This document shows, one piece after another, positions 1 to 64,000 of a DNA stretch of 64,000 nucleotides; positions within the stretch are counted from its first letter, which is position 1, and each line of letters begins with the position of its first letter. The notes under the pieces are model-generated. The model made no database searches, was not told where the DNA came from, and worked only from the letters and a program-made list of their open reading frames with translations. The stretch comes from an uncultured Gammaproteobacteria bacterium (GTDB taxonomy: Bacteria; Pseudomonadota; Gammaproteobacteria; Chromatiales; Chromatiaceae): positions 2,763-66,762 of the forward strand of contig CAWBPR010000012.1 in the NCBI GenBank assembly GCA_963790775.1. Direction: 5' to 3'. The translations under genes and the position numbers were made by a program.

Positions 1-644
1 GCACGGGTGATACGATGCAGTTTGCCGGCCTGGGCACTGGCCCTGAGCTGACTCACCAGCCTGCCACGGAAGTGCCGGGAGAGTGCCCGCACAGGAAATA
101 GATAGTAACTCTTGCTGGTCCGCCAGACCCCCTCGGGTGTAGGGGCGCCACCGGGTACCAGGCAGTGCAGATGCGCATGGCGGTTGAGGACCGAGCCCCA
201 GGTGTGCAGGACTGCTGTCATGCCCAGCTGACCACCCAGCCGCTTGGGGTCTTCACCGAAGACTCGCAGTGTTTCCCAGACCGCTCAAAACAGCAGCGGA
301 TAGAGGACTTCCGGATGCAAACCGATCCAGCCATTGAGAGTCTCAGGCAACGTGAAGACCAAATGATGGTAGTTGACCGGCAGTTGGGATACCCGTTGTT
401 TCTCGGCCCACTGTTGAGAGGCTTGCCACTGACACTTGGGGCAATGACGATCCCGGCAGGCATAGTAGTGGGACTGCTCCTGTTGGCAATGATCACACTG
501 CAACCGGAGTCCACCCAGGGTCTCGGTGCGGCACTGTTCGAGGTGTGACATCACCTGGCGGCTGCGGGGATCGAGGCGATGGTGTTGTTGGTAAACGTTT
601 AAATGGGTGACGAGGATCTGCTGCAGGTCGATGGGGTTACCCAT
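1..644 (-). pseudogene. IS91-family transposase interrupted by an in-frame TGA (285-287); C-terminus lies beyond the window edge
   Basis: Minus-strand translation from 644 gives MGNPIDL..CDHCQQEQSHYYACRDRHCPKCQ (Zn-ribbon N-domain)..HHLVFTLPETLN..LLF, then TGA. It continues in the same frame to position 1: AVWETLRVFGEDPKRLGGQLGMTAVLHTWGSVLNRHAHLHCLVPGG.. (HUH-like HLH region typical of IS91 TnpA). Confidence 0.8.
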
Positions 645-1494
645 CGTTGAGCCCCAGGGCAGAGATCAGATCAACACCCCCTGGATCGCCTTGGCTATCG
701 CTAAACACCCAATGGACATAGCGCAGGGTGGATTGGATGCTGCGGTGGCCCAGTTGATATTGCAACTGCTGCACCGGCATCCCGGCCTGCAGCTGGTGGG
801 TCGCATAGGCGTGTCTCAAACTATGGATGCCACCGACCTTGTCAATGCCCGCTTGCTGCTTGGCGCGGCGAAAGACCTTTTGTGGCGTACAGATGGATAA
901 GGGTTCGTCGGGATGCAGGTCATTGGGAAACAACCAGACCTTGGATCGTTGGGTGCGCCAATAGCTCCTCAGCCTTGCCAGTAAAGCCGGTGGCAAGATC
1001 ACATGGCGATCCTTCGCGCCCTTACCCTGATCGATACGCAACAGGCCCCGTTCACTGTCGATGTGGCGCAGCTTGAGCTTCACCAGTTCACTCACTCGCA
1101 GGCCGCAACCGTAGCAGGTCAACAACAAGGTGCGGTGTTTCAGATTGGTACAGGCTTGCAGAAGGCGCACGATCTCTGCGCGTTGCAGCAGCTCCGGGAT
1201 GCGTTGCTTGCGCTTCGGTACTTGCAGGGTCACATCGAAAAAGGCCCGCTTGAGCACCTGCAGATAGAAGAAACGGATGGCGTTGAGGTAGAGCCGGCAA
1301 CTGGCATCGCTCAAGTGGCGTTCCTTGACCAGATAGAGAAAGTAAGCCTGTAGCTGTTCAACGCTGAGTTGATCCGGTGGCTGATGGGTGTGTCGGGCGA
1401 GGTCCTTCACCGCCATCAGATAGCTCTGATGGGTCCGTGGGGAGAAGCCACGCACCGTCATCTCATCGATCATCTGTTCACGTAATTGAGTCAT
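637..1494 (-). CDS. tyrosine recombinase (phage-integrase family) associated with the IS91 transposase
   Basis: 285 aa with an N-terminal SAM-like core-binding domain (RTHQSYLMAVKDLARH..). The catalytic region has GLRVSEL..L, HSLRHAYATH and LGHRSIQSTLRYVH (R..HxxR..Y). A GGAG lies upstream of the ATG. Confidence 0.85.
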   Translation of the reverse strand: MTQLREQMIDEMTVRGFSPRTHQSYLMAVKDLARHTHQPPDQLSVEQLQAYFLYLVKERHLSDASCRLYLNAIRFFYLQVLKRAFFDVTLQVPKRKQRIPELLQRAEIVRLLQACTNLKHRTLLLTCYGCGLRVSELVKLKLRHIDSERGLLRIDQGKGAKDRHVILPPALLARLRSYWRTQRSKVWLFPNDLHPDEPLSICTPQKVFRRAKQQAGIDKVGGIHSLRHAYATHQLQAGMPVQQLQYQLGHRSIQSTLRYVHWVFSDSQGDPGGVDLISALGLNDG

Positions 1495-1612
1495 CGATTG
1501 TCTCCTCTGTTAAAGACCCCAGGTGGGTCTTTTAGGAGTGTGGTTGAGGATGACTCAGAGGGTGTTTTGGGTAGGCCCCGCGCAGCGGTTTAGTTCAACA
1601 GGTGATTATGTA

Positions 1613-1648
1613 GCCGGCACAAAACTTGGGAATATATTGCCGGCACAA
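1613..1648 (+). promoter_or_regulatory. two direct copies of GCCGGCACAA (1613-1622, 1639-1648) 40-75 bp upstream of intI; candidate operator or attI-type recombinase-binding repeats
   Basis: The exact 10-bp direct repeat is read directly from the DNA. ATGTTCT is also repeated at 1669-1675 and 1680-1686, around a TATATAT stretch. Function is unproven. Confidence 0.25.
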
Positions 1649-1687
1649 TAATTGTAATATGCTGCCAAATGTTCTATATATGTTCTC

Positions 1688-3076
1688 ATGGACGGGAAAA
1701 TAGAACAATCCGACTCCAGAATTGAACAGTTTTGGCAGAGATATATGACAATCTGCCAGACTTTTCGCATCCCTGAAAAGGCCCTGCCCTGGTACCGGCG
1801 ACATGTACAGGCTTTCATTGATCAATATCCCGGAATTCGTTTGCAGTCGCAGTCGGCGGAAAATCTGCAAGTTTGGCTTGAAGGTCTTGGCCGTAATGAG
1901 CAGTTGACTGGTTGGCAATACCGGCAAAAGGTCGATGCCCTGCGGCTGCTTTTCTGTCACATGGTGCGCGCGACATGGGCCTTGGAGTTTGATTGGGATC
2001 GCTGGGCGATGGCTGCGCAACCATTGGAGCAAGACCATCCAACGGTTGCCAGAACCTTTGAAATGATTGAGAAAGCGGTAAAAGATCCGAAAAACGATCT
2101 GGGAAAACGTTTTCCTGAGGTCTACAGAAAGTACCTGGCGGCCATTCGGATACCGGAATACTCCATCAACACTGAGAAGAGCTATCTGAGCTGGATCAAT
2201 CGATTCCTTCGTTTTCACAACAAAACACATCCCCAAGATTGTGCAGAGCCAGAAGTTGCCTCCTTTTTAGAGTATTTGGCGGTTCAACGCAAGGTTGCCG
2301 GCGCCACTCAGGCTCAGGCGTTGAATGCGATCGTCTTTTTCTTCACAAAAGTCCTGGAAAAACCTTTGGGTGAAATTGGCCCATTCAGACGCCCCAAAAA
2401 GCCTAAACGGATACCCACCGTATTGAACCCGGATGAAATTCAACGGCTGTTTTCCCAACTCCATGGCATGCATAGCCTGATGATCCGGCTGATGTACGGC
2501 ACCGGGATGCGGGTCATGGAATGTGTTCGCTTGCGTATCCTTGATCTGGATTTTTCCTATCACCATATCGTTGTGCGTCAAAGTAAGGGCAAGAAGGACA
2601 GAGTGGTACCGATGCCGGATGCCTTGTTGAACCTGTTGCAAAAGCAGGTCAAATGGGTGGAACAACTCCATCACAAGGATCTTGATGCCGGATTTGGGAC
2701 GGTATTTCTACCCGAGGCATTGGCCCGCAAGTACCCGAATGCCTTGCGTGAATTACGCTGGCAATATCTGTTTCCAGCAAGCCGTCTGGCGCAAAACCCC
2801 CGGTCAGGCATCATGCATCGTCATCATATTCACCAGAGCGCGATTCAGAAGGCGGTCAAGCAAGCAGCCACGAAAGCGAATATTCTGAAAAGAGTCACCA
2901 GCCATACCATGCGTCACTCATTTGCGACACATCTTCTGGAGACAGGTTCTGATATTCGAACAGTACAAGAACTACTCGGCCATGCGAACGTAGAAACCAC
3001 TATGATTTATACCCATGTCATGAAACGAGGCGGAAACGGTACTCGGAGTCCATTGGATCATTTAAAATTTCATTAG
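1688..3076 (+). CDS. intI: integron integrase (IntI family) with an approximately 140-aa N-terminal extension
   Basis: Collinear with IntI1 from ..YSINTEKSYLSWINRFLRFH.. onward. All catalytic boxes are present (GTGMRVMECVRLR, SKGKKDR, HTMRHSFATHLL, LLGHANVETTMIYTHV). The IntI-specific insertion is present (LPEALARKYPNALRELRWQYLFPASRLAQNPRSGIMHRHHI). Confidence 0.9.
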   Translation: MDGKIEQSDSRIEQFWQRYMTICQTFRIPEKALPWYRRHVQAFIDQYPGIRLQSQSAENLQVWLEGLGRNEQLTGWQYRQKVDALRLLFCHMVRATWALEFDWDRWAMAAQPLEQDHPTVARTFEMIEKAVKDPKNDLGKRFPEVYRKYLAAIRIPEYSINTEKSYLSWINRFLRFHNKTHPQDCAEPEVASFLEYLAVQRKVAGATQAQALNAIVFFFTKVLEKPLGEIGPFRRPKKPKRIPTVLNPDEIQRLFSQLHGMHSLMIRLMYGTGMRVMECVRLRILDLDFSYHHIVVRQSKGKKDRVVPMPDALLNLLQKQVKWVEQLHHKDLDAGFGTVFLPEALARKYPNALRELRWQYLFPASRLAQNPRSGIMHRHHIHQSAIQKAVKQAATKANILKRVTSHTMRHSFATHLLETGSDIRTVQELLGHANVETTMIYTHVMKRGGNGTRSPLDHLKFH

Positions 3077-3325
3077 CCTGTCGATGCAGTTTGTATATAC
3101 CCAAGAGCACTTCATGCAAGACGAGCTACCGCTCACCAGATTCCTGGATTCAATTCATTCTCGCACTGGAAGATAAGTCAACAAGTTTCAAGCTATATGA
3201 CGGAGAGCCTGTACCGACCCATATTTAGTGAGAAACATGTCATAAAAACCCGACCATATTGACCCCATTACCCACCGGGCATACACTCCGTAATAACTTT
3301 TGTAATAACCGCATAAGGTCCCGCC

Positions 3326-3550
3326 ATGCTCAAAGTGAAGGTCACCGCCATTGGTAACTCGATGGGGATTGTGCTGCCCAAAGAGGCGCTTACGAAGCTT
3401 CATGCCAACAAAGGCGACGTGCTTTACCTGGTCGATACGCCGGAGGGTTTGACCCTCACCCCTTACCAGCAGGATTTTGAGGCGCAAATGGATGCCGCGG
3501 AAAAGGTCATGAAAAAATACCGCAACGCGCTCCACGAGCTGGCTAAATGA
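3326..3550 (+). CDS. AbrB/MazE/SpoVT-fold antitoxin (Phd-type partner of Doc)
   Basis: 74 aa with a MLKVKVTAIGNSMGIVLPKEAL.. swapped-hairpin motif. Its 3' end overlaps the doc start by 4 nt. Confidence 0.8.
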   Translation: MLKVKVTAIGNSMGIVLPKEALTKLHANKGDVLYLVDTPEGLTLTPYQQDFEAQMDAAEKVMKKYRNALHELAK

Positions 3551-3939
3551 TTGAGCCGGTATGGGTTCTACCGGAGCTCGTACATGCCATACATCAGATG
3601 CTGCTTGCCGAGCATGGAGGGCTGCCGGGCATCCGTGATCAGACTTTACTCGATTCGGCCTTGGCTCGCCCGAAACAGAAAGCGGTCTATGCAAACGAAA
3701 TTACCCTTTTCGAGCTGGCCGCTTCCTACAGTTACGGACTGTCTCGCAACCACCCATTCATCGATGGCAACAAACGAGTCGCGCTGACGGTTGGCGCGGT
3801 TTTCCTGGAGCTGAACGGTTACTCCCTCGACGCAACTGAAGCAGAGGCCGTAATCATCTACCAGCAGCTCGCGGCAGGAACGCTTACTGAACAACAGCTG
3901 GCGACCTGGATGCAGGATTCATCCATTGCCAACAGCTGA
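3547..3939 (+). CDS. doc: Doc (death-on-curing) Fic-fold toxin
   Basis: 130 aa with the Fic/Doc motif HPFIDGNKRVAL. Translationally coupled to the upstream antitoxin. Confidence 0.9.
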   Translation: MIEPVWVLPELVHAIHQMLLAEHGGLPGIRDQTLLDSALARPKQKAVYANEITLFELAASYSYGLSRNHPFIDGNKRVALTVGAVFLELNGYSLDATEAEAVIIYQQLAAGTLTEQQLATWMQDSSIANS

Positions 3940-3948
3940 CATCATCTG

Positions 3949-6528
3949 ATGCCCGGCAAACACACCCAAGACGAGATATCCAAGGTCGAATCGATTCGCC
4001 AGTTTCTGCTGGTGTTTCTGCCTTTTTCAGCGGTGCTGATGGTCGGCGCCATGGCGCACTACTACACCATCACGCAGACCGAGCGGGTGACCCGGGAATC
4101 GAGCGAGCTGCTCAACGTGGGCCTGGCGCGCAGCGAACTGAACCGCGATCTGGCGAATGTCATCAGCGATCTGATGTTTCTCTCAAGCTATCTGGAGCGC
4201 TGGGGGTCCGAGCAGGAGAGCCGTGAGAAAGAGGCCGAGATCGCCGAGCTCTTTCTGACCTTTTCCCGGGAAAAGCAGCTCTACGATCAGATTCGCTACC
4301 TCGACACCCAGGGCAAGGAGGTGGTGCGCATCAACTTTCGCGATGGCCGCCCTATCAAGGTGCCGCAGCATCGCTTGCAGGACAAAGCGGGGCGTTACTA
4401 TTTCCAGGAGACCCTCAAGCTCGACCGGGGGAACCTCTATATCTCTCCCCTGGACCTGAATATCGAGCAGGGGGTCATCGAAAAACCCCTGAAACCGATG
4501 ATGCGATTCGCGATTCCCCTCTACACACAGGATGGCGGCAACAAGGGTATCCTGGTGTTGAACTACCTGGGCGACCGCATGCTCGGCAACTTCTCCCGCG
4601 CCGGGGCCAATATCGCGGATCATATTCACCTGGTGAATGCCGACGGCTACTGGCTACGCAGCCCGCAACGCTCGGATGAGTGGGGATTCATGTTCCCGCA
4701 TGGCAAGCGGTTTGCCGATCGTTATCCCGAGGCCTGGAAACTCATCACCCAGGGTAACTCAGGTCAAGTCAACTCCACCGAAGGTCTCTTCACGGTTGAG
4801 TCGGTCACCCCGGGACAGGTTGCCGCACAACTCATCGAAGGCGTCGAGCTGGGTTCACGTACCATTCCATCCGGCTCGGACCAGTGGAAGGTCATTGCGG
4901 TTGTCGATGCAAACCCTGACGGCAGCACGATCTGGCAATTCCTGCTGCGCCACCTGCCCCTCTATCTGGTGGTCTTCGCGGTACTCCTGGTCGGCAGCTG
5001 GTTGCTCATGCTGGCCAACCTGCGTCACCTGCGGGCGGAACTGCAGACAGAATACGAGCGGCGTTTCCGGCATACCCTGGAGAACATGCAGCTGGCCGCA
5101 GTGACCGTTGACCAGAACGCCCGGCTGGTGTTCTGCAATGACTATTTCCTGCAACTCACGGATTGGACCCGTAGCGAGGTCATCAATCAGGACTGGATCG
5201 AGCGCTTCGTGATAACCGAGCAGCAAAACAGCCTGCGTGAGACCTTTGCAAGCATCGGCTCCAGCGCCGACTTCCCCCGGGAGATGGAGGCGGAAATCGT
5301 CACCCGGGGCAACGCCAACCGTTTGATCGCCTGGCACAACACACCGGCCTTCGACGCCGGCGGCAAGGTAGTGGGATTCACCGGTGTGGGGGAAGACATC
5401 ACCGAGCGCAAGCGCGCCGAGGAAGAGGTGCGCAAACTCTATCGCGCCGTCGAACAGAGCCCCAGTATCGTCATGCTGACCGACCGCTATGGCCGCATCG
5501 AGTATGTGAATCCGAAGTTCACCGAAGTCACCGGCTATACACCGGAGGATGTGATTGGCGAGAACCCGCGCATCCTGAAATCCGGCGAAACCTCGGTGGA
5601 TGAATATGGACGGCTGTGGCAGTCGGTGCTGGAGGGCAAGGAGTGGCGCGGTGAATTCCATAATCAGCGCAAGAATGGCGAACTCTACTGGGAGTCCGCC
5701 TCGATCTCCGCCCTGCGCGGCCCGGATGGCGAGATTACCGACATCATTGCGGTGAAGGAGGATATCACCCAGCGCAAGCAACTGGAGATGCAGGTTGAAG
5801 AGCGCAATCGCGAACTGGCGCGCAACCAGGCGCTGACGGCGATGGGACGCATGGCCAGCATGATAGCGCATGATCTGCGCAATCCCCTCTCCTCGGTAAA
5901 GATGGGATTGCAGATTATCAGCAAACAGGTCACGGCTGAGAGTCGTGAATTAAGCCAGATCGCCCTCGATCAGATCTTTTACATGGAAAACATCCTTACC
6001 GACATGCTGACCTATGCGCGTCCTGAAGCGGTAAAAACAGACTGGGTCAGTCTCGACAAGCTGTTGGACGTCACCCTGGGCAGTCTGCAGAAACGCATCG
6101 ATGAGGCCCGGGTCGAGGTCGCCGTGCGCTATCAATCCGGTCTGCCAACGGTCCCCGCGGATGCCAACAAGCTGCGTCAGGTCTTCTCCAATCTGATCAT
6201 CAATGCGTTGCAGTCCGTTGAGCAGAAACCGGTGGGTGAACGGCATCTCTACATCAGCACCATGCTGCAGCTGGCTGAGTCGGGCACCGCCATTCAGGTG
6301 GAGATCTGTGACGATGGCGCGGGACTCGATGAAAGCGAGACGGAAAAACTCTTTGAGCCCTTCTTTACCACCCGCACCCGTGGCACCGGACTGGGTCTCG
6401 CCATCGTCCGGCAGATTGTTGAACAACATGGCGGCTCGGTTACACTTCAACAGAGAGCCGCCGGCGGCGCCTGTGCGCTGGTTGTCTTGCCTACCTCGCC
6501 CAGTTCCAGGAGTGAAGACTTACAGTGA
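3949..6528 (+). CDS. sensor histidine kinase (2 TM + large periplasmic sensor, two PAS, HisKA, HATPase_c)
   Basis: 859 aa with TM segments near the N-terminus and at LPLYLVVFAVLLVGSWLLML. PAS-like repeats are present (..ERKRAEEE.. / ..ITQRKQLE..). The H-box is MASMIAHDLRNPL and the G-boxes are DDGAGL / GTGLGLAIV. Confidence 0.9.
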   Translation: MPGKHTQDEISKVESIRQFLLVFLPFSAVLMVGAMAHYYTITQTERVTRESSELLNVGLARSELNRDLANVISDLMFLSSYLERWGSEQESREKEAEIAELFLTFSREKQLYDQIRYLDTQGKEVVRINFRDGRPIKVPQHRLQDKAGRYYFQETLKLDRGNLYISPLDLNIEQGVIEKPLKPMMRFAIPLYTQDGGNKGILVLNYLGDRMLGNFSRAGANIADHIHLVNADGYWLRSPQRSDEWGFMFPHGKRFADRYPEAWKLITQGNSGQVNSTEGLFTVESVTPGQVAAQLIEGVELGSRTIPSGSDQWKVIAVVDANPDGSTIWQFLLRHLPLYLVVFAVLLVGSWLLMLANLRHLRAELQTEYERRFRHTLENMQLAAVTVDQNARLVFCNDYFLQLTDWTRSEVINQDWIERFVITEQQNSLRETFASIGSSADFPREMEAEIVTRGNANRLIAWHNTPAFDAGGKVVGFTGVGEDITERKRAEEEVRKLYRAVEQSPSIVMLTDRYGRIEYVNPKFTEVTGYTPEDVIGENPRILKSGETSVDEYGRLWQSVLEGKEWRGEFHNQRKNGELYWESASISALRGPDGEITDIIAVKEDITQRKQLEMQVEERNRELARNQALTAMGRMASMIAHDLRNPLSSVKMGLQIISKQVTAESRELSQIALDQIFYMENILTDMLTYARPEAVKTDWVSLDKLLDVTLGSLQKRIDEARVEVAVRYQSGLPTVPADANKLRQVFSNLIINALQSVEQKPVGERHLYISTMLQLAESGTAIQVEICDDGAGLDESETEKLFEPFFTTRTRGTGLGLAIVRQIVEQHGGSVTLQQRAAGGACALVVLPTSPSSRSEDLQ

Positions 6529-6577
6529 CACCCGCGATCAAAAATGGCTCTCATTGAATCCCTAGCCCAAAAAGAAT

Positions 6578-7972
6578 ATGCCTAGAATCCTCATAGTCGA
6601 TGATGACACGGCAAGTTGCCGCACGCTACAGCTGCATCTATCCAACCAGGGTTACACTGTTGACCTCGCGCATAGCGTGGATGAAGGCCTGGCGGTGGCC
6701 GCCAAAGCAAAACCCGATCTGATCATCCTGGACATCCGCATGCCGGGTAAGTCCGGTCTGGAGGGCCTGCCGGAATTCAAAGCACTGTCGGATAATGTCC
6801 ACATCATCATGATCACCGCCTTTCATGACATGGAGAGCACTATCCAGGCGATGCAGAAAGGCGCCGAGGACTACATCCACAAGCCGATCGACATCGACGA
6901 ACTGGATGCGGCGGTGGACAAGATGATCGGCCAGACGGAACCGGAATCACACCGGGTTGCCGCCGCACCCCGGGAAATCGACTCCTTCGCCATGGTCGGC
7001 CGTTCCCACGCCATGAAGGAGATCTTCAAGACCATCGGCCTGGTGGCGAAGAGCCCGGCCACCGTATTGATCACCGGCGAATCCGGCACCGGCAAGGAAC
7101 TGGTGGCGAGGGCGATCCATCGCAACAGCGACAAGCCCAACGGCCCTTTTGTCGCGGTCAACTGCGCCGCCCTGGTGGAGACCCTCCTCGAGTCGGACAT
7201 GTTTGGCCACGAAAAAGGCGCCTTTACCGGGGCGGTCGCGAAACAACCGGGCAAGTTTTCGCTGGCGCAGAACGGCGCCATCTTCCTCGACGAAATCAGC
7301 GAGCTCTCACCCGCCATGCAGGCCAAACTGCTGCGCGTGATTCAGTACAAGGAGTTCACCCCACTGGGCGCGCAGGCGCCGCTGAGAAGCAACACCCGCA
7401 TCATTGCCGCGAGCAATGTCACCCTGACCCAGCGGGTTGCGGAAGGTAGTTTCCGCGAGGATCTCTACTATCGTCTGCAGGTGGTGAACATCCATCTGCC
7501 CCCATTGCGGGAACGCACCGAGGACATCATGGATCTGGTGCAGACCCTGCTGGGACGCATCAACCGGGAACTGCGGCGCAGCGCTACACATATCGCCCAG
7601 GACGTGCTGGATCGATTCTACGCCTACCGCTGGCCGGGCAATGTGCGGGAACTGGAAAATGTCCTGACCAAGGCCGTGGCCCTCAGCCCGGGCGACACCC
7701 TATCACTGGATCTCTTTCCGAAGGAAATCACCGGCATTGAATCGGCGCCGCAGAAACCGCTGACGACTGCCACCCTGGGCAGCGAGTTGATGAGTCTGGA
7801 GGCCATGGAAGAGAAACATGTCAGTCATGTCCTGAACAGTGTGGGCTGGCACCGTGGCCAGGCCTGCGAGATTCTCGGCGTCTCCCGGCCGCGCCTGAGA
7901 CGCATGATCCGCCAATACGGCCTGGAGCCACCGCCGCGGAATCGCTCAACGATGAGGACGATTCCGATATGA
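6578..7972 (+). CDS. sigma54-dependent response regulator (NtrC family: REC + AAA+ + Fis-type HTH)
   Basis: 464 aa. The receiver domain has DLIILDIRMPG. The Walker A motif is GESGTGKE and the GAFTGA loop is EKGAFTGA. ESELFGHE-like and C-terminal HTH (ACEILGVSRPRLRRMI) motifs are present. Confidence 0.92.
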   Translation: MPRILIVDDDTASCRTLQLHLSNQGYTVDLAHSVDEGLAVAAKAKPDLIILDIRMPGKSGLEGLPEFKALSDNVHIIMITAFHDMESTIQAMQKGAEDYIHKPIDIDELDAAVDKMIGQTEPESHRVAAAPREIDSFAMVGRSHAMKEIFKTIGLVAKSPATVLITGESGTGKELVARAIHRNSDKPNGPFVAVNCAALVETLLESDMFGHEKGAFTGAVAKQPGKFSLAQNGAIFLDEISELSPAMQAKLLRVIQYKEFTPLGAQAPLRSNTRIIAASNVTLTQRVAEGSFREDLYYRLQVVNIHLPPLRERTEDIMDLVQTLLGRINRELRRSATHIAQDVLDRFYAYRWPGNVRELENVLTKAVALSPGDTLSLDLFPKEITGIESAPQKPLTTATLGSELMSLEAMEEKHVSHVLNSVGWHRGQACEILGVSRPRLRRMIRQYGLEPPPRNRSTMRTIPI

Positions 7973-8031
7973 TTCAGACCGGGATGACTGATGCTCAAGA
8001 GAACGATTATTGAATCGAGACCCAGGGTGAG

Positions 8032-8440
8032 TTATCTGTCGGGTTCATAGCCTTCATATTGAGGGAGATCGCCCAGCTGATCTCCTCCCAGTTGGCCTTG
8101 GAGGTGGCGAAGATGTGGGCTGTCGGGACGTTCCTGAATATCCGATTCGATGGCGCCCAGACGCACCCGGACCCGGTCCGGTGATTGCGCTGTTCCGGCT
8201 CAGGATGGGCGAACCGCAGACTTTGCAGAAATACTTGGTCTGACCAGGACTGGATTCAAATCCTGTCAGCGTCTCTTCTCCCTGGGTGATGATGAAATCC
8301 CTGGACTGCACGAAGCCATTGGTGGCGAAGGCGCTGCCCTGAGCCTTGCGGCACTGTGAGCAGTGGCAATAGATGATCTGGCTGATCCCGCCGTGAATCT
8401 CAAAGCGCACCGCCCCGCACAGACATCCTCCTTGGTACAT
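8032..8440 (-). pseudogene. GFA/CENP-V family (Cys-rich Zn) gene with a frame-scrambled 3' third
   Basis: The N-terminal 85 aa are a typical GFA domain (CLCGAVRF..CHCSQCRK..FCKVCGSPI). The expected C-terminal motifs are split over three frames: RVRVRLGAIESDIQERPDS (frame +1), HIFATSKANWEEI (frame +2) and DLPQYEGYEPDR-stop (frame +1). This implies indels near 8178, 8117 and 8073. Confidence 0.6.
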
Positions 8441-8505
8441 CGCTCCTCCTTATCTCTATCTATCCGATTGGGTGGCGGAAAAGGATTTCCGCCCTACCCT
8501 GCGGT

Positions 8506-9111
8506 TTACTCGGCGAACTTGAGAGAGCTCATTGACTGCTGCACCGCCTGCTTGACCTGCGCATAGTCGTTGAACAGAAACACCGTATAGGCATCCGCCT
8601 TGTCATTCTTGTGCAGGGCCAGCATCATCATCTGGCTGTATTCTTCGCTGTACTCGGGCACCACATCGAACACGCTGACCGCCGCCCAATCGGCATTGAA
8701 GAACTCCCTGGCCTGGGCCTGGGAATACTCCTTGGTCGGACTGCGGCTGCCGCGCTTGGTAAGATTGCCGACCATGGTGTGGAACAGCATGTTGAACATG
8801 TGGTTGGGCTCAGGCATTGCGCTGTGCGGATCTTCGTAGTCGATCTCGATGCGCCCCAGCGGCCTTATCACATAACGCAGCTCCAGTTTCCCGTCTGCGG
8901 AACGCATGGCCTTCTCGTGTTGCAGCAGTGCATTTTTTTCCAGCTTGATCTCGTTGAACCCATCCGGTACCGAGAGTTTCAACCCGGCCTCGCTCAACAG
9001 CTCCGGGAAGGTCGGTATGGCCTGTTCCTGGGCAGTGAGAGAACCGCTTAACAGCATCCAGCCGATGAAACCAAAGACGATGCGTAATTGCTTGTTTGTT
9101 ACTGATGACAT
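8506..9111 (-). CDS. secreted hypothetical protein
   Basis: 201 aa with an N-terminal signal-like segment (LRIVFGFIGWMLLSGSLTAQ). It starts 11 nt after the upstream TPR gene on the same strand. No family recognised. Confidence 0.6.
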   Translation of the reverse strand: MSSVTNKQLRIVFGFIGWMLLSGSLTAQEQAIPTFPELLSEAGLKLSVPDGFNEIKLEKNALLQHEKAMRSADGKLELRYVIRPLGRIEIDYEDPHSAMPEPNHMFNMLFHTMVGNLTKRGSRSPTKEYSQAQAREFFNADWAAVSVFDVVPEYSEEYSQMMMLALHKNDKADAYTVFLFNDYAQVKQAVQQSMSSLKFAE

Positions 9112-9122
9112 GGAATACCTAC

Positions 9123-9887
9123 TTATGAATTGTTTGGATCGGTCTGAATGGACTTATCCCCTTCCCGCCATTTCTTCAGCAGGTCTTCGGCAACCTTGCG
9201 CCACTGGTCATTCTCGACCAACTCGAGGAAGCGCTCGATGTCCTTCACCGCAGCGTCGCGCTGGCCCAGGGCGTCGTAGGTGGAACCCCGGTTGAAATAG
9301 GGCGCCGGGGTATGCGGATCGAGAGCGATGCACTGCTCGAAGTCGGCCAGGGCCTTTTCGAAGTCACTGCTGCTGTAGTGGATGCTGCCGCGATTGAAAT
9401 AGGCTGGAATCAGATCGGGGTCCAGCGCGATAGCCTTGTTCAAGTCTCCGAGCGCCTCTTCGATGCGCCCGAACTGGCGGTAGGCCTGCGCACGATTACT
9501 CAGGGTCTTGGCGTCATCAGGCCTGATCGCCAGGGACGACTCCAAGTCTCTGAGGGCATCGGTGAGCCTGCCCATCTGCAGATAGAGGCTGGCGCGAATC
9601 GAGAAGAGTTCCGCATTCGTCTTGAATTGCACGATGCCGCGATCCAGTTCATGCAGGGCTTCGTTGGGGCGCCCCTCCTGCATGTGCTGCAGCGCGACTG
9701 TGATCAGTTGCTCGGGATCCAGGGTAGCATGCGGATTGTAACCGCCGCTGTGAGGCTTGCCGGTCATGGACGAGGTGACGGGGTCCTGCCCCGCCGCCAT
9801 CGTTGTGGAAATAATACCTGAACCCGATGCACCCATCAGCATGACCACACCGGTAAAAAGGGAGACAAACCTGAAACGAAAAATCAT
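9123..9887 (-). CDS. TPR-repeat protein with signal peptide
   Basis: 254 aa with a hydrophobic N-terminus. It has consecutive 34-aa TPR units (..AYFNRGSIHYSSSDFEKALADFEQCIALDP..APYFNRGSTYDALGQRDAAVKDIERFLEL). Confidence 0.8.
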   Translation of the reverse strand: MIFRFRFVSLFTGVVMLMGASGSGIISTTMAAGQDPVTSSMTGKPHSGGYNPHATLDPEQLITVALQHMQEGRPNEALHELDRGIVQFKTNAELFSIRASLYLQMGRLTDALRDLESSLAIRPDDAKTLSNRAQAYRQFGRIEEALGDLNKAIALDPDLIPAYFNRGSIHYSSSDFEKALADFEQCIALDPHTPAPYFNRGSTYDALGQRDAAVKDIERFLELVENDQWRKVAEDLLKKWREGDKSIQTDPNNS

Positions 9888-10044
9888 AGAGTCTTATCCT
9901 CGTCTTTGTTACTGACGCCGTGATTCGCAAACGATCGAGATTAACCGTTAGACGGAGCCCTGACAAACGGAGGGGCTCATTGCAGAAGGCAATGAACCCC
10001 ATCCAGTCAAAGTTTGTGTCTCATCCCTGAGACGGATCGAATGC

Positions 10045-12444
10045 CTACTTCTTCATCATCTCGGCATAGCTTTTGAACATCTTGTTCATCAGCTCGATAT
10101 GCTGCTCGTCGTTGAGCTGCCCATCGGTAGCCACCTTGTTCCACAACTCGGTGTTGGACATTTCACGATGACAGCCCATGCACAGGCCGGTGCGTTCCAT
10201 GGCGGTGCGCATCTCTTTGGGCAGGGCCCGGGAGAGCGGCCAGTGAGTACCCACCGTCTGCACCTGCTGGTCGTCCTTGATGATGGTGGACCAATCGTAG
10301 TCCAGGTCGACGATCTTCGGGATCTGGATCTTGTAGTTCTTCGGAATCACCTTGCCGGTCTTCTGATCGATCAGATCCTCGACGATATCTTCCGGATAAC
10401 GGGCCTGGAACACACCACCGGAGATGCCGTAACCCAGGGCCTTCGGGTTGTTGTGGCAGCTTTCGCAGGTACGCGCCTTGCGCTGTGCGGAGTGAGGCTG
10501 TACCGGCGCCATGTCGATGGCGTCCGGAGTACGGCTCTGGCCCAGCTCTTCCTGTTCATCCAAGGACTTGCCGATCTGGTTGAGCGCCACAGTCTTGCCG
10601 TCACGGCCGATAACCGTATAGACGATCTGACAACCAGGCATCAGCGGGGTCACGCGACCTTCGCCATTGATGCCGAGCACCGGCTCTTCCCAACGCAGGT
10701 AGGAGCGTTTCTCGAACACCTTGCCGGGGCTCTTGATGCCGCTGCTTCCCACGGCGGACTCGGCGGTGGAGCCATCCGGGAAGCGTTTGTTGCCCGAGGC
10801 GATCCAGTCGGTATCGGTGTAGGGTTTGCCATCCTTGTCATTGCCATAGTTCACCTGCACATGACAGCCATAGCACTGGGGCACCCAGGAGGCATGACAG
10901 GCGTAGCACTCCAGGGATTCGTTGTGCTTCTCCACCTTGCTCATGGCGACCATCGCATCCGGGCTCTTCCAGGTGTTGGTCACCGCCATCTGCTTCAGAA
11001 TCGGCACTTCGAAATCGTTACCGGTAGCGGAGTGCATAATGACCTTCTCACCATCCTTCACCACATTGCCGAAGGGGTTGCCACGGGCGGTCAGCAGATA
11101 ACCGTCTTTCTTCTTATACTGCGTAGCGAAGGCGGCGGTCTCGCTCAGCATGCTGTCACCCAGTCCACGACCCTTGTCGGAGAGCTTCTCCTTGAACTCT
11201 TCGGAATAACCGAGGGGCAGATCCCAGGGATAAGCTCCCGGGGTGCCGTGGCAGTCCTGACACTCGATCTCGACCTGGGCCAGAGTAGTGCCGAAGATGT
11301 TGCCGTCGCCATGCATGTCGATGGTGGTGTGGCAGTCCTGACACAGCAGGCCGCCCTTCGGGTTCTCCGGACGGCTTGCGATCTGGTGATGCAGGTCGTC
11401 GGAGATGAACAGATACTGTTTGGTGTGCAGCTTGGGCTGGGTGTTGCCATCGGCATCGAAGGGTGAACCGTAGGGGAACTCCATCAGGCCCTGATAGGTC
11501 ACGCCGATACGTTTGCCGCGGTTGTGGCAGGAGTTGCAGGTCTCGACCGGGATGCCGGAGTATTCGATATCGCCATGCTTGACCTTGGCCTCACGCGTAC
11601 CCTGGATCTTATGGGTCATGAGATGACCCCTTTCGGACTTGTTGATGGTCGGGTCGTCGCCCTCATAGTAGCCTTCGTTGCCATAGGGAATATGGCAGGA
11701 GGAGCAGCCCTGACCGCGATAGTCACCGCGCTTTTCACGACCATTGACGGCCACGTGACAGCGCTGGCACTGCTGACGGGAGTAGGTGAAACCGGCCAGC
11801 TTGGGATCTTTCTCGATCTCCTCGACTGAGGGTTGGGGCACCATCTTCAATTCCGTCGGAAACTGTTCCTTGTGCGCCGCCATCATGTCCTTCATGTACT
11901 GTTTGTAGGCGTCGGTACCCACCTGCGGTACCGGGCCGTCGGTGTCCTTCACGTCATAGTTGCCCCAGGGCACCTTGTAATTCTGCACCTCGGGAATACC
12001 CCAGGTGTGCAGGTTACCCTGAAGCTTGCCGGCCTCGGTGTTCATCAGGGAGCGTTCCAGTCGATAGGGGTAGCCCTGATGGCACTGTCCGCAGGTGTTG
12101 TCTGCGATCCAGATAGAGCCCGGATCCGGATAAAACATCTTGGGACCGGCGCCCTCTTGCAACCCTTTGGGCGAACCCGTGTGCGCCTCGTCCTTGGTCA
12201 ATCCCTGCGGATTTCCGCCATGACAGACGACACAACCGTTAGGATCCCCATTACCCCCTCCGATGGCCTTGATCTGCAGCATCATGGCGCTCTGGTTGTC
12301 ACGGATATCCTCGATACCCTCATGACAGCTGTTACAACCTTTTTCCTTCGCAACAGCAGGCGATACCTTTTCAGGGACCGCAGCTGTCGACAGACCTGCA
12401 ATTCCCCATAGGCAGGCTGCGATTAGGACGAGTCTTTTTTTCAT
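10045..12444 (-). CDS. multihaem c-type cytochrome, 12 CxxCH motifs, Sec signal peptide
   Basis: The start is trimmed to MKKRLVLIAACLWGIAGLSTAA (ATG at 12444, GGGGAA 6 nt upstream). The longer ORF to 12669 has no signal peptide. Haem motifs are CNSCH, CVVCH, CGQCH, CQRCH, CSSCH, CNSCH, CQDCH, CQDCH, CYACH, CYGCH, CESCH and CMGCH. Confidence 0.9.
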   Translation of the reverse strand: MKKRLVLIAACLWGIAGLSTAAVPEKVSPAVAKEKGCNSCHEGIEDIRDNQSAMMLQIKAIGGGNGDPNGCVVCHGGNPQGLTKDEAHTGSPKGLQEGAGPKMFYPDPGSIWIADNTCGQCHQGYPYRLERSLMNTEAGKLQGNLHTWGIPEVQNYKVPWGNYDVKDTDGPVPQVGTDAYKQYMKDMMAAHKEQFPTELKMVPQPSVEEIEKDPKLAGFTYSRQQCQRCHVAVNGREKRGDYRGQGCSSCHIPYGNEGYYEGDDPTINKSERGHLMTHKIQGTREAKVKHGDIEYSGIPVETCNSCHNRGKRIGVTYQGLMEFPYGSPFDADGNTQPKLHTKQYLFISDDLHHQIASRPENPKGGLLCQDCHTTIDMHGDGNIFGTTLAQVEIECQDCHGTPGAYPWDLPLGYSEEFKEKLSDKGRGLGDSMLSETAAFATQYKKKDGYLLTARGNPFGNVVKDGEKVIMHSATGNDFEVPILKQMAVTNTWKSPDAMVAMSKVEKHNESLECYACHASWVPQCYGCHVQVNYGNDKDGKPYTDTDWIASGNKRFPDGSTAESAVGSSGIKSPGKVFEKRSYLRWEEPVLGINGEGRVTPLMPGCQIVYTVIGRDGKTVALNQIGKSLDEQEELGQSRTPDAIDMAPVQPHSAQRKARTCESCHNNPKALGYGISGGVFQARYPEDIVEDLIDQKTGKVIPKNYKIQIPKIVDLDYDWSTIIKDDQQVQTVGTHWPLSRALPKEMRTAMERTGLCMGCHREMSNTELWNKVATDGQLNDEQHIELMNKMFKSYAEMMKK

Positions 12445-12481
12445 ATTTTCCCCCATCAATGTGATTGCACCGGGATAGTGC

Positions 12482-12497
12482 TGCTGAATAGCATCCA
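12482..12497 (-). promoter_or_regulatory. weak sigma54-type -24/-12 candidate upstream of the cytochrome gene
   Basis: The minus strand reads TGGATGCTATTCAGCA. GG and GC have the canonical GG-N10-GC spacing and the T precedes GG. The flanking consensus bases (TGGCAC / TTGC) are poorly matched. Confidence 0.2.
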
Positions 12498-12524
12498 TTG
12501 CTGATGCACTTATTGTTCCTGAGC

Positions 12525-12562
12525 TTATTGGTTGGTTTTGCGGCTGAATGGTCAACCAATAA
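12525..12562. promoter_or_regulatory. perfect 10-bp inverted repeat TTATTGGTTG-N18-CAACCAATAA upstream of the cytochrome operon (candidate activator site)
   Basis: The repeat is read directly from the DNA, 80-120 bp upstream of the ATG at 12444. This is where enhancer-binding-protein sites usually sit. Function is not demonstrated. Confidence 0.35.
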
Positions 12563-12975
12563 CGGGGACAGATGGAAGCGAATATAACTATTATTTTACA
12601 ATTACTTAGCTGAAATATGGAGACAATCCGCCGGTGCTGCGGAAATACGCCTCCGTTAAAGATACCCAAATCGGGGTAATTTCAACTGAAAGAAACATTC
12701 AGCTTGAAGCTGAGCCTGCCGGCGGACTGAACAAATCGTTCAATTCGCCGCGCCAGCTCTCTTCTCCGAAACCAACGATTTGATTGATGACTCAGATTGC
12801 CGTCAAATGCCCCCTGTCCCGGCGGAAGGCATGGTACTTTGCTTGAGCTATGATGCGGGTCAGGATGGAAGGTATACCCAGTGGTTGATAGCTCCCAGCG
12901 TATATTTACCCATTGTTTTCGACCTGTCCCGTTCGCTACTATCGCCCTCGCAGTATTAATTTGGAGTCTTTCAGG

Positions 12976-13584
12976 ATGTACAAAAGCATTTTTCTTGGCC
13001 TGTTACTAGCGCTCGGCTGGATGATCAATGTCCAGGGAGCTGATGCAAAACCGCAAGACCGCATACTGGAACAGGCCGCGGCGCCCACCGGCGGGGACTT
13101 CACCCTGCAATCCGTGAACGGCCCGGTTTCCACCGCGGCACTGCGCGGCAAGGTGATACTGCTCTATTTCGGCTACACCATGTGCCCCGATATCTGCCCG
13201 ACCTCCCTCTCCTTCATGACCCAGGCCTTGAATGACCTCTCAGAAGATGAACTGGAAGACGTGGTGGGGATCTTTGTCAGTGTCGATCCTCAGCGGGACA
13301 ATGTGAAGAAGCTCGGCGATTATGTGGGTTATTTTCATAAAAACTATATCGGCGTAACCGGCACCGAAGCCGAGGTTGCAGAGGTCGCCAAACTCTACGG
13401 CGCGCAATACTATGCGGTGGAATTGAAAGACTCCGCAATCGGTTATTCGGTCAACCACTCCTCCGCAACTTACATGATCGATACAAAGGGCCAGCTGAAG
13501 TTCATCTTCCCCCATGAAACCCCCCCCAAGGTGATGCTGGAGGCGCTGCGTTATCTGATGGCGGAGAGTGAAGTCCAGGACTGA
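12976..13584 (+). CDS. SCO1/SenC copper chaperone (thioredoxin fold)
   Basis: The start is trimmed to MYKSIFLGLLLALGWMINVQGADA (GGAG 9 nt upstream). The CPDICP (CxxxC) motif and a downstream His region (YSVNHSSATYMID) are present. Confidence 0.88.
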   Translation: MYKSIFLGLLLALGWMINVQGADAKPQDRILEQAAAPTGGDFTLQSVNGPVSTAALRGKVILLYFGYTMCPDICPTSLSFMTQALNDLSEDELEDVVGIFVSVDPQRDNVKKLGDYVGYFHKNYIGVTGTEAEVAEVAKLYGAQYYAVELKDSAIGYSVNHSSATYMIDTKGQLKFIFPHETPPKVMLEALRYLMAESEVQD

Positions 13585-13592
13585 ATTAACAG

Positions 13593-13622
13593 GGGCGCTT
13601 CAGCCCTGCAAGGCAAGCGCCC
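13593..13622 (+). terminator. GC-rich hairpin after SCO1 (GGGCGCTT-N14-AAGCGCCC, then TCTTT)
   Basis: The 8-bp perfect stem is read directly, 9 nt after the SCO1 stop. It overlaps the last codons of the convergent kinase gene. Confidence 0.4.
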
Positions 13623-16257
13623 TCTTTACCGCTTCCAGCTCAGCCTGAAGCCGGCTGAGGGTGGACTGGCTGAGCCTGAACCCGACCTTGCCTGCCTGCA
13701 CCTCCAACTGGCGCGCCAATTCCGACAAAGCATCCCCACCCACATTGGAGCTCGCCGATTTCAAACTGTGGGCCAGCCGGACGACATCACTGAAATCATC
13801 CCCCTCGACGGCAAGCCGAAGGCCATGCATGATCTGTCCTGAACTCTCCAGAAAGGCCGCAATCAGTTCCGCGAAATCCTCTCCGAGCACACTCCGCATC
13901 TCCTGCAGTTTCAGGACGTTGATCGGCTGATCAGACTGCACGGTGACTTGCTCTTCAGCCGGATCTGGCGCGCTCACTGAGATCCGGCCTGAAGCCGTCT
14001 CAGGAAGCCACTTCGAGACTGCTTGCTGCAACGTCTGGATTGAAAAAGGTTTGGCGACGAAATCATCCATACCCGCATCCAGGCATCGTTGACGATCCTC
14101 CTTGAAAGCGTTGGCTGTAAGGGCAACGATCGGGGTATGAGCGGTGTGTCCTTCGTTTTCCCGTATCCGGCCGGTCGCGGTATAGCCGTCCATCTGCGGC
14201 ATCTGACAATCCATCAATATCAGATCAAAATTCTTTTCCGAACAGGCTTCAAGAACCTCCAGACCATGATTGGCGATACTCACCTCCAGCCCAAGTTTCT
14301 TCAGCATGGAAGCAGCCACTTTCTGATTGGCCAGCACATCCTCCGCAAGCAGGACATGGCCTGTGAAACTACCGAGACTGGGTTGCTGTTGTAGACTCGA
14401 TTCATCCAGAGAATGCTGGGTTATCAGCAACCCTTCTGAGTTGTTCACATGCCGCCGGCCCAGGGCGGATGACAGAGCCTGGCGCAACAGGCTTGCGGTA
14501 AGCGGTTTCGTCAGATAGGCGGAGATTCCAATGCGCCTGAAGCGTTCAGCATCTCCCCGCTGGCCAGCGGAAGTCAACAGGATGAGGGGCAGCTCAAAGA
14601 GCCCTTCTTGCTGCCGTATAAGCCGGGCCAGCTGCTCTCCATCGGTCTCTGGCATCAGGTAATCGAGCAGTGCGATGTCGAACGGATGCCCCGATTCCAT
14701 GCCCTGGCGCAGCAGTTGCAACGCCTTGTGCGCACCTGCCGCTTCCTCAACCTCGAGTCCGAAATGCTGCAACTGGCGGGCAAGCAGGGTCCGGTTAATC
14801 TGCAGATCATCCACCACCAGGGCTCGCTTGCCCGACAGATCCTCCGGAGGAATCGCCCCCGGACTCTCCGCCAACGGCAGTGTGAGTTCAATCCAGAAGA
14901 CCGAACCCTCATCAGGGGCGCTTTCGACCCCCATTCTACCGCCCATCAGTTCCACCAGTTGCTTCGAGATGCTGAGACCCAACCCTGTGCCGCCATACTC
15001 CCTGGTGGTGGAGCTATCTGCCTGGCTGAAGGGTCGAAACAGCTTCGCCTGCTGCTGCTCATCGATACCGATACCGGTGTCCTGCAAAATGATGCGCAGC
15101 TCTGCCTGATGGTCACTCGCGCCTTTACAGCTGATTTTCAACAGCACGTAGCCCTGGGCCGTGAATTTTATCGCATTGCCTAAAAGGTTAAGCAGGATCT
15201 GCCGGATTCTGCCGGCATCACCCACCAGGTATGTGGGACAATCCGGTGCGAAATCGATAATCAACTCCAGTCCCTTCTCCTGCGCCTTGCCGGACAACAG
15301 ACTGGTCACATCCTGCACCGAGTGCTCCAGATCGAATGGGATTGGATCCAGGGTCATCTTGTGAGCCTCGATCTTGGAAAAATCGAGGATGTCGTTAATG
15401 ATCTTCAGCAGGGTCTGTCCGGATTGGCTGATGACATCAAGATACTCCCGCTGCTCGCGGCTGAGTGACGTGTCATCGAGCAGCTGAGCCATGCCCAGGA
15501 CACCGTTCATCGGCGTGCGGATCTCGTGGCTCATGGTGGCGAGGAATGCACTTTTTGCCTCCGCCGCCGCTTGAGCTTCGAACAGGGCCTGGCTTAATTC
15601 CACTTGGGTTTGCAGCAGGCTGTCCCGCATACTGTCGAATGCCAGCGTCAGCCTGCCGATCTCATCATTTTTCATGGGTGGCAGACTGGTGTTGAAATCA
15701 CCCTGCGCCAGACGGCTGGCCGCATGTTCCAGCTTTGCCAGCGGACTGCGTATCAGCACATTCTGTAAAGCCAGTCCGGAGAGAATCATCAGACTGAAGA
15801 TAATGATCAGAATCAGCTCTATATGCAGTATTTCAGCACGCTCCTTTTCCTGCAGAGAGGCCCAGTCGGTCACCAGTGTGATCTGTGCCAGCGGCTGCCC
15901 CGCCAGTTGAACTGAATATTCGAGGACCTCGATATATTCACTGTCTGCTTCTACAGGACCGGGATCAGACAATGGAAAAATACGCTTACCCTGGGCAAGT
16001 TTCAAAACCAGCTGTCGCCAGATATGCTCTCTGGCCTGCAACTGATCCGTAAGCGTGGCATACAGCGCGGACAAATCATTCGACAGAATATTCGAGATGA
16101 GGCCGGATTCCAACGTGCCAAGCAGTTCGTACTGCTGTTCAACAAATTCCGCTTGCGCTCGTCTGATCCACGAAGGAGCAATATAGAAATGGAGCAGCGA
16201 GACGAACAGAATGAATGCCAAAAGCAGTGGCAGCATCAATTTTGCCCGAATGCCCAT
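13600..16257 (-). CDS. hybrid sensor histidine kinase (HAMP, HisKA, HATPase_c, two REC, Hpt)
   Basis: 885 aa. The H-box is [14 protein letters not shown] and the ATPase motif is [13 protein letters not shown]. The receivers have [18 protein letters not shown] and [18 protein letters not shown]. The C-terminal Hpt domain has [11 protein letters not shown]. Confidence 0.92.
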
Positions 16258-16260
16258 AGA

Positions 16261-17118
16261 TCAGTTCGGGCTTACATAGAAGCGCTCGAGTTCCATCCTC
16301 TTCAATGGAGCATAATCCTGCATCGTTGCGGAGCCGATCTGGCGGATCGGGACCTGAGTCAGTAATTGTCTGCCCGCGTCACTTTTACCCATCGCCAGTA
16401 GCGCATCACGCACCTGATCACGAATCTCTGCTGGCACACGGGGATGAGCCGCCAGAGGATGTGGTGAAACCGGGGTGGTGCGGTGGATCACCTGAAGCAG
16501 GTCTCGGATCTCCGGCAGCTGGCGGTCAAGCGTCTTTTGTACGCCACCGCCGGCGGCTGCCTGCCCGAGGACAACATTCATATAGACAGAATCATGGGTC
16601 TTCACATAGAGCGGCTTAATCTGAATATCAAACTTATCCGCCAGCTCCTGGCGCATCTGCAAGGATGCGCCCAGCGCATTCGGCGCAGGAAAGGCAACCT
16701 TTTTATTCTGCAGATCAGTTATCTTTTCGATACCACTGTCCTTGCGCACCACCAACACCCCATGCAGGGTCCGGCCAACATCCCGCACCAGGGGAATATA
16801 CCCCTCCGCCTCACTGGCAAGCATGATGTGGTAAGGGTTCATATAGGCAAAATCAAAGATGCCTGACATAAATTCCGTTTCAAATGAAGGAATGGTTGGC
16901 GACCCCACGATCTGGAAGCGTAAACCCGTTCGCTCTTCCAGTTGGTCAAGGATTGGACGCCAGATCCGATACAGCCTGCGAACCTCGAATTGAGGCACTA
17001 TCCCTACCGAATATAGTTTGTCACCCGCTTTGACTGGGACCGGCAGAGACATAAGGATCACGGCACCCAGCAGCAGACTGTGCATGACGTTAAAAAATAG
17101 TGTTGTAAATCTGATCAT
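16261..17118 (-). CDS. PhnD-like (phosphonate-type) periplasmic substrate-binding protein, probable sensor partner of the hybrid kinase
   Basis: The start is trimmed to MIRFTTLFFNVMHSLLLGAVILMSLPVPVKA. The body has SVGIVPQ..PILDQL..FDFAYMNPYH..VAFPAPNALGAS, typical of the PhnD/SBP family. Its stop lies 3 nt before the kinase start. Confidence 0.75.
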   Translation of the reverse strand: MIRFTTLFFNVMHSLLLGAVILMSLPVPVKAGDKLYSVGIVPQFEVRRLYRIWRPILDQLEERTGLRFQIVGSPTIPSFETEFMSGIFDFAYMNPYHIMLASEAEGYIPLVRDVGRTLHGVLVVRKDSGIEKITDLQNKKVAFPAPNALGASLQMRQELADKFDIQIKPLYVKTHDSVYMNVVLGQAAAGGGVQKTLDRQLPEIRDLLQVIHRTTPVSPHPLAAHPRVPAEIRDQVRDALLAMGKSDAGRQLLTQVPIRQIGSATMQDYAPLKRMELERFYVSPN

Positions 17119-17451
17119 CGATTCCACTCCGATATTGGCTTTCGGGCCGTCCTTATCGCCATTCAGAGAATCTAGCGGCAAGCATCAGAGGAAGTTGAAT
17201 CCTTAACCACCGGCGTCACCAGGGGCTAAAGACGCACGGCAAGATCAACTTAAAACAATGACACATTGTTGTTGGATCACGCACAACAGAACGCTGGGGT
17301 TGTGGTATGCAGACAGCAACGCAAGGCAGCAAATAATAACCGCAGGTTGAGATGAGTTCTGCAATAACTCTTGCTGCCTAAACTGTTTTGCCGGGACTGC
17401 GATTGTTATACTCAAGCTCCAAAACTGACTAAAACCATACCGAAATTCACT

Positions 17452-18318
17452 ATGCTGGTGCTCGGGTTTGCAGACTATGAAGAGCAGGGCCGTCGGCTCG
17501 CACAGGCGCTGTCATGCCCCTTCGCCAGGATAGATGTGCATCACTTCCCTGACGGAGAAAGCAAGGTAACGCTGCCTTCGGAACTGCCGGAACAGCTGAT
17601 TATCTGCCGCACTCTCAATTTACCGAACAGCAAACTGATTGAACTCCTGCTGGCGGCTCAGACGGCCAGGGAAAATGGCGCGCGGGAGATGACCCTGGTC
17701 TCCCCCTACCTCTGCTACATGCGCCAGGATATCGCGTTTCAGCCAGGCGAGGCGGTGAGTCAGAAAATTATCGGGCGCTTTCTTGCTGATCTGTTTGATG
17801 GCGTGATTACCACGGACGCCCATCTGCACCGCGTCAGCCGGCTTGCTCAGGCGATACCCGCCGGCAGGGCTGTGAATACCAGTGCCGCCTCCATAATGAG
17901 TGATTTTCTGAAGCGTCAGGCAGGTGAGATCCTGCTCGTTGGTCCCGACACCGAATCGGCGCAATGGGTCGAAGCCATTGCACAAAGCGCGGGCTGTGAA
18001 TATGTGGTTGCGCAGAAACGCCGCTTTGGCGACCGGGATGTAGCGATCACCCTGCCGCCAGGAAATTACCCTGGCAAAAGGATGATTCTGGTGGATGATG
18101 TCATCAGCACCGGTCATACCCTGGTCACGCTTGCGGGTCTGTTGCAGCAACAGGGCGCGGCGGCGATTGATGCGCTGGTCACCCACGCCCTGTTCGATGC
18201 GGCAGCCGCAGACAACATGCATGCGGCCGGGATAGAAAATATCTGGAGTACGGACAGCGTCCCTCATCCCAGTAACATCCTGCATCTGGCTGGTTTACTG
18301 GCTGATGCACTTCATTAA
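17452..18318 (+). CDS. ribose-phosphate diphosphokinase (Prs) family protein
   Basis: The start is trimmed to MLVLGF. Motifs present are FPDGESKV, VSPYLCYMRQD, and the PRPP loop ILVDDVISTGHT. Confidence 0.8.
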   Translation: MLVLGFADYEEQGRRLAQALSCPFARIDVHHFPDGESKVTLPSELPEQLIICRTLNLPNSKLIELLLAAQTARENGAREMTLVSPYLCYMRQDIAFQPGEAVSQKIIGRFLADLFDGVITTDAHLHRVSRLAQAIPAGRAVNTSAASIMSDFLKRQAGEILLVGPDTESAQWVEAIAQSAGCEYVVAQKRRFGDRDVAITLPPGNYPGKRMILVDDVISTGHTLVTLAGLLQQQGAAAIDALVTHALFDAAAADNMHAAGIENIWSTDSVPHPSNILHLAGLLADALH

Positions 18319-18504
18319 AAAATCAAGGGCATGACAGCCCATCGGCATGTCAACACACACTCCGCATGAATTGACTTCTTATTCCCGCTCCGTTTAATGT
18401 GCTGATAAAGATCCTGGTCCCATTTCGGTTAACTTTAATAACAAACCCCTGAAATCTAAAGGGGCATAGATAATCCTTCATTAATAATAACGAGGGCCAA
18501 AGCC

Positions 18505-20406
18505 GTGGTGGATTTAACGACTGCCGCAGACACTGTTCCGATGACGAAGACCATCCATGAGCATATTGTGGAGATCGTCAGCGACTCCGGTGAAGGTGCT
18601 CAGAAAGCGGGGCAGACCTTTGGTGCGGTATGCGCCAGAATGGGCAATGGCGTCTGGACCGTAGAGATCATCCCCGCGGAAATCCAGCCACCCGCCCGCT
18701 CTCCCGCAGGCGCCAGCGGTATCCGTATCCGTCTAGCCTCGCATAATGTCACCAACATGGGAGACGAGGCAGACATCGTGGTGGCCTTCAACGAACAGGT
18801 CCTTTACTCACGCATCGCCAACGGCGCCTACAGGAAAGGCACCCAGGTCCTGCTGGAAGATAAATGGCGCGATGATGCAGTCCCCGAGATCCGTGAGCAG
18901 TACCTCAAGGCAGTCACCGAATTCCGCAACAATGGACTGATCGTCCATGAGTTGCCCATTGAAAAGGCTTGCCTGGAGATCACGCCAAACCCACGCCGGG
19001 GCAAGAACATGTTCGTGCTGGGGATGTTGTGCCGCATCTATTCGCGGGATGTGGAGACGGCCAAGGGGGAAATCGCCACCACCTTCAGACGCAAGGGCGA
19101 CAAAGTCATCGGAATGAATCATCAGCTATTCGATGCAGGCTACCAGTTCGCCCGAGAGACCCTGGACCTGGATTACCAGATCCCGCCACAGCCTGCGCAG
19201 GAAAGGGAAGGCAAGCGCTTCATCGTGACTAACGGCAACACGGCGCTGGGCCTGGGGATTATGGCCTCAGGCATGGAACTGGTCGCCATGTACCCGATCA
19301 CCCCCGCCACATCGGCCTCTCACTACCTGGCCGACGTCTATCACGAGGTGGGTGGCTTCGTGCACCAGGCTGAGGACGAGATTGCCGCCGCCGGTTTTGC
19401 CATCGGAGCATCTTTCGCCGGCAAAACCGCCTGCACCATCACCTCGGGTCCCGGACTGGCGCTGAAGACCGAGATGCTGGCTCTGGCAGTGATGGCGGAA
19501 GTCCCCCTGGTGGTGTGTGTGGTGCAGCGGGGCGGGCCGTCCACCGGCCTGCCCACCAAGGTAGAGCAGGGAGATCTGCTGGCCTCACTCTTCGGTGAGC
19601 CGGGCGATGCCCCGAAAGTGGTGATTGCAGCGGCCACCATCGAGGAATGCCTGCATTTCGTGATCATGGCGCGGCGGCTCGCCGAGACCTTCCGCACGCC
19701 AGTGATACTGCTGACGGATGCCAATCTGGCCACCGGAGTGCAGCCCTACCCACGGCCGGAGCCAAGCCTGGACTGGCAGGCTCCACCCATCGACCAGTCG
19801 GTATGGGATGATTATATTCCGCCCTACAACTGGGACCCGGAGACCGGCCTGTCCCCACGCCCGATTCCCGGCATGCCCGGCGGACAGTACATCCTGACCG
19901 GCCTGGCCCATACCAACCAGAGCAAGGTAGCCTACGACTCTGACTCCAACCAGCACAGCGCCAACATGCGCAGCCGCAAGTTTGCCGCCCTGGGCAGCAC
20001 CCTGAAACCGCCTCCGCTGCATGGTGATGAAACCGGCGATCTGCTGGTTGTCGGCTGGGGTTCAACCCTGGGCGCCATCGAGGAAGCCGTGGATCGCGCC
20101 CGCGCCGGTGGTTACAAGGTCTCATCCCTGCACCTGCGTTTTCTCCTGCCCATGGAACCCGGCCTGAAAAAGATCTTTACGGGTTTTCGCAAAGTCATGA
20201 CGGTGGAGATCAATTACAGCGACGACCCGCACGCGCCCCTGATCACGCCAGAAAACCGCCGCTATTCCCAACTCGCCATGCTGCTCAGGGCACAGACGCT
20301 GATAGACATCGACTGCTGGTCCGTCGTCTACGGTCATCCCCTGCAACCAGGCATGATCCATGGCGTGCTTCTCAAACGGCTCGAAGCCATACAAGGAGAG
20401 GACTGA
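18505..20406 (+). CDS. korA: 2-oxoglutarate:ferredoxin oxidoreductase, alpha subunit (fused gamma+alpha type)
   Basis: 633 aa. The N-terminal gamma-like domain has IVSDSGEGAQKAG. The alpha domain has NGNTALGLG..MYPITPATS..EDEIAAAGFAIGASFAG..TSGPGLALK. The GTG at 18505 has GAGGG 8 nt upstream. An alternative ATG lies at 18541. Confidence 0.88.
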   Translation: MVDLTTAADTVPMTKTIHEHIVEIVSDSGEGAQKAGQTFGAVCARMGNGVWTVEIIPAEIQPPARSPAGASGIRIRLASHNVTNMGDEADIVVAFNEQVLYSRIANGAYRKGTQVLLEDKWRDDAVPEIREQYLKAVTEFRNNGLIVHELPIEKACLEITPNPRRGKNMFVLGMLCRIYSRDVETAKGEIATTFRRKGDKVIGMNHQLFDAGYQFARETLDLDYQIPPQPAQEREGKRFIVTNGNTALGLGIMASGMELVAMYPITPATSASHYLADVYHEVGGFVHQAEDEIAAAGFAIGASFAGKTACTITSGPGLALKTEMLALAVMAEVPLVVCVVQRGGPSTGLPTKVEQGDLLASLFGEPGDAPKVVIAAATIEECLHFVIMARRLAETFRTPVILLTDANLATGVQPYPRPEPSLDWQAPPIDQSVWDDYIPPYNWDPETGLSPRPIPGMPGGQYILTGLAHTNQSKVAYDSDSNQHSANMRSRKFAALGSTLKPPPLHGDETGDLLVVGWGSTLGAIEEAVDRARAGGYKVSSLHLRFLLPMEPGLKKIFTGFRKVMTVEINYSDDPHAPLITPENRRYSQLAMLLRAQTLIDIDCWSVVYGHPLQPGMIHGVLLKRLEAIQGED

Positions 20407-21359
20407 TGTTCGGATTAAAACCTGACTGGTCGCTGGAAGTCTTCGAGCGTTATTTCACCATGGGTGACTATGCGGGGGGCGAGGCCCGCTGGTGCCCCGG
20501 ATGCGGGGACCACGCGGTGCTGACTGCTGCGCAAAAGGTGTTGCGTGATGAACAGCAACGCCCGGAGATGTCCGTGTGCGTCTCCGGCATCGGTTGCTCC
20601 AGCCGCATGCCGCACTACATGGGCACGTTCGGCTTTCACGGCCTGCACGGGCGCGCCCTGCCCGTCGCCTGCGGCATCAAGTCCAGACGCCCGGAGTTGG
20701 ATGTGTGGGTAGCCAGCGGCGACGGCGACTGCTTCTCCATCGGCACCGCTCACTGGATTCACGCCCTGCGCTACAACATGGACATGACCCTGATGGTATT
20801 TGACAACTCGGTCTACGGATTGACCAAGGCCCAGACCTCCCCGACCAGCCCCCAGGGTTTCAAGACCAACACCCATCCATTTGGCGCCATTCTCGAGCCC
20901 CATAATCCGTTGACGGTGACTCTGGGAATCACCAACATCTCGTTCGTGGCCCAAGTGGTGGACTGGAACCCTCCGCTGCTCTACGAGACCCTCAAGGCCG
21001 CCTACCGACACAAGGGAACCGGGTTCGTGCGTATCATCCAGCGTTGCCCGGTTTATGCGGAACGGTTATCGAAGGAGTTGCAGGACAATCCGAGCCGCTT
21101 CGTGCTGCTGGAACATCCGCGGGGGATAGCGCTGGACAAGGGCGTGCGCCGCCAGTTTCCCAACCGGGTGGAGCACGATCCATCGGATCTCAACCGGGCC
21201 TTCCAACTCGCCGCCGATACAGCGTTGTTACCGGTGGGATTGCTCTATCACAACCCGCACGCTCCCTGCTACGAGGACCTGTCAAGCCAGGGTGTCGAGA
21301 TGACTCCTGAAGAGAGACTCGCCGGTTTTAATGCCGTGCTGGATCGCATCACTGTCTGA
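20406..21359 (+). CDS. korB: 2-oxoglutarate:ferredoxin oxidoreductase, beta (TPP-binding) subunit
   Basis: 317 aa with WCPGCGDH and an intact TPP motif (SGDGDCFSIG..VFDNSVYGLTKAQTSPT). The ATG shares 1 nt with the korA TGA. Confidence 0.9.
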   Translation: MFGLKPDWSLEVFERYFTMGDYAGGEARWCPGCGDHAVLTAAQKVLRDEQQRPEMSVCVSGIGCSSRMPHYMGTFGFHGLHGRALPVACGIKSRRPELDVWVASGDGDCFSIGTAHWIHALRYNMDMTLMVFDNSVYGLTKAQTSPTSPQGFKTNTHPFGAILEPHNPLTVTLGITNISFVAQVVDWNPPLLYETLKAAYRHKGTGFVRIIQRCPVYAERLSKELQDNPSRFVLLEHPRGIALDKGVRRQFPNRVEHDPSDLNRAFQLAADTALLPVGLLYHNPHAPCYEDLSSQGVEMTPEERLAGFNAVLDRITV

Positions 21360-21427
21360 TTCTGCGTGTTTGAGCATACGTCCCGAAACATTTAATGGAC
21401 TCCTAAAAAAACGAGAGTTTCACTGAA

Positions 21428-23944
21428 ATGACAACCACACACTCGGCCGGCAATGAACAGCAGACACAGTTGCCAGGCAGTGAACCCAAACAGCTGCCGT
21501 CCCTGCCGACAGCGGTGAAGGATGCCAGGGCTACCCGGGAACTGATGTTCGTGCTGCGTCATTTCCACCTCGGTGACCCCGCCGCCCGGGAGCAGCTGGA
21601 AGCGCTCGGCGATGACTATCTCCCGGCGCTGCTTGATCCATTCCGGGATAGTTCCAGGCTGCGTTACGACTACCCCCTGTTCCTTTTCCCCCCGCATACC
21701 GATGCCGGGTATCAGTCAGCCGATGAACTCGCCTGCCCCCTGGCGCAATGGTTCCAGCAGGCAGCGGCCAGCTTTACCCAGGGGGACGATAAGGCGCGCG
21801 TCCTCAAGGACCACTTCCCCTGGCTGGAACATCGTGTCCGCGAGTTGCTGCAGCAACGGGAAGGTCCGGTAGATGCCGGGGCGACCCTGGCGGAGTCCTG
21901 CCGCCTTTTACAGGCGCACCTGGCGCTGGCCGAACAGGATCGGAAGCGATTGAACAACGATATCGAGCAATTGCTGCAGGCTGTTCCGGAGGGGGCGCAG
22001 CTGCTGAGCTATGGCCGCTATCCCGCCCTGCACCTGCTGATCCATGCCGTCCGCAGTCAGATTTCACATCTCCAGACCCGCTTTCAGGAGCGGATCAATC
22101 AATCCATCCGCGGTCTCAAGGAACTGCTCGAAGTCGAGTGGTCGAAATCAGTCGAATCCATCGAGCCAAAACTGGCCCGAGATAGTATCGGTCTGGGTGG
22201 CGATCGCTTCGACCCCGCCATTCTGTCGGCGGTGATGGATCACTCCCGGGGCACCCAGAGAATGTCTCTGCAGCGGCGCGAGCGTATCGGACAAGCCCTG
22301 AAGATCATGGAGTCCTGGGCGCCGGATCCGGTGCTCGTCCATTTTCTGCACATGGGCACTCTGACCGATCCCTGGGTGCAAGATGTCGACTTCTGCCATG
22401 AGATAGCCGCTGGCGACCCCTGCGCCAAGGCGATGGAGGTTTTCGACCGCGAAGCGGAAAAGCTCACCGCAGTTTTCGGTGCGGTGCGCATCGCACAACT
22501 CGAGATCGAAGGTATTTACACGGCTGAGATCCACGATCCCTGGTTTGCGAATTTCACCTGGGAGGCCTTCTCTCAGGAAGAACTGAGACTGGTGCCATCG
22601 GTCATCGCATTGGGCTCGGCAGACCAGATGGCTGGAGAGGGCCTGCGTACTTTCTCCCGTCTGTTAAGCTCCGGGCGGCCGGTGCAGATCCTGATCCGGG
22701 TCCTGGCCCACGCCAACCCGGGCGCCGGACTCGACGAAGATGCGTTCCGGAATTTCCGCACCGAGCTGGGTTATCTGGGCATCAGCCATCGTCAGGCGGT
22801 TGTCGACCAATCGTCTGCCGCCCGCCATCAACATCTGTTGCAGTGCTATCTTTCGGCCCTGGATGCCACGCGCACCAGCCTGCATGTCATCAACACCGGT
22901 CTGCGTCCTCCCGGCAGGCTGCTCCCGCTCAATGCATGGCTGGTGGCCGGCGCCGCCATCGAAAGCCGCGCTCATCCGTTTTTCCGCATCAATCCGGAAG
23001 CGGGGGATTCCGCCGCCATGCGGATGGATTTCAGCGGCAACCCCCAGCAGGATAGAGACTGGCCCCTGCACCCGTTCCACTATCTGGACGACAACGGCAA
23101 CCCTGTCGACAGCGAACTGGCTTTCACCTTCGCCGACTATGCCCTGTTGATCGAACGACTGCGGGACCATTTCCGTCTGATTCCCGCGGGCTGCGACTCT
23201 GACGGACTAGTGTCGATACAGGATTATCTGGCGATGAACCCGGAGCAATCTTATCAGCGGGTGCCGTTCGTCTGGGCCATAGACGGCAATGCCATACTGC
23301 ACCGGCTGGTGATTTCCCGAGAACTCGCTCAGACCTGCCGTGACCGCCTCAATTACTGGCACACCCTGCAGGAAATGGCCGGCGTGCGAAACCGCTATGT
23401 CGAACTGGCGGTGGAAAAAACCCGGGCAGAGGAGCGCAAACTTGCCAGTGAGGAACGTGAGCGTCTGCGGGCGGAACATGCCGAGGCGCTGGAGCGCGTG
23501 CGGAACGAGGCTGCCGGTGAGGCCATGCAGCGCCTCACCGATGTCCTGTTGGGACTGGACTCCATAGGAATGCAGGGGGCGTACCTGCCGTCATCCGGTT
23601 CTTCCGCGGAACAGCCTGAAACCCCAGACGAGCAGGAGTCGGCACAACAGGCGATGCTTGGCACGCCGGACGAAGAGGATGAAGAACTGTCCTTTGACGA
23701 GCCCTGGATAGATACTCCGTTGTGCACCAGCTGTAATGACTGCCTGCCAATCAATCCACTGTTGTTCACCTATAACGAAGAAAAACAGGCGCTGCTCGGA
23801 GACCTGAGCAGCGCCACTTATGCCCAGCTGGTGCAGGCGGCCGAACTCTGTCCCGCCAGGTGCATCCATCCGGGCAAGCCACTTGATCCCGACGAGCCGG
23901 GCCTGGCCGAGTTGATCGATCGCGCCGCACCGTTCAACCAATGA
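21428..23944 (+). CDS. uncharacterised 838-aa protein: unknown N-domain + degenerate PFOR domain-VI-like core + coiled coil + C-terminal single-cluster ferredoxin domain
   Basis: The central region parallels the C-terminal third of the 1534-aa PFOR-like ORF and canonical PFOR: SVIALGSADQMAGEGLRTFSRLLSSGRPVQILI, ELGYLGISHRQAVV, SLHVINTG, RAHPFFRINPEAGD. The C-terminus has CTSCNDC..CPARC (CxxCxxC..CP). The stop overlaps the rnfB ATG (ATGA). Confidence 0.7.
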   Translation: MTTTHSAGNEQQTQLPGSEPKQLPSLPTAVKDARATRELMFVLRHFHLGDPAAREQLEALGDDYLPALLDPFRDSSRLRYDYPLFLFPPHTDAGYQSADELACPLAQWFQQAAASFTQGDDKARVLKDHFPWLEHRVRELLQQREGPVDAGATLAESCRLLQAHLALAEQDRKRLNNDIEQLLQAVPEGAQLLSYGRYPALHLLIHAVRSQISHLQTRFQERINQSIRGLKELLEVEWSKSVESIEPKLARDSIGLGGDRFDPAILSAVMDHSRGTQRMSLQRRERIGQALKIMESWAPDPVLVHFLHMGTLTDPWVQDVDFCHEIAAGDPCAKAMEVFDREAEKLTAVFGAVRIAQLEIEGIYTAEIHDPWFANFTWEAFSQEELRLVPSVIALGSADQMAGEGLRTFSRLLSSGRPVQILIRVLAHANPGAGLDEDAFRNFRTELGYLGISHRQAVVDQSSAARHQHLLQCYLSALDATRTSLHVINTGLRPPGRLLPLNAWLVAGAAIESRAHPFFRINPEAGDSAAMRMDFSGNPQQDRDWPLHPFHYLDDNGNPVDSELAFTFADYALLIERLRDHFRLIPAGCDSDGLVSIQDYLAMNPEQSYQRVPFVWAIDGNAILHRLVISRELAQTCRDRLNYWHTLQEMAGVRNRYVELAVEKTRAEERKLASEERERLRAEHAEALERVRNEAAGEAMQRLTDVLLGLDSIGMQGAYLPSSGSSAEQPETPDEQESAQQAMLGTPDEEDEELSFDEPWIDTPLCTSCNDCLPINPLLFTYNEEKQALLGDLSSATYAQLVQAAELCPARCIHPGKPLDPDEPGLAELIDRAAPFNQ

Positions 23945-24804
23945 GCAGCTATGTCATCGCACCAGCCATCATGACCGGGATCGGCCTGGTTTTTGCGGTT
24001 ATCCTGGCGGTGGCCTATCGGTTTCTGAAGGTGCAGGAAGATCCCCGGATCGAGGAAACCGAAGATCTGCTGCCAGGCTCCAATTGCGGCGCCTGCGGCC
24101 AACCCGGCTGTCACGCCTTCGCCGAACAGCTGGTGCAAGGGGCCGCTTCGCCCAGCAAGTGCACGGTCGCAAGCCAGGAAGTCATCGATTCGGTGGCGGA
24201 ACTGCTGGATGTCGATCCAGGTCAGCAGGAAAAACGCGTGGCCCGGCTGCATTGCGCCGGCGGCAAGGGCCAGGCTTACCAGATCGCCGAGTACCAGGGC
24301 TTCGACAGCTGTCTGGCTGCTGCCGTGGTATCCGGTGGCGGCAAGGGCTGCTCCTGGGGCTGCTTTGGTCTGGGCGACTGTCAGAAAGACTGCACTTTCC
24401 ACGCTATCACGATGAATTTCAATGGCCTGCCGGTGGTGGACGTGGACCGGTGCACCGCCTGCGGCGATTGCGTAGACACCTGCCCGAGGGACCTGTTCGA
24501 GCTGCTGCCCTTGAGTCAGCATTTATTCGTCCAGTGCAAGGCGCCGCTTGCCGGAGAGATGGCCGTCTCTCTCTGCATCACCGCATGCGATGCCTGTGAG
24601 CGCTGTGTGGCGGATGCGGCGCCGGGCCTTATCCGCATGCAGGACAATCTGCCGGTAGTGGATTATACAGGCGGTGGCCCGGCCCGGCCGGAGGCGACCT
24701 ATCGTTGCCCCACCGGCGCCATCCAGTGGCTGGAAGGCGCCCAGTTCGCAGACCAGCACACCACCAGAACCAAGAGTGAGACCCGCTATGCCCGGCTTCG
24801 CTAA
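23941..24804 (+). CDS. rnfB: Rnf complex subunit B (N-terminal TM anchor, CxxCGxxGC cluster domain, polyferredoxin)
   Basis: 287 aa. The TM helix is IAPAIMTGIGLVFAVILAVAY. Motifs present are NCGACGQPGC, CSWGCFGLGDCQKDC and CTACGDCVDTCP. Confidence 0.85.
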   Translation: MSSYVIAPAIMTGIGLVFAVILAVAYRFLKVQEDPRIEETEDLLPGSNCGACGQPGCHAFAEQLVQGAASPSKCTVASQEVIDSVAELLDVDPGQQEKRVARLHCAGGKGQAYQIAEYQGFDSCLAAAVVSGGGKGCSWGCFGLGDCQKDCTFHAITMNFNGLPVVDVDRCTACGDCVDTCPRDLFELLPLSQHLFVQCKAPLAGEMAVSLCITACDACERCVADAAPGLIRMQDNLPVVDYTGGGPARPEATYRCPTGAIQWLEGAQFADQHTTRTKSETRYARLR

Positions 24805-27800
24805 TACCGCCTTGCGGTTATTGAGACGCGTGCTCGGGACGACCTCCCGCACCACAGGTCCCTACGCCGGCAATCCGACCGTCCTCGACGGCAATACCGC
24901 GGTCGCAGTCACAGAAGCGGGGATCAGCGAAGCCGCGGGGTTGGGGGCCACCTTTCCTGCAGAGACCGCCGGACTGGCCTGGCGCAGCGAACAATGGCGC
25001 CACGGCAGCAACCTTGCGGGCAGCCCGCTCAGCACCCTGGCGGCGGAAGGACCCCGCGGCGCGCTGGCTGCCAGCATCGGCCTGGCGATGAGTGGCGTCA
25101 GGGCCACCAGCTTTCTGTCAGGCCCCGATCTGGTCCAGGCCATGGATCTATTGACACTCGCCGCCGGTCGCCGTCTGCCCCTGGTGATACACCTCAGCGA
25201 GCGCAGTCTTGCGGGCCATGCCCCTGCCCTGGGGAGCGGTCACCAGGCCCTGCACCTGAGCGCCGATGCAGGCTGTTTGCTGTTCACCGCAGCCAACGTG
25301 CAGGAGGCGGTGGATTTTTCCCTGATCGCCCGGCGCGTCGCAGAACAGGCCCTGATCCCAGCTCTGGTCGCCATGGATGCTGAGCAGACAGCCCTTGCCG
25401 TACAGGAGGTCCGGTTGCCCCCTGCAGAGCTGGTGGAAAGCTTCCTCGGGCGGCCCGGTGATCAGATACCGGCCCCGACGCCTGCGCAACAGTTGCTGTT
25501 GGGGGATGAGCGCAGGCGGACGCCCTGTTGGCACGACCCTGACCGCCCGGTGATGCTGAATGCTCTGCAAGCTCCGCAAGTTTGGGGGCTGGCCAGAGCT
25601 GCCGGGAAAGCCTGGTTCGACGACCATCTGGCGGCATGCCTCGAGGATGCCTTTGAACGTTTCGCCGCACAGACCGGGCGGCGGCATCGGCAGCTGTCAT
25701 CCTACCGCGTGGAAGATGCCAGACTGATCCTGGTGGCGCAGGGCGCGGCCGTCGAAACCCTGGAGGCGGTGGCAGATCATCTGCGCAGCAGGCACCGGCT
25801 GAAAACCGGCGTGCTGGGGGTCCGCTGTCTGCGTCCCTTTCCTGGAGCGGAGCTGGCGCGGCTCCTGGGCAAGCTGGGCAATGGCGCCAGAGTCTGCGTA
25901 CTGGAGCGCCTGGATACCCCCCTGGCCACGGATCCGCCCTTGTTGCGCGAGGTCCGCGCCACGCTTGACCACGCCTTGGAAAATGACCGCTTTGGGACGG
26001 ATACCCACCCTGACTATCCGGCGCTGAAAGAAAAACACCGGCCCAGGTTCCTGTCAGTCGTGTATGGCCTCGGTGGGTTTCCCCTGCGCGCTGCCGACCT
26101 GGCGGCCTTGTGCCGAAATCTGGCAACGATCCGCCGGCCCCAGGTCTATCTGGGGATTAATTTTTCACACACCTCCAGTGTCTATCCCAAACGACAGGTG
26201 TTGCTTGACCGCCTGCGCCGAAGCTATCCGGAGATCGTCGATCTGGGACTGACTGATGCCGCCGCTTCACCCGACCTGCGCCCGGCAGATGCCTTGACGC
26301 TGACCATACACCGGCTGTCCGGTGGCGCAGGCGAAGGGTTGTTGGCGGAAGCGGCAAGCTTCGCGCATCGGCTCCTGGGCGGCGGATTGCGCAGCAGACC
26401 GGCATTGTTCACCGAGCCTTGGGGCGGAGTCTGCCTTGACCGGCTTACCTTCGGCGCCGCAGACCTGCGGGACCCGGGAGACGAAACCCCCATCGATCTG
26501 GCGCTGATTACCACTGATTCCGACCTGCAGGAACTCTATCCTCAGCAGGGGCTCGATGCAGGATCCGCCCTGCTGGTGCAGAGCGCCCTTCCACATGAGG
26601 CGCTTTGGGCGCAACTGCCCGGCGCCGCTCGGGCTGTGCTGAAGGCGGCGGGCCGCCACCTGTACATCGTATCTCCCCTCGAAGGCCCCGCCTCCACCCG
26701 CAATGAATATCTGCTGGGCGCCTTGTTTGCGGTACTGCTGGACACCGGCCTGCTGAAGGTCACCCAGCGCCGCCTGCTCAGCGTCCGCGAGGAGATACTG
26801 CAGCAATCTGTAGTGGACGCCGGACAACAGCTGGCAGTTTTCGAAGCCGGCATGCAACAGGTCCAGCTGATCAACAGTGCACGTCTCCCCCTTGAGCCTG
26901 CGCAGGCGGCTATCGCTGCCGACGATGAGGCGCCTCCCCTGGTGCGCCGGCTGGGCAACATCGATAATGCCTACGACAGCCTCCCCCGCTTCTGGGACCA
27001 GGTCGGAGTGCTCTACAAACAAGGCAACACCAGTGAACTGGCGCCGGACCCCTATCTGGCGGTGGGGGCGGTGCCGCCCCTGTCGGCCAGTTTTCGCGAC
27101 CTAAGCCCGCTGCGGAGCGAGCTGCCCGTTTTTGAACCCGCGTTATGCACGGGGTGTGGCGCCTGCTGGAGCGCCTGCCCGGATTCGGCCATCCATACGC
27201 TGGCGATTTCACCTGCCCGTCTGATCGATGCGGGTATCCGCAGGACGGGTGCTGAGGCGCTGCGGCCGCTCGTCTCCAAGCTCGCGGCAGGCATCGCGGA
27301 GCAGTGCTCGCGCGAGGATTCCAGCGCTTCGACAGTGGCGCAGCTAGTGACTGGGGCCTACGACAGGCTGAAGGGGAAACTGCCCTTCCCGGAAGAACGC
27401 AAGGCAGCGATCAACGCAGGCCTGGATCAGTTGCTGACGGCATTCGGCTGTCTGCCCGTTGCAGTCACTGCCGCCCTGTTTTTCGAGTCCGAGAACCAGG
27501 CAAAGGGCAGCGGAGAGCTGCTGGCGCTGGCAGTGGACACAGGCGGTTGTAAGGGCTGCGGGATCTGCATCCAGGCCTGCGAGCCGGGGGCGCTGCAGCT
27601 TGCCCATCAAAGCGCTGATGTCCTGTCTCAGGCGCGGCGGATTCAGCAGGCCTGGCACGAGCTGCCCGACACTCAGCCGGCAACAATTCAACGCCTGGGA
27701 CAGCACCCCGGAGTCGGTGCAACGGCAGCGGCGCTGCTTGGACGCGGTGCGGGACTGGCCATCACCGGCGGCGACGGCGCGGAACCTGGATCCGGGGCCA

Positions 27801-29392
27801 AGCTGGCGCTACGCCTGGTGCTGGCGGTCGTGGAGGGTCAGCAAGCTCCGCGGTTTGAGGCTTTCCTGAAAGAGATCCATGCCACCCGTGGGAAAATAAC
27901 CGGATTGATCCGCGATATCCTGGCGGATGCCCTGCCCGCCGATGACCTGGATGCTCTGTCCCGTGGTCTGGATAACATCAATACCCGGCATGCCGATATG
28001 AGCACACTGCTAGGTGAAGCGGAACAGGCGATTGGCAGCGCGCTTGACGCCGCCAGGCTGCGCCGGCTGGTTGACTTGGCGCGGGCGCTGGGCGACCTCG
28101 CCTGGCGGGTGTCCAGCGGACGCCAGGGAATGGGGCGCGCCCGGGTGAGCCTGGTGCTCTCACCCGGCTCTATGGTGAGTTGGGCCAGCAGCTTCCCGCA
28201 CAACCCGTTTTCAGTTCCCGTCACCCTGGACCCCAGTGGTGACGGCGCTCAGCTTGCCGCCGGCTTGCTGGAAGGTCAACTGCGCCAGGCGACACAGGGT
28301 TTTGTACTGATGCGCAAGGCGCGCGTGGAGCTGCAGCGCCCGGCGGACGCGGCCCGCGCCTGGTCAGACCTCGAGGCTTTGTCCTGGCGTGACCTCGATG
28401 ATGCAGAGCGGGCCTTATGTCCCTCACTGCTTCTGGTAGGCGACAGCAGCCTGCTGAGCGGCGCTGGCCTGGGGCAGGTGAGCATTATTCTCGGTAATGA
28501 TTTGCCGGTTAAAATGCTGTTGCTCAGCGACCTGGACCTGGGGATCGACAAACCGGCAGGCCTGCAGGCTCCCCTGGCCGCAGTGGATGATGTCAGCGTA
28601 GATCTAGGCCTGTTGGCGATCGCCCGGCGCGGCGCCTGCATCGCCCAGACCGCGATCAGCGCCAGCGCGCATTTTGCCGCAAGCATTCACTCGGCCTTTA
28701 CCTTCCGGGGTCCGGCCCTGCTGCATGTGCATGCCCCAAGCCCGGCGCGCCATGGCTTCGCACCGGACCAGACCCTGCACCGGGCCCAGGCCGCAGTGGA
28801 CGCCAGGGTGTTTCCCCTGTTCCGTTATGATCCTGAGGCCGAAGGCGTGTTCGGCTCCCGCATCAGTCTGGATGGCAACCCGGCTCCTCTGGATACCTGG
28901 AACATGATTTCGGATGGGAGCGCCTGCACCCCTGCCCAATGGGCGTTGGGCGAGGAGCGCTTCTGCGATTGGTTCCTGCCGTTGCAGGAGGACGCTGCCG
29001 ATCCAACCCCAATAGCGGAATATCTAACCCTGCCCCGGCGGGAGCGAAGCAAACGGACGCCCTTTGTGGAACAAACAACCAGTGGCAGCGAGACCCAGCG
29101 CTTCTCGGTTGATCAGTGGCTGGTGCGCATCAGCGAGGAGCGGCAAGACTCCTGGCGCATGCTGCAGGAGCTGGCAGGGCTGGTGACTCCATTTACTGCG
29201 CGGGTAGAGCGAGCGGCGGAAGCACGTGTTGCTGCGGACCACAAGGCTGAGCTGAGCGCACAGGCAGAAGTCTACGAACAGCGTCTTCGGGATCTGCGCA
29301 ACGCGCTTCAGCAAGAAAACCGCCAGCAGATGCGTGAACGCCTGATGCAGCTTGCCGGCTACCGCGACGCTGCCGTACGCAAATCGGGTTAG
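24788..29392 (+). CDS. PFOR (pyruvate:ferredoxin oxidoreductase)-like protein, 1534 aa, catalytic motifs apparently degenerate
   Basis: The start is trimmed to the first ATG after the rnfB overlap (MPGFANTALRL). Collinear with PFOR domains I-VI: DGNTAVAVTEAG.., LSGPDLVQAMDLL.., VRCLRPFPG..VLERLD, and a 2x[4Fe-4S] domain (CTGCGACWSACP at 27146, CKGCGICIQACEP at 27548). The TPP region reads GDSS..LLLSDLDLG and the FPLFRYDPEAEG box is present. Confidence 0.8.
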   Translation: MPGFANTALRLLRRVLGTTSRTTGPYAGNPTVLDGNTAVAVTEAGISEAAGLGATFPAETAGLAWRSEQWRHGSNLAGSPLSTLAAEGPRGALAASIGLAMSGVRATSFLSGPDLVQAMDLLTLAAGRRLPLVIHLSERSLAGHAPALGSGHQALHLSADAGCLLFTAANVQEAVDFSLIARRVAEQALIPALVAMDAEQTALAVQEVRLPPAELVESFLGRPGDQIPAPTPAQQLLLGDERRRTPCWHDPDRPVMLNALQAPQVWGLARAAGKAWFDDHLAACLEDAFERFAAQTGRRHRQLSSYRVEDARLILVAQGAAVETLEAVADHLRSRHRLKTGVLGVRCLRPFPGAELARLLGKLGNGARVCVLERLDTPLATDPPLLREVRATLDHALENDRFGTDTHPDYPALKEKHRPRFLSVVYGLGGFPLRAADLAALCRNLATIRRPQVYLGINFSHTSSVYPKRQVLLDRLRRSYPEIVDLGLTDAAASPDLRPADALTLTIHRLSGGAGEGLLAEAASFAHRLLGGGLRSRPALFTEPWGGVCLDRLTFGAADLRDPGDETPIDLALITTDSDLQELYPQQGLDAGSALLVQSALPHEALWAQLPGAARAVLKAAGRHLYIVSPLEGPASTRNEYLLGALFAVLLDTGLLKVTQRRLLSVREEILQQSVVDAGQQLAVFEAGMQQVQLINSARLPLEPAQAAIAADDEAPPLVRRLGNIDNAYDSLPRFWDQVGVLYKQGNTSELAPDPYLAVGAVPPLSASFRDLSPLRSELPVFEPALCTGCGACWSACPDSAIHTLAISPARLIDAGIRRTGAEALRPLVSKLAAGIAEQCSREDSSASTVAQLVTGAYDRLKGKLPFPEERKAAINAGLDQLLTAFGCLPVAVTAALFFESENQAKGSGELLALAVDTGGCKGCGICIQACEPGALQLAHQSADVLSQARRIQQAWHELPDTQPATIQRLGQHPGVGATAAALLGRGAGLAITGGDGAEPGSGAKLALRLVLAVVEGQQAPRFEAFLKEIHATRGKITGLIRDILADALPADDLDALSRGLDNINTRHADMSTLLGEAEQAIGSALDAARLRRLVDLARALGDLAWRVSSGRQGMGRARVSLVLSPGSMVSWASSFPHNPFSVPVTLDPSGDGAQLAAGLLEGQLRQATQGFVLMRKARVELQRPADAARAWSDLEALSWRDLDDAERALCPSLLLVGDSSLLSGAGLGQVSIILGNDLPVKMLLLSDLDLGIDKPAGLQAPLAAVDDVSVDLGLLAIARRGACIAQTAISASAHFAASIHSAFTFRGPALLHVHAPSPARHGFAPDQTLHRAQAAVDARVFPLFRYDPEAEGVFGSRISLDGNPAPLDTWNMISDGSACTPAQWALGEERFCDWFLPLQEDAADPTPIAEYLTLPRRERSKRTPFVEQTTSGSETQRFSVDQWLVRISEERQDSWRMLQELAGLVTPFTARVERAAEARVAADHKAELSAQAEVYEQRLRDLRNALQQENRQQMRERLMQLAGYRDAAVRKSG

Positions 29393-29423
29393 CAATGGAT
29401 AATCCACACAGACCGGGAACCCT

Positions 29424-30764
29424 ATGCTAGCCCTGTCCAGACTGTTCAAGCGCGGCTTCTCCCACGGTATTCATCCACATGCATACAAGGAGCAGACTGC
29501 CGGACTGCACACCCAGCGCATGCCCTTCGTCGAGCGCTATATACTTCCCGTTCACCAGCACCTGGGAGCCCCTTCCAAGCCTGTGGTGGAAGTGGGGCAG
29601 CGGGTGGGACGCGGGACATTGATCGCCGAACCGGGGGCCTTCGTCTCCACCAGTCTGCACAGCCCGGTTACCGGCTGGGTCCGGGCCATCGGCCGACGGC
29701 GCTTTCCCGGCGGCCGCTATGCACAGGCCATCGAGATCGAGGCGGACCCCTATGCCACCCAACGGCTGGATGTCGAGCGCCCTCCCGATTGGCGCGGCCT
29801 GTCGCTGGAGGATTTCGTTTCCGTGATGCAGCTGACGGGTATCGTCGGCCTGGGCGGGGCCTCGCTTCCCGCCCACGTCAAATACTCCCTGCGCGAGGGG
29901 GTGAAGATCAAATACCTGATCGCCAACGGCGCTGAGTGCGAGCCCTATCTGACCAACGACCACCGGGTGATGGTGGAGCGGCCTGACGCCCTGCTGCGCG
30001 GTATGGAAATTCTGCAAACTCTGCTCGGCGCCGAGGAATCCATCATCGGCATCGAACTCAACAAGCCCGATGCCATCGAGGCGCTGCGTGCGCGCATCCC
30101 TTCCGACCGGCCCTGCCGGGTGGCGCCCCTGCGGGTCAAGTATCCCCAGGGTGATTCGAAAATGCTCATCAAATCCCTGTTGAACATAGAGGTTCCCACG
30201 GGTCTGCACGCGGCGGACCTGGGGATCATTATGAATAATGTAAGCACCATTGCCGCGATCGCGGACTACTTCGACACCGGCCTGCCCTATATCGACCGCA
30301 TGGTCACGGTGTCTGGTCCCGGTATCGAATACCCCGCCAATCTGATCGTGCCATTGGGTACGCCGGTGCGAGAGGTGTTGCGTTTCTGTGGCGGCCTTAA
30401 ACGCGACACCAAGGAGGTCATCATGGGCGGCCCCATGATGGGCACCCCGATCGCCAGCCTGGACGCTCCGATCATCAAATCAAGCTCCGGGGTGCTGGCC
30501 TTTACGGCCGAGCAGACGGCCCGCCCCAAAGAGTATCCCTGCATCCGTTGCGGCCGTTGCGTGGAGGCCTGCCCCTATTTTCTCAATCCGTCCAAACTGG
30601 CCCGTCTGGCCAAGGCGCGCCTGTTCGAAAAGATCAAGCAGGCCAACGTGATGGAGTGTGTGGAGTGCGGTTCCTGCACCTACTCCTGTCCCTCGGGTAT
30701 CCCGATCGTGCAGCTGATCCGAAGCGCGAAAAGCGACATCCGCAGTAAGAAGGGGGCGAGATGA
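29424..30764 (+). CDS. rnfC: Rnf complex subunit C
   Basis: 446 aa. Motifs present are FSHGIHP, HLGAPSKPVVEVGQRV, GLGGASLPAHVK, ANGAECEPYLTNDHR, KYPQGDSKML, and two 4Fe-4S motifs (CIRCGRCVEACP, CVECGSCTYSCP). Confidence 0.88.
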   Translation: MLALSRLFKRGFSHGIHPHAYKEQTAGLHTQRMPFVERYILPVHQHLGAPSKPVVEVGQRVGRGTLIAEPGAFVSTSLHSPVTGWVRAIGRRRFPGGRYAQAIEIEADPYATQRLDVERPPDWRGLSLEDFVSVMQLTGIVGLGGASLPAHVKYSLREGVKIKYLIANGAECEPYLTNDHRVMVERPDALLRGMEILQTLLGAEESIIGIELNKPDAIEALRARIPSDRPCRVAPLRVKYPQGDSKMLIKSLLNIEVPTGLHAADLGIIMNNVSTIAAIADYFDTGLPYIDRMVTVSGPGIEYPANLIVPLGTPVREVLRFCGGLKRDTKEVIMGGPMMGTPIASLDAPIIKSSSGVLAFTAEQTARPKEYPCIRCGRCVEACPYFLNPSKLARLAKARLFEKIKQANVMECVECGSCTYSCPSGIPIVQLIRSAKSDIRSKKGAR

Positions 30765-31768
30765 TGCACAAAGACCCCAAGCTGCTGGTGCAGCCAGCCC
30801 CCTTATTGAAGCAGAACATGAGCACGGTGCAGAGCATGCGCGATGTGCTCTACGCCCTGCTGCCGGCAACCCTGGCGGCAATCTGGCTGTTCGGCCTGGG
30901 GGCGCTGCTGGTGCTGCTGGCGTGCATTCTGGGGGCAGTATTCACCGAGTGGATCTTCTCGCCTGCGGAACAGCGCTCGGTGCGGCTGCTGGATACCAGC
31001 GGGGTGCTGACCGGTTTGCTGCTGGGGCTCTCCCTGCCCCCCGCGCTGCCGCTGTGGATGGCCTTCCTGGGCGGGGTTGTTTCCATTGGCCTGGGTAAAC
31101 TGATCTGGGGCGGGTTGGGGCAAAACCTGTTCAATCCGGCCCTGGTTGGCCGGGCTTTTCTGCTTGCAACTTTCCCCAATGCCATGACCACCTGGAGCTC
31201 CCAGCTGAGCGGGGAAGGCTTTTTCCAATGGCACCCTTCCAATCTTGCCCTGCCTTTCATGCAGCCCGAATATGACATGCTCTCTGCGGCCACGCCCCTG
31301 GGACTGATGAAATTCGAACAGCAGCCCACTGCGCTGCTGGACTTGATGCTGGGCAATACCGCCGGCTGCCTGGGAGAGACCAGCGGTCTGCTGTTGCTGG
31401 CGGGCGGGGTGTTCCTGCTGCTGAGGCGGGATATTGACTGGCGCATCCCGACGGGTATTTTGCTCTCCGTGGCAGTGCTCTCCGTTGTCTTGTATGCCCT
31501 CGACGCCGCCCGCTTTCCGGACCCTCTGTTCGCCGTGTTCTCCGGCGGGTTGTTGCTGGGCGCCTTCTACATGGCCACCGACCCGGTCACCTCACCGCTG
31601 ACCCCGCGCGGCGCCTGGATCTTTGCGCTTGGCGTTGGCCTGCTGGTGGTGGTCATCCGACTCTTCGGCGGCTTTCCAGAAGGAGTGATGTACGCGATTC
31701 TACTGATGAATGCGGCCACCCCGCTGATCGACCGTTTTATCCAGCCCCGGCTGTTCGGCAAGGTGTGA
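30761..31768 (+). CDS. rnfD: Rnf complex subunit D (polytopic membrane, FMN site)
   Basis: 335 aa and multi-TM, with NqrB/RnfD-type motifs (LFNPALVGRAFL, SAATPLG, YMATDPVTSP). The ATG overlaps the rnfC stop. Confidence 0.88.
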   Translation: MMHKDPKLLVQPAPLLKQNMSTVQSMRDVLYALLPATLAAIWLFGLGALLVLLACILGAVFTEWIFSPAEQRSVRLLDTSGVLTGLLLGLSLPPALPLWMAFLGGVVSIGLGKLIWGGLGQNLFNPALVGRAFLLATFPNAMTTWSSQLSGEGFFQWHPSNLALPFMQPEYDMLSAATPLGLMKFEQQPTALLDLMLGNTAGCLGETSGLLLLAGGVFLLLRRDIDWRIPTGILLSVAVLSVVLYALDAARFPDPLFAVFSGGLLLGAFYMATDPVTSPLTPRGAWIFALGVGLLVVVIRLFGGFPEGVMYAILLMNAATPLIDRFIQPRLFGKV

Positions 31769-31775
31769 AGATCAG

Positions 31776-32432
31776 ATGAAGAACCGGACTCAGCCCCCCA
31801 TCAAGAACGTTGAACCCGGCTCCAGCCGGCTGGTGGCCACCCTTGGCTTCGCCGGCCTGCTGTCGGGCCTGATCATCGTGTCGGTGTACGAGGCCACGCT
31901 GCCGACTATCTCCGCCTACAAGGCCAAGGTGCTGCAGGAAGCGGTGTTCAGGGTGCTTCCGGGCACTACTCGCCTGCAGCAACTGGCTTACCGCGAGGAC
32001 AGGCTGACTGCGGTGGAGAAGTTAGAGAAGGACGAGGAGTCCATCTTCGGCGGCTATGACACGCAGGGGAATCTTGTGGGCTATGCCATCCCCGGCTCAG
32101 GCCCCGGCTTCCAGGACATCATCCGGCTGCTGTACGGCTACCTGCCGGAACAACGCAAGGTGGTCGGCATGGAGATCCTGGAAAGCCGTGAAACCCCGGG
32201 GCTCGGGGATAAGATCTACAAAGACGCCGGGTTCGTGGCTAATTTCGATGATTTGTCTATCGAGCCGGAACTGGTGGTGGTGAAGAAGGGCAACAAGGCC
32301 GCTGCGAACGAGATAGACGCCATCACCGGAGCGACTATTTCCTCCAAGGCAGTGGCGCGCATCATCAATCAAGCGAACCAGCAATGGTCTGCGCGCCTGG
32401 AGGCTCCGGATGAAAACAAAGCTGTCGACTAG
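31776..32432 (+). CDS. rnfG: Rnf complex subunit G (FMN-binding)
   Basis: 218 aa with an N-terminal TM anchor. Motifs present are ETPGLGDKI and the flavinylation motif DAITGATISSKAV. Confidence 0.88.
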   Translation: MKNRTQPPIKNVEPGSSRLVATLGFAGLLSGLIIVSVYEATLPTISAYKAKVLQEAVFRVLPGTTRLQQLAYREDRLTAVEKLEKDEESIFGGYDTQGNLVGYAIPGSGPGFQDIIRLLYGYLPEQRKVVGMEILESRETPGLGDKIYKDAGFVANFDDLSIEPELVVVKKGNKAAANEIDAITGATISSKAVARIINQANQQWSARLEAPDENKAVD

Positions 32433-32485
32433 GCAGGGTGTATCAGGCACCTGCGAATCACAGGTTTTAAACTAGGTTAAAAACC

Positions 32486-33136
32486 ATGCCGCAAAAAAAA
32501 CAGGATGCCACTCAGGAGTTCATCAAGGGTCTGTGGCGGGACAATCCGGTCTTCGTCCAGGTGCTGGGCATGTGTCCCATGCTGGCGGTCACCAACTCGG
32601 CGGTGAACGCCCTGGCCATGGGTGGGGCGACCTTCTTCGTGCTGGTGACCTCGAGTTTTCTCGTCTCGTCGCTGAAACACTGGATTCCAAAGCAGGTGCG
32701 CATCTCCACCTATATCATCATCATCGCCACCTTCGTCACCGTCACTGATTTCACCCTGCAGGCCCTGGCGCCAGAGATCCATAAGGAACTGGGGGCCTTC
32801 ATCCCGCTGATTGTGGCCAACTGCATGATCCTGGGTCGGCAGGAAGCCTTCGCCTCGCGCAATTCGGTGCGTTTGGCCGTGGTAGACGCGCTGGGCATGG
32901 CGAGTGGTTTTATGTTCGCCCTGCTCTCCCTGGGGGCGGTGCGTGAGATACTGGGTGAGGGCTCCCTGTTCGGAATCAAGCTGTTCAGCGAGAATTTCGA
33001 GCCCTGGGTGATCATGATTCTGCCGCCCGGCGGCTTCCTCACCCTGGGCCTGCTGTTGCTGTTTTTCAATTGGCTGAAGGAGCGCAAGGATAAACTGATT
33101 CAACGGCTGGACGAGATGGAGGTCGAAGCACGATGA
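32486..33136 (+). CDS. rnfE: Rnf complex subunit E
   Basis: 216 aa. Motifs present are GLWRDNPVFVQVLGMCP and FIPLIVANCMILGR, typical of RnfE/NqrD. Confidence 0.88.
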   Translation: MPQKKQDATQEFIKGLWRDNPVFVQVLGMCPMLAVTNSAVNALAMGGATFFVLVTSSFLVSSLKHWIPKQVRISTYIIIIATFVTVTDFTLQALAPEIHKELGAFIPLIVANCMILGRQEAFASRNSVRLAVVDALGMASGFMFALLSLGAVREILGEGSLFGIKLFSENFEPWVIMILPPGGFLTLGLLLLFFNWLKERKDKLIQRLDEMEVEAR

Positions 33137-33711
33137 ACGAAATCGTCTGGATTTTTATCAGCGCCCTGTTGATCAACAATTTTGTATTGGCCTATTTTCT
33201 CGGCCTGTGTCCCTTCCTGGGAGTCTCGCAACGCCTGGAAACTGCCTTCCGTCTCGGACTGGCCACCATCTTCGTGATGCTGATCACCGCCCTGTGCGCC
33301 TGGGTTCTGAATACCTACATTCTGATTCACGCGCCTTACCTGCGGCTGATCAGTTTCATCGTAGTCATCGCCAGTACGGTCCAGTTCATCGAGATGGTGA
33401 TCAAGAAGCTGAGCCCGGCCCTGTTCAAGGCTCTGGGGATCTTCCTGCCGTTGATCACCACTAACTGCGCCATCCTGGGTCTGGCAATCTTTGCCACCAA
33501 TAAAGGCTATGGATTCGCCGAGGGTATGGCCTATGCTTTGGGCGCCGGCCTGGGATTCACCCTGGCTCTGGTGCTGATGGCCGGTCTGCGGGAGGAATCA
33601 GAGTTGGCGGCAGTGCCGAGGTTGATCAAGGGCACCGCCATGAATCTGATCATTGCGGGGATTCTCTCCATGGCCTTCATGGGTTTCGCCGGTTTACTCA
33701 GCACTGCCTGA
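33133..33711 (+). CDS. rnfA: Rnf complex subunit A
   Basis: 192 aa. Motifs present are NNFVLAYFLGLCPFLGVS and LPLITTNCAILG, typical of RnfA/NqrE. There is a 4-nt overlap with rnfE. Confidence 0.88.
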   Translation: MNEIVWIFISALLINNFVLAYFLGLCPFLGVSQRLETAFRLGLATIFVMLITALCAWVLNTYILIHAPYLRLISFIVVIASTVQFIEMVIKKLSPALFKALGIFLPLITTNCAILGLAIFATNKGYGFAEGMAYALGAGLGFTLALVLMAGLREESELAAVPRLIKGTAMNLIIAGILSMAFMGFAGLLSTA

Positions 33712-33723
33712 CTGTCTAGGATT

Positions 33724-33894
33724 ATGTGGACTCATCTATTCGCGATCTTGGGATTAGTCGCCTTATGCGCAGGCTGGGTGCTGTTTCAACAGTGGCTGCG
33801 GCGGGTAGACCCGGCGTCTGGGAAATCCGCAGATTCCTGTTCCGGGTGTAGATCCTGTGGCTGTACCCCACCAACCCAGGAAGACAGGGAGTGA
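33724..33894 (+). CDS. small (56 aa) membrane protein with Cys-rich tail, below the ORF-track cutoff
   Basis: My own translation is MWTHLFAILGLVALCAGWVLFQQWLRRVDPASGKSADSCSGCRSCGCTPPTQEDRE-stop. This is one TM helix, a basic stretch and CSGCRSCGC. An AGGA lies 3 nt before the ATG, 12 nt after the rnfA stop. The architecture resembles FeoB-associated Cys-rich peptides. Confidence 0.45.
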   Translation: MWTHLFAILGLVALCAGWVLFQQWLRRVDPASGKSADSCSGCRSCGCTPPTQEDRE

Positions 33895-33949
33895 AACCGA
33901 TGGATTTGTTTTCAGGGCCTATTACACACTGATCCAAGGGCACAAATAA

Positions 33950-33967
33950 AAGCGCCTGGTAGCGCTT
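33950..33967 (+). terminator. short hairpin AAGCGC-ctggta-GCGCTT at the end of the rnf block
   Basis: The 6-bp stem is read directly and is preceded by AAATAAA. There is no clear U-tract, so this is weak. Confidence 0.25.
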
Positions 33968-33993
33968 GAATCAATTGATGTGATTGATTTTAT

Positions 33994-34042
33994 TGGAGGC
34001 TGAGCCCGGAATCGAACCGAGGTATACGGCTTTGCAGGCCGT
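33994..34042 (-). repeat. tRNA-Cys(GCA) 3' fragment (anticodon arm to CCA), copy 1 of a 44-bp direct repeat
   Basis: The minus strand reads ACGGC-CTGCAAA-GCCGT-ATAC-CTCGG-TTCGATT-CCGGG-CTCAGCC-T-CCA. This is a perfect anticodon arm with GCA, a T arm, the 3' acceptor strand, the U73 discriminator typical of tRNA-Cys, and an encoded CCA. No complementary 5' acceptor strand (GGCTGAG) or D arm follows. Confidence 0.75.
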
Positions 34043-34200
34043 GGATGTTTAATTATTCACTTTTTAATTCAGTTAGTTATAAATTTAAAGTGGTGTCCCA
34101 CTTTTTTGACCCACTCTATGTAGGAAACTACGTAATTGTTCCGTAGATACCATACGGTTCGTCCGAATATTTTCACCATACACGCCTCAGCGCTGGCTTT

Positions 34201-34536
34201 TTACTCGACTGTGACCTCTCGCTCAATTGCTCGCTTTACCAACTCGTTTAGATTGATGTTTTTTTGCCTTGCTGCGATTACCGCTGCCCGGTGAAGATCT
34301 CGACCAATCCGTACGTTGAATGTACCTTTATAAGCCTTCTGTGGCTCGATATTCAAATCCACACAAGTCTTTATATAATCATCCACAGCTTCGTGGAACG
34401 CCGCTTCTATCTCATGTACCGTCTCCCCCTCATAGTTCACCAGCGGATCGATAAACTCCAGCTTACCGAACAGGCACTCATCCTCGACACTGGCCTCGAC
34501 AGACCCATAAAAACCTTTGTATTCCATGAACTTCAT
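34201..34536 (-). CDS. hicB: HicB-family antitoxin
   Basis: 111 aa. The N-terminus is MKFMEYKGFYGSVEASVEDECLFGKLEF.. and the C-terminus is RHH-like (GTFNVRIGRDLHRAAVIAARQKNINLNELVKRAIE). There is a 4-nt overlap with hicA. Confidence 0.85.
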   Translation of the reverse strand: MKFMEYKGFYGSVEASVEDECLFGKLEFIDPLVNYEGETVHEIEAAFHEAVDDYIKTCVDLNIEPQKAYKGTFNVRIGRDLHRAAVIAARQKNINLNELVKRAIEREVTVE

Positions 34537-34793
34537 ATCAATCCACCCTGTACCAGTTTTTCGATCAATTGCCGGAGTGCATAACGTTTGACGATATTCC
34601 CAGGATGCGGTTTGTGCAGATTGATCATCTGATCTGTATTACCGTTATCGAACTTCACCCGGGAACCGCTTCCCTGCACTTCCTGATAACCCAGCGCCTT
34701 CAATAAAGCTTTCAATTCCTGCCATGTAAAGTCTGCAGGAACCGCCTTGAGCTTAGCTATCAGTTTGTCTCGCCTTCCCATCTGCAACTCCAT
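34533..34793 (-). CDS. hicA: HicA-family mRNA interferase toxin
   Basis: The start is trimmed to MELQMGRRDKLIAKLKAVPADFTWQELKALLKALGYQEVQGSGSRVKF..LHKPHPGNIV, a HicA/YcfA-like fold signature. Confidence 0.8.
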   Translation of the reverse strand: MELQMGRRDKLIAKLKAVPADFTWQELKALLKALGYQEVQGSGSRVKFDNGNTDQMINLHKPHPGNIVKRYALRQLIEKLVQGGLI

Positions 34794-35429
34794 TTCAGTT
34801 GCTTGAAGCATAGCACTCCAACCAAAATACGCAACTATTATATAGTTGCAATGGATCACAAGGCAAAAACACATATACCGATATTTAACCGGTCTGATAT
34901 GCGGCCAAATTATGGAAAGAACAAGGTGTTTACAAATCCTTAACTTAAGAAGTATCTATATGATATCTATTCAATATGTAATTATTCTTATGCGGACACA
35001 TAAACAGCCATAAAAACTGGACATCACGAACATACCTGATAGGAAAGAGTTGGTGTCGCTGATGGAGCAAATGCGGATTTCGAAGAATTCACATCATCGT
35101 CGAGCCCTCGCTGACTTTGCGCTTGAAGCGGCTGCACACTCGGTGGGCTTTCGCCGGAGCCTTCCACCTAGCACTAATCCTGTAGATCCATAATTGGGTT
35201 GGCTGCATAGGCAAGGTGCTGGATGCGAAACTGGATGCGGGTGTTTTCTATCCCACCCAGGAATGAATAACGGTGGATTTAATCAGCGTCAATCAACTGG
35301 TGGAATGTCGGTGAAATACCTCAATTGATTTCAACTTCTTCCAGTGCCTGAAGTATCTCATCCATCAGCCCGCTCACCTCATTCAAATACAATGTAACCT
35401 CTTCTGGCGCCTCCCCCTGTGTAAGAATG

Positions 35430-35681
35430 TTACGCCAGGACCAGGCAGTGGGTCATGTAGCGGAGATTCCTGACCGATTCCCAGCTCATCCCCTCATCGA
35501 TGTGGAACAGCACACGTTCCCAACCAGAAAAACCGGCATGCTCGACCACTGCCTCACGCAGGTTCAGCCACGCTCCCTGGAGATCGGAGAGTATTGTTTT
35601 TTCATATCCGGAAGGTTCTCGATCAAAGACCATTGTTGACAATTTTAAGTAGAATACCGGATCAGTTGGTTCATGAGACAT
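35430..35681 (-). CDS. hypothetical protein, possibly frameshifted at its 3' end
   Basis: The start is trimmed to MSHEPTD to avoid overlap with the SNF2 gene. After the TAA at 35430 a different frame continues with coding-like WRNILTQGEAPEEVTLYLNEVSGLMDEILQALEEVEIN-stop. No family recognised. Confidence 0.35.
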   Translation of the reverse strand: MSHEPTDPVFYLKLSTMVFDREPSGYEKTILSDLQGAWLNLREAVVEHAGFSGWERVLFHIDEGMSWESVRNLRYMTHCLVLA

Positions 35682-35701
35682 TCTTACCATACCTTTATGC
35701 C

Positions 35702-38530
35702 ATGTCGAAAACAAAGAAACACAGCAAACATTCCAAACAACGTACCCGACCATCAGGCTGGTTCACCAGTAACGCCGATGAGATCGAACGCCGACGTGAA
35801 CGTGGTCTCACTGGGGCATTCCAGATAGCACCCCTGTCACAGGACGATGATTTTTTCGGTGCCTATCAGATCAACTCCACTACCGAGCAGGCTTATCGGG
35901 TAGAAATTCGCTCTCTATCGGAACCCATCAACAGCTGTAACTGCCCCGACCACCGCATCAACGGTTTGGGTACCTGCAAGCATATCGAGGCAACGCTGAA
36001 CCGGCTCCAATACAGACGCAAGCGTGCTTTCAAGAATGCTGCGGGCGCGGGCAGCCCGTACATCGAAATTTTTCTGGATCGGCGCGATAACCAAATCCGA
36101 ATAGCCTGGCCAACAGGCAGCCACCAGCGTTCAAAGGCCAGCGAACTCCTCGCCCCTTTCTTTGGAGACGATAAGGTCCTGATAGGAAACCCACTGGATA
36201 AACTACCCGCCATGCAGCGGGTAATCAGTGCCTCTCATGGGATTGTCCAACGCAAGATCCGATTTTCCAGCGAACTGATCGCTTGGGTCGAGGTATTGGA
36301 CAGACAGCAACAACTGGCCCGTGCTCGGCAACACTTCGAGACCGAGGTGGCGTCCGGCAAGGCGAGTCTCGACCTCCTGGTAAAACATGCGCTGTATCCC
36401 TACCAGCAGGAGGGAATGCTACATTTGGCATTCACCGGTCGTGCCCTGCTGGCGGATGAGATGGGCTTGGGTAAGACGGTACAGGCCGTCGCTGCCTGTG
36501 AACTCCTGCACCGTATTAAGGACATTCAACGTGTATTGGTGATCTCCCCTGCTTCGCTCAAGGGCGAATGGGAAGAGCAGATCACCAAATTCACCAACCT
36601 GCCCTCGCGTATCATCCAGGGAGCACGCTCCAAACGTTTGCACCAATACAGGAAGGCCGGGTTTTTCTATCTTGCCAATTACGAGCAAATCCGCATGGAT
36701 GTTGAAGAGATCAACACCATCCTGGCACCAGATGTGATCATTCTCGACGAGGCACAACGCATCAAGAACTGGCAGACCAAGACAGCCATTTCGATTAAGC
36801 GGCTGATCAGCCCCTACGCCTTCGTGCTGACAGGCACGCCAGTGGAGAACCGCATCGACGAGATCTACTCCATCGTACAGTTCCTCGATCCACATATTTT
36901 CGGCCCCTTATTCCGCTTCAACCGGGATTTCTACCAACTGGACGAAAAAGGGCACGCGAGCGGCTACAAAAACATCGACAAACTACATACACGACTGCAG
37001 TCCGTCATGCTGCGCCGGCGCAAAGAGGATGTGGAGGGGCAACTGCCAGGCCGCACGGTAAACACCTATTTCGTTCCCATGCACAACGAACAGCATCTGC
37101 GCTATGAAGAGTACGAGTCGAAGGTGGCGCGTCTGGCCGCTATGGCGAGAAATCGACCATTGAAAAAAGAGGAAATGGAACGGCTTCAGCAATACCTGGC
37201 CTGCATGCGTATGCTTTGCGACACGCCTTACATTCTTGATCAGGATTGCCGCATCTCTCCCAAGTTGAAAGAGCTCGTCACCATCCTCCAGGAAATTCTG
37301 GAGGATGGTGATCACAAGATCATTATCTTTTCCGAGTGGCAGCGCATGCTGGAATTAGTGCGGGAGCAGACCAGAGAGATGGGCTTGGATCACGCCTGGC
37401 ATACTGGCGAAGTTCCACAGCCCAAACGCCGCGAAGAGATCCGTCGCTTCAAGGACGATCCTGAATGCCGGCTTTTCCTCTCCACTGATTCCGGTTCCGT
37501 CGGGCTCAACCTGCAGGCGGCTGATGTCGTAATCAACCTGGATATGCCATGGAACCCAGCCAAGCTGGAACAGCGCATCGCGCGCGCCTGGCGCAAACAT
37601 CAAAAGCGTCCAGTACAAGTGATCAATCTGGTAACCGAACACTCCATCGAGCACCGCATGCTCTCGCTACTGGAGCAGAAACGCTTACTGGCCGAGGGTG
37701 TGGTGGACGGTAAGGGTGACAATGAAATGAGCCTGCCCTCCGGTCGTGCCGCCTTTCTGGAGCGGCTTGACGCCCTGATGGCGTGTGAAGCAAGTAAACC
37801 GCACAAACCACCCACTGATCCGATCGATCATTTAAGGGATGCAATCCTTACCCAATGGAGCCCTCAACTGGAACTCATCGAGTTGCATGGCGAAGGGGAG
37901 CAACTGACGTTGCTGGTGGTGGCTGACCGGCCGCATGACTCCCTACAGAACGCCCTTACCGATCAAATACAGGAACACTTTCCCGAGCAGACACCACAGT
38001 TACAATTACTTGACACGAAAGCTTACGCAACCATCCAGCAATTGATCGAGACCGGCATCTTGAGCGCCAACCTGGATTCGGCCAGAACCTTGTACCGGGC
38101 ACCTATCGGTGATAGGGCAAAAGATAGCGGACAATCTAAACGACTATCCGAGGCTCAAGATCGTTTCCGCCAGGGTGATCACAAACGACGGATGGCGAAA
38201 GTACTGGCCGACGGAAGCTTTGTTCTGGAGGCGCTCGACCCGATGTGTGAGGTCGTGGAGACGGCGCTGCAAGCCCTGGTAATATGGCAGAGTCATGATG
38301 CTGAGATACCCCTGGAACTGGGATTGATCGAATCCGCACTGATTCGAACGAACCTGTTGCCAGCTAAAACCCTATCCCTGGTCGCACGTCTGCGGGATAA
38401 GCAAGACGAACTGGATAAAGCTCAGGCACACAAACTGCTTACACAAAGCGAAAGCTTCCTTTCGCAGGCAGCTGCATTATTGGAATTGGGTAAAGAACCA
38501 AGGATTAACGCAAACCAGCAGGTGAGATGA
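35702..38530 (+). CDS. SWIM zinc-finger + SNF2-family helicase (YwqA-like), about 250-aa C-terminal region of unknown function
   Basis: The start is trimmed to MSKTKKHSK. SWIM motif: CNCPDHRINGLGTCKHIEA. Helicase motifs: LLADEMGLGKT (I), ILDEAQRIKN (II), LTGTPVENR (III), and a C-terminal lobe with LSTDSGSVGLNLQAAD..WNPAKLEQRIARAWRKHQ. Confidence 0.88.
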   Translation: MSKTKKHSKHSKQRTRPSGWFTSNADEIERRRERGLTGAFQIAPLSQDDDFFGAYQINSTTEQAYRVEIRSLSEPINSCNCPDHRINGLGTCKHIEATLNRLQYRRKRAFKNAAGAGSPYIEIFLDRRDNQIRIAWPTGSHQRSKASELLAPFFGDDKVLIGNPLDKLPAMQRVISASHGIVQRKIRFSSELIAWVEVLDRQQQLARARQHFETEVASGKASLDLLVKHALYPYQQEGMLHLAFTGRALLADEMGLGKTVQAVAACELLHRIKDIQRVLVISPASLKGEWEEQITKFTNLPSRIIQGARSKRLHQYRKAGFFYLANYEQIRMDVEEINTILAPDVIILDEAQRIKNWQTKTAISIKRLISPYAFVLTGTPVENRIDEIYSIVQFLDPHIFGPLFRFNRDFYQLDEKGHASGYKNIDKLHTRLQSVMLRRRKEDVEGQLPGRTVNTYFVPMHNEQHLRYEEYESKVARLAAMARNRPLKKEEMERLQQYLACMRMLCDTPYILDQDCRISPKLKELVTILQEILEDGDHKIIIFSEWQRMLELVREQTREMGLDHAWHTGEVPQPKRREEIRRFKDDPECRLFLSTDSGSVGLNLQAADVVINLDMPWNPAKLEQRIARAWRKHQKRPVQVINLVTEHSIEHRMLSLLEQKRLLAEGVVDGKGDNEMSLPSGRAAFLERLDALMACEASKPHKPPTDPIDHLRDAILTQWSPQLELIELHGEGEQLTLLVVADRPHDSLQNALTDQIQEHFPEQTPQLQLLDTKAYATIQQLIETGILSANLDSARTLYRAPIGDRAKDSGQSKRLSEAQDRFRQGDHKRRMAKVLADGSFVLEALDPMCEVVETALQALVIWQSHDAEIPLELGLIESALIRTNLLPAKTLSLVARLRDKQDELDKAQAHKLLTQSESFLSQAAALLELGKEPRINANQQVR

Positions 38531-38848
38531 TGCGTGTCAACCAACCCCGAGTTAGTTCTTGATTAACATAACCGCGCTATCCGTCACCTAATTACGAAGA
38601 TTTTACTGATCCCTTAACGGAGACTCTAAACACTGCCTATGAACTAGAAACCATGGCAAAGACACTACCCTATAACTGGTGTCCACGTGTTTTCGTTATC
38701 CATACGCGTGAGATCACCCACTTTTCTTTCTTAATTAGGCCGATTGTAGCGGGTCTAGGCTGTTTATAATTGTGTTTATACCCGGCCCTTTTGAGCACAA
38801 AATAAGACACCTGATTTCGTCTTAACTAATTGATTTAATTGTTATTAA

Positions 38849-38892
38849 TGGAGGCTGAGCCCGGAATCGAACCGAGGTATACGGCTTTGCAG
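38849..38892 (-). repeat. tRNA-Cys 3' fragment, copy 2 of the 44-bp direct repeat
   Basis: Identical to 33994-34037 over 44 nt (TGGAGGCTGAGCCCGGAATCGAACCGAGGTATACGGCTTTGCAG), then diverges. The 5' anticodon-stem strand here (GCGGA) mispairs and no acceptor 5' strand is present. Confidence 0.75.
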
Positions 38893-39651
38893 TCCGCTTC
38901 TCTACTATTATTATCAATTGGTTACTAGCTATACCACTCGTTATGCCACTCAATTGGGCATAATTTTCCCATTCTGTACTGATCAAATTCTCTTTCTTTG
39001 GTTTCTGCTTGAGTAACAATTCGCAAAAGTCAGTTATCGAGGGATTCGAACCCTCGATGTTTCATTGTTTTTCTATAGGTTACTAAGACTTCATGTCCAG
39101 ATCATGCCTTAATGGTACACGAAACTCTCGAAAGGGGTAAAAGCGTCTACTTCAAATTGCTCTCTGTACGCAACACGAAGTCATCCTGCCGTTTTCCAGA
39201 CACCGATTCACAAATGACGTAATCCTGACACGGAGATTTTCAGTCCATTGGATACTAAATTATTATTATATATTCAATGAGTTACCGTGGTGCCCGTTGC
39301 TCATCTTTGCACCACGATGCAGGACAGCGCATAATTCATTCACGCAAAATTCCCGCATGGATTATTCATGAAGAATAGACCGACCAACGTTACTCGTACA
39401 TGACTACCCTGCTCTACCAAGTTCATTAAATAGCGACACGAATCCTTGTTCGGAGTTCGGCTCTACCCCCTCAATACCACGGCTCTTCGACACTAACAAT
39501 GACCGAGAATTACTGATTGGCGTCGCTTATGAAAAACACCAAGAACATCAAGCTAAGGAGGGACAATAGTAATCGAACCTCCATTTGCATCACTCAATGC
39601 ATTCACTCCCAAAACTGAGATATATTTAGACTCCAAGAGGAGTATAAGAGC

Positions 39652-39912
39652 ATGGCTATGTTGACCATTCGTAATCTCGACGATGAGGTCAAGGACGACT
39701 CAGCATGAGGGCCGCCAGACACGGTTGCTCCATGGAGGAAGAAGCACGGCAGATTCTGCGTCAAGCGCTGTCTGAAAAGACGTCAGAAAAGGGGCTGGCC
39801 AGCCGTATTCATAAACGGGTGGTGGAGACGACTGGCGGTGTGGAGCTGGAGCTGCCGGCACACTCTCAACCCCGTCCAGCTCTCGATTTTTCAGGAGGTA
39901 GTGCGCGATTCT
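39652..39912 (+). pseudogene. vapB: vapB/fitA-type (Arc/RHH) antitoxin, frameshifted
   Basis: MAMLTIRNLDDEVKD stops at 39706-39708. The expected continuation RLSMRAARHGCSMEEEARQILRQAL..GGVELELP.. is in the +1 frame (the ORF at 39705). This implies a 1-nt indel near 39695. The 3' limit is approximate. Confidence 0.7.
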
Positions 39913-40332
39913 GCTGGACACCAATGTGCTGTCCTAACTGATGAAACCTGCGCCGGAATTTGCGGTAATACAATGGCTGGATGCACAGCTGGATAGCCAG
40001 GTTTTCTTGCCCGCTGTCACCAAGGCCGAGATTGAACTCGGTATAAGCTTTGTGGCCCAACGGGAAACACAAGAATACGTTTACCCGACTGGCCGGCGCA
40101 GTGTTCGACGAGTTTCGGGACCGAATCCTTCCCTACGATGCTAGCGATGCCTCCTACTATGCCAACTTGGTTGCCACCGCCTGGAAGACTGGCCGCTCCA
40201 TCCCGGTGGAGGATGCCCGGATCGCCGCCATCACCCAGGAAAACCGATTGACTCTGGAAACACGCAACACCAAGAATTTCGAATTCATTACCGATTTTTT
40301 TATTGATCAATCCATGGCAAATAACCGGTTAA
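39901..40332 (+). pseudogene. vapC: vapC/fitB-type PIN toxin with one nonsense codon and about three frameshifts
   Basis: GTG (39901, AGGAGG upstream), then an extra G at 39907. ILLDTNVLS is followed by TAA (39935-39937) where Glu is expected, then LMKPAPEFAVIQWLDAQ... There is a frame switch near 40050 to PNGKHKNTF..RILPYDASDASYYANL..DARIAAITQENRLTLETRNTKNF. A final switch in the T7 run (40294-40300) leads to LINPW. Confidence 0.75.
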
Positions 40333-40410
40333 CCCAAAGCAACCGTTCGATCTAATTCGATATTCCAATAAGGAAGATCATGTCGGTCAACCGAAACACC
40401 GACAGTCTGT

Positions 40411-41394
40411 TCAACGGGAAGCAAGCCTGCCGACAAGACCGGCAAGCTGTGCCAACCAGTGCTTCTTTTTCGCCTGATAGGTGACTTCATACAAATCAGC
40501 TGTTGCACTGGCGGTGAGCAGATAGTCGTCACTGGTTTGCAGTTCGTCGACCAACTTGAGTTCTCGGGCCTCAGCGCCGAACCAGTGTTCGCCGTTGGCG
40601 ACGACTTCTATGTCGAGGGCCTGACGGTGGGTCTTAAGAAAGGTCTTGAATAGGGTATGGGCTGTCTCCACCTCTTCCTGCAGTTTTGCTCGGCCAGCCT
40701 CGGTAGTCTCGCCGAACAGGGTCACGGTTCTTTTGTATTCGCCGGCCGTGAACTGTTCAAAATCCACATCATGGTTTTTCAGCAACCGATTGAAATTGGG
40801 AATCTGGGAAACAACCCCAATCGAGCCGATCACGGCGAAAGGAGCCGCGATAAGAAGATCGGCGACACAGGCCATCATGTAACCCCCGCTGGCCGCGACC
40901 TTATCGACCGTTATCGTCAGCGGAATACCTCGTTCCTTTATGCGAACCAGTTGGGACGCCGCCAGTCCATAGGCGTGAACGACACCACCCGAGCTTTCCA
41001 AACGGACTACCACCTCGTCTTGGGGCTCCGCCACGGATAATATCGCCGTCACCTCTTCCCTTAGGGAGGTAACGCCAGATGCGATAATATCGCCATGGAA
41101 GTTCAGCACGAAAACCCGGCGTCTGGGTTGCTGCTCGGCTGAAGCCTTATCTGACTGATCTTTGTCTGCTTTTTTCAGCAGTTTCCGCAAGCTCTTTTTG
41201 GGCTGCATAGCCGCCTTCATACTGTTCTGCATGCGTTCGTACTGCCGATTCAGATTCTTTATCTGAATCATTTCTCTGCCTTCATGCCTCGCCCGGGACA
41301 AGAGAGCAACGATGCCAGCCAGTGTGGCCAGAATGAGTACAAACAGGGTCAGCCCCTTGGCAAGAAACAGTAGATACTCACTCATTATGTCCAT
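40411..41394 (-). CDS. sohB: SohB-type S49 peptidase
   Basis: The start is trimmed to MDIMSEYLLFLAKGL (E. coli SohB starts similarly). Motifs present are VFVLNFHGDI, VVRLESSGGVVHAYG and DKVAASGGYMMAC. Confidence 0.85.
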   Translation of the reverse strand: MDIMSEYLLFLAKGLTLFVLILATLAGIVALLSRARHEGREMIQIKNLNRQYERMQNSMKAAMQPKKSLRKLLKKADKDQSDKASAEQQPRRRVFVLNFHGDIIASGVTSLREEVTAILSVAEPQDEVVVRLESSGGVVHAYGLAASQLVRIKERGIPLTITVDKVAASGGYMMACVADLLIAAPFAVIGSIGVVSQIPNFNRLLKNHDVDFEQFTAGEYKRTVTLFGETTEAGRAKLQEEVETAHTLFKTFLKTHRQALDIEVVANGEHWFGAEARELKLVDELQTSDDYLLTASATADLYEVTYQAKKKHWLAQLAGLVGRLASR

Positions 41395-41620
41395 GACAGC
41401 ATTCCGCACTACCCTCGAAACGGTGGATTTGATGATCAAGGATCATCGAAGCAATATGCCGAGTTTAATTGAAAATCACGAGATCCCATACCTGCGGATA
41501 CGCAGGGCCGGAGAACATCAGGCAACGACAACGGTTAGGCAGTGCCAAACGAATGCCAGGAAGCAGACATGTCGATGTTCGACCGATGGTGTCCCTCCCG
41601 AAAACTCATATCACACACTA

Positions 41621-41887
41621 TCACGCTGCCAACCGTTCATAATGGTGATGTAGGCCACCGACTTCTGGAAATTACACTACCTTTCCAAGAGTTGGTAGCT
41701 GCACCGATTGAGACTCAAGACTATCCACCCCTCGCGACAGATGTGTGCGCCAACGATGATAATAGTTGAAATGGCTGGTTAGGTTTCGTTTGCCAATACC
41801 TCCCCCCGTGTCGGTACACTTACCTTTCAATATTAAGGATAGTCTGTGTGTTGGAAAGCAGTTACGTTGAGGAATAAGGCCATCCAT
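41621..41887 (-). pseudogene. C-terminal remnant of a DDE (rve/integrase-core) transposase with an in-frame TAA
   Basis: ..LTSHFNYYHRWRTHLS..SQSVQLPTLGKVV-TAA-FPEVGGLHHHYERLAA-stop. This matches the conserved C-terminal tail of a common rve-family transposase (..YYHRSRTHLSL...P..GKV...P.VGGLHHRYER.AA). No N-terminal or catalytic part is present. Confidence 0.6.
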
Positions 41888-41942
41888 TTAACGATAACTT
41901 GCGTTAATATGACCCTGTCACTCAACTGCCTCAACGCAATCC

Positions 41943-42611
41943 ATGGCTGCCAAGAAAGTACGCACACTGCACATCCAACGCTATCTTTTGAGCGGGATCG
42001 TTACGCTTATCCCGCTTTGGGTGACCTGGCTGATCTTCGAGTATGTCTTTAAACAACTCTCCAAACTGGGTACGCCCTGGGTGCGGGTCTTTTCCAAAAG
42101 CATTCAGGGCGAATACCCTTCCGTTGCTCAATGGCTTTTAGAACCATGGTTTCGTAATACCTTCGCCGTACTGCTGATGCTGTTAGGCCTCTACCTGGTC
42201 GGATGGCTTGCCAGCCGCGTGGTTGGGCGCCGCCTGCTCAACGCATTCGATGCTGCTGTCGAGCGCCTGCCTATGATCCAGAACGTCTACCGTCTGGTGA
42301 AAAAGCTCATCTCGGCGCTCCAACAAAAGCCCGAAAAAGTGCAACAGGTCGTACTCATCGAATTCCCGTCACCAGAGATGAAGACAGTCGGATTCGTGAC
42401 CCGCACTATGGTGGACAAGCACAGCGGCAAAGAGCTGGCGGCGGTCTATGTGCCGACCACGCCAAATCCCACATCGGGCTACCTGGAGATCGTGCCGATC
42501 GACAAACTCGTTTCCACGGACTGGAGCATGGACGAAGCGATGAACTTCATCATCTCGGGTGGTGCCGTCGCGCCTGAACACGTGCCCTATACGAAACAGG
42601 GCACAGACTGA
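41943..42611 (+). CDS. DUF502-family membrane protein
   Basis: 222 aa with two N-terminal TM helices. The conserved tail is VGFVT..VYVPTTPNPTSGYLEIVP..MDEAMNFIISGG. Confidence 0.8.
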   Translation: MAAKKVRTLHIQRYLLSGIVTLIPLWVTWLIFEYVFKQLSKLGTPWVRVFSKSIQGEYPSVAQWLLEPWFRNTFAVLLMLLGLYLVGWLASRVVGRRLLNAFDAAVERLPMIQNVYRLVKKLISALQQKPEKVQQVVLIEFPSPEMKTVGFVTRTMVDKHSGKELAAVYVPTTPNPTSGYLEIVPIDKLVSTDWSMDEAMNFIISGGAVAPEHVPYTKQGTD

Positions 42612-43185
42612 CATGAGAATTTTCTGTCAGACCACCGCTCAGTGTCATATGGTGAGGATTACGTGGAGTCACGCGAAGCGACTCCACGTACTGCAATGAT
42701 TAAATTGTGAAATTAAAATATGACCATGGCGATTATATGCACCAGTTTTCATCCACGTTGGCACGAACCCGCCAACGCTCGCGCTGCATGCCAACAAAGT
42801 TGCGTTCCAAAGTCGTACCATTATGTTGTGATATGTCAGGCAATGTTGACCACTTGTTTCCACCCATTCACCTGCATTCACTAGACCTAAAGTATCGACC
42901 TCGACACTGTATTTCACAAGCGACAGGTTGACAGGATTCCATCGAAACTGAATATAAGCGGCTAATGATCGAATACGCCTTCTTTTTGAGGTTGCTCGAG
43001 CTGCGGTCCCTTCTTCCACCAGGTTAAGGTAGGATGTGAGTATCCATCCAGACTAATTTTCTTGTATAAATGGTGCTTTTACCGATTACCAGATCAAGCT
43101 GATTAAACTTATGTGGCTCTTGCAAAGCAAAACAGTATCAATGCAATGGCTGATGTGTCGAAAGCGTTTCAACTCAGGCTGATCT

Positions 43186-43905
43186 ATGAGTATTCGGGTT
43201 GGCACATCTGGATGGAGCTATGACCATTGGAAAGGACGCTTCTACCCTGAGGGTCTGGCAAAAAGCCATTGGTTCCATTTTTATGCGCAACATTTCAACA
43301 CAGTTGAGGTGAATGCAACCTTTTATCGCCGCTTCGCGGATGAGACTTACCATAAATGGAGGGAGCAAGCGCCTGATGGTTTTCGTTATGTCCTGAAAAC
43401 ACCACGCCTCATTACCCATCAGTACCAGCTGAATAATGTCACAGAACTGATTTCCGATTTCAGCCGATCATGCCATCTTCTCGAAGAAAAATTAGGACTG
43501 ATTCTTCTGCAGTTACCACCGAATATGCCATATAACCCGGAGCGACTGAGCACTGCCCTGCACTACTTTGACAATCCTTCACTTGTCGTCGTTGAATTTC
43601 GACACCAGCAGTGGCTGACTCAGGAGACATTTACCTTGCTCGGGAAATTGGGTGCAAACTACTGCAATCCAGACTCCCCTGATCATCAGTTAACGGGCCT
43701 CCTTACCGGTAAACATGGCTATCTACGGCTCCACGGCCGTAGACAATGGTATGCCGATAAGTACAATCACAGGGAGTTGCAGTCAATTGCTGAAACCGCA
43801 AGACAGCTGCAGGACCAAGGGGCGAAGGAAGTCTTCATCTTCTTCAACAACGACTTTGAGGGGTATGCCCCGGAAAATGCCGCTGACCTACTACAACTGC
43901 TGTGA
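43186..43905 (+). CDS. DUF72 (YecE-like) family protein
   Basis: 239 aa. Motifs present are IRVGTSGWSYDHWKGRFYP, FNTVEVNATFYR, EFRHQQW and LRLHG, typical of DUF72. Confidence 0.85.
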   Translation: MSIRVGTSGWSYDHWKGRFYPEGLAKSHWFHFYAQHFNTVEVNATFYRRFADETYHKWREQAPDGFRYVLKTPRLITHQYQLNNVTELISDFSRSCHLLEEKLGLILLQLPPNMPYNPERLSTALHYFDNPSLVVVEFRHQQWLTQETFTLLGKLGANYCNPDSPDHQLTGLLTGKHGYLRLHGRRQWYADKYNHRELQSIAETARQLQDQGAKEVFIFFNNDFEGYAPENAADLLQLL

Positions 43906-44180
43906 CGATTGTCCCAGTGAGTGAACGAACAATAATACAGTAGCAGGAAGACGCCCCCTCGGACTAGCCGGGATTTACGATGAAAAATGACGCCTCAAAG
44001 CTGTCCGGTATCGGCTTCTCCAGCCAGGTATTCATAACGGATCATTGATGCTGTCAAGGCACTGGGTAGCTGCTGATTTGCTATCATTTAAATAGAACCA
44101 TCAGGTGGTCCAGCAGCATTGACAAATGTCGCTTTCGTTAGCGAAAAGATGATCTCAAAAGCGTTCAATCAACACAGACC

Positions 44181-44972
44181 ATGAGTATCAAGATGATCAA
44201 GGGCCGTCTTTACATGCTACCGGCCATTCTCTGCAGCCTGCTGACGAACTGGGCGTGGGCCGAGACCGCCAACATCGAACGTGGTCGCCTGTTATACGAA
44301 AATCACTGCCTGGCCTGCCATGAAAGCCAGGTACACATACGGAACAATCAAAAAGTACACACCCTGGGTGGCGTCAACCGGGAAGTGATTCGCTGGTCTG
44401 AAGAGCTGAAACTCACATGGCGCGCCAGTGAGATCAACGATGTCTCCCACTACCTTTACCGGACCTTCTATCTCGGCAACGTCAAACATCGAGGTGATCC
44501 TATGAGCTTGAAGCTGACCTCTTCCTCCTTTTTAGCCGACAGTCCCATTCCCTCCCGTTATACCTGCACCGAAGCGGATATCTCCCCGGCGCTGAGCTGG
44601 TTTGGCATTCCTGCCGGCACGCAGAGTCTTGCACTGATCGTGGACGATCCTGACGCACCCGATCCGGCGGCGCCGAAAATGACCTGGGTACACTGGGTGC
44701 TTTACAATCTACCCCCCGAGACGCAGGGACTCCCGGAAGCCGTCGACACAGATGATCTACCCCAAGGCACGCTTGAGGGCATCAACGACTGGAAACGCAC
44801 CGGCTACGGCGGCCCCTGCCCGCCCATCGGCAGGCATCGCTACTTTTTCAAACTCTATGCCCTTGACAGTCTGCTACCCGATCTTAAGCAGCCTACAAAA
44901 GCACAACTGGAACAGGCGATGCAGGGGCATATACTCGAGCAGGTGGAATTGATGGGCACCTACCAGAAATAG
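44181..44972 (+). CDS. single ORF encoding a signal peptide + monohaem cytochrome c domain + YbhB/YbcL (PEBP) domain
   Basis: The N-terminus is a signal peptide (LPAILCSLLTNWAWA) plus CLACH. From MSLKLTSSSF onward it is a complete PEBP/YbhB fold (ISPALSW, DDPDAP, WVHWVLYNLP, GYGGPCPP.GRHRYFFKLYAL). There is no stop between the halves. An internal GAGGTGA-N4-ATG lies at the PEBP start (about 44491-44504). Confidence 0.75.
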   Translation: MSIKMIKGRLYMLPAILCSLLTNWAWAETANIERGRLLYENHCLACHESQVHIRNNQKVHTLGGVNREVIRWSEELKLTWRASEINDVSHYLYRTFYLGNVKHRGDPMSLKLTSSSFLADSPIPSRYTCTEADISPALSWFGIPAGTQSLALIVDDPDAPDPAAPKMTWVHWVLYNLPPETQGLPEAVDTDDLPQGTLEGINDWKRTGYGGPCPPIGRHRYFFKLYALDSLLPDLKQPTKAQLEQAMQGHILEQVELMGTYQK

Positions 44973-44992
44973 CCGTTTTTGCAACTCAACCG

Positions 44993-45250
44993 ATGACCGA
45001 ACAGCGCTTCGATGTCAAAGACCTGGCCCTGACGGATCAAGGGGTTTCCCGCACCGAATGGGCACTCCAGGAAATGCCGCTGGTGCGTGGGCTGATGCAA
45101 CAGTTCGAACGTGAGCAACCACTGCAGGATATCCGCACCAGTGGTTGTCTGTATATTGCCACCCTTAAGCTGCAGGCCATGGAGCTCAACACTGATCGGC
45201 TCACCGACGAACAGCAGGCCTATCTCTCCTCCTGGGAAGAGGGTACCTGA
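44993..45250 (+). pseudogene. S-adenosylhomocysteine hydrolase (ahcY) remnant with a large in-frame internal deletion
   Basis: The 85-aa ORF has an AhcY N-terminus (FDVKDLALTDQGVSRTEWALQEMPLVRGLMQQFEREQPLQDIRTSGCL). This is joined directly to the AhcY C-terminal tail (LKLQAMELNTDRLTDEQQAYLSSWEEGT). The approximately 330-aa Rossmann/catalytic body is absent. Confidence 0.6.
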
Positions 45251-45264
45251 GCCACCAGCCAACC

Positions 45265-46113
45265 ATGGACGCCCCCCTCAATACCCAGATCGCCATGAAA
45301 CTTCAGGAAATGTCCGATCTGCTCGAACAGCAAGGCGCCAATCCCTTTCGTATCAAGGCCTATCGTCAGGCGGCCATCACCCTGTCCGATCTCGGGCAGG
45401 ATGTGGCGGATATCCTCCAGCAGGAAGGCAACAAGGGCCTGGAGACCCTACCGGGAATTGGCCGGGGCATTGCCACCGCCATCGCAGAGATCGTTACCAC
45501 GGGTCGTTGGGCCCAGTTGGAGCGTCTGCGAGGCAGCCTGGATCCGTTCCATCTATTCCAGACCGTACCGGGAATTGGCCCGGAACTGGCGGCGAAGATT
45601 CATGACGAGTTGCACATCGATACCCTGGAGGCTTTGGAGAATGCCGCTTTTGACGGCTCCCTGGAAAAACTCAAGGGTATCGGCGGCCGCCGCCTGACGG
45701 CGTTGCGCGCTACACTCGCCGTCATGCTCGGCCGGGCTCGCCGGGAACGGCGCTCACAGCCTACAGACGGACCAGATGTCTCCCTGCTGCTGGAGGTGGA
45801 TCGTCTCTACCTGGAGCAGGCCTTCACAGGGGAGTTGCCGAAAATCGCACCCAAACGCTTTAATCCGGAGAGTAAGGCCTGGCTGCCGATCCTGCATACG
45901 GAGAAAGCAGACTGGCACTTTACCGCCATGTTCTCCAACACGGCCCGCGCGCATCAGCTCAACAAGATCCATGACTGGGTAGTGATCTATTTCTATGACG
46001 ATCACCAGCAGGAAGGCCAGCATACCCTGGTCACCGAAACCCGTGGCCCCCTGCAGGGGAGGCGGGTGGTACGCGGACGTGAATCCGAGTGTCAGCACCA
46101 TTACCAGACTTGA
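45265..46113 (+). CDS. helix-hairpin-helix DNA-binding protein (Pol X N-terminal-domain-like)
   Basis: 282 aa. Motifs present are NPFRIKAYRQAA, LPGIGRGIATAI, VPGIGPELAAKI and LKGIGGRR. There is no PHP or palm domain. Confidence 0.7.
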   Translation: MDAPLNTQIAMKLQEMSDLLEQQGANPFRIKAYRQAAITLSDLGQDVADILQQEGNKGLETLPGIGRGIATAIAEIVTTGRWAQLERLRGSLDPFHLFQTVPGIGPELAAKIHDELHIDTLEALENAAFDGSLEKLKGIGGRRLTALRATLAVMLGRARRERRSQPTDGPDVSLLLEVDRLYLEQAFTGELPKIAPKRFNPESKAWLPILHTEKADWHFTAMFSNTARAHQLNKIHDWVVIYFYDDHQQEGQHTLVTETRGPLQGRRVVRGRESECQHHYQT

Positions 46114-46416
46114 GTGCTACCCTTCTCTTTTGCGTGTGAGGGGGACAAACGCAACACCCAGTACGTCGGTTACCGAAAGCCCCCCTGATTCCTCTTTCAC
46201 TGCAACCATCAGCTTGCTCAAGTTTTCCAGCTAGGACTTATTCAATAATAATACTGAGCCAACGGGTTCGCATGAGTGCAATATATAAATTGTAGAGAGG
46301 ATTTGATGGTCCAAATCCATCAGATAAACCTGAAGAGACTCAGGATGATTGGGGTGAGGATTTTCCCTAGGAGGCGCTTTCGGAAGAACAATAACGAATT
46401 GCCGGAATTGTCCGGC

Positions 46417-47052
46417 TTAGTGTTTGTTCATTGCGAAAACGTCTTCGAGAATCTGTCTGGGTACATCAATGGCATGCTGTTGCTTGAGTGCCAGTGCGAA
46501 TACTTCCACCGAGGCAGGATATTCCTCCATTTCCAGCAGGAAACTGCTGATATCCTCGATAACGGCCCATGGGTAGATCAACCAGCGCCATTCAGCCACC
46601 TCTTCGGCAAAATAGTCGGGAACAAAACTGGAGACACGTTTATGGTGCAGGACAGCTGTCCTGAGTGATGCCGGTTCACCCCTAGCATGCAAATGTTCTG
46701 TAGCCACTTGAAAGGTATCGCCTGAATCACAGACATCATCGACTAAAAGCACCCGTCTGCCTCCGACTTCGGCAGTCAGTGGATAGCGAACCTTGGCGGT
46801 TCGTTCCTTGTGAACAGCATGATAGTGTTCGACCTTGAGAGTGGCCAGGTCAAACAGATTCAAGTGATCGGAGAGAATCCTGGCCGGTATGAGACCCCCA
46901 CGGCTGATCGCAACAATAATTTCCGGATCGAAATGATTCTCACGCACCTGCCACACCAGATTACGCGCCAGTTGATAGGTCTGACCCCAGGTGATGAGTT
47001 CACAGGGAATCCCTCTATTCCCTTGATTCTGAGAATCAGCAGCTTGCACCAA
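46417..47052 (-). CDS. phosphoribosyltransferase-family protein
   Basis: 211 aa. The PRPP-binding loop is RVLLVDDVCDSGDTF and ISRGGLIPARIL is present. Confidence 0.8.
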   Translation of the reverse strand: MVQAADSQNQGNRGIPCELITWGQTYQLARNLVWQVRENHFDPEIIVAISRGGLIPARILSDHLNLFDLATLKVEHYHAVHKERTAKVRYPLTAEVGGRRVLLVDDVCDSGDTFQVATEHLHARGEPASLRTAVLHHKRVSSFVPDYFAEEVAEWRWLIYPWAVIEDISSFLLEMEEYPASVEVFALALKQQHAIDVPRQILEDVFAMNKH

Positions 47053-47251
47053 GAAACTCCGGTGGTGATGCAGGTGGAATCTCGATTGGCGTATCAGGCG
47101 GCGCCTCTAGCGGCGGAGGTTCAGCTGGTATCTCCTCAGGTTGTCCAGGTGGAATGCCAGGGGGTACTTCAGGCTGGGGTTTCTCCGGTGGTGTCCCGGG
47201 TGGAATATCCTGCTCATCCGGTTGTCGATCTGTAGATATCAATCTCAGCAT
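47036..47251 (-). CDS. proline/glutamate-rich 71-aa ORF (doubtful)
   Basis: DIPPGTPPEKPQPEVPPGIPPGQPEEIPAEPPPLEAPPDTPIEIPPASPPE. It has a low-complexity TonB-spacer-like composition, no signal peptide, and overlaps the next gene by 17 nt. Confidence 0.3.
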   Translation of the reverse strand: MLRLISTDRQPDEQDIPPGTPPEKPQPEVPPGIPPGQPEEIPAEPPPLEAPPDTPIEIPPASPPEFLGASC

Positions 47252-47521
47252 AAATCACTCCAGCTTTCGAGTATGCTTCCTATGTTTAGCCTAGCTCTCG
47301 CCATCTGCAGGCGCCAGTCGAATGGACACATATCTAGTACTTTATTCTGACCTAGATGGCAGTGATCAATATCACTCCAGCAGGCTGTTTACACGCTTAT
47401 CAGGGTAACGTTTGTAGATCGTCACCTGACTGAGGCCCACCTCTATATGCACTCATCTCGGTTGTGAATTTACCTGCTAGCATTGAAGTAGGAGAGTGTG
47501 ATTTTAGGGAGGTATTAGTCT

Positions 47522-48088
47522 ATGCAAGTTCCATTACAGATCACATTTCGGCATATGGATCCCTCGCCAGCGCTTGAGGACCAGATTAGGGAAGAGGCCG
47601 CCAAGCTGGAGCAGTTCCATGAACATATCATGAGTTGCAAGGTGGTTCTGGAAAGTCCGCACAGGCATCATCACAAAGGTAAGCTCTATCATTTTCACAT
47701 CGACCTGAAGACTCCGGGTATGGAGATGTTGGTCACCCGAAAACACCACGATAATCATGCCCATGAAGATGTCTATGTAGTTATCCGAGATGCCTTTGAT
47801 GCGATGCAGAGACAACTGGAAGATTTTGCCAGACGCCAACGTGGTGAAGTTAAGGCCCATGAACCGCCATTACACGGTCGTGTTGCTGAACTGGTGCCGA
47901 TGCAAGACTATGGCAAAATTAAGACACCGGATGGGCGTGAGATTTATTTCCATCGTAACAGTGTATTGGATAATGCCTATGACAAGCTGACGGAAGGTAG
48001 TGAAGTCAAATTCGTTGAAGAGAGTGGAGATGAGGGCCCGCAAGCCAGTACGGTTATTTTTGTCGGTAAACATCACATCCCGGGCTAG
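47522..48088 (+). CDS. HPF/RaiA-family ribosome-associated domain fused to a cold-shock-like (CSD/OB) domain
   Basis: The N-terminus is MQVPLQITFRHMDPSPALEDQIREEAAKLEQF..VVLE..HFHIDL (HPF/YfiA fold). The C-terminus is GRVAELVPMQDYGKIKTPDGREIYFHRNSV..LTEGSEVKFVEESGDEGPQA (CSD-like). Confidence 0.7.
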   Translation: MQVPLQITFRHMDPSPALEDQIREEAAKLEQFHEHIMSCKVVLESPHRHHHKGKLYHFHIDLKTPGMEMLVTRKHHDNHAHEDVYVVIRDAFDAMQRQLEDFARRQRGEVKAHEPPLHGRVAELVPMQDYGKIKTPDGREIYFHRNSVLDNAYDKLTEGSEVKFVEESGDEGPQASTVIFVGKHHIPG

Positions 48089-48149
48089 GGCATTGGGAAA
48101 TTTCAACTGATTGAAGAGTCATGATTTATCCAATGCCAGGAGGTAAAAA

Positions 48150-48629
48150 ATGTCGATCGCGAAACAGTTACAGACCTACCTGAAACAGCATGAAATCAAA
48201 TATCGCCTGATTACTCACCCGCATACAGGCTCCAGTATGGAATCGGCTGAACAAGCCCATGTGCATGGAGATGCACTGGCGAAGGGAATTCTGGTGACTA
48301 CGGCGGATGACGGCTATCGGCTTGTAGTGGTGCCCTCTGACTATCACATCGAACTGGAGTCACTGCAGACACTGTTAAAGCAGGAGGTTGAAATGTCTAC
48401 AGAAACCGAGCTTGGAGAATGCTTCCCGGACTGTGAAGTGGGGGCCGTGCCGCCACTGGGGCATGTTTACGGGATCAAGACCCTTTGGGATCCGGACACC
48501 AGTCTGGGTAGAGAGGAACGGATCTTTTTTGAAGCCGGCGATCACGAGCACCTGGTGGCAGTCAGTGGTGAGCAGTTCCATGAGTTGATGGCGCCGGCGG
48601 AGCGGGGTGAGTTTAGCCAGCATATCTGA
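48150..48629 (+). CDS. YbaK/EbsC-type aminoacyl-tRNA deacylase-domain protein
   Basis: 159 aa. Motifs present are LKQHEIKYRLITHP, AKGILV, LVVVPSDYHIEL, GAVPPLG and IFFEAGDHEHL. Confidence 0.75.
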   Translation: MSIAKQLQTYLKQHEIKYRLITHPHTGSSMESAEQAHVHGDALAKGILVTTADDGYRLVVVPSDYHIELESLQTLLKQEVEMSTETELGECFPDCEVGAVPPLGHVYGIKTLWDPDTSLGREERIFFEAGDHEHLVAVSGEQFHELMAPAERGEFSQHI

Positions 48630-48726
48630 CGCTGGACTGACAAGGTGACAGGAACCGGTGGCCTCCCTTGCCGCTCCATGAAAATATGATTTCCATATGG
48701 CATGCCTAACTCAAGGGATTATTTGA

Positions 48727-49023
48727 CTAGTAGGACGGTAATGGCCGCGAGGTATCATCCACTTCTTTTTCCGCATCGAGCCAGTCCTGCACCTCATATC
48801 CCGACACGAAGCCACGCTGCTCAGCCTTTAGATAGGCCAGTTCCTCGATTTTGCGATGACGCTCTTCGTCAGAGGCGAAAAATGAATTTGTAATCGGAGT
48901 TTTATTAGAGCCTTCTATCTGCCCATGGGTATCGTGCGACGCGGAAGAATCAACTTTTGTCGTCCCTGATACCTTGCGCTTCGTCCTGGGTTGGTTTCCA
49001 CTTGCTTTCTTTCTAGTCGTCAT
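48727..49023 (-). CDS. DUF2934-domain protein
   Basis: The C-terminus is ERHRKIEELAYLKAEQRGFVSGYEVQDWLDAEKEV (DUF2934 signature). The N-terminus is basic and low-complexity. Confidence 0.65.
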   Translation of the reverse strand: MTTRKKASGNQPRTKRKVSGTTKVDSSASHDTHGQIEGSNKTPITNSFFASDEERHRKIEELAYLKAEQRGFVSGYEVQDWLDAEKEVDDTSRPLPSY

Positions 49024-49186
49024 GCTGCTCTCCTCTGTGACTGATCTTCTTTTGTCGAGACCCTCATATACATTTTATAATTTTTGCAATCTTCGATCTC
49101 GATAACCTGTCACGTATTGTTCATTCCCGTTCCCCGCTATTCTTCCCTATTGTCGAATCCCAACCTAATCTTCCTGGATTGAAAGG

Positions 49187-51136
49187 TCATGCTGAATCCT
49201 GTTTCGGCCTCACCAGCTGGGGACAGACAGCGGCTATCTCCTGATACACCCGCCAGGGGTGTTTTTCATAGCGTCGAGAGAAGTGGAAGGGGATCAGGTG
49301 CTGTACCTGCGCCTCATTGGCGATTTCTCCACAGGCAAGGGTTGTCAGATGTCCGGTTCGCCGGGCCTGCGCGCGCTCCTGTTGCAGGAAGGTCGCCTCA
49401 CAGAAGAAGGTGTGCGCACCCTGTGTCAATGCCCTTAGCTTGATCCGGTTATCTAGGGTATCCGCAAAATCTGTCGCATACACCAGCCTGCTACCCTGGC
49501 TTATCAGTATCAGGTCCTCGGCGAGCTTTGCCACCAACTCCGCACGGCCATCGGGAAGCCTAATGCTGGCTGTCTCCTCACCGGCATAGAGACACTCCTT
49601 CAGCTCATTCAGCCAGGGACCGGGTTCCAGTTGCCTTTCGAGTAATCGTTCCTTGCGCACGTTGATCTGTTTGACGGGCTCATAGGCAAAGGCCAGGACC
49701 GGCGTGCCATGATCCAGGGTCACGGCGCGCACTCGGAAATCGGGCTCCGCCAACAGCACATCCTCCCGCACACCCTCTTCACCACAGGGATTACAACCTG
49801 GCTGCCCGGCCTGTAGACGGTATCTTTTCAAATAAGCGCCATGCAGCTCTGTCACCTCGAAGCGAGGTCCTCGCATGCCGATCCGGTCCCAGTGAATCCC
49901 ATTGATGAGACCCTCGATATTGGCTGCCAGATCTGGCGGACCATACAGACGACAGACATTGCTCTCGCCAATGCGGGAACGCAATAGCCAGAGAAAGCCA
50001 CAGATGTGATCCACATGGGTATGGGTGATAAAGACATCGCTCACCTGATGGGCAATGCGTGTCGGCAGCCGGGAACCTTCCCCCAGGTCGAAGAGCAGGC
50101 TGCGCCGCTGATGGCGCAGGCGCAGATGCAGCAACGGATCACCGAACACACCATTGACCAGTACCGCCATGGCGGTTCCCACATGCACCAGAGGCCGCAC
50201 TCCGCCATTTGCTTGTATCGCCGCATCCGGCAGCAGATCCGGTGGCGGTATATAGCGCACCAGCTTATCGGCAAATGGCTTGTTCGTGGTCAGCAGACCA
50301 GCGGCATCGCGGCAGGCATCCCGCACCAGTAAGGTGTCGGTCGGCCGATGCATGGCTGGTAAACGCACGCTGAGTGTCCCGTTATCGGCGCCGGTCACCT
50401 CACCCATCGCCACAGTATGCTCCCGTTCCAGGAAGGCCACCTGCTTGCCCAGCCAGGCTTCCGGCGCATTTCTGGGCGGGGTTCCAACCGTTTTCAGTTG
50501 CTGCAAGGGAACAACGCGTTCTTCTGCCCCATCAAGGTAGTGATCCCAAAGCCCTGTTCGCTGTCGGGCGCGCGTCATCTTACCGGGACGGCTGGCTTTT
50601 TCTGCGGCCTTGATATAAGCCACCTCGATACCCAGGCTTTGCAGCTCATGCACCAGCAGTGGCGGCTGGGCCGGACGCTGCAATACCAGCACTAGATCGA
50701 TATCCGCTGCCCGAACCAGTGAAGTGAGCAGTTCGGCACCGGCAACCCCTCTGATCACACCAGGGGCATCCAGTAACAAGGTGCCGGCAGAGACTTCATC
50801 AGCCAACCTCCTGACTGCCGACACCAGGGGCAGGCGGAATCTGGCGGCATCCAGGGAACAGAGCGCCTCCATCCCCCTCAGTGACCAACCCGTTTCCTCC
50901 CAACTCCCCAGGCAGACCGCGCCGGGCGCGCCAAAGACCGGTGAGCCCGGGTCTGCACTGAGACACCAGACTGAGCGCCCCAAACCCGATAACTGCACTG
51001 CCAGACCCGCAGCCAGAGTGGTCTTGCCGATGCCAGGCTGGCCGAACAGCAATACCCGTCGATCCCGGCTCAACAGATGCCCGGTAATCAAGGCAGGCTC
51101 AGCCTCGAAGCATGCTGGAGAATCGAACTGGTTCAT
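49187..51136 (-). CDS. fusion protein: Clp1/Grc3-like P-loop (polynucleotide-kinase-type) N-domain + metallo-beta-lactamase (RNase Z-like) C-domain
   Basis: 649 aa. The N-domain has the P-loop LLFGQPGIGKTTLAAGLA, then SADPGSP and LLLDAPGVIRGVAGAELL, resembling Clp1_P. The C-domain has LLFDLGEGS..DVFITHTHVDHICGF (HxHxDH) and later His/Asp motifs. Confidence 0.65.
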   Translation of the reverse strand: MNQFDSPACFEAEPALITGHLLSRDRRVLLFGQPGIGKTTLAAGLAVQLSGLGRSVWCLSADPGSPVFGAPGAVCLGSWEETGWSLRGMEALCSLDAARFRLPLVSAVRRLADEVSAGTLLLDAPGVIRGVAGAELLTSLVRAADIDLVLVLQRPAQPPLLVHELQSLGIEVAYIKAAEKASRPGKMTRARQRTGLWDHYLDGAEERVVPLQQLKTVGTPPRNAPEAWLGKQVAFLEREHTVAMGEVTGADNGTLSVRLPAMHRPTDTLLVRDACRDAAGLLTTNKPFADKLVRYIPPPDLLPDAAIQANGGVRPLVHVGTAMAVLVNGVFGDPLLHLRLRHQRRSLLFDLGEGSRLPTRIAHQVSDVFITHTHVDHICGFLWLLRSRIGESNVCRLYGPPDLAANIEGLINGIHWDRIGMRGPRFEVTELHGAYLKRYRLQAGQPGCNPCGEEGVREDVLLAEPDFRVRAVTLDHGTPVLAFAYEPVKQINVRKERLLERQLEPGPWLNELKECLYAGEETASIRLPDGRAELVAKLAEDLILISQGSRLVYATDFADTLDNRIKLRALTQGAHTFFCEATFLQQERAQARRTGHLTTLACGEIANEAQVQHLIPFHFSRRYEKHPWRVYQEIAAVCPQLVRPKQDSA

Positions 51137-51180
51137 TTACCCCTCTGTTCTGAGCATAGCGGAAGTAGAAGCTTTCTCTG

Positions 51181-52407
51181 CTAGCTTCTGATATCGAGCT
51201 CAAACCTGCCATGCATCAGCTTTGTCACCCCTGTTCCCAGGGGAGCACACTCCCGATCCATAGTCTGTTGTAGCCAGTTCTGATCCTGTTCTGTCGGATA
51301 GTGCAACCGGAACTGCCTGATCTGCAAGGGCGTCATCGTCAAACTCAGTAATCTACCGGATCGAGGCTCCATGGTAACGAAGTACATCAGGGTCAGATCA
51401 TCCCGGAACGTTTCATATCCGCTGATGCCCTCGTAGTCATTGAGAAAATCCCCACAGCCATAAAAAATGGGGCGTTCCCGATATATCTCGATCGCCTTGG
51501 GATGATGGGAGGAGTGCCCATGCACGATATCCACCCCCGCCCGGTCGATCAGCCAATGGGCAAACTGCCGCTGTTCAGATGGAATCTGGTATCCCCAATT
51601 ACCACCCCAATGGATGGAAACCATCACCAGGTCTCCCGGACGCTTAGCCACGGATATCCGGTACGCCATTCTGGCGGCCTCATCCTCTGACAGCGCTTCC
51701 AGTAAAGCCACCCCCGGCTGCCGAGGCTCGGCCTGCCACTTCCCGGGTACACCACTCGACCGATGGGCAAATGCGAATAGCAGCAACCTGCCCTTCCCCG
51801 GCAGATCGAATATCGCCGGCGCCTCTGCCTGTACAGATTCACGTCCGGCGCCAGCGCTTCTGATCCCGGCGGCTTCCAGTGACTTCAGCGTCTCCAGCAG
51901 GCCATCGTAGCCCCAATCCAGCACATGATTGTTGGCCAGCACACAGGCATCTATTCTAGCTGCCGTCAGGCAGGGCATATTTTTCGGATGCATGCGGTAG
52001 TTGATGCCCTTTCCGGGCCAATAGGCGTCGCTGGTGGTAACTGCGGTCTCGAGATTGATGATCCGCAGATCCGGATTGAGCTGCTGAAATTCAGTCAGCA
52101 CATCACCCCAGATATAGTCAAAAGAGACCGGCCTGGGTATGGGACCGTTTGCCTGCTCCGCGATCTCCACATAGTCACCGGCGCTTTTCAGATAACCCTC
52201 GTGGATGCGTGGATGACTAGGATGGGGCAATATCTGGTCGATCCCGCGACCTGTCATGACATCGCCGCACAGAAAGAGGCGAATGTTTTCATGCGATGCT
52301 GCAGCGTTGACAGGAATCATGCCGCCTGTGCCTCGCTCAACCACACCGCCCGTGGTGAGAACCAACGCACCCAAACCGAGCATGTGAAGAAACGTCCGCC
52401 GGTGCAT
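51181..52407 (-). CDS. CapA/PGA_cap-family metallophosphatase with Tat-type signal
   Basis: 408 aa with MHRRTFLHMLGLGAL at the N-terminus. Motifs present are LFLCGDVMTGRGID, NLETAVT, ANNHVLDWG, SIHWGGNWGY and HGHSSHHPK. Confidence 0.8.
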   Translation of the reverse strand: MHRRTFLHMLGLGALVLTTGGVVERGTGGMIPVNAAASHENIRLFLCGDVMTGRGIDQILPHPSHPRIHEGYLKSAGDYVEIAEQANGPIPRPVSFDYIWGDVLTEFQQLNPDLRIINLETAVTTSDAYWPGKGINYRMHPKNMPCLTAARIDACVLANNHVLDWGYDGLLETLKSLEAAGIRSAGAGRESVQAEAPAIFDLPGKGRLLLFAFAHRSSGVPGKWQAEPRQPGVALLEALSEDEAARMAYRISVAKRPGDLVMVSIHWGGNWGYQIPSEQRQFAHWLIDRAGVDIVHGHSSHHPKAIEIYRERPIFYGCGDFLNDYEGISGYETFRDDLTLMYFVTMEPRSGRLLSLTMTPLQIRQFRLHYPTEQDQNWLQQTMDRECAPLGTGVTKLMHGRFELDIRS

Positions 52408-52719
52408 CGCTCACTCCAGATGAGGTCGCCATCAAAAAAAACCTTCTTCATACACTGAGTCTAGACCGCATTCGTGACCCACTATTCCAGCCATTTGAAA
52501 GGCCTTTGGCGCTGATCCAGGCGCAGAGTTCGAAAAGCTCAGCCATAACCAGGTTGAGAGTGTAACAGCCCCGTGATTGAAGGTTCAGTATCAGCCTGTT
52601 TACCCGTCATCACCTATGCTTTGATACAGCGCTGTTTAAACAATAGGCACTATGGGCATAAGATGACGAAACTGATCCTGCTACTGACCTTGGCAGTTGC
52701 GGCCTGATGGGAGACAACT

Positions 52720-53343
52720 ATGGCTGAAACGAACATCCATCAGCTGCCGGAACCACGCCTGGAAGGCGGTAAGGCCTTGATCGAAGTATTGAAGGAACGC
52801 CGATCAATACGGGAATACTCAGCCCAGCCACTTACCCTGCAGGAGGTTGCCCAACTTCTTTGGTCGGCCCAGGGAATCACCTCGCGGGATGGCTTTCGCA
52901 CTGCTCCGTCTGCTGGTGCACTCTATCCTCTGGTATTAGATCTGGTGGCTGGAGCGGTGGAAGGGCTGGCTCCCGGTAGTTACCGATATGATCCTCACGG
53001 CCATACACTGAAAATAGTCGTTGCTGGTGATCTTCGCCCCGGCCTTGCGCATGCCGCACTGGATCAGGGATGGATTCAGCGGGCATCAGCAGCGGTGGTG
53101 ATAACTGCAGTTTATTCACGCACAACCGGGAAATATGGCAAACGGGGCATCCGATATGCTCACATGGAGGCAGGTCACGCCGGGCAGAATCTTTTCCTGC
53201 AGGCCGAGGCGATGGGATTGGCTACTGTTGTCGTGGGCGCATTCGATGATGATGCCCTGAAAACTTTATTGCATCTACCTAAGGATGAACAACCCCTTTC
53301 CATTCTGCCTGTCGGCTATCCCAGACAGGCCATAACGGATTGA
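52720..53343 (+). CDS. SagB-type dehydrogenase / nitroreductase-fold protein
   Basis: 207 aa. Motifs present are LKERRSIREY, SAGALYPL, RYAHMEAGHAGQNLFLQAEAMGL and VVGAFDD. GGGAGA lies 5 nt upstream of the ATG. Confidence 0.8.
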   Translation: MAETNIHQLPEPRLEGGKALIEVLKERRSIREYSAQPLTLQEVAQLLWSAQGITSRDGFRTAPSAGALYPLVLDLVAGAVEGLAPGSYRYDPHGHTLKIVVAGDLRPGLAHAALDQGWIQRASAAVVITAVYSRTTGKYGKRGIRYAHMEAGHAGQNLFLQAEAMGLATVVVGAFDDDALKTLLHLPKDEQPLSILPVGYPRQAITD

Positions 53344-53583
53344 TTGCCCGCTTGAATGCAGTAGAGAAATGTGTCGCCTTTTTTAGCCACAATCAGCGAT
53401 TGAGAATGTATGAGAGTGAAATACGTATTTTCTATCTCGATTTCGGTAAAGGGATTTATTCTTATTATTCAGCCCACAACCTTATTGAGCATCGGTTTCC
53501 TGCGTTAAACGATGCATCAATCTCCTATACTAAATATAAAGGGCTGATACATCAGGATTCCCAGCTCAGCCGGAGGCTTAACC

Positions 53584-53823
53584 ATGAATGATACAGGCAA
53601 CAAACCTCAAGTCGGCGCACCGGATCCGGAACTGAAAACCTCGCCAATCTTCGATGAGTCCGACCAGGAATTTCTGTCACTGGATACCGAGTTGGAAGAA
53701 GGCCTCTGTTATTTCAATGACCAGATTTACCGGCTTGGTGATTATGTTTGCAGTGGCGATGAATTGTTACGCTGCGAAGTATATGGGGTCTGGATAAGGG
53801 AAGGGAGTTGTTACGAGAAATGA
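53584..53823 (+). CDS. hypothetical 79-aa acidic protein with four Cys
   Basis: An open frame with a GGAGG 8 nt upstream of the ATG. No family recognised. Confidence 0.4.
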   Translation: MNDTGNKPQVGAPDPELKTSPIFDESDQEFLSLDTELEEGLCYFNDQIYRLGDYVCSGDELLRCEVYGVWIREGSCYEK

Positions 53824-53977
53824 CTGTTCACGTTGATTAACGATCAGGGCAGACCACTTCGGTAACACCCTGCCCCTGTCCGCCGGAGAGTGTCGTAGCT
53901 GTCTGCTTCTTTAATTGAAGATCATTTCAATGAGGCAACCACCAACAAGGAGAAGGGCCAATGTCGAAGGAACAGCT

Positions 53978-54370
53978 ATGTTGAACATCAATCCAGAAAC
54001 TGTCTGTTTCATTATCTCAAAGGCACGGCAATTTCAGGCCAAGGAAGAGGTTGTGATTACGGAGGTGCCATACAGCTCCGCTGATGATTGGGCCCTTCAA
54101 ATATTGGCGAACCACATTGACGACCCCTGTGTTCAGGAAGTGAAGGCGACAGTCAGGGATCTTGAGCCGGACCAACAGGCAGAGCTGGTGGCGTTGATGT
54201 GGCTCGGACGCGATGACTATCTTTTAAGCGAGTGGGACTCGGCAACGGCTGATGCGGCGGAATCCCTGACCGACATAACGGACCCGGGTGCCTACCTGCT
54301 TGCCCATCCACTGGTAGCCAACTATCTGTTGGAGGGCCTGATCCAACACGGCGTCAGCTGCGAGGAGTGA
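53978..54370 (+). CDS. DUF3775-domain protein
   Basis: The start is trimmed to MLNINPETVCFIISKARQF (AAGGAA upstream). DLEPDQQAELVALMWLGRDDY is typical of DUF3775. Confidence 0.7.
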   Translation: MLNINPETVCFIISKARQFQAKEEVVITEVPYSSADDWALQILANHIDDPCVQEVKATVRDLEPDQQAELVALMWLGRDDYLLSEWDSATADAAESLTDITDPGAYLLAHPLVANYLLEGLIQHGVSCEE

Positions 54371-54399
54371 GCACTCCACCCGCTAGACGATGAGCGCTC

Positions 54400-54547
54400 T
54401 GGCTGTCAGCATCCTGGAGGTGGTGAGAAACAACGAGTACCGATGAAGTTGGCGGCATCCGGCTGGAACCTGTATGGGGTGAGTGATCTGGCGATACTCG
54501 ACTTCGTGTTGTTCCAGGTAGGCCTGTAGCGTTTATGAGATAGACAT
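54400..54547 (-). pseudogene. N-terminal remnant of a second YbaK-like gene (paralogue of 48150-48629) with TAA at codon 5
   Basis: The minus strand has GAGAGGGGAA-ATG TCT ATC TCA TAA ACG CTA CAG GCC TAC CTG GAA CAA CAC GAA GTC GAG TAT CGC CAG ATC ACT CAC CC. This translates to MSIS-stop-TLQAYLEQHEVEYRQITHP, versus MSIAKQLQTYLKQHEIKYRLITHP in the intact copy. HTGSS continues in another frame. The 3' limit is approximate. Confidence 0.6.
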
Positions 54548-54642
54548 TTCCCCTCTCACTCTTAGAATGGGTCCTCTCCGACCGGATAGCTGCACCACAT
54601 CGTTCGTTACACGAGTTATTGACCTTAAAAGACTCAAGGCAC

Positions 54643-54891
54643 TCAAAAGCCCACGTTGTGTAAAAAATCGCGCAGGTGATGGATATCCTGCTTGGTCAAC
54701 ACTGAACTGTGGTGGGGTTTGTGAACTGTACCCGCCACACCATGAAGCACGAAGGTCATACGCGCACCGTGTGTCACCTGGAGTTCCGCTCCCAAGGCCT
54801 CCAGCAAGGATTCGACATCTCGCCAGTGGACATTACCACTTGCCGGTTTTTTAAGTATGGCTTCAAGCGTATGTTTCTGTTTGTGATTCAT
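54643..54891 (-). CDS. HicA-like toxin (long-form family), orphan
   Basis: 82 aa. K.KHTLEAILKKPASGNVHWRDVESLLEALGAEL...GARMTFVLHGV....HKPH matches my memory of the K.TLEAIF..P....I.W.DIE.LL..LGA form of HicA. No HicB-like ORF follows. Confidence 0.55.
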   Translation of the reverse strand: MNHKQKHTLEAILKKPASGNVHWRDVESLLEALGAELQVTHGARMTFVLHGVAGTVHKPHHSSVLTKQDIHHLRDFLHNVGF

Positions 54892-55147
54892 CGTATTGAA
54901 CCAGCGATTGAATAGTGTGCGAAATCACCCTCTACCCCGAGGAGAGGGGACAGAGGTAAGGGGATCCGGAATAGTATCTGACTTTTTCGGTCTCCCTCTT
55001 CCCTGTCTTCTCCTGCTTGGAGGAGGCACCCCGCAGTCTATGCTTAGCTTAAGTATCCATTTCCTATGATACTCAATATGATTCGTAGTGAAAGAAGTCA
55101 TAGGTCTGCGGATAGATCCTGTATAGATTGATTCAGATAGTAATCAG

Positions 55148-55765
55148 ATGAGTGGAAAACAGAAAAAACCGATCTGCGCCATCCTGTTCGATTTCGGAGG
55201 CGTCATTGCCGAAGAGGGTTTCCATGAAGGACTCAAGGCTATTGCCAGAGACCAGGGACTGAATCCGCAACGACTGAGACGGCTGGGCATGGAGGCGGTT
55301 TACGATTCGGGCTATGTCATAGGCAGAGGAAGCGAAGAGGACTTCTGGCGCCTGCTGCGCAAGAGATCGGGGATAGCGGGGAGTGACGCCTCACTCCGGC
55401 ATGAGCTACTTTCACGTTTTACGGTCCGAACCTGGGCGATCGAACTGGTAAGGCAGCTGCGTGGAAGAGGCTACCAGACGGCCTTACTGAGCGATCAGAC
55501 CAACTGGCTGGAAGAACTGGATAGCCGGCAAGGTTTTCTGAAGGAGTTCGACAGGGTATTCGTCAGCTACCGACTCGGTAAAGGCAAACGGGACGCCACT
55601 CTCTTCGATGTGGTGATGGAGAGTCTCGGGCTGAAAGCAGAACAGGCGATCTTTATCGATGACGCCCCGGAGAACATCGAAACGGCCAACAGCCGTGGGC
55701 TGAGGGGGCTGCTTTTCACTGACCGCACAACCTTGGAGACGACCCTGTGGTCATTGCTGGGATAG
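55148..55765 (+). CDS. HAD-superfamily hydrolase
   Basis: 205 aa. Motif I is AILFDFGGV, motif II is LLSDQTN, and motifs III/IV are K..D...FIDDAPENI. Confidence 0.8.
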   Translation: MSGKQKKPICAILFDFGGVIAEEGFHEGLKAIARDQGLNPQRLRRLGMEAVYDSGYVIGRGSEEDFWRLLRKRSGIAGSDASLRHELLSRFTVRTWAIELVRQLRGRGYQTALLSDQTNWLEELDSRQGFLKEFDRVFVSYRLGKGKRDATLFDVVMESLGLKAEQAIFIDDAPENIETANSRGLRGLLFTDRTTLETTLWSLLG

Positions 55766-55793
55766 ACAACGGATTACCCCCACAGACACGCCA

Positions 55794-56628
55794 ATGACAG
55801 ATATTGAGTGCGTACAATTTCTCCAATGGGTCCTACCGCAACTGCAATTGCGGTGGCTGGGATTTCGGAAGGTGCACAAACAGGTCTGCAAACGCATTGC
55901 CAGACGCATTGGGGAGTTGGGTCTGCCCAGCCTTCAGGCCTACCGGTACCACCTCCGGGACAACCGGGATGAGTGGCGGGCGGATGCTGGATGGCCTCTG
56001 CCGCGTCAGTGTTTCCCGCTTCTACCGTGACAAGCGGGTATTCGGCATGTTGGAGGAGGAGTTCTTACCCTCTCTGGCACAACAGGTGCTGAAACAGGGC
56101 GGTACTAAACTGAGGGTATGGAGTGCAGGCTGCGCCTCGGGCGAAGAGCCCTATACCCTGGCACTACTCTGGGCTTTTACCCTAAGTGCCCGGTTTCCTA
56201 ATCTCAGGCTGCATATCCTGGCGACAGACGCTGACCCGGATCTGTTAACGCGGGCCAAAGCGGCCTGTTATGCCTACGGGAGTGTCAAGAATCTGCCTGA
56301 GGGCTGGCGGGACCGTGCGTTTTCTCATATAGATGACCGCTATTGCCTCCACCGGCCATTCGCCAGGCCAGTGAAATTCAGCCAGCAGGATGTGCGAGAT
56401 ACCATCCCAGACGGCCCCTTTCATCTCGTACTGTGCCGCAATCTCGTTTTCACCTATTTCGAGACTGGGTTGCAACAGGCTTTTCTGAACAGGCTTGAAC
56501 ATGCCATGCACCCTTCCGGGGTTTTATTGCTGGGCGTCCATGAGTCCCTGCCTGAATCCAGGCAGGGCTTTGCCGCCTCTTCAGACCGCTGGGTTTTCTA
56601 TGAGTTACAACCATCGGAAACAGTCTGA
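55794..56628 (+). pseudogene. CheR-type SAM-dependent methyltransferase, frameshifted near 55975-55985
   Basis: The N-terminal helical domain (ORF 55794-56030: ..KRIARRIGELGLPSLQAYRYHLRDNRDEW) and the body (ORF from 55804: MLDGLCRVSVSRFYRDKRVF..VWSAGCASGEEPYTLA..ILATDADP..) lie in frames offset by 1. The join is in the GGCGGGCGG run. Confidence 0.7.
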
Positions 56629-56822
56629 TCATGCCCGCCATGAAGCTGAAACGAGCCGCAATCGAAGTAAAATTTGCAGAAGAGATCCGCCGATTGTACG
56701 CAGAGCATGCCGCTGTGTCCTGAATATGATCAGCTCGAAAGCGCCGGGTGAACTAACATGAATCGTGGTATTGTGTAAGCGCCTGCAATGAGCAAAATCG
56801 TGACTGTTATCACACCGCTGGA

Positions 56823-57491
56823 ATGAGCAAGATTCGTCTCTGGATCCTATTCCTCGCGGCCGTTTGCTGCGCCTGTGCGGCACCGGTCAGAGATGCGCCT
56901 GCGCCGAGCGAAAGCGGGCCGCGCAGAACGATCTATCTGGTGAGCCACGGCTGGCATGCCGGGATCGTGCTGCGGCGCTCCGAGATTCCTGAAAGCATCT
57001 GGCCAGCACCTGGGGATTTTTCCGATGTGCAATATCTAGAGGTAGGCTGGGGAGACATGGATTACTACCAAACACCGGACCCCCACATGGGACTCATCCT
57101 CAAGGCGGCCCTGTTGCCTACCGCCAGTGTCCTGCACATTGTTGGTTTCAGCGGCTCAGTGCCGGCCTATTTCCCCTACAGCGAGACCATCAGGATCGAA
57201 TTGTCCTTTGCCGGTTTTGAACAACTCACACGCACTATTACGGCAAGTTTCGCCAGGGACGAGGCCGGCACCACCACCTCACTGGGTCACGGTCTCTACG
57301 GAAACAGCCGCTTCTACCTATCCAGAGAGATCTACCATCTGTTCAACACCTGTAATGTCTGGACTGCACGGGCGCTGCGCACTGCCGGTCTTCCAATCAC
57401 CCCGGCGCGCGCCATTAGCGTGGAAAGTCTCATGTCCCAGGTACGTATATTTGGAATAGTGGTGCAATCTGGGCCGGAACCTTCGGAGTGA
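56823..57491 (+). CDS. TIGR02117/DUF2459-family lipoprotein
   Basis: 222 aa with the lipobox-like segment LFLAAVCCAC. Motifs present are IYLVSHGWHAGIVL, EVGWGD and FNTCNVWTARALRTAGLPI. Confidence 0.7.
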   Translation: MSKIRLWILFLAAVCCACAAPVRDAPAPSESGPRRTIYLVSHGWHAGIVLRRSEIPESIWPAPGDFSDVQYLEVGWGDMDYYQTPDPHMGLILKAALLPTASVLHIVGFSGSVPAYFPYSETIRIELSFAGFEQLTRTITASFARDEAGTTTSLGHGLYGNSRFYLSREIYHLFNTCNVWTARALRTAGLPITPARAISVESLMSQVRIFGIVVQSGPEPSE

Positions 57492-57560
57492 TGCGTCAGG
57501 GGATTCATAATTGACCGAACATCAAGATAAGGCCGCAAACTGCGGCCATGGGAGAAAAAA

Positions 57561-58499
57561 ATGAAACAGTTCAGAAAAATCCTCCTGGTACTGGACCCCG
57601 AGGCGCCACAGCAACCGGCCCTGGAGCGGGCTGCCGAGCTGGCGCGCCTGCACGGGGCCAGACTGCACGTATTGGTGGTCCTCGAGGACCTGCCACTGGA
57701 GTTGGAAATACTCTTGTCGACCCCACATCCCGGGGAACTCCGGGAGAGGATCGAGCATCAGCACCGTACTCGCGTCGAGAAATGGCTGGCTCCGCTTCGT
57801 GAGCAGGGTATCGACCTGCATCTCGACATACAGTGGCATCGTGTCGCTTTTCTGGCAATTATCCGCGAGGTGCTCCGGCATAGCCACGATCTGCTCATCA
57901 AAACCACTGAAGGCGTAACCGGCGCCGGGGTCGTCCTGTTCCACCCCACCGACCGTCATCTGATGCGCAAATGCCCCTGCCCGGTCTGGATGGTCAAACC
58001 GGAGCCGCACCCTGCGTATAAACGCATCCTGGCCGCGGTGAATCCGTTTCCGGATGAGCCGGCAAATCACACATTCAACGCACGCATTCTGGAGCTTGCC
58101 GCCGCGATAGCAACACTCGACGGGGCGGAACTCCATGTCGTGCATGCCCACCAGGAATATAATGCCATTACCCTGGAACACCTCGGTGTCGACGTGGACG
58201 CCATCGAAGAGCGGAGCCTGGCGCTGCACCGGCAAGGCCTGGATCGGTTGCTGGCGAACCTATCGGTGGCGGAAACACGGCCCCACCTGGTGCTGGGCCC
58301 TCCCAAAGAAGTGATCTTACAGCTTGCCTCTCGCGAGGGCATCGAGTTGATCGTGATGGGTACGGTTGCGCGCACCGGTATCCCGGGACTGTTGATCGGC
58401 AATACGGCCGAGAAGATTCTGGATGGCGTCGAGTGTGATGTCCTCGCCATAAAACCTGCGGGATTCGTCACCCCGGTCACGCTCACTCATTCGGAGTAG
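57561..58499 (+). CDS. tandem universal stress protein (UspE-like)
   Basis: 312 aa with two USP domains (ILLVLDPE..; ILAAVNP..ELIVMGTVARTGIPGLLIGNTAEKILDGVECDVLAIKP). Confidence 0.85.
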   Translation: MKQFRKILLVLDPEAPQQPALERAAELARLHGARLHVLVVLEDLPLELEILLSTPHPGELRERIEHQHRTRVEKWLAPLREQGIDLHLDIQWHRVAFLAIIREVLRHSHDLLIKTTEGVTGAGVVLFHPTDRHLMRKCPCPVWMVKPEPHPAYKRILAAVNPFPDEPANHTFNARILELAAAIATLDGAELHVVHAHQEYNAITLEHLGVDVDAIEERSLALHRQGLDRLLANLSVAETRPHLVLGPPKEVILQLASREGIELIVMGTVARTGIPGLLIGNTAEKILDGVECDVLAIKPAGFVTPVTLTHSE

Positions 58500-58598
58500 C
58501 GTCTGCGTCATGGGTAAATGCTAATTGGAATCGAGGATGGACAACAGGTACGCCGCCAACCTTGCTTTGACGGAGTATCAGACAGCCTGAAAAACCGA

Positions 58599-59411
58599 AT
58601 GATAAAAATCATCCTGCTCCTGCTGCTTGGGCTAGCCCTGTTGAATGGTTGTACGTATCTGCAACAGCCCTCCTTGATCTTTTTCCCTTATGCAACGCTT
58701 GGCCAAACACCTGAGGAGTGGGGACTTGCATATGAGGATGTCTTTCTGGATACCGAAGATGGCGTGCGCCTGCATGGCTGGTACATCCCACGTCAGGGAG
58801 CGAAGCAGACCCTGCTCTTTTTTCATGGTAATGCGGGCAATATCTCCCATCGCGGCGCCTCCGTGGAGATCTTTCACCGGCTTGGCCTGAATATCTTTAT
58901 CTTCGACTACCGGGGTTACGGTAAAAGCCAGGGCAAACCTGATGAGAATGGACTCTATCAAGACGCCAGGGCGGCCTGGCGCTATCTGACCGATGAGCAA
59001 GGGTTCGATCAGCAAGATATCATCCTGTTCGGTCGCTCGCTTGGCGGCGCAGTGGCGGCAGAACTGGCGGCGGAGAATCAGCCGGGAGGACTGATACTCG
59101 AGTCCACATTCAGCTCCGCAAGGGATGTGGCCAAAACGGTTTTTCCTATTCTTTCCCGATTGATTTTTCTGCGTTACGATTTCGATACTGAAGCCTATGT
59201 CAGGCGGGTGTCGTGTCCGGTGTTAGTGCTGCACAGTCCGGATGATGAGATCATTCCATTCAGTCTTGGAGAGAAGGTATTTCAGGCGGCCAATGAGCCA
59301 AAATCCTTCGTGAAGATGAGCGGCGACCACAATAGCGGGTTTCTTATGAGCCAGCCGGACTACGAGCTGGCGCTTGACGCGTTTGTCTCTGCTGCGAAAT
59401 GGGAAAGGTAA
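58599..59411 (+). CDS. alpha/beta hydrolase (lipoprotein-type signal)
   Basis: The start is trimmed to MIKIILLLLLGLALLNGC. Motifs present are FFHGNAGN, the nucleophile elbow GRSLGG, and HSPDDEIIPF..GDHN. Confidence 0.85.
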   Translation: MIKIILLLLLGLALLNGCTYLQQPSLIFFPYATLGQTPEEWGLAYEDVFLDTEDGVRLHGWYIPRQGAKQTLLFFHGNAGNISHRGASVEIFHRLGLNIFIFDYRGYGKSQGKPDENGLYQDARAAWRYLTDEQGFDQQDIILFGRSLGGAVAAELAAENQPGGLILESTFSSARDVAKTVFPILSRLIFLRYDFDTEAYVRRVSCPVLVLHSPDDEIIPFSLGEKVFQAANEPKSFVKMSGDHNSGFLMSQPDYELALDAFVSAAKWER

Positions 59412-59460
59412 ACTGAACCTCAATCTACCGGAAAACGAAGCCCCCTTTAGTGACCTCCAG

Positions 59461-60180
59461 CTATCCGATCATGTCTCCCTGCGCATAGGTTTCAAGCACC
59501 CTTTCTGGGAAGTCTGTAAATACACCGTCGACGCCGAGTTTATGCATTTTATCTATGTCCTCTGGGTAGTTTACGGTATAAACATAGACCTGCAAGCCTC
59601 TGGTATGCGCATCATCAACAAACCGCTGATCTACAAAATCCAAGGATGGGTGCACCGAAAAAGCGCCGAGGTCTTCAGCAAACTTCGCATCATCAACAAG
59701 AAGCCCATGGATCAGCGCTCCAAGTTTTATATCTTGATTCAATCGTTTCATTTCCAATAACTCCCGATGATTAAGCGAAGACACTAAAACCGCTTCTTTA
59801 TCCCATCCTCTCTTGAGGAGATTTGATATCAACTCGGAAACAGGAGCAGCAGTATTTGGCCCCCTAAGATCAATATTGAGACAGGCTTGAGAATCAATCA
59901 CCTCACAGACCTCCTCAAGAGTCGGAATGCGCTGACCATCGCCGGCATCTAGCGATCGTAAATACTCAAAAGATTGCTCGCTCAAATAACCAACTCCATT
60001 GGTTGTCCTCTCAAGCCGATTATCATGAAACACGACTAGTTGTCCATCCACGTAGTGGACATCTACTTCCACATACGGGGCTCCCAACACAAGCGCTTTA
60101 CGGACCGAACTCAATGTGTTCTCTGGCTCATGTCCCATCGCACCGCGATGGCCTATACAGAGTAAGTGAGGTCTTTGCAT
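59461..60180 (-). CDS. glycerophosphodiester phosphodiesterase (GDPD family)
   Basis: 239 aa. Motifs present are IGHRGAMGHEPENTL, YVEVDVH, VFHD and GVDGVFTDFPE. Confidence 0.88.
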   Translation of the reverse strand: MQRPHLLCIGHRGAMGHEPENTLSSVRKALVLGAPYVEVDVHYVDGQLVVFHDNRLERTTNGVGYLSEQSFEYLRSLDAGDGQRIPTLEEVCEVIDSQACLNIDLRGPNTAAPVSELISNLLKRGWDKEAVLVSSLNHRELLEMKRLNQDIKLGALIHGLLVDDAKFAEDLGAFSVHPSLDFVDQRFVDDAHTRGLQVYVYTVNYPEDIDKMHKLGVDGVFTDFPERVLETYAQGDMIG

Positions 60181-60291
60181 GATAAAGTTATAGCTAGATT
60201 AAAAGGGCTAGGGTCGAATTAATTACCGGTCATATAATAGATTATTCACCTTGTCACATGTTTTTCATATTAAATACGACCTTGGCCCCTT

Positions 60292-61089
60292 TTGGCCTTA
60301 GTAAACTGTCAGCATAATCTCCTACAGATTGCCGTGGGTCGCAAGGTGCGCGAGAGAATTTTATCGGCATTAGCCAAGGCCACAGATGTAGTATTCAGCC
60401 ACTTTCACGGCGATCACGTGCCAATCTTGGATGCGAATCCTTATCAGCTGCCATTTCGGGCGCTTCCCTCCTGTTTTCGACAATTGCACTGTTGGAGCAA
60501 ATCCGCTGATGGACTCTCCGCAGAAATGAGTAAGCGATATCACGGCTTGACGGATCTGATGGGTGAAAACCTGCAGATAGCGGAAGAGCGATCAGAGGGG
60601 CCATTATCATTCTCCACAGCAGTGCCCCATGGCGCACTAAACAGCAGTTTGGTTACTGTGATGATGACGCGAGTGGAGATAGGCAATCAGATATTCGTAC
60701 ATGCCTCAGACATTCAACTCCTCGACGATCAAACTGTCGATAAAATCATCGACTGGCGGCCTGATATCGTGCTTGCTGCGGGTCCGCCCCTCTATCTCAA
60801 CCGGCTAAAAAATACCGAGCGAGAAAAGGCCTGGAACAATGCACTACGTCTCGCCCAACAGATTGATGTTGTAATACTTGATCATCACTTGATGCGTAGC
60901 GAGGAAGGTGCCGACTGGTTGGATACACTTACCGAAACTGTTGGTAAAAAGGTCTATTGCGCGGCGGATTACATGGATCTTCCACGGCGGTTACTGGAGG
61001 CGAATAGAAAGCAATTGTATGCACAGATGCCCGTTCCGGAGGGTTGGCATGATGATTATGCTAAAGGAAAGGTAAACACCGAGCCGTAA
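60292..61089 (+). CDS. hypothetical protein with an MBL-like HFHGDH motif; the TTG start and short N-terminus suggest possible 5' truncation
   Basis: 265 aa. Only about 36 aa precede HFHGDH, whereas MBL folds normally have about 60. No clear SD sequence. Confidence 0.45.
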   Translation: MALVNCQHNLLQIAVGRKVRERILSALAKATDVVFSHFHGDHVPILDANPYQLPFRALPSCFRQLHCWSKSADGLSAEMSKRYHGLTDLMGENLQIAEERSEGPLSFSTAVPHGALNSSLVTVMMTRVEIGNQIFVHASDIQLLDDQTVDKIIDWRPDIVLAAGPPLYLNRLKNTEREKAWNNALRLAQQIDVVILDHHLMRSEEGADWLDTLTETVGKKVYCAADYMDLPRRLLEANRKQLYAQMPVPEGWHDDYAKGKVNTEP

Positions 61090-61127
61090 CTAGGACAGGC
61101 AAAACAGAGTTAACACCATTATTTTTC

Positions 61128-61964
61128 TCAGCCAGACAATTCAATCACAGCACCCAGGCCACCCTCGATGTAATCTTCACCCCATTGCTCGCGAAACAAG
61201 CGGATTGCCTTGTCTCCCGTACAATGGCTTGGCGCGACCTTTTTAACGCCCAGCGCTTTCAGACGCTGGATGATCGCACGGATCTCAGCCTCACTCCTAC
61301 CTCCCAGGTGAAAGCCTCCCATCAGCAGATAGATCGGCCTGCCAAGATAGGTCTCAGCTCGCTCGGCCATATCGGCGATATTGGGATGCGCACAGCCCGT
61401 GATGACAATGAGCCCCTGTGGCGTGTCCACAATCAAGCCCTGCTCCTTTGTGTCCCATCCCATCTCTCCCGTTGAATACAGACCATCCATTAGTTTAGTC
61501 GAACCGGAAACGGCTTCAATCATCGCCCCGAGCCGAACGACTTCTTGCTTGAACGATGCCGGGAATGATTCAGGCATATACACAGTGACGTCAGGATTGT
61601 GCCTCAAGAAGGCACCTAGCCCACCGGTGTGATCATTGTGGATATGCGAAAGCACCACCGCATCGATTTTTCTAGCATCAAGCTGCATGCGCCGCATATT
61701 CGACAGCAAAACAGCGCCATTGCCGCCCGTATCGAACAGGACAGTCTTGTTCTGCCCCTCGAGCAGACAGGAAAAACCCCAGCCGGTGCCCAGACCCGCT
61801 TTATAGGGCAGGTTATTGAAAACGACATGGATACGTAGTTGACTCTGTACTGCCTTCTCCTTTCCATCCATCGACATACCGACTGGTGATAGAGACAGCA
61901 CGCACACAAAGAAGATGCCAAGGACTGTGTTTTTGTACGAATAGAGAGGCGTCACCAGTAGCAC
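61128..61964 (-). CDS. MBL-fold metallo-hydrolase with signal peptide
   Basis: 278 aa with a hydrophobic N-terminus. Motifs present are VVLSHIHNDHTGGL, ITGCAH and PSHCTG. Confidence 0.8.
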   Translation of the reverse strand: MLLVTPLYSYKNTVLGIFFVCVLSLSPVGMSMDGKEKAVQSQLRIHVVFNNLPYKAGLGTGWGFSCLLEGQNKTVLFDTGGNGAVLLSNMRRMQLDARKIDAVVLSHIHNDHTGGLGAFLRHNPDVTVYMPESFPASFKQEVVRLGAMIEAVSGSTKLMDGLYSTGEMGWDTKEQGLIVDTPQGLIVITGCAHPNIADMAERAETYLGRPIYLLMGGFHLGGRSEAEIRAIIQRLKALGVKKVAPSHCTGDKAIRLFREQWGEDYIEGGLGAVIELSG

Positions 61965-61967
61965 CCA

Positions 61968-62249
61968 CTAATTTTCCTCGGGTGGCACTAAAGTGGCGAC
62001 CAGCTTTTCCGTGATAGCTGCAAATAACCTTGCGGTATCAGAATCACTGGAATCGACCATCAAGGGCACCCCTTTGTCACCACACTTACGCAGCTCTATA
62101 TCGATAGGCAGTGTGCCCAGCAGAGGTAAACCCATTTCATGGCAAAGTGCCTCGCCACCTCCTTTACCGAAGATCTCGATCCTATCATCAGAGTGTTCAC
62201 TGCAGAAATAGGACCATCTGTTGCTCTTATGCAAAATGTGCCATCTCAT
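61968..62249 (-). pseudogene. C-terminal fragment of an Mrp/ApbC (NBP35) Fe-S carrier ATPase
   Basis: SYFCSEHSDDRIEIFGKGGGEALCHEMGLPLLGTLPIDIELRKCGDKGVPLMV aligns with the ApbC C-terminus (..ENMS.F.C..CG....IFG.GG......G...LG.IPL...IR...D.G.P.V). The P-loop half is missing and the CxxC is degraded to CSEH. Confidence 0.65.
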
Positions 62250-62258
62250 GTTGGCTAT

Positions 62259-62597
62259 TTAGTCCATAGACGATGATCGCGAGCGGTAGAACCCCCAGCG
62301 AGCTGAACAAGCAACAAAGCCATGTTCAGCCTCGGGAATCTGCTCATGTACACCCAGTAACAGTATGCCCTCAGGAGGTATGACCTGTTGCAGATTGCCC
62401 AGGAAGGCAAGCTGTAATCCGATATCGAAATAGGTGAAGACCAGATTACGGCACAACACCAGATGAAAGGGGCCCTCTGGGGTACCAGAGCGTACATCAT
62501 GCTGGCGAAACTCCACCCGGGTACGAAATCTGCGCTGCAGGCAATAGTGACCATTGGCCTGAAGGAATGCCTGTTTACGCCAGACTTCCGTACCCGG
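62259..62597 (-). pseudogene. 3' fragment of a second CheR-type methyltransferase (paralogue of 55794-56628)
   Basis: PGTEVWRKQAFLQANGHYCLQRRFRTRVEFRQHDVRSGTPEGPFHLVLCRNLVFTYFDIGLQLAFL..GILLLGVHEQIPE.. parallels LPEGWRDRAFSHIDDRYCLHRPFARPVKFSQQDVRDTIPDGPFHLVLCRNLVFTYFETGLQQAFL... A stop lies immediately upstream and there is no N-terminal half. Confidence 0.7.
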
Positions 62598-62610
62598 TCA
62601 TTCTAGGCCG

Positions 62611-62934
62611 TCATTTACCCGTTTTGTCATCGGTGGTAATCAAAAAGCTCTCCTGCACCATCACGTCTGCGTCTTTTACCAGGGAGAGTAGCTGTGGCGC
62701 CACATTCCAGCGTTCGTTATTTTCAGTCACGATCCCGACCGTTTTCTTATTGAACTTGATCAGTGTGCCAAAGATGCGGCCTTCAGTGGTCTCGAAGCTG
62801 ACTTTTGAGCCAATGTTAAAGCGCATCATGCTTTGATGAGCTTTCATGTCCCGCAGAAACTTAAGCCTTTCGACGATCCGATGATTAAGATCACGCAGCT
62901 CTTGTTCGCTCAGTTGGTCGATATCAATGGGCAT
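62611..62934 (-). CDS. hypothetical protein translationally coupled to the IS66 transposase
   Basis: 107 aa. Its ATG overlaps the transposase TGA (TGATG). No family recognised. It may be an accessory ORF of the IS. Confidence 0.45.
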   Translation of the reverse strand: MPIDIDQLSEQELRDLNHRIVERLKFLRDMKAHQSMMRFNIGSKVSFETTEGRIFGTLIKFNKKTVGIVTENNERWNVAPQLLSLVKDADVMVQESFLITTDDKTGK

Positions 62935-64000
62935 CAGTGGATAACCAGCCTATCAATATCGGATTGCAGCGGATTGTGTGCGAATTTTTCTTTCCATAAA
63001 CGCGGGGTTAGTTCTTCCACCTGGGAGGCTGGGTGTAAACTGACGCGCTGCAATACATCCACCAGGTAGGTATAAGGATTGATATCATGCAGCCGACAGG
63101 TCACCAGCAGACTCTGGATGATGCCGATGTGTTTCGCCCCAACCTCCGTCCAACTAAACAGCCAGTTTTTTCTGCCCATCGGTATTACCCTGAGGGCTCT
63201 TTCCAGATGATTGGTGTCCGGCTGGACATCCGGGTCATTCAGAAACACTTTCAGGCCAGCCTCACGTTCTCTGGCATACTGCAGTGCTGTCGATAAGGGG
63301 TTGCTGTTCAGCAGGTCTTCGCGCTGGCATTGTGCATCACACCAGGCAAAGAACTTCTCAACCAAAGGCAGACTGTGTTGTGTTCGGTACTTGCGCTTTT
63401 CTTCACCATCGAGCTGCCTGTCCCGGATAGTGCGCTCATGCCGGTAGAGTTCGCCGATCAACTCTAATGCCTGGGCACTGGCAAGCGGCTCAATGTCCTT
63501 GGCCTTTTCAAAGTAACGGCGTGCATGGATCCAACACTGGGCATGGGTGACAGCATCTTTTTTATGGGCATATTTTTCATAGGCACTGTAACCATCGGTC
63601 AGCAGGGTACCGGTAAACTGATCACCCAGGGTATTGAGTACATGTTGCTGCCCTCTGGATGATGAAAAGGTAAAAGCGATTTCATCCGCATCCCCATACA
63701 GCGGCCAGAAGTAACCGGTGTTGAGCTTGCCTTTTTTCTTTTTACCCGCCTTGATCGGTGTCTCATCCATGGCCAGCACCTTGCTTTGCAATATATGCTC
63801 CAGTTGGGCCTGGTAAATGGGTGCTAACAGCTCAATGCTGCGTTGGGTCCAGTTGGTCAGTGAAGACCGTGCCAATTTAAAGCCGTTGGCCTGTAACTTC
63901 TGATGCTGACGGTACAGGGGACGGTGATAAACAAACTTGTCGACCAGCATGGCAGCCAAAAAACTGACATCCACCAGGCTTTTGTCGAAGATGCCCGATG
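62934..64000 (-). mobile_element. IS66-family transposase (TnpC), N-terminus beyond the right window edge
   Basis: ..LLAAMLVDKFVYHRPLYRQHQKLQANGFKLARSSLTNW..VLAMDETPIKAG..GYFWPLYGD..LLTDGYSAYEKY..QCWIHARRYF..NHLERALRVIPMGRKNWLF.. are hallmark IS66 TnpC blocks. The frame stays open to position 64000. Confidence 0.88.

What the first reader, a model, noticed from the sequence alone, without database searches (positions are those of the whole stretch)
33994..38892. Two identical 44-bp tRNA-Cys 3' fragments in direct orientation bracket a 4.8-kb AT-rich segment with no integrase and no intact tRNA
The 44 nt at 33994-34037 and 38849-38892 are identical. They correspond to the anticodon loop through CCA of a tRNA-Cys(GCA) on the minus strand, with the U73 discriminator. 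This is the classic signature of att sites left by integration into a tRNA 3' end. Three things are odd. (a) Neither copy has the 5' acceptor strand or D arm, so no functional tRNA-Cys is regenerated here. (b) Copy 1 keeps a perfect anticodon stem while copy 2 does not, the opposite of what a simple tRNA-proximal/distal model predicts for a minus-strand tRNA. (c) The cargo (hicAB, one hypothetical, a SWIM-SNF2 helicase) lacks any recombinase. This looks like the eroded remnant of tandem islands at a tRNA-Cys hotspot that also destroyed the tRNA. The rnf operon ends only about 100 bp away.
Basis: partly seen in the sequence, partly recalled or inferred. Interest (0 to 1): 0.6.

Follow-up and report, generated by a model that had tools for sequence, protein, structure and literature searches.

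The report
Decayed tRNA-Cys island array remnant
The two identical tRNA-Cys pieces are leftover attachment sites of mobile islands that once stacked up behind the tRNA-Cys gene; the islands have since lost their integrase and now sit away from the intact tRNA, which is an ordinary, already known kind of genome scar.

Summary
Two identical 44-nt copies of the tRNA-Cys(GCA) 3' part, anticodon loop to CCA, lie in direct orientation 4,811 nt apart. The window has no tRNA and no integrase.

The tRNA was not destroyed. One intact tRNA-Cys, 43/44 identical to the fragments, lies next to tRNA-Gly on another contig (C19).

Both copies are attP-like junctions (P arm, core, P' flank), not broken tRNA genes.
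- Copy 1 carries a "type A" arm that recurs with different cargo in at least five related uncultured gammaproteobacterial MAGs.
- Copy 2 carries a "type B" arm, the one found at the far end of islands that still have their integrase.
- In six genomes of the same family, a roughly 375-aa tyrosine integrase sits 130-190 nt after tRNA-Cys, behind the same kind of terminator-like flank.

This genome has no intact copy of that integrase, and the window holds no remnant of it. Cargo is hicAB, a truncated Fic gene and a SWIM-SNF2 helicase. A decayed vapBC lies beyond copy 2.

The junction with the rnf operon is a synteny break. How the array was separated from the tRNA is unresolved.

Verdict: a decayed, CIME-like remnant of tandem tRNA-Cys islands, which is a known kind. 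The scan has logged many comparable tRNA-fragment islands on other DNA.

The parts
33860..33940 (.). Junction between rnf-operon DNA, which is syntenic with relatives, and the island remnant
   Evidence: Similarity to G006 and G015 ends at about 33,858 by blastn and about 33,918 by tblastx. The att unit shared with other arrays starts at about 33,940. In G015 the rnf operon runs on into the block that is G000:C5:678.9-695.6 kb.
33940..33993 (-). P' flank of copy 1 ('T1' type), with a terminator-like hairpin at 33950-33967 followed by a T run
   Evidence: The terminator scan flags the minus strand at 33967-33950. The flank is homologous to the sequence after tRNA-Cys in G060, G109, G032, G106 and G006:C13. 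In G060 and G109 the integrase gene follows it. In G006:C13 a 38-aa integrase remnant follows it.
33994..34037 (-). Copy 1 of the 44-nt core (tRNA-Cys anticodon loop to CCA)
   Evidence: 43/44 identical to the intact tRNA-Cys on C19.
34038..34120 (-). Type A P arm. ACGGC (34038-34042) completes the anticodon stem. An AT-rich spacer follows, then two direct AGTGGG repeats (34090-34116).
   Evidence: Recurs at 70/75, 67/74, 60/74 and 59/74 identity in G006:C13, G006:C12, G006:C9 and G054:C13, and also in G002 (twice), G005, G040 and MAG064, each time directly upstream of a tRNA-Cys core. One metagenome contig follows the window up to 34120 and then diverges (table 7).
34201..34874 (-). hicA (34533-34874) and hicB (34201-34536) toxin-antitoxin pair; both frames are open
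   Evidence: Pfam HicA_toxin 1.2e-12 and HicB 7.6e-16. The block hicAB + arm + core is 80% identical over 932 nt to G002:C131:4936-5866.
34877..35166 (+). Conserved 'X' block: the upstream region plus the first 51 codons (35014-35166) of a Fic-family gene, truncated
   Evidence: tblastn with the 402-aa Fic protein of G002 gives 69% identity over residues 2-52 only. The DNA matches G002:C131:1921-2208 and G006:C12:14961-15131.
35702..38530 (+). SWIM-SNF2 helicase, the main intact cargo gene
   Evidence: Pfam SNF2-rel_dom 4.8e-47 and Helicase_C 2.9e-24. A CxC...CxH SWIM motif is visible in the translation. PADLOC gives only generic SNF2 matches to ZorD, DpdE and DrmD helicase cores.
38795..38848 (-). 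P' flank of copy 2, homologous to the copy 1 flank but with a weaker hairpin
   Evidence: Part of the 102-nt repeat at 81% identity; about 41/58 identical outside the core. It is not flagged by the terminator scan. No integrase remnant lies between it and the SNF2 stop.
38849..38892 (-). Copy 2 of the 44-nt core
38893..38965 (-). Type B P arm of a second, mostly lost element. It holds GCGGA (4 of 5 bases of the tRNA's own stem strand), a match to the IHF consensus (TATCAATTGGTTA, 38912-38924) and two GAGTGG direct repeats (38928-38951).
   Evidence: 60/72 identical to G113:C301, 55/74 to G136, 52/73 to G054:C39 and 51/67 to G060b. Shuffled controls gave a mean of 26 and a maximum of 47 matches. 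G060b is the distal end of the 95-kb island that carries the cognate integrase. The IHF match was read by eye against the published consensus and was not tested.
39650..40330 (+). Decayed vapBC/fitAB-type toxin-antitoxin pair; together with the preceding non-coding stretch it is the remnant of the second element
   Evidence: Pfam FitA-like RHH 4.5e-09 on a fragment. Frameshifts and an in-frame stop are visible in the sequence. The DNA is 83% identical to G002:C45:12617-13563.

Best explanation
The segment is what is left of a tandem array of integrative elements that target the tRNA-Cys gene through a tyrosine integrase. That integrase crosses over in the anticodon loop, so each integration duplicates the 44 nt from the anticodon loop to CCA. 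Each of the two copies is an internal junction of such an array: P arm of one element, the core, then the P' flank of the next. Neither is the tRNA-proximal end, so neither has a D arm or a 5' acceptor strand. The 4.8-kb unit between them keeps both att sites but has lost its integrase, which normally starts about 170 nt after the P' flank. It also carries a truncated Fic gene. It therefore fits the description of a cis-mobilizable element (CIME). Its intact genes are hicAB, which probably acts as an addiction module next to the att arm, and a SWIM-SNF2 helicase. The element beyond copy 2 is reduced to its arm and a dead vapBC. The element that once followed copy 1 has been cut off within about 20-70 nt of its terminator and joined to the end of the rnf operon. 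The functional tRNA-Cys lies elsewhere, on C19. The array was separated from it by rearrangement or deletion, or was built at a secondary site; which of these happened is not resolved. Shown: the repeats, the arm and flank homologies, the integrase-bearing archetypes, the absence of an integrase here, and the synteny breaks. Inferred: the order of events, present immobility, and the stabilising role of hicAB.
For: The repeat is exact and non-random. The identity block starts exactly at the anticodon loop, which is the 'A' class used by 2,083 of 3,919 Islander islands (PMC4383910). The archetype is G060: Gly, intact tRNA-Cys, terminator flank, a 377-aa integrase, about 95 kb of island, then a type B arm with ACGGC and the same 44-nt core, then tRNA-Leu. 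The same integrase lies 130-190 nt after the tRNA-Cys core in G060, G109, G135, G079, G113 and G057. In G006:C13 a 38-aa N-terminal remnant (71% identical) follows the same flank. Copy 1's arm belongs to type A and copy 2's arm to type B. The window's unit of flank, core and type A arm recurs at 77-92% identity in G006 (four times), G002 (twice), G005, G054 and G040. There is no integrase in the window, no intact ortholog in G000 (the best hit is a 165-aa fragment, 37-39% identical), and no PF00589 hit in the relatives' arrays that were fetched. The Fic gene is truncated and vapBC is decayed. The intact tRNA-Cys is on C19. Synteny with G006 and G015 stops at about 33.86-33.92 kb and resumes with G006 at 41,820. 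A public-run contig spans 33700-34021, covering the rnf-to-core junction.
Against: No element in this genus was found with both a type A arm and an intact integrase, so the link between type A arms and this integrase rests on the shared P' flank and on the G006:C13 remnant. No empty site or presence/absence polymorphism for the 4.8-kb unit was found, because relatives are not syntenic here and the metagenome contigs are only 150-500 nt long. Both copies share a base (A44) that the resident tRNA lacks, which a simple left-edge crossover model does not by itself predict. G000 is a MAG with 7.9% estimated contamination, and a G006-like relative occurs in the same sample. Contig C19, and therefore the 'intact tRNA elsewhere', could belong to a co-binned relative. 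The hairpin after copy 2 is weak.
Confidence: 0.75

Rival explanations
1. The array was built in place at a tRNA-Cys gene that lay next to rnf, and later erosion deleted that gene's 5' half, destroying a tRNA-Cys copy at this locus.
For: The flank left of copy 1 resembles the terminator that follows tRNA-Cys in genomes with no adjacent integrase, for example G032. A deleted proximal end cannot be excluded, because the DNA right of the dead vapBC is not syntenic with G006 until 41,820.
Against: Copy 2's right flank is a type B attP arm, not tRNA sequence. Of 121 family genomes searched, most show a single tRNA-Cys match, in the Gly-Cys arrangement. An intact Gly-Cys pair exists on C19. In G015 the rnf operon continues into a different conserved block, and G006 has no tRNA within 20 kb downstream of rnf. 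The only full-length sohB of the genome lies 1.5 kb to the right of copy 2 and looks like a core gene rather than cargo.
Confidence: 0.12
2. The units are not fossils but an active family of integrase-less satellite elements. Each has a type A arm, a toxin-antitoxin cassette and variable cargo, and is moved in trans by the tRNA-Cys integrase of incoming islands.
For: The type A arm is conserved (77-93% identity) beside unrelated cargo in at least five MAGs. A different type II toxin-antitoxin pair sits beside the arm in most copies: HicAB, VapBC, MazE-like, MazEF, HigBA and DUF433-DUF5615. One islet in G006, between the intact tRNA and its repeat, is only 1.26 kb and holds essentially one toxin-antitoxin pair. 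CIMEs mobilised by accretion are documented (PMC5704250).
Against: No cognate integrase was found in G000, G001, G003 or G004, and only fragments in G006. Core copies in relatives carry stem-breaking substitutions, as expected for neutral decay. The window's unit contains pseudogenes. No excised-circle junction or empty site was seen. Arm identity is no higher than that of orthologous core DNA between G000 and G006, which is 86-95%.
Confidence: 0.15
3. A local segmental duplication or gene conversion of a tRNA-Cys pseudogene, unrelated to site-specific recombination.
For: Both copies share the private A44 base and a homologous downstream flank.
Against: The upstream flanks belong to two different arm families, each with homologs at att junctions in other genomes. 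Identity is 100% in the core but only about 67-70% in the flank, which fits recombination at the core rather than one duplication. The block boundary coincides with the anticodon loop, as in integrase-bearing islands.
Confidence: 0.03
4. A MAG assembly or binning artefact has produced false adjacencies at the repeats.
For: Estimated contamination is 7.9%. A G006-like strain is present in the same sample: the loose end at 34120 matches the G006:C13 arm context. C19 has a lower GC content (50.7%) than the bin mean.
Against: The left breakpoint is not at the repeat but 55-130 nt outside it. A Logan contig bridges 33700-34021. The same configuration of flank, core and type A arm is assembled independently in G006. 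The repeat is only 44-48 nt of exact identity.
Confidence: 0.06

Closest known systems
Islander-type genomic islands in tRNA genes (tyrosine integrase, anticodon-loop 'A' crossover site; PMC4383910; Williams 2002, cited there)
   Same: There is a direct repeat of the tRNA 3' part starting at the anticodon loop. The attP carries a tRNA fragment that restores the gene. Integrase-bearing members of the same family were found at tRNA-Cys in six related genomes.
   Different: In the window there is no intact tRNA at either end and no integrase, so Islander's own filters would reject it. Both ends are internal array junctions.
Cis-mobilizable elements (CIMEs) and tandem accretion, as in ICESt1-related elements of Streptococcus thermophilus (PMC5704250, citing Pavlovic 2004 and Bellanger 2011)
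   Same: [quoted passage not shown]
   Different: Mobilisation has not been shown. No functional partner element or cognate integrase was found in this genome. The array is no longer attached to the target gene.
Dehalococcoides ssrA genomic-island arrays (PMC3146451) and Prochlorococcus tycheposon islands (bioRxiv 10.1101/2020.12.28.424599)
   Same: Many direct repeats of a tRNA or tmRNA 3' end separate stacked islands. Some units lack the integration module. Degenerate remnants and partial tRNAs are scattered through the region. Sequence next to the repeat is conserved.
   Different: Those arrays stay downstream of the intact target gene, and the Dehalococcoides elements use a serine recombinase. 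Here the recombinase family is a tyrosine integrase and the remnant is displaced from the tRNA.

Membership tests
tRNA-gene integrative island (Islander definition) | A 3' fragment of the target tRNA, in the same orientation, marks the island end | tested here: met
   Two 44-nt fragments in direct orientation, 43/44 identical to the genome's tRNA-Cys.
tRNA-gene integrative island (Islander definition) | A regenerated full-length tRNA gene at the other end | tested here: not met
   ARAGORN finds no tRNA in the window or on contig C12. Rfam tRNA scores 22.4 bits, below the gathering score of 29. The intact gene is on C19.
tRNA-gene integrative island (Islander definition) | A tyrosine integrase gene inside the island | tested here: not met
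   The nearest PF00589 hits are about 31 kb away. tblastn with the cognate G060 integrase finds nothing in 33-42 kb.
tRNA-gene integrative island (Islander definition) | attP-type arms and core homologous to elements that carry the integrase | tested here: met
   The type B arm is 51/67 to 60/72 identical to the arms of G060b, G136 and G113. The P' flank is homologous to the flank that precedes the integrase in G060 and G109.
Cis-mobilizable element (CIME) | Retains attL and attR sites | tested here: met
   Both cores are intact and identical, each with a P arm and a P' flank. This is shown at sequence level only.
Cis-mobilizable element (CIME) | [quoted passage not shown] | tested here: met
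   Pfam on all ORFs of 34.0-38.8 kb gives HicA, HicB and SNF2, one ORF with no hit, and a Fic remnant.
Cis-mobilizable element (CIME) | Can be excised or mobilised when a related functional element supplies the integrase | not testable with these tools
   No cognate integrase was found in G000. No circle junction is visible in the short metagenome contigs.
Functional or split tRNA-Cys gene | A 5' acceptor strand and D arm able to pair with the 3' part | tested here: not met
   The upstream 110 nt of both copies hold no GGCTGAG acceptor strand or D arm. An intact tRNA-Cys exists elsewhere in the assembly.

The most novel reading that the evidence does not exclude
The type A units may be a living family of integrase-less mini-elements in an uncultured marine-sediment gammaproteobacterial lineage. 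Each would consist of a conserved att arm beside an exchangeable slot for a toxin-antitoxin pair, plus optional cargo such as the SWIM-SNF2 helicase. They would be inserted, stacked and shuffled at tRNA-Cys cores by integrases supplied in trans. Recombination among their dispersed cores could then drive the chromosomal rearrangements seen at this locus.
Probability: 0.15. Interest if true: 0.5.

Novelty: new member of a known kind. Interest (0 to 1): 0.25.

Why it matters
It matters mainly for annotation and for reading this genome. The tRNA-Cys pieces should be labelled as att-site fragments, not pseudo-tRNAs. The 33.9-40.4 kb stretch is accessory DNA. The end of the rnf operon is a rearrangement junction. 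More broadly, the locus adds one well-resolved example, with integrase-bearing archetypes identified in the same family, of how tRNA-targeting islands decay into recombinase-less units. Those units keep toxin-antitoxin genes and can end up far from their target gene. The recurring pairing of one conserved att arm with many different toxin-antitoxin families is the only aspect that might repay further study.

Tried and rejected
- **Empty site.** I looked for an empty site or a syntenic locus in relatives. G006 and G015 share rnf but diverge from about 33.9 kb, and G006 synteny resumes only at 41,820, so no presence/absence comparison for the 4.8-kb unit was possible.
- **Collection scans.** Exact-pattern scans of metagenome contigs (type B arm) and genome contigs (type A arm) found nothing. 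A degenerate type A pattern found only the MAGs already known plus one more.
- **Public runs.** The organism is at 2-6x depth with contigs of 150-500 nt. Only the rnf-to-core junction is bridged, and nothing can be said about circles or alternative joins. Parts without cover are not evidence.
- **Contig linkage.** I tried to link the start of contig C19 to another contig by shared k-mers and found none.
- **Integrase remnant.** I looked for a remnant between 38,530 and 38,795 and left of 33,940 and found none.
- **Split or intron-containing tRNA.** Rejected: there is no 5' half nearby and an intact gene exists.
- **Integron-like cassette array.** Rejected: the repeats are tRNA cores with lambda-type arms, the units are 1.3-6.9 kb or larger, and no integrase of any PF00589 kind is adjacent.
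- **Compensatory terminator changes.** I first read the flank after copy 2 as a terminator kept by compensatory changes. The scan does not support a good hairpin there, so I withdrew that claim.
- **Second tRNA fragment.** The T-arm-like hairpin at 39035-39059 is better read as a palindromic, terminator-like hairpin.
- **The 356-aa protein next to the intact tRNA-Cys.** Pfam, PADLOC and PDB sequence searches gave nothing.

Full report
**1. The observation**

The two 44-nt stretches at 33994-34037 and 38849-38892 are identical. A 29-nt probe allowing 3 mismatches finds only these two sites, and none of 100 shuffles gave a match.

Read on the minus strand, each stretch is the anticodon loop with GCA, the 3' strand of the anticodon stem, a 4-nt variable loop, the T arm, the 3' acceptor strand, U73 and CCA. 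ARAGORN finds no tRNA anywhere in the window. Rfam's tRNA model gives only a sub-threshold partial hit at copy 1 (22.4 bits against 29).

The repeat is longer than reported. 33940-34041 and 38795-38896 are 81% identical over 102 nt, so the roughly 55 nt downstream of CCA are homologous too.

The segment is AT-rich only at its ends. The SNF2 gene has 51-57% GC, close to the genome mean of 53.8%.

**2. Where the functional tRNA-Cys is**

A whole-assembly ARAGORN run finds 45 tRNAs. The single tRNA-Cys(GCA) is on contig C19 (377-450, minus strand), just after tRNA-Gly(GCC). It differs from the fragments at one base, G versus A at the first variable-loop position.

So tRNA-Cys has not been destroyed in this assembly. 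One caveat applies. G000 is a MAG with 7.9% estimated contamination, and a close relative occurs in the same sample. C19 could therefore come from a co-binned strain.

**3. The archetype**

In the complete genome G060, from another genus of the same family, the canonical structure is present. It reads, in order:
- tRNA-Gly;
- intact tRNA-Cys;
- an AT-rich flank ending in a GC hairpin and a T run;
- a 377-aa tyrosine integrase that starts about 180 nt after CCA;
- about 95 kb of island;
- a P arm ending in ACGGC;
- the same 44-nt core;
- tRNA-Leu(UAA).

Orthologs of this integrase (44-88% identical) lie 130-190 nt after a tRNA-Cys core in G109, G135, G079, G113 and G057 as well.

The identity block starts exactly at the anticodon loop. 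This is the 'A' attachment class that makes up 2,083 of 3,919 Islander islands (PMC4383910).

The distal repeat in G060 also carries a perfect anticodon stem.

**4. What the two copies are**

I aligned 110 nt upstream and 75 nt downstream of every tRNA-Cys core collected from G000 and 12 relatives. This shows two P-arm families and several P' flank types.

*Copy 1* has a type A arm (34038-34120), made of ACGGC, an AT-rich spacer and two AGTGGG direct repeats at 34090-34116.
- It is 70/75 identical to G006:C13, 67/74 to G006:C12, 60/74 to G006:C9 and 59/74 to G054:C13.
- It also occurs in G002 (twice), G005, G040 and a further MAG.

*Copy 2* has a type B arm (38893-38965), made of two GAGTGG repeats at 38928-38951 and a match to the IHF consensus at 38912-38924. 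The IHF match was read by eye.
- It is 60/72 identical to G113, 55/74 to G136 and 51/67 to the distal arm of the G060 island.
- Shuffled controls gave a mean of 26 and a maximum of 47 matches.

*The downstream flanks* of both copies belong to the type that precedes the integrase in G060 and G109. In G006:C13 that flank is followed by a 38-aa N-terminal integrase remnant, 71% identical. The hairpin is clear after copy 1 (33950-33967) and weak after copy 2.

Both copies are therefore junctions of the form P arm, core, P' flank. These are the internal junctions of a tandem array, equivalent to attP. This is why neither has a D arm or a 5' acceptor strand.

**5. Contents and state of decay**

Between the copies lie:
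- hicB and hicA, with open frames. Together with the arm and core they are 80% identical over 932 nt to a unit in G002.
- A conserved block holding the promoter region and only the first 51 codons of a Fic gene.
- One ORF with no database hit.
- An intact SWIM-SNF2 helicase.

The integrase expected after the copy 2 flank is missing and has left no trace. To the right of copy 2 there is only non-coding DNA and a vapBC/fitAB pair with frameshifts and an in-frame stop. Next comes sohB, the only full-length copy in the genome and probably a core gene.

G000 has no intact ortholog of the tRNA-Cys integrase; the best hit is a 165-aa fragment at 37-39% identity. None of the relatives' tRNA-Cys arrays that I fetched (G006, G002, G040, G054, G136) contains a PF00589 gene.

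**6. Position in the chromosome**

G006 (same genus) and G015 share the rnf operon up to about 33.86-33.92 kb and then diverge. In G015 the operon continues into the block that lies at C5:678.9-695.6 kb in G000. Synteny with G006 resumes at 41,820.

The left edge of the island DNA lies 55-130 nt outside copy 1, just beyond its terminator. The element that once followed copy 1 was therefore truncated and fused to the rnf end.

In G006:C13 the same unit of flank, core and type A arm is joined to different core genes through an integrase stub and a short mobile repeat. Such displacement thus happened more than once in this lineage.

I could not decide whether the G000 remnant was separated from the Gly-Cys locus by rearrangement, was built at a secondary site, or reflects a binning problem. 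A public-run contig does bridge 33700-34021.

**7. Comparison with known systems**

Arrays of tRNA or tmRNA 3' repeats that include integrase-less units and degenerate remnants are described for Dehalococcoides ssrA islands (PMC3146451) and for Prochlorococcus tycheposon islands (10.1101/2020.12.28.424599).

The window fails two Islander criteria, a full tRNA at one end and an internal integrase. It is therefore a derivative of that class rather than a standard member. This scan has already logged many tRNA-fragment islands on other DNA.

**8. What is mildly unusual**

Beside the conserved type A arm sits a different type II toxin-antitoxin pair in most copies:
- HicAB in the window and in G002;
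- VapBC in G006:C12;
- MazE-like in G006:C12 and G054;
- DUF433-DUF5615 in G006:C9;
- HigBA in G040;
- MazEF in MAG064.

One islet in G006, lying between the intact tRNA-Cys and its repeat, is only 1.26 kb long. This could mean an active family of integrase-less mini-elements, but nothing here shows mobility. Core copies in relatives carry stem-breaking substitutions typical of neutral decay.

**9. Verdict**

This is a decayed, CIME-like remnant of tandem tRNA-Cys islands, which is a known kind and of low to moderate interest.

Noticed in passing
G000 contig C19:1-376 (outside the window); L034:2999-4831; L032:10951-12024: Directly downstream of the intact tRNA-Cys (G000, G001, G005), or of a tRNA-Cys fragment (G002, G006), lies a conserved acidic protein of about 356 aa with no Pfam, PADLOC or PDB hit. 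G109:C188 shares only the downstream DNA flank. In G002 the gene is followed by a 232-aa ERCC4-HhH nuclease. In G000 the contig ends inside the gene, and in G006 it is interrupted by a stop.
   Followed up: partly
window 34120-34880, and the equivalent positions in L024, L032, L034, L070, L072 and L092: There is a variable slot next to the conserved type A att arm. Six different toxin-antitoxin families occupy it in different copies. Just outside the arm there is a short hairpin-like motif whose stem varies between copies.
   Followed up: partly
window 39035-39109: A palindromic hairpin whose loop and stem resemble a tRNA T arm (GAGGGATTCGAACCCTC), inside a roughly 64-nt stretch that is 80% identical to G000:C9:53567-53630 and also matches G003 and G004. 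It is probably a small repeated element.
   Followed up: partly
window 41588-41791: An intergenic stretch between sohB and the DUF502 gene is 75-86% identical to sequences in G001, G002, G005 and G006. One of these lies inside the 1.26-kb islet next to the tRNA-Cys of G006 (C9:1042-1180). Its function is unknown.
   Followed up: no
whole assembly G000: ARAGORN finds 45 tRNAs but no tRNA-Phe. The gene is presumably unassembled.
   Followed up: no
L033:9561-9822 (G006:C13); G000:C8:108663-108900 and C5:733603-733863: A roughly 260-nt repeat shared between genomes (238 nt at 98.7% identity with G000:C8, 262 nt at 83.6% with C5) abuts the truncated integrase stub in G006. It is probably a short mobile element involved in the truncation.
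   Followed up: no
window 712-1188 (-) and 2420-3022 (+): Two tyrosine-recombinase genes lie at the start of the window. One scores identically to a copy on C11:10877-11353. They are unrelated to the tRNA-Cys integrase and lie 31 kb from the repeats.
   Followed up: no
G000 contig C4:21305-23657: Three adjacent tyrosine-recombinase genes, with similar trios in G001, G006 and G106. This is the pattern of 'recombinase in trio' elements.
   Followed up: no
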